DNA from: a virus | Taxonomy: Duplodnaviria > Caudoviricetes | Virus record (IMG/VR): IMGVR_UViG_3300021964_000470 | Coordinates: 1-25,422 of that record | DNA length: 25,422 bases | Direction: 5' to 3' (one strand) | In this document: piece by piece, positions 1-25,422 of the stretch | Layout: every line of letters begins with the position of its first letter | How positions within the stretch are numbered: the first letter of the stretch is position 1 | Position numbers and translations under genes: made by a program | Notes under the pieces: generated by a model | Seen by the model: only the letters and a program-made list of their open reading frames with translations | Told to the model about the DNA's origin: nothing | The model's database searches: none

Positions 1-2
1 AG

Positions 3-251
3 TCGATGAAACTTTATCAGGAGATGTTGGATGATGGAATTGCTAAAGAGTGTGCTCGGTTTGTTTTACCTCTTGCTTGTCCCACTCGTCTTTATATGTC
101 TGGCTCTCTCCGTTCCTGGTTGCACTATATTGACCTGAGATCTGCCAATGGAACTCAGAGGGAACACATGGACATTGCCCTTGAATGTAAGCGTATCTTT
201 ACCGAACAGTTCCCAGTGATTGCTGAGGCTGCTTGGGGAGAAACTAAATAG
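3..251 (+). CDS. thyX: Flavin-dependent thymidylate synthase ThyX, C-terminal part (5' truncated by window)
   Basis: [12 protein letters not shown]...[17 protein letters not shown] matches the ThyX C-terminus. The position upstream of phoH is typical of cyanomyoviruses. Confidence 0.9.
243..250 (+). promoter_or_regulatory. Putative gp55-dependent late promoter (ACTAAATA)
   Basis: Variant of T4 TATAAATA overlapping the thyX end, about 20 nt before the next start. The same motif recurs ahead of several late genes. Confidence 0.5.
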
Positions 252-270
252 AAAACCTGGAGGAATTATT

Positions 271-522
271 TTGGCAACATACCCTGTGAGAAATAAGGAG
301 ACTGGCGAGCACAAGGAAGTCGTCATGTCTATCAATGATTGGGACCAATGGAAAATTGACAACCCAGAGTGGGAAAGGTATTACGATGCCACCAACTCTC
401 CTTGCTTGGGAGTTGAGATGGGCGATCCCTTCAGCAAAATGTACACCAAACACCCAGGATGGAAAGATGTAATCAGTAAGGCAAAGAAACAACCAGGAAG
501 TACACTCAAACACTACGACTAA
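271..522 (+). CDS. Conserved cyanophage hypothetical protein (thyX-phoH linker gene)
   Basis: Likely TTG start at 271 after SD GGAGGA (259-264), giving MATYPVRNKETGE...W.DVISKAKKQPGS. The ORF-track start at 220 overlaps thyX and is less likely. Confidence 0.75.
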   Translation: MATYPVRNKETGEHKEVVMSINDWDQWKIDNPEWERYYDATNSPCLGVEMGDPFSKMYTKHPGWKDVISKAKKQPGSTLKHYD

Positions 523-525
523 TCA

Positions 526-1287
526 ATGCCAAGAAAAGCAAAAGCAGGTATCACAACCAACCCTGTCCCTTTCGGTATGAGTAACAAAACAATGAAGAGA
601 AAGAAGCCAATCAATCTTGATTACATGAAAAAGATTGAACCGCTTACTGAAAATCAAGAGAAGTATTTCGAGAGTTATAAGTTAGACAAAAACCTGATTG
701 CTTACGGGTGTGCAGGAACAGGTAAGACATTCATCACGCTTTACAATGCAATCAAAGAGGTCCTGGACCCCAAGTCCCCTTACGAAAAGATTTATATCGT
801 TAGGTCTCTTGTCGCTACCCGTGAAATTGGTTTTCTTCCTGGTGATCATGAAGACAAATCTTCACTTTATCAGATTCCCTACAAGAATATGGTAAAGTAT
901 ATGTTCGAGATGCCTGATGACGCAGCGTTCGAAATGCTGTATAATAATCTGAAGGCACAAGGAACGATTAGTTTCTGGAGCACCTCGTTCATTCGTGGTA
1001 CCACCTTCGACAATGCTATCATCATTGTGGATGAGTTCCAAAATCTAAACTTCCACGAACTTGATTCCATCATCACCCGAATCGGTATTGATTCTAAGAT
1101 CATGTTCTGCGGTGACGCAACTCAAACAGACTTGGTAAAGCAGACAGAAAAGACAGGCATCATGGACTTCATGAGAATTATCCAAGCAATGCCTTCCTTT
1201 GATGTTGTTGAGTTCCAAGCAGAGGACATCTGCAGAAGTGGTTTGGTGAAGGAATACATCATGGCTAAATTACAACTCGGTTTATGA
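526..1287 (+). CDS. phoH: PhoH-family ATPase
   Basis: Walker A GCAGTGKT plus REIGFLPG, FIRGTTF, IIVDEFQN, CGDATQTDL and DICRSGLV motifs. Confidence 0.95.
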   Translation: MPRKAKAGITTNPVPFGMSNKTMKRKKPINLDYMKKIEPLTENQEKYFESYKLDKNLIAYGCAGTGKTFITLYNAIKEVLDPKSPYEKIYIVRSLVATREIGFLPGDHEDKSSLYQIPYKNMVKYMFEMPDDAAFEMLYNNLKAQGTISFWSTSFIRGTTFDNAIIIVDEFQNLNFHELDSIITRIGIDSKIMFCGDATQTDLVKQTEKTGIMDFMRIIQAMPSFDVVEFQAEDICRSGLVKEYIMAKLQLGL

Positions 1288-1952
1288 CCTTCAAACACGT
1301 TGACATTGACATCCCAGAACTGGATCGGCAGACCATCGATGGGGTCCGTTATTATGATGCTCCCGATGGACAGAAGTTAGTTTCTGTCACCTCTGTGATC
1401 AGTCACATCAAGCGGGAGTTCTTCCGTAAGTGGCGTGAGCGTGTTGGTGAAGAGGAAGCAAATAAGATTACCAAGAAAGCAACCAGTCGCGGGACTGATA
1501 TGCACACCTTGGCTGAGAATTATCTTCTGAATCAGGAACTGCCTGAGGTTCAACCTCTTTCGCAGTTCCTTTTCAGTCAAGCAAAACCAAAGTTGGATGA
1601 GATTGATAACATCCATGCCATTGAGAAGTCTCTTTACAGTCTGCAACTTGGTATTGCTGGAACCGTGGACTGCATTGCAGAACACAATGGTGAACTTGCG
1701 ATTATTGACTTCAAGACATCCAAGAAACCAAAACCTCGTGAGTGGATTGATGATTACTTTGTCCAGTGTGCAGCGTATGCCTGTATGCTTTTCGAATTAA
1801 CTGGTATAATCGTTAAGAAGTTTGTTATTATCATGTCCTGTGAGGACGGAGAGTGCGTGGTTTATGAAGAGCGAGACAAAGGGAAGTACATCCAACTTCT
1901 CGACAAGTATATTAGAGAGTTTGTTGAGTTTAAGTTGCGAGAGTATGCCTGA
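1284..1952 (+). CDS. PD-(D/E)XK exonuclease (cyanophage exonuclease)
   Basis: SVTSV, RGTDMH, IAGTVDCIAE, IIDFKTS and YFVQCAAYA motifs. ATGA overlap with phoH. Confidence 0.85.
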   Translation: MTFKHVDIDIPELDRQTIDGVRYYDAPDGQKLVSVTSVISHIKREFFRKWRERVGEEEANKITKKATSRGTDMHTLAENYLLNQELPEVQPLSQFLFSQAKPKLDEIDNIHAIEKSLYSLQLGIAGTVDCIAEHNGELAIIDFKTSKKPKPREWIDDYFVQCAAYACMLFELTGIIVKKFVIIMSCEDGECVVYEERDKGKYIQLLDKYIREFVEFKLREYA

Positions 1953-2208
1953 AGAACAAAACCTAGAAGAACTCTTTGAGAACAAGTTTTATTGTTCCAA
2001 GAGATTCACAGAAGAGATCGAAAGGATTGCTCACGCTGATGGTGGTATGAGTTATATTGATGCGATTGTATTTTTCTGCGAGAAGAATAACGTCGAGGTG
2101 GAATCAGTTCCCAAACTCATTTCTAAACCATTGAAGGAGAAACTGAAGGCAGAGGCACAGACTCTGAACCTTTTGCGTCGCACATCTCACGCAAAGTTGC
2201 CCCTGTGA
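1945..2208 (+). CDS. gp33: Late transcription co-activator gp33
   Basis: F..EIE...MSYIDAIVFFCEKNNVEVESVPKLISKPLKEKLKAEA..LNLL. ATG at 1945 overlapping the exonuclease end is preferred over 1822. Syntenic with gp59. Confidence 0.88.
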   Translation: MPEEQNLEELFENKFYCSKRFTEEIERIAHADGGMSYIDAIVFFCEKNNVEVESVPKLISKPLKEKLKAEAQTLNLLRRTSHAKLPL

Positions 2209-2813
2209 TTCCTAAAGTGTCTCCCTTCGATGCCTACAAGCAATATCTCTCGCTCAAGAATCACTTTACAAAACAAAAGTATGACTACCACAAGTACTGT
2301 GGTAAGTCTCGTGCAACAATAAACTCTTTCTACAAACGCAAGGATCGTTTCTGGTTTGAGAAACTGAGTCGTCAGAAAGATGACAAGGAAGTTGTAGATT
2401 TCTTTGTTTCCAACTTTGTTTCTTGCACTGACCCCCAGACTCTGTGGATTGGGGAGATGATTCGGTCTGGCGAAACAAACTTCACAGAGTGGAAGAAGCG
2501 CATTCAGTCGCTGTCTTATCACTTCAAACAAGAAACTTCTGATCTGTTTGAAGGTAAGAATTTTGATTCTGTTTTTTCCATTGACGGGACAAAACATCCT
2601 GTTATAATAAGAGAACACCTGCAGGAAAACATCTCTCTGGAGACTTTAATTCTGTTGGAAAAGATCTTAGGGTTCAAGAAGAACTTCGATAAGAAACTCC
2701 AAGATCCTGTGTGGGAATTTCTCTCGATGCGAATGGAAAAGTATTCTCCATTCCTAAATATCGATGTATTCCATTATAAAAAGATCCTTAAGGAGGTCGT
2801 GCTGACACAATGA
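2205..2813 (+). CDS. gp59: Helicase loader gp59
   Basis: YLSLKNHFT..KYDYHKY.GK..A...SFYKRKDR.WFEKLSR signature, within the gp33-gp59-gp32 order. Confidence 0.92.
   Translation: MIPKVSPFDAYKQYLSLKNHFTKQKYDYHKYCGKSRATINSFYKRKDRFWFEKLSRQKDDKEVVDFFVSNFVSCTDPQTLWIGEMIRSGETNFTEWKKRIQSLSYHFKQETSDLFEGKNFDSVFSIDGTKHPVIIREHLQENISLETLILLEKILGFKKNFDKKLQDPVWEFLSMRMEKYSPFLNIDVFHYKKILKEVVLTQ
2754..2760 (+). promoter_or_regulatory. Possible late promoter CTAAATA inside gp59
   Basis: Same motif as the other putative late promoters, 50 nt before the next ORF. It lies in coding sequence and could be chance. Confidence 0.3.
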
Positions 2814-3142
2814 CATTTTTTGAATCCGACATCGTACAACAAGAGATGGAGGAGATCGCAAGACTTCAAGAGGAGATCTATGGAATGGTATTCAAATTCC
2901 CTTCCATGGATAAAGAGGAGAAGATGAAGCACGTTGAGTTGCTGAGTAATCTCCTGAAAAAACAGCAAGTCCTTTACACAAGGATGAGTCTGTCTGATGA
3001 CCCTGAAGCAAAGTCAATGAAGGAAAACATCATGAGGTCTGCACAAGACCTTGGTTTCCCTCCCGATGTTGACATTGCTTATGTCTTCAACAACATGACG
3101 AAAGTCTTGGATGAAATGAGAGGATCAATTGAGCGATCCTAA
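2810..3142 (+). CDS. Conserved cyanophage/cyanobacterial helical protein (DUF1825-like)
   Basis: FFESDIVQQEM..I..LQ...L..LL.KQ...YTRMSLSDDPEA pattern. Sits between gp59 and gp32 as in cyanomyoviruses. Confidence 0.75.
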   Translation: MTFFESDIVQQEMEEIARLQEEIYGMVFKFPSMDKEEKMKHVELLSNLLKKQQVLYTRMSLSDDPEAKSMKENIMRSAQDLGFPPDVDIAYVFNNMTKVLDEMRGSIERS

Positions 3143-3157
3143 CCTTTGTGACATAAT
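3129..3157 (+). promoter_or_regulatory. Sigma70-type promoter for gp32
   Basis: TTGAGC (3129-3134), 17-nt spacer, CATAAT (3152-3157), with an extended -10 TG at 3149-3150. Confidence 0.55.
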
Positions 3158-3200
3158 AATGGAGTACACAAAGGCCAAATCTTAACTAATAGGTACACAC

Positions 3201-4124
3201 ATGTCGTTTTCTAATCTGAAAAAGCAATCCTCTCTCGGTTCACTGACCGCCAAACTGGTCAAGGAGGTCGAGAAGACTAACAACCCACAAAGTTCGTCTG
3301 GGGCAGACGAGCGTCTCTGGAAACCCGAAATGGACAAGACTGGCAACGGGTTTGCCGTCATCCGTTTCTTGCCCGCACCTAACGGTGAAGACCTCCCCTG
3401 GGCAAAGGTATGGAGCCATGCCTTCCAAGGTCCTGGTGGTTGGTACATTGAGAACTCTCTGACCACGCTGGGTCAAAAGGATCCACTGGCAGAATACAAC
3501 CGCGAACTGTGGAACTCTGGACTGGACTCTGATAAAGAGATCGCTCGCAAGCAGAAGCGTAAGTTGTCTTATTATGCCAACATCTATGTTGTGAAGGATC
3601 CTGCCAACCCACAGCACGAAGGTAAAGTCTTCCTGTTCAAGTTTGGTAAGAAGATCTTTGACAAGATCATGGAGGCAATGCAGCCTGAGTTTGATGATGA
3701 AACTCCCATCAACCCCTTCGACTTCTGGCAGGGTGCCAACTTCAAACTGAAGATCGTGAAGAAGGATGGTTACTGGAACTACGATAAGTCTGAGTTCGCA
3801 TCCGCTGGTCCTCTGCTTGAAGATGATGATGCTCTGGAAGCACTGTGGAACAAAGAGTATTCCCTGACTGCTTTCACTGAAGCATCCAACTTCAAGTCTT
3901 ATGAAGACCTGGAGCGTCGTTTGAATGCTGTCCTGAACCGCAACGTCACTGCACCTGTCCGTCAGGAAGTGACTCCTGCTGAACTTGAGGAGCGTTCTTA
4001 TCAACCCACCTTTGAGAAGAAGGTTGAGGTTGAAGACGACAGTGACTATGGTGTTCCTCAGACATCACTCGCTGACACTGAGGACGATGCACTAAGTTAC
4101 TTCGCTAAGTTGGCTGAATCCTGA
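3201..4124 (+). CDS. gp32: Single-stranded DNA-binding protein gp32
   Basis: DERLWKP..DKTGNGFAVIRFLPA, HAFQGPGGWYIENSLTT, GANFKLK and NYDKSEF motifs, with an acidic C-tail. Confidence 0.97.
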   Translation: MSFSNLKKQSSLGSLTAKLVKEVEKTNNPQSSSGADERLWKPEMDKTGNGFAVIRFLPAPNGEDLPWAKVWSHAFQGPGGWYIENSLTTLGQKDPLAEYNRELWNSGLDSDKEIARKQKRKLSYYANIYVVKDPANPQHEGKVFLFKFGKKIFDKIMEAMQPEFDDETPINPFDFWQGANFKLKIVKKDGYWNYDKSEFASAGPLLEDDDALEALWNKEYSLTAFTEASNFKSYEDLERRLNAVLNRNVTAPVRQEVTPAELEERSYQPTFEKKVEVEDDSDYGVPQTSLADTEDDALSYFAKLAES

Positions 4125-4146
4125 GGGAAAATCAGCTTTTGATTTC

Positions 4147-4181
4147 AAAATAGCCCAGATATTTTTTCTGGGCATTTTTTG
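4147..4181. terminator. Bidirectional intrinsic terminator between convergent gp32 and gp53
   Basis: Stem GCCCAGA (4153-4159) / TCTGGGC (4167-4173), flanked by AAAATA on the left and ATTTTTT on the right. Confidence 0.75.
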
Positions 4182-4196
4182 TGCCTATTACTTTTT

Positions 4197-4865
4197 CTAC
4201 GTGTATAATCTGATGTTATCTCCGCGTGTAACTGATGAAGAGACGTACTGTGTCGATCCTTGTTGATAAGGCATAATCTGCTCAAGGTTGTCAATAACCA
4301 AACCGACGTATTCTTCCTTGATCACATAAATGTTTCTTCTGTTATTTTGGATCTTTTCCTCATAATCATAGTTTGTTACTGCATAAGTGAAAGCGGTGGA
4401 AGTTCTCTCTTCTCCTATTCCACTGTCATACCAGTCAACTGAGATATCCTGTGGAACTTCGAGTCCACCAGGGAAAACAACTCTTCCGACGGAATCCTTG
4501 ATTTCATCACTTTCGTAATGATGGACTGCATGGATGTTTTCTTCAGATCCGTACTTTGAGACCAAATAGTTCTGGAATGACTGTTGGTCCAAAGGCCACT
4601 CTTCTACCTGATTGATCACATTGTTGGAAAGAAGCACCAACCAGTCAAGATCGGAATTATTGTAGATTTTGTTTGCAACCTCATCTGGACGCTCATCGCC
4701 AATAATCTTATATTTGCTGAAATATGCCAGATTACCAAAAATGTCAGGACGAATGATTCCACGCTTAAAGAGGTTCTTGACCTCAACGTAATCATTGATC
4801 TTTTTTGCATCAGTCAGGCGACTGACGTATTCAAAGTTAGGAACGTAATCGAAATACTGTGCCAT
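4197..4865 (-). CDS. gp53: Baseplate wedge protein gp53
   Basis: YF..VPNFEY, Y.I.GDERPD.VA..IY....LDWLVLLSNN.....EWP and HHYES motifs. Confidence 0.88.
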   Translation of the reverse strand: MAQYFDYVPNFEYVSRLTDAKKINDYVEVKNLFKRGIIRPDIFGNLAYFSKYKIIGDERPDEVANKIYNNSDLDWLVLLSNNVINQVEEWPLDQQSFQNYLVSKYGSEENIHAVHHYESDEIKDSVGRVVFPGGLEVPQDISVDWYDSGIGEERTSTAFTYAVTNYDYEEKIQNNRRNIYVIKEEYVGLVIDNLEQIMPYQQGSTQYVSSSVTRGDNIRLYT

Positions 4866-4868
4866 TGG

Positions 4869-6308
4869 TTAGAACCCCATGTCGTCTGATTCGGTGTCAA
4901 AGTCTTTATCATAAAGTGGTTCAAGTTCTTTGAATGCCAGAGAAATTTGGTAGGTTGGCATCGATCCATCCTCCCCATAAGTCATATATTCAGTTGGATT
5001 GCCGTATCTGACATTAAAACTTGTCAGAGCAGTTGGTTTGAATTTGTGCAAGAATGGGTGTTGTCCACTATCTTGGTAAACATACTGAAGTTGGAAAATG
5101 TCAGGAGTGTAAAGAAATGCCTCTGAACCCGATTTTCTTGGGTTCATACTCTTCTTGAAGAACTTGATGATTCTCTTAATTACCAATGCTTCTTCACTAC
5201 TACGAGGTGTCAGTTTGAATGTGAAAGCGAAGTTTCTAAGTGTTGGTGACTTGAAGAACAACTCCAAGTTTGGGTTAGCAATTGAACCAGTCAATCGTCT
5301 TCTGAGGTTCTTACCAATTGCTTGCCCAGCAAAGTATGCCTTGAGGTAGTTTGTTGTGTTGACATCTCCCAATGCATTATCCGCTGAGTCACGAAGAGAT
5401 CTGATTCCTTCTTTTGCCATTCCAACCACGTTTGTTGGATTGTCAGAACCAATGTCGATCATTCTGAAAGCAGCATCACCAAATGCCGCTTCAATGAAGT
5501 TCAGAGTTTCTCCTTCATACTCAACAACGTTCTTTTCTTCCAATCCTGCCTGAAGGGGAAGAAGAACACTTCCAAGTGATGGTCCGAGCCTGTCCGAGGC
5601 AGTGCCGCCGATGGCACTTCCTGGAACATAATTTCCATCTCTTGCTCCTCTTGCCTTATATTTGTGAGCAGTGATTTTCAAGAAGTCTCCAGGAAACTGG
5701 GGGTTATAGTTGACAGGGTATCTCATACTTTGGAACCCACCGCTTCTCGCTGCTCTCCCTTGAGGAAGATCGACGGTTCCTTCCGTGTCCTGACCTGCAA
5801 TAGAACCAACTTTTAGTTGATCATTAGGAAATGCATATGTTCCAAACTGACTTGGAACTCCATTATTCAGTGATTGTGGAGGAAGACCAAAAGGATTTCC
5901 GTCTGTGAATGTTCCGTCGTTATTGACAACCTGACCAGTTACTGGATTTTGGAGTCCAGGAATTCCATTCTTAAAAAATTGTGTTCTGTTATTTTCTGCA
6001 GCAGTCAGATTAGAATAGTTTGTATTGTCATTCAGAACAGAGGCACGGTCGAGGTTGAAAAGAGGTCTTCCTTCGTTGTAGAATGTCTTTTCGAATTCTG
6101 TGGTTGTCAGTTGTGCTGAATATCTTGCTCTGTTGTTGTAAAGTCTGGTGAAAAGTTCTGTGTCTTCGATTTCCCAGTCAGAATTACTGGATGAGGCAAG
6201 CAATGACCCACCAGTGGAATTGAGTTCAATCTTCCCAGTCTCAGTGTAGGTAACTTCGTCTACCTTAAGACCATTCCATATTCTCGATGATTGAATACTC
6301 GTTGCCAT
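4869..6308 (-). CDS. gp48: Baseplate tail-tube cap gp48
   Basis: RYP, NPNLELFFKSPTLRNFAFTFKLTPRS..EA..I..II.FFK and L.FKELEP motifs. The N-terminal region is extended. Confidence 0.88.
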   Translation of the reverse strand: MATSIQSSRIWNGLKVDEVTYTETGKIELNSTGGSLLASSSNSDWEIEDTELFTRLYNNRARYSAQLTTTEFEKTFYNEGRPLFNLDRASVLNDNTNYSNLTAAENNRTQFFKNGIPGLQNPVTGQVVNNDGTFTDGNPFGLPPQSLNNGVPSQFGTYAFPNDQLKVGSIAGQDTEGTVDLPQGRAARSGGFQSMRYPVNYNPQFPGDFLKITAHKYKARGARDGNYVPGSAIGGTASDRLGPSLGSVLLPLQAGLEEKNVVEYEGETLNFIEAAFGDAAFRMIDIGSDNPTNVVGMAKEGIRSLRDSADNALGDVNTTNYLKAYFAGQAIGKNLRRRLTGSIANPNLELFFKSPTLRNFAFTFKLTPRSSEEALVIKRIIKFFKKSMNPRKSGSEAFLYTPDIFQLQYVYQDSGQHPFLHKFKPTALTSFNVRYGNPTEYMTYGEDGSMPTYQISLAFKELEPLYDKDFDTESDDMGF

Positions 6309-6325
6309 TTATAAAAACTGGTCTT

Positions 6326-6727
6326 TTAGTTATTTAGAACGAATTTCTGATATGGAATGGATCTTGCTTCTTCCAGTTCGTTAGGATAAATGAGATAAAG
6401 ATAACTTCCGAGTTCTTCCCAAGTGTAATTGTGAAAATCACCCCAGTGATAATTCAGTCCTCTGAATCCCCATTTGAAAACACCAGTGCAGGCAATTAGA
6501 GGAAACTCATCATACCGAATGTCTTTTGTTTTTGCCTTGTATATAAAGGTATAATATCTCCCAACACTAGGTGCCACTTCAAACTCATCAAGTACTTCCA
6601 AAAGAGCAGTCATCATATCATCAGCATCGCCCATATTGGCAATGTCATTTGCAGCACCACCAGCGAGTCTGTCGTTATCGCTTTTTAGGTAGTCTTCTTG
6701 TTTTAGAGTTTCGACGTTTTGTGCCAT
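6326..6727 (-). CDS. gp2-like DNA end protector domain protein (short form)
   Basis: GRYYTFIYKAK...YDEFPLI...GFRGLNYHW resembles the T4 gp2 core as I recall it. It lies next to gp4, near where gene 2 is in T4. Confidence 0.55.
   Translation of the reverse strand: MAQNVETLKQEDYLKSDNDRLAGGAANDIANMGDADDMMTALLEVLDEFEVAPSVGRYYTFIYKAKTKDIRYDEFPLIACTGVFKWGFRGLNYHWGDFHNYTWEELGSYLYLIYPNELEEARSIPYQKFVLNN
6331..6337 (-). promoter_or_regulatory. Putative late promoter CTAAATA for gp48-gp53
   Basis: TATTTAG on + reads CTAAATA(ACT) on -, about 22 nt upstream of the gp48 ATG. Confidence 0.55.
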
Positions 6728-7187
6728 AAGGTTTTATCCCGAGGTCATCTTCTGTTAGGATCTTGAATTCAACCCCATTATCTTTACAGAACTCTGCCGC
6801 ATACTTCCATTTGGCTTCATTCTTGGCATAAGTCTTTGCCTCATTGATATAAGTTTTTGTCACTTTACCACTTGCAGGTTTTGTGGGAGGAGAACACTGC
6901 TTTTTTGGTTTGATTTCGATCAGATACTTCTTGATCTCACCATTGGGACGTTTCATCTCAACGAGAGCATCAGGATAGTAACGATGAACTCTGCCGTCAA
7001 TTGGATTCACATATGGTATGCTAAACTCTTCAGCCGCATACTTTAGAACACTATCATTACGATCACACCATTGGAAAAAGTGTAACTCCCAAGAACTTCT
7101 GTAAATGATGTTGTCAGCATCACCTTGATACTTCTCAGGATGTTGTGGATGAAACCTGCCCTGATGCCATTTCGCGTCCTTAGGCAT
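6675..7187 (-). CDS. gp4: Head completion nuclease gp4 (TnsA-like)
   Basis: G.F.P..P.KY.GD..NIIYRSSWE, HRYYPD, IEIKP..Q, N.AKW..A and FKILTE motifs. Confidence 0.92.
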   Translation of the reverse strand: MPKDAKWHQGRFHPQHPEKYQGDADNIIYRSSWELHFFQWCDRNDSVLKYAAEEFSIPYVNPIDGRVHRYYPDALVEMKRPNGEIKKYLIEIKPKKQCSPPTKPASGKVTKTYINEAKTYAKNEAKWKYAAEFCKDNGVEFKILTEDDLGIKPYGTKRRNSKTRRLPKKR

Positions 7188-7192
7188 AACCC

Positions 7193-7200
7193 ACTAAATA
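7193..7200 (+). promoter_or_regulatory. Putative late promoter ACTAAATA for the + strand tail block
   Basis: Intergenic, 25 nt before the ATG at 7226. Confidence 0.6.
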
Positions 7201-7216
7201 ACAATATAAGTATCCA

Positions 7217-7224
7217 TATTTATA
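7217..7224 (-). promoter_or_regulatory. Late promoter TATAAATA for the gp4 operon
   Basis: TATTTATA on + is a perfect T4 late consensus on -, about 30 nt upstream of the gp4 ATG. Confidence 0.7.
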
Positions 7225-7225
7225 A

Positions 7226-7900
7226 ATGGCATCCACAGGATCTGGTGCGCCAACTCCACGCAGAATCGGAACCACTGAACTTACAAGTCGGTTTCTAAAC
7301 CTTGCACAAACATCTGTTTATACAGTTAAGATTCAGCCTCCTGCTCAGGTTGCTTCTTATCTGAATGAAAGAGGTGTCAGTTATGCAGCAGATGGTGAGG
7401 GGATCGAACTGCAGTGTACTCAAACTTTTCTACCAGGTCACAAACTGAGCACAATCGACGTTGCCAATGATTACATCGGTGTCTCTGAGAAGATGGCATA
7501 CAGACAAGCATACGATGAGGCGATTAGCTTTACCTTCAACGTAAATTACAGATATGATGTTGTTCAGTTCTTTGAGGGATGGATTGATTTCATCGCTGGA
7601 AGAAACGGTCGTGAACAGAATGCATATGTTGATAGATATGCAAATTACAGAATGAATTATCCAGAGTCATATCGCTCTGATAATGTTTACATCACAAAGT
7701 TCGAGAAGAATGTCGATCACCTGAACAGAACACTGGGTCTTGGTGACACTCCTTCTTATAGACTTGATTACACCTTTGTCGGTGCTTTCCCACTGGCAAT
7801 CATTCCTGCTCAAATATCGTATAATCAAAGTCAGATACTGTCTTACACAGTTAGAATGGATTACATTCGTTACGTTTGTGAACGAAGTGTTATCGGCTAA
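7226..7900 (+). CDS. Tail tube-like / baseplate tail-tube initiator (gp54/gp19 fold)
   Basis: C....LPG..LST, I.FTF.V......V.FFEGW.DFI and Y.F..AFP..I....SY motifs typical of the gp19/gp54 fold. Directly upstream of gp26. Confidence 0.7.
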   Translation: MASTGSGAPTPRRIGTTELTSRFLNLAQTSVYTVKIQPPAQVASYLNERGVSYAADGEGIELQCTQTFLPGHKLSTIDVANDYIGVSEKMAYRQAYDEAISFTFNVNYRYDVVQFFEGWIDFIAGRNGREQNAYVDRYANYRMNYPESYRSDNVYITKFEKNVDHLNRTLGLGDTPSYRLDYTFVGAFPLAIIPAQISYNQSQILSYTVRMDYIRYVCERSVIG

Positions 7901-7903
7901 ATA
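7897..7903 (+). promoter_or_regulatory. Putative late promoter CTAAATA for gp26
   Basis: Overlaps the TAA of the upstream gene. CTAAATAACTCA is identical to the motif at 18822. Confidence 0.6.
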
Positions 7904-7922
7904 ACTCACCTGATCTTACATA

Positions 7923-8642
7923 ATGCCTTTACCAACAATTGCAACTCCTTCTTATGAGTTGAAACTGCCTTCGACAAAGAAGACAATCAAATATCGTCCC
8001 TTCCTGGTGAAGGAAGAGAAACTTCTGGTTCTTGCTTTGGAGACACAAGACACAAAGCAAATCACAACTGCGATTAAGCAAGTTCTGAAAGGTTGCATTC
8101 AGACCAGAGGTGTAAAGGTTGAAACACTTCCAACCTTTGATATTGAATATCTGTTCCTCAACATTCGTGCAAAGTCTGTTGGTGAAGTTGTGGATGTTAC
8201 CATCACGGCTCCTGATGATGGTGTGACTCCGATTGATATTAGTTTGGACATTGAAGAGATTGAAGTCCAAGAGAGTGAAGATCACGATAAGAGAATTCGT
8301 TTGGATGACACTCTGATGATGGATATGAAGTATCCGTCACTGGATCAGTTCATCAAGAACAACTTTGATTTTGGTGGTGATGCCACACTGGATCAGTCAT
8401 TTGAACTGATTGCCTCTTGTATTGATAAGATTTACAATGAGGATGAAGTTTGGGCAGCAGCAGACTGCACCAAGAAAGAGTTGGTTGAGTTCTTAGAACA
8501 AATGAACTCCTCACAGTTCAAGCAGATTGAGAAGTTCTTCGACACAATGCCGAAACTGACTCACAATGTTGAGGTAACAAATCCGAAGACTGGTGTGAAG
8601 AGTACTGTCGTTTTGGAGGGTTTGCAGTCTTTTTTCGCATAG
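7923..8642 (+). CDS. gp26: Baseplate hub assembly protein gp26
   Basis: MPLP.I..P.Y.L.LPST...IKYRPFLVKEEK.L, FDIEYLFL.IRAKSVGE, MKYP, FF.TMP and LEGL.SFF motifs. Confidence 0.92.
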   Translation: MPLPTIATPSYELKLPSTKKTIKYRPFLVKEEKLLVLALETQDTKQITTAIKQVLKGCIQTRGVKVETLPTFDIEYLFLNIRAKSVGEVVDVTITAPDDGVTPIDISLDIEEIEVQESEDHDKRIRLDDTLMMDMKYPSLDQFIKNNFDFGGDATLDQSFELIASCIDKIYNEDEVWAAADCTKKELVEFLEQMNSSQFKQIEKFFDTMPKLTHNVEVTNPKTGVKSTVVLEGLQSFFA

Positions 8643-8644
8643 GG

Positions 8645-8818
8645 ATGATCCATATGGATCTGGAAAATTACTTCAAACTTAATTTTGCCCTCCTACAGTA
8701 CCATAAATACTCATTGACTGAGATTGAGAATCTGATGCCCTGGGAAAGGGACATTTATGTAGCACTTCTCCAGCAACACATCGAAGAAGAAAACGAAAAG
8801 ATGCGTCAGAATGGCTAA
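8645..8818 (+). CDS. gp51: Baseplate hub assembly catalyst gp51 (57 aa; absent from the ORF track)
   Basis: Hand translation gives MIHMDLENYFKLNFALLQYHKYSLTEIENLMPWERDIYVALLQQHIEEENEKMRQNG*, with the gp51-type E.LMPWER.IY motif. It lies in the -1 frame relative to gp26. Confidence 0.88.
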   Translation: MIHMDLENYFKLNFALLQYHKYSLTEIENLMPWERDIYVALLQQHIEEENEKMRQNG

Positions 8819-10616
8819 CGTCTCCTTAGATCCTATTGACATTCTCCTGGAACTGGGGTTTGATTTGGATGAGATCTCCGATGACAAGGGTTATCAGAGT
8901 GCTCTGAAGGAAGGCATTGTGACCATCGAGTTTCGTACTGGTGGGTCTGGGGACGAGAGATCTCGTGCTCTTAGAGAAGAACTAATAAAAACAAGAACGA
9001 AAAGACCAAAGAAAACAACTGTTGATGCCGCAAAGTCTTTCATCTCACCAAAAGCATTGCCTGGAGGTGTTGGTAAAAGAGGAGGAGCACTGACAGTTGG
9101 GCAGACTCTCCTGTCATCGAGCGCAAAGAATAAACAGCAGCAACAAGCACAGAAGAAATCTGTCTTTGATGTCATTGCGGATTCACTCAACGCTGTTGCC
9201 AAGTCACTTAATAACGTTGCGAAATCAATAACTCAACTTCTGGGTGTTGAGAAACAGACTGCTGAAACAGCAAGACAAAGTGCAGTAACTGCAACGAGAC
9301 AGAAAGAAGAAAAAGATAGATTAGCAGGTGCTAAGAGTCTTATTAGTGGATTGACTGCCCCAGTGATTGGTGCTGTCAAGAAACCAGCAATGGGAATTCT
9401 TGACAGAATCAAAACATTCCTTGGAAACGTTGCTGCTGGTTCCGTTGTTGGGTGGTTGACTAACGAAGGAAATAAAAATAAAGTCTTGGCAGTCTTCGAT
9501 TTCCTTGAAGATAATATGGGTAAGATTATGACAGGAATCATTGCTCTCCTGGGTCTTGGAATTGGAATGAAACTTGCTGGATTGATTACAACACTCATTT
9601 CACTCACTGGCACACTCTTGAGTCTTGCTGCTTCTTTGGCAACAAATCCAGTTGTTCTCGCTGCATTGGGAATTGTTGTAGGAGCAAAAGGAATCGCAGA
9701 TGTTGGTAAAAAGGTTGAACTTGCGGGTCAAGATCTCATTGGTGGAAAAGGAACAACTGCGGCAGGAAATCAGTTCTCATTTTCAGATATTCAGGATCTG
9801 AGAGAAGAAAGAAAAACTTTTATGACAATGAGTGGAATGTCATCTGAGGTTATTCAGCAACAGAGCAAACCATTTAATGATCTGATGGATGCGATGAAGG
9901 AACAGAAGCGCATCAATGATGAACTTTGGAACAAGAAACAAGCACAAGCAAGTGGTGATATTAGATTTGATAAAGAGATACCTGAATTAGAGAAGAAGAA
10001 AGCAGAACAACAGAAGAAACTGACTGAGTTGTTCCAAAAGTTGGGAATTACAGATCAGGATCTGAAGCAACTTCAGATGCGTGAGGGAAGAGTAGAAAAA
10101 GATGACACTTATTATGATAAACCTGGGACTGGTCTTTCAGGAGCATTGTCAAACCTAGGTGCAAATTTACAAGAAGCCACATATGGCAGCGGCATGACTC
10201 AAGCAGAAGTTGATGCTGAAATCTTGAAATCTACTCAACCAGGTGGAATGTTTGAGGGGTATGATGTATCTCAACTGGAATTTGATCATGAACTTGGAAT
10301 TCCTTCCGTGAAACCACCTCCATTTGAAGTTAAGTCCACTGCAAAGAAAGATGCCACTTACAGCAAAGTTACTGGTGACATCAAGAGAACCCAATTGCAA
10401 ACACAAAGATTGCAGGAAATGGATCTTTCCGCTGTTGATTATTTTGGTGGTGGATCATCTGTTTCTCAAATGGAAGAATTGAAATCTGCCATGGCAAATG
10501 GTGGAATGTCTGCTGGTGCTTCCGCTGACCAACAGGAAGTTCCGTCGTTCTCTGCGGTCGATTTGACGAACGATAACATCTTCATGACTTCTGGCATTTA
10601 TAATTCACCTTCATAA
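8811..10616 (+). CDS. Tape-measure-like protein (gp29 analogue) with hydrophobic helices
   Basis: 601 aa, helical and coiled-coil rich in A/K/Q, with a long hydrophobic segment (IMTGIIALLGLG...VVLAALGIVVGA). Directly follows gp26/gp51. Confidence 0.6.
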   Translation: MANVSLDPIDILLELGFDLDEISDDKGYQSALKEGIVTIEFRTGGSGDERSRALREELIKTRTKRPKKTTVDAAKSFISPKALPGGVGKRGGALTVGQTLLSSSAKNKQQQQAQKKSVFDVIADSLNAVAKSLNNVAKSITQLLGVEKQTAETARQSAVTATRQKEEKDRLAGAKSLISGLTAPVIGAVKKPAMGILDRIKTFLGNVAAGSVVGWLTNEGNKNKVLAVFDFLEDNMGKIMTGIIALLGLGIGMKLAGLITTLISLTGTLLSLAASLATNPVVLAALGIVVGAKGIADVGKKVELAGQDLIGGKGTTAAGNQFSFSDIQDLREERKTFMTMSGMSSEVIQQQSKPFNDLMDAMKEQKRINDELWNKKQAQASGDIRFDKEIPELEKKKAEQQKKLTELFQKLGITDQDLKQLQMREGRVEKDDTYYDKPGTGLSGALSNLGANLQEATYGSGMTQAEVDAEILKSTQPGGMFEGYDVSQLEFDHELGIPSVKPPPFEVKSTAKKDATYSKVTGDIKRTQLQTQRLQEMDLSAVDYFGGGSSVSQMEELKSAMANGGMSAGASADQQEVPSFSAVDLTNDNIFMTSGIYNSPS

Positions 10617-10619
10617 ACC

Positions 10620-12725
10620 ATGGCATTAGGAATTGCGAGTATTGTTGGGGGAATTGCCAAGGGTTTGGGCGGTGGTAAGAAACCACCAAAACCTCCTGAG
10701 CAACCACAGTCTGGACAACAGATGGCACAGAAGATATTGCCACCTGCTGATTACCGAAGACCAGATTATAAACCAGGTGAAGGTTATGCGACTGGTGGTG
10801 CTGTTCCCACAACTGCCATTGTTCCAGTTGTAAAACCCAAAGTTTCTAAGACTGGAAACCCCAACCTGGATGGTGCACTGGAAAATGTCACTCAGAGTGC
10901 TGCTAACCTTGAGGCATCTCTGAAGTCTTTTGTTGGGTTCAAGAAAGGACAAGCGGAGAAGAAAAGAAAAGCAGAAGTTATTGCAAAGCGCAATATGTTG
11001 GGTGCTGCTGCAGGCGCAGTTGCTGGCGCTGCTCTCAGTTTTGTAAAGAAACCAGCACAGAATTTCTTGGAAATGTTCAAGAGGTTTGTGTTCAATGTGG
11101 CACTGGGATCTCTTGTCACTTTCCTTGTCGAGCAGTATGAAACAATTAAGAGAATTGTTGGTGAAGTTTTAGATGTAATTGAACCTGTGTGGAATGCTTT
11201 GAAAGATTGGGTTCTTGTTCCTGTTTGGAATTTCCTCAAGTGGACTGCAAATCAGGGTGCAAAGATGGTGAAGGAGATTGCTGCCTTCCCACCGATCAAG
11301 GCAGGATTAGATGCAGTCTCGGAAAAACTGAAAGAGTTTGAGGATATGTTCCCCGAACTCACCAGACAAGTAAAGTATTTGTCTGGTGGAAACATTGATG
11401 ATGTTCCTCCAATGCAACAAGGTGGAACCAGAAGTGCCCCAGCACCTGGTGGAAGACTGGGACCTGGAACCGCTCCTGATGCCACTTATGATAGAAATTT
11501 GGCAAAACTTCTCAAGAATTATGAGGGACTTAGAACAAAAGCATATAAAGATTCAAAAGGAATTCCTACCATTGGAATGGGTGCAACTTATTATCCTAAG
11601 GGTTTTAGACTCCAAGGCGCTGTTAAGATGGGCGATGTGATTACTGAAGAAGAAGCATACCAAATTAAAGAGGCACACATCAGAGAGCACAGAGGGAGAC
11701 TTACAAGACAGATTGGAGTTGATAATTACAACAAACTTCCCAACAATGTGAAGGCTGCTTTGGAGTCCATTGTCTTCAATTATGGAAGTATTGATGATAA
11801 GACCAAAGCACTTGTGATGGAAGGCATCAAGACTGGTAATTACAATAAGTTGGCTGATGACATTGAGAATCGTCTTGGAAGACACGATATGCAACCAGAT
11901 GGTAAAGGACTCAATCAGCACAGAAGAACTGATGAAGCAAACATAATTAGAGGTGGAAAAAGTAAATTTGGAGTTCAGTTCAGAAGAACTACCATTGATG
12001 ATGTTCCGCCAATGCAGCAGGGACAGGCTGGTCAAGCATATGGAACTGGACTGAAGACTGGAGCAAGTCGTTTCATCGGTGGAAGTTCCGAGTATCACAT
12101 TGATACCAAACTGAAAGCAGGTCTTTCGATGCAGAAGAAGGTCGAATACTTTGACCAGATGTCAATGGCATATGCCAAACAGGGAAGAGTCATCGAGTTC
12201 TCCAACCAGGCAGTTCAAGGAAGAAGATATGACCACACAATGAGTTATCAGGAGAAAGCAGCACTTCTTCAGGCAGCTGCTGGTGCTCACGCTCCTCGTG
12301 CTGGTTATGCTTCTTATGATTATTACATTCCACAAGCAAGTGAAACTAGATTCGGCAAATCTGCAGAGGGAGCAGAGATCTTTGTCCCAACAGAAGCAGG
12401 TGGATCTGTTCAGTATGGTTCTGGTGGAAGATATGGTGCTTACGTTGTAATGTATGATGCCCAAGGTAAAGAGATTGGGCGAACAGGTCACGGTGACATC
12501 AGAGGAGCGAAGTCTGGAACAGTCCAGATTAGTCCATCTAGAGGTGACACCAGAGCACAGGGTGTTTCCACAACGCCTTCCTACCAGAGATCGGGAACAA
12601 AACTTATTCCAATTCCCATTGATAACACCCCACCAATGCAACAGAAACCCGCAGGAGCGACTTCCACAAGATCGTTAAATAGATCAGAGCGCAGGAATAG
12701 AAACGCTGCCCTGTACAAATCATAA
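10620..12725 (+). CDS. Second tape-measure-like protein with a GH24-type lysozyme domain and an M23-like domain
   Basis: LLKNYEGLRTKAYKDSKGIPTIGMG carries the E-x8-D-x5-T catalytic triad, followed by ALESIVFNYG and GL..RR..EA-like motifs. The N-terminal helical part is similar to the preceding gene. Confidence 0.72.
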   Translation: MALGIASIVGGIAKGLGGGKKPPKPPEQPQSGQQMAQKILPPADYRRPDYKPGEGYATGGAVPTTAIVPVVKPKVSKTGNPNLDGALENVTQSAANLEASLKSFVGFKKGQAEKKRKAEVIAKRNMLGAAAGAVAGAALSFVKKPAQNFLEMFKRFVFNVALGSLVTFLVEQYETIKRIVGEVLDVIEPVWNALKDWVLVPVWNFLKWTANQGAKMVKEIAAFPPIKAGLDAVSEKLKEFEDMFPELTRQVKYLSGGNIDDVPPMQQGGTRSAPAPGGRLGPGTAPDATYDRNLAKLLKNYEGLRTKAYKDSKGIPTIGMGATYYPKGFRLQGAVKMGDVITEEEAYQIKEAHIREHRGRLTRQIGVDNYNKLPNNVKAALESIVFNYGSIDDKTKALVMEGIKTGNYNKLADDIENRLGRHDMQPDGKGLNQHRRTDEANIIRGGKSKFGVQFRRTTIDDVPPMQQGQAGQAYGTGLKTGASRFIGGSSEYHIDTKLKAGLSMQKKVEYFDQMSMAYAKQGRVIEFSNQAVQGRRYDHTMSYQEKAALLQAAAGAHAPRAGYASYDYYIPQASETRFGKSAEGAEIFVPTEAGGSVQYGSGGRYGAYVVMYDAQGKEIGRTGHGDIRGAKSGTVQISPSRGDTRAQGVSTTPSYQRSGTKLIPIPIDNTPPMQQKPAGATSTRSLNRSERRNRNAALYKS
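11394..12647 (+). repeat. Three copies of a 30-nt linker repeat (IDDVPPMQQG x2, IDNTPPMQQK)
   Basis: 11394-11423 and 11994-12023 encode identical peptides exactly 600 nt apart. A degenerate copy lies at 12618-12647. Confidence 0.85.
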
Positions 12726-14023
12726 TGACAAATCAGAAACCACAAACAGCGCCTGGTGATATAAAGTCATTTACAATTACTTCCAATGAAGGAAGTAAGA
12801 GTATTGATCTGACTAATGGTGTTCAGGAATATTATTATTACGAAAGTGTTCTTTCCAACTACATTACAGCGAAAGCGATTGTGTTGGAAACTGGTAATGA
12901 GATCGATAAAGAATCAAAGGGTGTGCTCGATGATCTGCCCATCCGTGGTGGAGAGAGAACAAACATTCAGGTCACAGATGCCTCTCAGGAAAAGAATCAA
13001 ATTGTGATTCCTGGTGGTCTGTTTGTTAAGAGTGTGAGAAACGGTTCTCCAGGAACACAACAAGAACTTTATGTTCTGGACTTTGCCTCAAGAGAATACT
13101 TCTTGAATGAGTCTGCCAGAGTCACAAAGAGATATGAAGGTAAGATTTCTGATAACGTAGAAGAAATTCTGACAGACGTTCTTCAGACGACAGGGGAGAT
13201 TGATGTTGATGAGACATCATTTGAATATAACTTTTATGGCAACACTCGCAAACCATTCTACGTTATAACAACTCTGGCATCCAAAGCAGTTCCAACAAAG
13301 GGTGCTGAAAAGACTGGTGGTTTCTTGTTCTTCCAAACTCGTGATGGGATGTTCTTCAAGTCTATTGATGACTTGTTTGGACAAGATACAACTAAGAAAT
13401 TCATCTATAATAACACAGGTGATCTGCCACCAGAATATGATGGCAACATCGTTTCATATGAAATCGCAAGTGATATTGATATGGAACAGAACTTATCCTT
13501 TGGTGCTTATAACAATAGGTCTTTGTTCTTTGACTTTTATAAGATGGAATATAAGAAAGTTGATTTCGACATCCAAGAACAAGAGGGATCTGCAGAGACT
13601 GCTGGTAAAGATTACATCAATGTCAATAAAGAATTCATCTCAAAACCAAGTCGTTTGTTCCATATGCTGAAAGACCACGGTGTGAATCCCAGAGGCAAAG
13701 GGGATGAGCAATTGGATAACTTCAAACAGAAACCAGAAGATAACTTTAAGATTGAAGAGACAATGGTTCAGACCATTATGAGATACAATCAGATGTTTAC
13801 TGTTCAAACGAACGTAATCATTCCTGGTGACTTTAGTATTAAGGCAGGAGATATGATTGAGTGTGAGTTCCCAGAGGTTGAGGCAAAAGAAAATAAAGAG
13901 AAAAACAAACAAACTGGTGGTAAATATATGGTCGCTCACGTTTGTCATCGCATCACAAGTAATGATTGTTTCACCAGTCTTGGGTTGGTCAGAGACTCGT
14001 TTGGTAAGAAGGGAGGATTCTGA
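12725..14023 (+). CDS. Baseplate hub protein (gp27-like)
   Basis: YYESVLS, LPIRGGE, GFLFFQTRDG.FFKSID.L and IPGDF...AGD.I....P....GGKYMV..VCH motifs typical of hub proteins. Immediately precedes gp5. Confidence 0.65.
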   Translation: MTNQKPQTAPGDIKSFTITSNEGSKSIDLTNGVQEYYYYESVLSNYITAKAIVLETGNEIDKESKGVLDDLPIRGGERTNIQVTDASQEKNQIVIPGGLFVKSVRNGSPGTQQELYVLDFASREYFLNESARVTKRYEGKISDNVEEILTDVLQTTGEIDVDETSFEYNFYGNTRKPFYVITTLASKAVPTKGAEKTGGFLFFQTRDGMFFKSIDDLFGQDTTKKFIYNNTGDLPPEYDGNIVSYEIASDIDMEQNLSFGAYNNRSLFFDFYKMEYKKVDFDIQEQEGSAETAGKDYINVNKEFISKPSRLFHMLKDHGVNPRGKGDEQLDNFKQKPEDNFKIEETMVQTIMRYNQMFTVQTNVIIPGDFSIKAGDMIECEFPEVEAKENKEKNKQTGGKYMVAHVCHRITSNDCFTSLGLVRDSFGKKGGF

Positions 14024-16338
14024 TGGATAATACAACATCATCGACGTTTAGTCCACATTTCCTCGGAAGAGGAGGGTACACTTGGTGGATCGGACAAGTT
14101 GCAGCAGAAGACACCTGGAAGAATAACATCCCAGGCAAACCTGTCCAAAGTAATGACGAGATTAGAGGATGGGGTGAGCGTTATCGTGTGCGTATTATGG
14201 GATACCACACAGATGACTGCAATGAAGTTGCTGATGATGAACTGCCCTGGGCTTACGTTCAGTATCCACCCACTGCTGGTGGTGGAGGACGTTCATCATT
14301 TCAGAGTTCCAACATTACCCAAGGCAACTTTGTCCAGGGATATTTCTTTGATGGTCCCGATGGTCAGGTTCCAATGATCGTTGGTGTCATTGGATATAAT
14401 GAATACCAAGCAATTTCCAAATCGACAGGTTCATCAGACTGTCAGGCATTCAAACCCAAGAGTGGTTATCTGGAAGATGAAAAGATCGCATCTTATACGG
14501 TAAGGGCATTCCCTGGTGGTGGTGATGTTGCCTTCCCAGATGATGGGATCACAGCAGCATACACCAATAACTATTACATTGAAGATATTCTCGGAAGCAA
14601 TGTCATGCGTGACATGGCAAGTTGGGAACAAAAACTTCAGGGCACAAAGTCTGAGGCTCTTGCAAAGACCAAAGATTGTGAACCGATGGATACTCGGAAG
14701 ATCACAAAAGAAATCCAAAATGGTATCCAAAGACTTCAGGAACTTCAGAGATCTAAATCTGATTATCGTTATGCTCTGACCAATGGTGAGATGGGAATCG
14801 ATGACATGATTCGATCCCTGACCAGAGAACTCTGCAAAGTGATTGCGGCTCTCTTCAAGGACATGATCACTCAGATGGAGAAGAACACTCTGAGGGAGAC
14901 AAACAACGTTGCAAAGAAACAATACGATAAGGTCTTTCCCAATAAAAGACCTGAACTGAAGAAGCAGATGGAGGAGGTCAATGACCAGATTGCTTGTATC
15001 TTCAAGACAATCATTGACCAACTAGAAAATCTTATCTGTCAGTTTCTCGAAGCAGCAGCAGAAAGAATCATCAACGTAACTGAGTGTTTTGTCAATAATG
15101 CTTTGGGCAATCTGTTGGGAGCACTTTTGGGTGGTCTTCAAAAGCAAGTTACCTCTCTTCTGAGTGGTCTCAGTCAACTCACTCAGGCAGCAGGTGTTGG
15201 TGAAGATCTTTTCAGCAACATTCTTCAGGATCCATTCTCATTCCTGAGATGTGAGGAAGAGAATGAATGTGGCAGAGTGAACGAGTGGAGCATCTGGAAT
15301 GGTGCTTCTAACGTTGCCAACAGTGCCAACCAACTCCAAGATATTCTTGGTCTTGCTAACAGTGTTGCCAACTCTGGTCTTGGTTATGATGATGCCCTTG
15401 CAAACATCTTTGATAATCCTGGATGTGACACCAGTGCTAGACCTTGTGGTCCACCAGAGGCAAGGTGGATTGGATCTGGAAGTGGGGCATCAGGAAATCT
15501 TATTATTTCGTCTGGTGGAGCAATCATAGGTTATGATGCTATTACGACTGGAAGCGGTTATGATGCGAACAACACTTACGGTTACGCTTATGATGATTGT
15601 GGAAATGGCGATAATGGTGTATATTATCCTATTGTTGAGGATGGCGGTATCACTGATATTGTAGTCGAGCAGGGTGGAACTGATTATCTCCCAGGCCCTA
15701 ACGGTTGTACTGGTGGTGATGGGAGAGAGTGGAAGTGTGAGAACGACACTGAAGTTACTCATCCAGATGGAACCGTTGAAATTCCCATTCCTCCCGATAA
15801 TGTTGTTGAGGTAAGACCTGGTGACATCGTAAATACACCGTGTTGTAGTGAAGTTATCACAGAACCCATTGATAACGATCCCGAAACTGGTGGTGAGACA
15901 ATCAATGGATGTAGTCAGCACGTTGTTCAGAGACCAGGAAGATTTACGACACCACAAACAGGGTGTCCTGGAAGAACACAAGGAACTTATCCATCATCTT
16001 CCGATGGTTCTTATCCTGTTATCCTTTATCTCTGTGAAATCATTGTCCGCGAAGCAGGAATTGCTTATCAGCCAGGAGATGAAGTCATCATTGAACCTCC
16101 TCTTGGTGCTGCTGCTGCCATTGAGGTTGATGAGCAGGGAAGGGTGACCAAGGTTAAGGTTACCGAAGGTGGCGAAGGATTCAAGGAACTTCCAAGAGTC
16201 TTTGTGAGATCTGGAACTGGATTCAATGCGGAACTTCTTCCTAAGTTCTGTGTTTATAGAGTTGGTGAGGATGAGTTCCAGAATCCAGAACTTCAGGACA
16301 AGATTGTCACTGTTATCGATTGTGTAGGTAGAGTCTAA
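14023..16338 (+). CDS. gp5: gp5-like baseplate hub/spike protein (N-terminal OB fold, no lysozyme domain)
   Basis: WWIGQV, RYRVRIMGYHT....DDELPWA and G.FV.GYFFDG.DGQVPMIVG match the gp5 OB domain. Confidence 0.8.
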   Translation: MDNTTSSTFSPHFLGRGGYTWWIGQVAAEDTWKNNIPGKPVQSNDEIRGWGERYRVRIMGYHTDDCNEVADDELPWAYVQYPPTAGGGGRSSFQSSNITQGNFVQGYFFDGPDGQVPMIVGVIGYNEYQAISKSTGSSDCQAFKPKSGYLEDEKIASYTVRAFPGGGDVAFPDDGITAAYTNNYYIEDILGSNVMRDMASWEQKLQGTKSEALAKTKDCEPMDTRKITKEIQNGIQRLQELQRSKSDYRYALTNGEMGIDDMIRSLTRELCKVIAALFKDMITQMEKNTLRETNNVAKKQYDKVFPNKRPELKKQMEEVNDQIACIFKTIIDQLENLICQFLEAAAERIINVTECFVNNALGNLLGALLGGLQKQVTSLLSGLSQLTQAAGVGEDLFSNILQDPFSFLRCEEENECGRVNEWSIWNGASNVANSANQLQDILGLANSVANSGLGYDDALANIFDNPGCDTSARPCGPPEARWIGSGSGASGNLIISSGGAIIGYDAITTGSGYDANNTYGYAYDDCGNGDNGVYYPIVEDGGITDIVVEQGGTDYLPGPNGCTGGDGREWKCENDTEVTHPDGTVEIPIPPDNVVEVRPGDIVNTPCCSEVITEPIDNDPETGGETINGCSQHVVQRPGRFTTPQTGCPGRTQGTYPSSSDGSYPVILYLCEIIVREAGIAYQPGDEVIIEPPLGAAAAIEVDEQGRVTKVKVTEGGEGFKELPRVFVRSGTGFNAELLPKFCVYRVGEDEFQNPELQDKIVTVIDCVGRV

Positions 16339-16928
16339 TGTCAGAATCAGCAGAAAAGAATTATCACCAGTTACGATACGGAACAGCAGACGGCGAGATT
16401 AAGTTTGGACACCTCCACGAGGATAATGTCCAGTCATCTGTAATGCTTCGTGATGGTAAGACTTGGAACCATTATATTACATTGGATCAGTCTGGCAAAG
16501 GACACAGAAAGTTTGGAACAATCTCTGTTTCACCTGGTTCTTTCCAAGTCCAGGCAGGTGAGGGTTTCACTGAGAAAGAAGAAGGGCAACCAGCAATTTA
16601 TATGGATGCCAAGAAAGGTGACATTGTGATTCGCTGCCCCAAAGGGACACTCAAGATTGAAGCGAAAAACATTGAGATGAAGGCACACGGTGAAGATAAT
16701 AAAAATGGGTATGTTACAATAGAAGGAAACGAAAAGATCAAACTGGATGCTCCATCCATTTCTGTGACATCAGAGGTCTCGACTAAGATCTTCTCGGAAA
16801 AGAATGTCGAAGTTATCGGTAGAGCGATCCTAAATCTTTATGGTGGTCTTGTCGATGCTGCTGATGGAGCAACAACAAACAAAGGATCAAAAGGTGGATC
16901 AACAAATGAGGAGCAAAACAAACAATGA
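16338..16928 (+). CDS. Putative beta-helical spike protein (gp5 C-terminal-like)
   Basis: Short periodic beta repeats (GDIVIRCPKGTLKIEAKNIEMKA, VTIEGNEKIKLDAPSISV). Follows gp5 with a TAATG overlap. Confidence 0.5.
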   Translation: MSESAEKNYHQLRYGTADGEIKFGHLHEDNVQSSVMLRDGKTWNHYITLDQSGKGHRKFGTISVSPGSFQVQAGEGFTEKEEGQPAIYMDAKKGDIVIRCPKGTLKIEAKNIEMKAHGEDNKNGYVTIEGNEKIKLDAPSISVTSEVSTKIFSEKNVEVIGRAILNLYGGLVDAADGATTNKGSKGGSTNEEQNKQ

Positions 16929-17707
16929 AGGTACCTGATCTATACGTTGGTAAGAGATTATTTGTTGGTGAAGGTGAACCAACGGCATTGGGAATTGGAC
17001 CCAAAGAGATCCGTGGTTCTGCTTTCTTGGAAGGACCCACTATCACTGGTGATCCAGGTTTCCCAAATGTCTGGGCAACTGTAATGATCTCAGGAGTGAA
17101 TAACAGTGACCTCACAGAATCGCCAAACATCCCTGGTGCTCTTTGCACTGGTACTAACAACCCATATGATCTTGCTGTGGTTGGTAATACCGCACTTATG
17201 GGAACTGTGGACACAAATCAGAATGTGAATGTGGGTGGTGACCTGAGAGCACAGGGTGAGGTGATGTCACGTTGTGGTGGCCACATTCTCTCTGCAAAGA
17301 AGAACTTCGACATCCCACACCCCAGTAAGGAAGGTTATCGTCTGAGACACACCTGTCCAGAAGCACCTTATAATGATGTTTACATTCGTGGTAAGGTCAA
17401 GAACACTGATGAGATTGAACTTCCTGCTTACTGGAAGGACTTTGTAGATAAGTCTTCCATCACCGTTCATCTGACACCCATTGGTGCTCCTCAGAGTGTC
17501 TATGTGAAGAGGATTGAAGAGGGTAGAATTGTGTTACAATCATCAGGTGGGTTGCCAATCCATTGTTTTTATCAAGTGTTTGCTGAAAGAAAGGATGGTG
17601 AGAAACTAATTCCTGAATATGAAGGAACAACACCAGCAGATTACCCAGGTAATAACGATCAATATTCTATCTCGGGTTACCATTATGATGTCAAGGAGGA
17701 CGTATGA
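16925..17707 (+). CDS. Fibre/spike-type protein with C-terminal KNFDIPHP-RLRH chaperone-like domain (paralog 1)
   Basis: Beta-repeat N-half followed by LSAKKNFDIPHP.KEG.RLRH.C.E.P...V..RG...I.LP.YW. Confidence 0.6.
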   Translation: MKVPDLYVGKRLFVGEGEPTALGIGPKEIRGSAFLEGPTITGDPGFPNVWATVMISGVNNSDLTESPNIPGALCTGTNNPYDLAVVGNTALMGTVDTNQNVNVGGDLRAQGEVMSRCGGHILSAKKNFDIPHPSKEGYRLRHTCPEAPYNDVYIRGKVKNTDEIELPAYWKDFVDKSSITVHLTPIGAPQSVYVKRIEEGRIVLQSSGGLPIHCFYQVFAERKDGEKLIPEYEGTTPADYPGNNDQYSISGYHYDVKEDV

Positions 17708-18411
17708 CTTACAGCGGATTTGAAACAAGAAGTATTGGCAGCAAAGACTGTACTTATTTCAATAATGGTACCCCAGACAATCAATATGATTACATCCTGA
17801 AACCAATGACAGGTGACACGGATTATCCTGAGGATGCCTGTCCCCTTTATTATCACGCTTATTTCCAGGTTGATCGCATTCAATTGAATCAACAGATCAA
17901 TGGTAGTGGTCTTATCAACATCGGTGGTTCCATTGACTCTGGTAGTTCTATCAATGCTGCTGGTAATGTAACCTCCAATGGTGGAACTCACGTTCTCTCT
18001 GCTAAGAAGAACTTTGACATTCCTCACCCAACCAAAGAAGGTTGGAGACTTCGCCACACTTGTATTGAGGGACCTGAGAATGCTGTGTTCTTCCGTGGTG
18101 TAATGAGAGACACACAGTACATCAACCTTCCTGAGTATTGGCAGGGACTGGTGAATCCTGAGACCATCACAGTCAATCTAACTCAGATCGGAACCTCACA
18201 GGATTTGATTGTGGAGAAGATTGAATGGGGTCGTCGTATCAAAGTGAAGTCTGGCAATGCTTCTACCATTCACTGTCATTATGTGGTTTATGGTGAGCGT
18301 AAGGATGGAGAAGTCCTGATTGCTGAATATGAAGGTGAGACACCTGCTGACTACCCAGGCAACAATGAGGAATACTCGGTGTCTGGTTACCATTATGATA
18401 AGAAAAAATGA
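17704..18411 (+). CDS. Fibre/spike-type protein with C-terminal KNFDIPHP-RLRH chaperone-like domain (paralog 2)
   Basis: Same C-terminal domain as the upstream gene, including EYEG.TPADYPGNN..YS.SGYHYD. Confidence 0.6.
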   Translation: MTYSGFETRSIGSKDCTYFNNGTPDNQYDYILKPMTGDTDYPEDACPLYYHAYFQVDRIQLNQQINGSGLINIGGSIDSGSSINAAGNVTSNGGTHVLSAKKNFDIPHPTKEGWRLRHTCIEGPENAVFFRGVMRDTQYINLPEYWQGLVNPETITVNLTQIGTSQDLIVEKIEWGRRIKVKSGNASTIHCHYVVYGERKDGEVLIAEYEGETPADYPGNNEEYSVSGYHYDKKK

Positions 18412-18587
18412 GACCTGAAACAAGAAAGTCAATGGAAATGTTGTTCAATGCACGGTGGAATGTTCCCACTGCTGCCAAGAACTGCAACTTGACAGAAAAG
18501 GAAATGAAGATTACATTTAATGAGTACTGTGTGTTTCATCCTAAGACTTATACTGGAACAAAGGAAGATCAACTCTGGTTGTTTTAA
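18408..18587 (+). CDS. Small cyanophage hypothetical protein, 59 aa (possible HTH-like)
   Basis: Hand translation gives MRPETRKSMEMLFNARWNVPTAAKNCNLTEKEMKITFNEYC...LWLF*. ATGA overlap with the previous stop. Confidence 0.75.
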   Translation: MRPETRKSMEMLFNARWNVPTAAKNCNLTEKEMKITFNEYCVFHPKTYTGTKEDQLWLF

Positions 18588-18590
18588 CTT

Positions 18591-18758
18591 ATGAAAATAA
18601 ATCTGTGGTATTGTCAACATATGGGTCAGTGGAGGTGGACTCTCTGCGATGATCATAGACCCATCATCAAGATGGAATCTGGTCAGAGACCAGACCTTCG
18701 TGATGCGATGAATGATGTGGCAAACACAGTTGAATACATGTTAGAAAAAGGGTTATAA
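18591..18758 (+). CDS. Small cyanophage hypothetical protein, 55 aa
   Basis: Hand translation gives MKINLWYCQHMGQWRWTLCDDHRPIIKMESGQRPDLRDAMNDVANTVEYMLEKGL*. Starts 3 nt after the previous stop. Confidence 0.75.
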   Translation: MKINLWYCQHMGQWRWTLCDDHRPIIKMESGQRPDLRDAMNDVANTVEYMLEKGL

Positions 18759-18759
18759 T
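18730..18759 (+). promoter_or_regulatory. Sigma70-type promoter inside the 3' end of the 55-aa ORF
   Basis: TTGAAT (18730-18735), 18-nt spacer, perfect TATAAT (18754-18759). Predicted TSS near G18766. Confidence 0.55.
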
Positions 18760-18765
18760 TAGTGT

Positions 18766-18815
18766 GTGTGAAGGAAGTGCAAAAGACACCTGGGGTGACC
18801 TGGGTGTCTTTCTTT
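18766..18815 (+). ncRNA. Candidate ~50-nt sRNA with a 5' end complementary to the cyanobacterial Yfr1 motif
   Basis: A promoter and a terminator bracket the non-coding GTGTGAAGGAAGTGC, which is the reverse complement of ACUCCUCACAC with two extra A. Confidence 0.45.
18782..18815 (+). terminator. Intrinsic terminator
   Basis: 13-bp stem AAAGACACCTGGG / CCTGGGTGTCTTT with two G-U pairs, a GTGA (GNRA) tetraloop and a T-rich tail. Confidence 0.8.
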
Positions 18816-18820
18816 ATGCT

Positions 18821-18828
18821 ACTAAATA
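18821..18828 (+). promoter_or_regulatory. Putative late promoter ACTAAATA for the giant fibre gene
   Basis: Immediately after the terminator and 35 nt before the ATG at 18864. Confidence 0.65.
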
Positions 18829-18863
18829 ACTCATAAGTAGAACCGTGCGCTGGTTGTAAGAAG

Positions 18864-21800
18864 ATGCCACTCTCTCGTTTAGATAATTTCCTCAAGAATG
18901 TCAGGGGAAACGTTCTTTATGTTGATCCCAATGGTTTGGATGCCACTGACAGTGTAGAAAACACTGGTAACTCAGCATCTCGTCCTTTCTTATCCATCCA
19001 AAGGGCCCTCCTGGAAGCAGCAAGATTTTCATATCAAGTAGGTACTGACAACGATCGTTTTGCTCAGACAACAATCGTTCTGACCCCTGCAGATTATGTT
19101 GTAGATAACAGACCTGGTTGGATTCCTGATGGTTCAATCTTCTACCAGAGAAACGGTTCTACTACTTCTTCTTTCCCTCAACTGACCACGGCATCTAACT
19201 TCGATGTTGAGGATCCTGACAATGTTCTGGTAAGAGCAAACAGCATCTACGGTGGTGTTATCGTTCCTCGTGGTGTTTCGATTGTAAGTTCTGATCCAAG
19301 AAAGACAAAAATCAGACCTAAGTACGTTCCCGATCCAACAAACACCAACATTGAGAGATCTGCTGTCTTCCGTCTGACGGGTGGTTCTTACATTGAGGGT
19401 GTAACCATTCTTGATGGTGATCCTTATGGAACAGTTTACAATAACTATGGTACAACAACATCTGTTCCTAACTTCTCACACCACAAACTCACAGCATTTG
19501 AATATGCTGATGGTGTCAACTCAATCAATATCAGTGATTCCTTCCTGACTTTCTACACTTCCAGAACTGATCTGGATGTTTATTATGAGAAAGTTGGTCT
19601 TCTGTATGGTCCAAACTCTGGTCGTGAGATCTCACCAGATTATCCATCCAGCGGTGTAGACATCAATACTAAGGTTGATGAGTATCGTATCGTTGCTCCT
19701 CTGTCTGGAAGAGCAGGCATCAGCACCATTGAAGCAGGTGATGGTGTTTCTCCAACCACAGTCATCACGGTCACACTGACTGATGAACTGCCAGGCATCA
19801 ACGTTGACACTGCTATTGTTGTCAGTGGTGTCAGTGATAATGCTTATAATGGAACATTCATTGTTGATAATGTAATCACAACCAATGCCAATGGAACTAA
19901 GAAGTTCCAGTATGAAGTCCCAGCAGCACCAACAGACGCTTCACCAACTGTTGCTGGTACCAGAGTTGAGTTGGCAATCAACTCCACCACAAGTTCTTCT
20001 CCTTATATTGTTCAGACAACAATCAAATCTTCTTATGGTTTATGTGGTGTCTTTGCTGATGGATCTAAGGTTAGTGGATTCAAATCGATTCTGTTGAATG
20101 AGGTCAATGGTATTGGTCTTCAGAATGATGAGAATGCTTTCCTGAGATTCAATTCTACCAGTGGAAGTTTTGATGACTCGGGTTCAGTTTCTAACCTGAA
20201 CAATGATCCTGATGCAGTTTACAAACCTGCTTATTACAACTACTTTGTAAAGGTTGCCAATAAGGCATTTGCTCAGATTGTTTCCTCCTTTGGTATCAGT
20301 TACTCCCAACAGTTTGTAACTGACAGTGGTGGTACTTTCTCTGCTTCCAACTGTAACTCCAACATGGGTCAGAACTCTCTGTACTCCATGGGATTTAGAG
20401 ATGATGCTTATGCCAGAGATGACATTGGTTATCTCTCTCACATTGTTCCACCTAAGTTCAATGTTGCCACAGACATCAACCTGGAATTTGATGCCATTGA
20501 TGTTTCCAAGACTGTTGGTGTTGGTTCAACATCCAGACTTTATCTTTACCAACAAACCAGTCAGGCATCTGCACCTAAGTCAGTTCTTCAGGGTTACAGA
20601 ATTGGTGCCAAACAGAATGGAAGACTTTCAGTCAACATCAATGACACCAATTATTATGCCAGGGTCATCATGCCCAACACGGAGAAAGACATTAATCAGG
20701 TCTCCTCTGTAAAAGTTGTTGAGGTTGGAACCAATGTTTCCACTGGTAACAGCATCTCAGCAAACACAATTACTCTGAAAGAAGATCACCAGTTCCTGAA
20801 TGGTGAATCCATCAGAGTTCTTTCTGATAATGCTCGTATTCCTGATGGATTGGAAGCAAACAAAGTTTACTTTGCCATTACTGATGGTCTGAGTGATAAC
20901 CAAGTTCAGGTTGCCATCTCACTGAATGATGCCATCAATGGTAATGAGTTGGTCATCAACAACTTGGGTGGAAACCTGAGAGTTGAGTCTCGTGTTTCTG
21001 ATAAAAGAGCAGGTGACATTGGTCACCCAATTCAGTGGGACTCCGATGAAAGTCAGTGGTTTGTTCAGGTTGCCACAGCAGCAACTGATAACTCACTTTA
21101 TCCAACTGTTGTCTCACTTGGAACAGCAGAACTGGGAGATGCAACACCAAGAACTTACATCACCAGAAAACCAGACACCAGAGCACTTCAGGACAGAATT
21201 TATCGTGCTCGTTACGTTATTCCTGCTGGATCTGGCATCTCATCCTCCAGACCACCACAAAAGGATTACATCCTTCAGCAATCCAATGATGTAACTGGTG
21301 CTAATGACGCTGAGGTTGCACTTCCTTATAACCCCAACACAGTCTCAATGACCAACGTCACTGAGATGAGAAACTTTAGTTTCATTCGTGCCGCTGAGTG
21401 GACATCCAACGAAGCAAAATATACCACAGAACTTCCTCACAAACTCTCTATTGGATCTAAGGTCAAGGTTGTCAATGTCACCAGTGCCAACAACACAACT
21501 GCCATTGGTAACTCTGGTTTCAATGGAACCTTTACAGTTTCTGGAATTGCAAGTGCTAACCAGTTCACAGTAACCAACTCTTACAGTGATCCTGGTGCTT
21601 TCACCAACAACACTTCAGAAAGAACCACTTCACTCCCAACCTTCCAGAGAGTTGAAGCAGCAAATAACTTCTATGTTTATGATGTCAGTCCCATCATTCC
21701 TTATGTTACAGGTGTTCAGGATGGTGTATATTACCTGACTATTATTGACTCAAGCAACACACCAACAATCACACCATTCAACAACTCTGATAACTTCTCC

Positions 21801-24683
21801 TTCTCTGCTCCAGTTGAGGATCTTTACCCACAAGCAGACAGAGACAATCCTCAGTCTGATCCTGTTGAGACTACAACTTATGCTCCAGCAAACCTTCTGG
21901 GTTCAGTTGTTGTTGATGATCCAAGAAACAGTATCACAAGACAGGCAGTCAATAGATCATATGGTGATTTTGGAATTGGTGTTGGAATTACTGACATTGT
22001 TTCTACAGCAGCAGGAACAGCACATACAATCTTCACCAGATATGACCATGGTCTGAATGGTGTTACTCTGGTTGCCATTAGCACTGCTGGTGCTGGTTAT
22101 GGTAATGGAACTGGATCTGCTGAGAACCTTTACAATGCCACACTGACTGGTTCTTCCACTGGTGCCAACGGAACAGCAAGAGTTACAGTCAACTCCTCTG
22201 GTGCTGTAACTGGTGTCAAGATCATGAACAGTGGAACCAACTATGCTGTTGGCGATGTTCTGACTGTTACAGGAACAGCAACCACAACTGGTTTCAGCAC
22301 AGCATATCTGACTGTTTCTGCTATCAATGATAACATTGGTGACACTCTGAGAGTTGCTGGTGTGACCTCTGAGGGTTATGCTGGTTATAACCAACTCTAT
22401 AGAATCACTGGAAGCGCTGGTCTGAAGTCAATCCAAGCAACATCAGTTGATCCAGTTTATAACAACTCCATCATTGGTGTTGGTGGTGATGTTACAACCA
22501 CAGCATTTGCTCATGTTACAGGATCTAAACTGGATGTTTCTTCCTTTGTTGTCAACACTTCAGTTGGTCTGGCAACAGTCACCACAGTTCAACCTCATGG
22601 TCTGAGAGTTGACAGTGCTATTACTTTGGGTGGCGCATCTGATGATCTTTACAATGGAACCTTTGTTGTTACTCAGAATGTTGGACTGACAACCTTTGTT
22701 GTGAACATTGGTGTTTCAACTCTGAGTCCTGCAGTTTCTGGAACACAGAGAGCATACTATCCTGGACTGACTGCTCAGGAAGGAACAACCAACTTTATCA
22801 ATGAGAACTTTGGTGGAAGATTCCATAACGTCTACGCTGGAATCTCAACTGTTCTTTCTGATGAAGTTGCAAGTGCATCTGTTACAGAGATTAGAATTGA
22901 GAACCTTTCCAACTTCAACTTTGGAATTGGTGATTATCTGAGAGTTGATGATGAGATCATGAGAATCAAGTCAACTGTAACCACCAACCCAGTTGAAGTC
23001 TTTAGAGGTCTGTTTGGAACTGTTTCTGCAACTCATGCCACAGGATCAGTTGTTAGAAAGATTCTGGTCAACCCAGTTGAACTGAGACAACCATCAGGAA
23101 TCACTGCTAATGGTCACACCTTTGAATACCCTGGTTATGGTGCTGGTAACTACTCCACAGCACTTCCACAACTCCAGAACACTCAACTCACTGATAATCA
23201 AGAGAGACTTGCACAGAACCTTGAGTCGGGTGGTGGATCTAACCAATTCTCTGGTTACAATGCCAATGGCGATTACTTCATTGGTAACAGAAAGATTGAC
23301 AGATCAACTGGAAGATCGACTACAATTGACACTCCAGTCCCAACAGCAACTGGTGAAGATTTTGATTCACTGACGACCAACCCCGAAGTTGATCTCATCC
23401 AGACTGATGAGATTCGCACAAGAACCTCCATCATAGTTTCTGGTGGTCTTTACAACGATTCCATCTCTGAGTTTGATGGACCAGTTGTTCTTACACAGAA
23501 ACTGACCTCAACGTCCTCTGATGGTATTGAGGCACAGTCACTGTTCCTCCAAGGCGACAGAACAGTTGCCAGAAATTACACTGTTGGAATTTCAACTCCA
23601 ACCACAGCAGGTAACCCTGGTGATGTTGTTTATAATGCATCTCCTGTTAAGGGTGGTTACATGGGTTGGGTCTTCACCAGAGAGAACACTTGGTTCCCAT
23701 TTGGTAACGTTGGTGTTGACACAGGAACAACCAATGCAATCTTTGATAAGGTTGGTGTTGCCACTGATGATCCTGGTGATTGTGCACTCAAGGTTGGTTC
23801 TGGAACAACTCTGTTCTGTGTTGACAATGATGGAGTTGGAATTGGAACCACAGCAAATGGTGAGAAACTGAATGTTGATGGTTATGTTGTTGCACTTGGA
23901 TTCACAGGTGATGGTTCGGGACTGACTAATCTTCAGAATGACAGTGCTTGGGCAGGCATCAGCACCATTTATCCAATTGACAATAAGAGTGTTGGAATTG
24001 GAACCACATTCCCATCCACAGATTACAAACTCTCTGTTGGAACACCAGGCACAGGTGGAACTGATCTTTATGTTGCTAATGACACCCAGATTGATGGGGT
24101 TGTAACCCTAAATGGTGGTGCAAATGTCACTGGCATTGTGACAGTCACATCATTCAACATGAATGACTCCAGTGGAACACTGACTGCTGGAATCATTACT
24201 GCCACAACTCTGGATGTCAACTCCAGTGGAGACAAACTGACAGTCAATTCCTCGGGTGTTGGTGTTGGAACTGCCACTCCAAGAGCAGCTTTGGATGTTG
24301 AAGGAGCAGCAAGGTTCAAGACTTACTATGAGATTCCAAAGGCAATCAGCAGTGTTGGAAGTGTTGTAACTCTGGATCTTTCTAAAGCACAGACATTTAT
24401 TCTTACTGTAAGTGAGATTGTTGCTTACTTTGAACTGATCAATGTTCCATCATCCTCAGCAACTACCTTTACAATCCAGATCATTCAGGATTCCTCAACT
24501 GCTTATTCTGTTGACATTGATGACTTTAGAACCAGTGGTGGTTCTGCCATCCCACTCAGATGGCCAGGTGGAATTGCACCAACAGTCACACCAGTTGCAA
24601 GTGCAGTTGATGTTTATTCATTCATGACATTTGATGGTGGATCTAACCTTTATGGTGTTATCGGAGGCCAGAACTTCTCATGA
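18864..24683 (+). CDS. Giant virion structural / tail fibre protein (1939 aa)
   Basis: Cyanophage fibre-type N-terminus MPLSRLDNFLKN..GN.LYVDP, T/S/G/V-rich repeated beta modules, VGIGT repeats and a C-terminal WPGG.APT...DVYSF.TFDGG...GQNFS domain. Confidence 0.8.
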   Translation: MPLSRLDNFLKNVRGNVLYVDPNGLDATDSVENTGNSASRPFLSIQRALLEAARFSYQVGTDNDRFAQTTIVLTPADYVVDNRPGWIPDGSIFYQRNGSTTSSFPQLTTASNFDVEDPDNVLVRANSIYGGVIVPRGVSIVSSDPRKTKIRPKYVPDPTNTNIERSAVFRLTGGSYIEGVTILDGDPYGTVYNNYGTTTSVPNFSHHKLTAFEYADGVNSINISDSFLTFYTSRTDLDVYYEKVGLLYGPNSGREISPDYPSSGVDINTKVDEYRIVAPLSGRAGISTIEAGDGVSPTTVITVTLTDELPGINVDTAIVVSGVSDNAYNGTFIVDNVITTNANGTKKFQYEVPAAPTDASPTVAGTRVELAINSTTSSSPYIVQTTIKSSYGLCGVFADGSKVSGFKSILLNEVNGIGLQNDENAFLRFNSTSGSFDDSGSVSNLNNDPDAVYKPAYYNYFVKVANKAFAQIVSSFGISYSQQFVTDSGGTFSASNCNSNMGQNSLYSMGFRDDAYARDDIGYLSHIVPPKFNVATDINLEFDAIDVSKTVGVGSTSRLYLYQQTSQASAPKSVLQGYRIGAKQNGRLSVNINDTNYYARVIMPNTEKDINQVSSVKVVEVGTNVSTGNSISANTITLKEDHQFLNGESIRVLSDNARIPDGLEANKVYFAITDGLSDNQVQVAISLNDAINGNELVINNLGGNLRVESRVSDKRAGDIGHPIQWDSDESQWFVQVATAATDNSLYPTVVSLGTAELGDATPRTYITRKPDTRALQDRIYRARYVIPAGSGISSSRPPQKDYILQQSNDVTGANDAEVALPYNPNTVSMTNVTEMRNFSFIRAAEWTSNEAKYTTELPHKLSIGSKVKVVNVTSANNTTAIGNSGFNGTFTVSGIASANQFTVTNSYSDPGAFTNNTSERTTSLPTFQRVEAANNFYVYDVSPIIPYVTGVQDGVYYLTIIDSSNTPTITPFNNSDNFSFSAPVEDLYPQADRDNPQSDPVETTTYAPANLLGSVVVDDPRNSITRQAVNRSYGDFGIGVGITDIVSTAAGTAHTIFTRYDHGLNGVTLVAISTAGAGYGNGTGSAENLYNATLTGSSTGANGTARVTVNSSGAVTGVKIMNSGTNYAVGDVLTVTGTATTTGFSTAYLTVSAINDNIGDTLRVAGVTSEGYAGYNQLYRITGSAGLKSIQATSVDPVYNNSIIGVGGDVTTTAFAHVTGSKLDVSSFVVNTSVGLATVTTVQPHGLRVDSAITLGGASDDLYNGTFVVTQNVGLTTFVVNIGVSTLSPAVSGTQRAYYPGLTAQEGTTNFINENFGGRFHNVYAGISTVLSDEVASASVTEIRIENLSNFNFGIGDYLRVDDEIMRIKSTVTTNPVEVFRGLFGTVSATHATGSVVRKILVNPVELRQPSGITANGHTFEYPGYGAGNYSTALPQLQNTQLTDNQERLAQNLESGGGSNQFSGYNANGDYFIGNRKIDRSTGRSTTIDTPVPTATGEDFDSLTTNPEVDLIQTDEIRTRTSIIVSGGLYNDSISEFDGPVVLTQKLTSTSSDGIEAQSLFLQGDRTVARNYTVGISTPTTAGNPGDVVYNASPVKGGYMGWVFTRENTWFPFGNVGVDTGTTNAIFDKVGVATDDPGDCALKVGSGTTLFCVDNDGVGIGTTANGEKLNVDGYVVALGFTGDGSGLTNLQNDSAWAGISTIYPIDNKSVGIGTTFPSTDYKLSVGTPGTGGTDLYVANDTQIDGVVTLNGGANVTGIVTVTSFNMNDSSGTLTAGIITATTLDVNSSGDKLTVNSSGVGVGTATPRAALDVEGAARFKTYYEIPKAISSVGSVVTLDLSKAQTFILTVSEIVAYFELINVPSSSATTFTIQIIQDSSTAYSVDIDDFRTSGGSAIPLRWPGGIAPTVTPVASAVDVYSFMTFDGGSNLYGVIGGQNFS

Positions 24684-25422
24684 GCCCAGTAGCGTTTCAT
24701 AACTTCAGGACCATTCAGACTTCTCTGGATCTGAATGGTCCTGTTCTTTCCTTTTCAGAACCACCAGAGGCAGTTACAGCAGGTTTAGTCTCTGGAATTG
24801 CTACTTTTGTTGGAGTTGCCACAGCAACTTTCCCAGGAAACACAGACGCAACAAACTCAGGAACAATCTCTTATCAGTGGTATGACAGTGTAACTGGTGC
24901 TTTGTCTGATGGGGACAATGTGACAGGATCTGCCACAACCACACTCACTCTCAGTAATCTGTTTGGTTCTGCCAATAACAACAGAGAGTTTTATCTGGAA
25001 GCAACTTATAATGCATCTGCTTATGGTTCAGTTGGAGCAGCAAAGTCCACAGGTAATGCAATCAACTCACCACTGAACTCCGATAATGCAGTTCTGACTG
25101 TTTATCCAACCATCTCCTTTACAACACAACCCACATCACAAACTGCTGCTGTGGATGAAAACGCAGAGTTCATTGGAATTGCTGCACTTTCAGATGACAC
25201 TTATGGACCCATTACTCAGGAATGGACCAGAGATGGTGTTCAGTTGGTGGATCAAACTGATCCAGTCATCAGTGGAACAGGAGCAACCACTCTTGTTATT
25301 GAACAGACATCAGTGGGTGTCTCCACAATCCAAACCATTGCTTATGTTGACACTGCTGGTGGAAGAATCTCCACAGAGTCCACAGTTGTTGACTTCACTG
25401 GTGTCAATCCGAGAAACAGACT
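24680..25422 (+). CDS. Ig-like domain structural protein (3' truncated by window)
   Basis: ATGA overlap and open to the window end: MSPVAFHNFRT...ISYQWY...VTGSATTTLTLSNL...LTVYPTISFTTQPTSQT...QEWTRDGV, consistent with tandem Ig-type folds. Confidence 0.75.
   Translation, partial: MSPVAFHNFRTIQTSLDLNGPVLSFSEPPEAVTAGLVSGIATFVGVATATFPGNTDATNSGTISYQWYDSVTGALSDGDNVTGSATTTLTLSNLFGSANNNREFYLEATYNASAYGSVGAAKSTGNAINSPLNSDNAVLTVYPTISFTTQPTSQTAAVDENAEFIGIAALSDDTYGPITQEWTRDGVQLVDQTDPVISGTGATTLVIEQTSVGVSTIQTIAYVDTAGGRISTESTVVDFTGVNPRNR

Follow-up and report, generated by a model that had tools for sequence, protein, structure and literature searches.

A conserved RNA unit of Synechococcus myoviruses with a head antisense to the anticodon arm of host tRNA-Val(CAC)

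Between two genes of a T4-like cyanophage fragment lies a short segment that resembles a transcription unit of its own. What RNA would this segment produce, and with what would that RNA pair? The first-pass annotation of the window (the whole stretch of DNA analysed, 25,422 nt) proposed an early decoy for the host small RNA Yfr1. We found that the phage RNA unit is real, conserved and apparently undescribed; its target is very likely a different one, host tRNA-Val(CAC), and disabling this tRNA is its most likely function.

RESULTS AND DISCUSSION

Setting and anatomy of the unit

The window carries baseplate and tail genes and has its best DNA matches in Synechococcus phages. The unit sits in the 105 nt separating a 55-aa hypothetical gene from a 1939-aa tail fibre gene (Table 1). 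The former, phrog_2818 (18591–18758), and its neighbour phrog_1308 (18408–18587) are two small conserved genes of unknown function; the phrog_2818 gene, in which the predicted promoter lies, is often the immediate 5′ neighbour of the unit at the tail fibre slot. In related phages tRNA genes are often kept just upstream of this slot; ARAGORN found no tRNA gene or cloverleaf on either strand of the window. The tRNA cluster of phage Sf-FS3 (L005:116–405) contains, according to Rfam, a cyanobacterial two-piece tmRNA that is unannotated in the record.

Table 1. Features of the small RNA unit and its neighbours (positions in the window)
Feature	Positions	Strand	Remarks
55-aa hypothetical gene, phrog_2818	18591..18758	+	3′-end houses the predicted promoter of the small RNA unit
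−35-like hexamer TTGAAT, predicted	18730..18735	+	18-nt spacer to the −10 box
−10 box TATAAT, predicted promoter	18754..18759	+	overlaps the stop codon of the 55-aa gene
Head GTGTGAAGGAAGTGC, unpaired, 15 nt	18766..18780	+	predicted start G18766, seven bases past the −10 box
Predicted intrinsic terminator, also capping the 3′-end: hairpin of 13 pairs with a GNRA loop (GUGA)	18782..18811	+	structure conserved, sequence not
U-rich tail, predicted 3′-end of the ∼50-nt RNA	18809..18818	+	
TAAATA, late-promoter-like box for the tail fibre gene, which we take to be a T4-type late promoter	18823..18828	+	immediately after the terminator; invariant in 15/15 rows of alignment A1
Tail fibre gene, phrog_529	18864..24683	+	downstream neighbour, outside the unit

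The two hexamers with their spacer, the start, the GNRA hairpin and the U-tract are all located where the first-pass annotation had placed them. Both promoter boxes lie in the last part of the 55-aa ORF, and TATAAT includes its stop codon. A promoter match of this kind is by itself at chance level (28 sites found versus 27.6 expected); thus, the promoter call is carried by conservation. In relatives a TTGAC is often present at a similar place (seen, uncounted). The 50-nt RNA folds with −20.4 kcal/mol (z −3.8) and its first 16 bases, the head among them, stay unpaired, as had been proposed. By its sequence, a promoter and an intrinsic terminator with no ORF in between, the unit has the make-up of a trans-acting small RNA.

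In a read-through RNA of the window the head can pair with bases 3′ of the terminator. Here (18752–18832) the terminator stem gains ∼20 pairs, many of them G-U (z about −5), and the extended stem, only partly common to relatives, buries the head and the TAAATA region. Contigs from RNA runs (8 of 14 runs, assembled contigs only) were uninformative either way: none bridges the unit and two end inside it at low depth. In one run of unknown kind the contig of a relative spans the unit; there are changes beside the head and, among those listed, none in it.

Conservation among related phages

A search with the pattern TATAAT-gap-head matched at least 119 stretches of IMG/VR (about 250 estimated). 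A terminator was present in 75 of 91 distinct stretches found in this way; among the 16 without it, 13 of the 14 scanned are followed by a phage tRNA gene at a distance of no more than about 150 nt. In four loci (L072, L078, L119 and, directly behind the head, L081) the head continues into a conserved structured RNA of 60–80 nt, with no terminator and no Rfam match, which is followed by tRNA-Gly. In seven more (L008, L037, L051, L064, L066, L069 and L101) the head and a short hairpin precede a phage tRNA-Gly or tRNA-Leu as the 5′ leader of its precursor, and RNase P would free this leader as a separate RNA.

A sample independent of the motif was obtained by fetching the best 80 of 181 relatives of the tail fibre start. 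The head of the window was found at 35 of these loci, a related head at 15 and none at 29, one locus being too short; among distinct loci, 45 of 69 had the element. In the distinct elements, thus found via the tail fibre protein and not via the motif, a terminator was present in 44 of 45 cases versus 9 of 800 random positions, and this is the count to use, as another one (102/114) has no control and a floor on length. A TAnnnT box was situated 4–10 nt upstream in 36/45 elements versus 143/800 control sites, while in 8/45 it was replaced by a late-type TAAATA box. Given the latter number, the proposed early timing is not general. TAAATA stands where other copies have the −10 box in L128, L170, L176, L183, L187, L199, L201, L202 and Syn9 (L221); timing may differ between phages.

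The hairpins are unrelated in sequence (91 distinct among 114), and the genes downstream of 101 elements fall into 19 clusters, most commonly tail fibre (33) and tail tube (28). The head is unpaired with probability ≥0.7 in 76 of 102 cases, a conserved single-stranded seed independent of its neighbours. Because the anatomy is conserved while the hairpins are unrelated and the downstream genes are so diverse, the unit is, as judged from comparison of copies, self-contained and mobile, with its information in the head. On this point the first-pass annotation is supported: the unit is non-coding and conserved, stands on its own and exposes a 5′ head for pairing. A blastn search with the intergenic stretch retrieved only two cyanophage relatives, the rest being chance matches. 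Loci with no element (L148, L151, L160, L163, L169 and L178) have in common a different intergenic sequence 5′ of the tail fibre gene, rich in AT and containing A and T runs.

Complementarity of the head to host tRNA-Val(CAC)

The head, 18766–18780, is the exact complement (15/15) of positions 23–37 of host tRNA-Val(CAC), i.e. of the end of the D-stem, the 5′ strand of the anticodon stem and the whole anticodon loop. In Synechococcus WH7803 the gene of this tRNA is located at L380:379–450, with the anticodon at positions 33–35. For a given start, the probability that a random sequence is exactly complementary to any of 41 tRNAs over 15 bases is about 2 × 10⁻⁶. The 12-nt core of the head has the tRNA-Val(CAC) gene as its sole perfect match in five out of five host genomes. 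With a natural 20-nt head (from L096) at least 119 genome stretches were matched (about 1500 estimated); of 60 matches scanned, 58 were tRNA-Val(CAC) on the opposite strand and the other two were cut by a contig end. As many of these matches are in non-cyanobacteria, the anticodon arm is not unique to cyanobacteria.

The related heads at the tail fibre slot have only GTGTG in common with the head of the window and bear CCTTCC 5′ of it. Aligned, the head types mirror a stem of five pairs closed by a loop of seven bases, the form of an anticodon arm. Stretches antisense to tRNA-Val(CAC) of 11–16 exact bases are present in 44 of 45 elements; in 24 loci with no element they do not exceed eight. 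Heads of type A pair with varying reach within tRNA positions 21–43, and some of them add a block at 5–14; type B1 heads pair with 31–43 and 9–17, and type B2 heads with three collinear blocks, 32–46, 49–55 and 62–70. All three types span the anticodon. The class B pattern gave 74 matches, 52 of them with a terminator-like end; the remainder look like chance and were dropped.

More is told by the bases outside the searched core. Pairing with tRNA-Val(CAC) needs a C before the core (the partner of G38), while pairing with Yfr1 needs a G. Of the two positions preceding the core, across 88 distinct A elements, one was C in 61 cases and the other in 46; G stood there in 11 and 1. Where the −10 box is 8–9 nt away, a distance at which transcription would include the base next to the core, that base was C in 56 of 56 cases; it was C in 5 of 27 at a spacer of ≤6 nt and U in 5 of 5 at 7 nt. 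This tie to promoter distance speaks for selection at the RNA level, with the reservation that all counts of elements given here are of related sequences and not of independent events. Also, B heads fold less (medians −4.1 and −1.4) than a perfect antisense to the tRNA stretches concerned would (−10.6 and −7.9), and type A starts inside the complement of the loop, thereby avoiding a self-hairpin.

In Syn9, S-SM2, S-CREM1 and the window the longest stretch antisense to any of the 41 host tRNAs (phage tRNA genes excluded) is this element, with 15–17 nt. Among the top 12 matches listed per genome there was no other anti-tRNA promoter-terminator unit, the other matches being ≤14 nt. S-PM2 has no antisense match of >14 nt to any of the 41 tRNAs.

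Predicted pairing energies and the Yfr1 alternative

Among 41 WH7803 tRNAs and five Yfr1 RNAs the best predicted partner of the window RNA was tRNA-Val(CAC), with a net energy of −15.8 kcal/mol versus −12.6 to −12.9 kcal/mol for the five real Yfr1 RNAs, with the reservation that such energies omit tRNA tertiary structure, modifications and EF-Tu, all of which oppose invasion, and that the Yfr1 motif is open. On Val(GAC) and Val(TAC) the net values were −6.1 and −1.2 kcal/mol. Of the class A heads 35 of 49 score better on tRNA-Val(CAC) and 14 on Yfr1; the medians are −16.4 versus −9.7 for B1 and −21.0 versus −6.7 for B2. Selectivity is not uniform, as B2 heads are also strong on another host tRNA (median −15.9, first 12). 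On such modelling we consider the energies less decisive than natural variation for the choice between tRNA and Yfr1.

The proposal that the unit is a sponge for Yfr1/Yfr10, a phage mimic of Yfr2, has points in its favour. The bulged pairing of the head with the Yfr1 11-mer is possible as described, a 12-pair duplex being predicted with real Synechococcus Yfr1; host Yfr2-5 start with a similar motif and pair via a bulge and a mismatch (PMC2518516, in the part available), and repression by Yfr1 was lifted by Yfr2 in a reporter, according to the accessible part of PMC6778093. The energy check suggested for this reading thus gave a predicted interaction (about −13 kcal/mol), weaker, however, than that with tRNA-Val(CAC) (about −16). 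Further, the two ‘bulged’ A's are Watson–Crick partners in the tRNA; a perfect 15-nt complement of Yfr1 would form a duplex of −28.2, while the head forms −15.4 on Yfr1 and −26.3 on tRNA-Val(CAC). The bases flanking the core track the tRNA and not Yfr1, and the other heads at the tail fibre slot keep the tRNA pairing and lose most of the Yfr1 pairing. The Yfr1 reading of the unit is probably wrong, and as a main function titration of Yfr1 is very unlikely. Secondary binding of Yfr1 by class A, as modelled, is possible as a side activity that would not explain the family.

The likeness to the Yfr2 family (Cyano-1, presumably Rfam RF01701) is that of a short RNA with its own promoter and an unpaired G-rich 5′ head starting with GUGUG that acts by pairing. 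Still, the unit is phage-encoded and its head is perfect on the tRNA and has two bulges on Yfr1; it also has no long central stem with the conserved 12-nt loop and bulge by which, in the available part of PMC2662882, the family is defined. In the window Rfam gave no Cyano-1 or other match at the element up to an E-value of 5, and in 20 loci nothing above the gathering score on the element. An Rfam match to abiF in S-CREM1 belongs to a different locus.

Distribution in phages and hosts

We examined 26 named phage records. The element was present in 7 of 12 Synechococcus phages (S-B05, Bellamy, S-SM2, Sf-FS3, S-CREM1, Syn9 and Syn33; five of these seven were chosen by likeness to the window region) and was not detectable in the other five (S-PM2, S-SCSM1, S-SSM7, S-CRM01 and S-RSM4). 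In Syn9 it lies at NC_008296 119421–119470. None of 12 Prochlorococcus phages, including two phages of the GC-rich MIT9303, had it. Nor was it in T4 and HTVC008M, in agreement with the expected absence from non-cyanobacterial T4-like phages. A blastn search with the tRNA arm, below whose reach short heads fall, matched 131 of 50,697 phage records; 92 were named Synechococcus and no Prochlorococcus phage was among the matches listed (60).

The target 15-mer was found in 110 of 151 genomes of the host family: in 106/112 genomes of ≥2.1 Mb, in 1/4 at 2.0 Mb and in 3/35 at ≤1.9 Mb. The five small host genomes that we checked yielded genes for Val(GAC) and Val(TAC) as the only valine tRNAs and no Val(CAC) gene; a loose 9-mer search in small genomes gave background level. 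The Yfr1 motif was present in all five, which are of Prochlorococcus size, yet no element was found in the Prochlorococcus phages, which speaks against Yfr1 as the target. Carriage of the element follows the presence of tRNA-Val(CAC). The median GC3 of the tail fibre gene was 0.26 beside the element versus 0.195 with no element, as expected if the latter are largely Prochlorococcus phages.

Codon usage and tRNA supply

In WH7803, 59% of the valine codons of 69 ORFs (from 140 kb) were GUG, which amounts to 41 GUG per 1000 codons overall. For Syn9, S-SM2, S-CREM1, S-PM2 and the window the two measures are 8–13% and 5–8.5 per 1000. A smaller gap than counted here is given for S-CREM1 and its host (14.2 versus 20.3 per 1000) in Table 3 of PMC9964418, of which a part was available. 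The carriers showed no special avoidance of GUG relative to other G-ending codons, and the lowest GUG use was that of S-PM2, which has no element.

A tRNA-Val(TAC) gene is present in all four phages (Syn9, S-SM2, S-CREM1 and S-PM2). In the three carriers the head is predicted to pair poorly with the Val(TAC) of the same phage (net −2.0, −6.8 and +2.2). Host Val(TAC) was below detection in WH5701, as stated in the accessible portion of PMC11726456; if so, GUG would fall to the single CAC gene.

Proposed function and its alternatives

We are confident that the partner of the RNA is host tRNA-Val(CAC), and its purpose is quite likely to weaken host decoding. Probably, then, the unit makes a ∼50-nt RNA that pairs with the anticodon arm and takes the GUG-reading tRNA out of decoding. 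The host polymerase, or in some relatives the late polymerase, would make an RNA of 45–60 nt with a free head and a protective hairpin, in the window from G18766. The head may nucleate on the open anticodon loop and proceed by strand invasion, displacing one strand of the stem; type A would invade the stem from the 5′ side and type B from the 3′ side, on the mature tRNA or, more easily, on its precursor. Such pairing could block decoding, charging or maturation, or mark the tRNA for decay. GUG-rich host mRNAs would be translated slower, and GUG-poor phage mRNAs, served by the phage tRNA-Val(UAC), would be less affected; the outcome would be a codon-selective brake on host translation.

The same sequence evidence would be produced by an RNA that binds tRNA-Val(CAC) for another end, such as protection or splinting of the anticodon loop when a nuclease of the host attacks it, capture of tRNA fragments, recruitment of a protein to the tRNA or its concealment from a sensing defence. 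Defences that cut tRNAs, and phage counters to them, are common in the literature as far as it was available; the patchy carriage in Synechococcus phages and the exchange of A, B1 and B2 at one slot look like an arms race, and the carriers do not avoid GUG in particular. We regard such ends as unlikely, since pairing along the entire loop would already halt decoding and leave little to be gained by protection, and with 19 clusters downstream there is no conserved protein partner. An action in cis is far less probable: a T-box-like attenuator, in which the nascent leader would bind tRNA-Val(CAC), set read-through into the next gene and so test the type of host. It is true that a GUG codon in the head faces the anticodon, that the head can pair past the terminator in the read-through RNA of the window, that in 37 of 102 read-through folds the mean unpaired probability of the head is <0.4, and that nearly all scanned copies lacking a terminator run into phage tRNA genes. 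Yet no antiterminator involving the hairpin was seen and the hairpins are unrelated; the downstream gene is not constant and in most cases has a late-type box to itself past the terminator; the antisense blocks stop at position 70 of the 72 of the tRNA, leaving the CCA end unpaired, and neither an Rfam T-box match nor a T-box Stem I or antiterminator was found.

The match could also be a relic at the DNA level: within a hotspot rich in tRNA genes, either an attachment site or what is left of a tRNA gene in inverted orientation. The hairpin would then only terminate the upstream operon. Related phages do keep tRNA arrays at the tail fibre slot, and there is a known case in the Ralstonia phage RS-PII-1 (L563:780–830, near record position 855), where an unannotated inverted 3′ half of tRNA-Val(CAC) with its CCA end lies beside a recombinase gene and looks like an attachment site. 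The element has in common with an attP at a tRNA gene that phage DNA is identical to a part of a host tRNA gene. However, an attP is one exact block running to the 3′-end of the tRNA and adjoins an integrase gene, whereas in the window the block covers 23–37 only, and the element has its promoter and terminator on either side of short, interrupted blocks. The B types match in patches. The match is tied to promoter distance and has no CCA end; it was kept at many loci while the hairpin was replaced, and no recombinase or integrase was found among the 22 proteins of the window scanned or the 16 downstream neighbours. The probability of a relic is slight indeed. Weakening of host decoding through tRNA-Val(CAC) thus stays our preferred reading.

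Relation to known systems

AgvB and AsxR are phage or prophage anti-sRNAs that act by base-pairing. The unit resembles them and DicF, which in the sources available is a trans-acting phage or prophage RNA with a 5′ seed and a terminator aimed at a host RNA. Their partners, however, are mRNAs or other small RNAs, while here it would be a structured housekeeping tRNA. In T-even infection host tRNA-Leu is cleaved. With PrrC/Stp, PARIS, retron Eco7 and Septu the proposed system shares the removal of one tRNA species at the anticodon region during infection, with phage tRNAs filling the gap; those are nucleases, mostly on the side of the host, in contrast to the antisense RNA of phage origin proposed here.

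Low-GC cyanophage myoviruses reshape the tRNA pool of high-GC Synechococcus, and Val(CAC) belongs to the tRNAs that some hosts have and others do not (PMC3152331, accessible part). Supplementation as described there adds tRNAs with AT anticodons, whereas the unit would subtract one with a GC anticodon. The available part of the S-CREM1 paper (PMC9964418) lists abiF, wcaG, manA and glnA and not this unit. In the literature searched, outside which most subscription papers lie, we found no report of this element and none of a natural virus-made RNA pairing with a host tRNA.

Significance

On balance, we favor the view that Synechococcus myoviruses encode a natural family of anti-tRNA RNAs that would invade the GUG-reading tRNA-Val in several designs and from different faces, shifting decoding capacity from high-GC host genes to phage genes. 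The proposal is directly testable, as the carriers Syn9, Syn33, S-SM2 and S-CREM1 are in culture and the RNA is only 50 nt long. If it works as we infer, a codon-selective host shut-off by antisense RNA would be a new route by which viruses of a major marine primary producer commandeer host translation. It would also be the subtractive partner of the phage-borne tRNAs, and would bear on the question why cyanophages manipulate tRNA pools.
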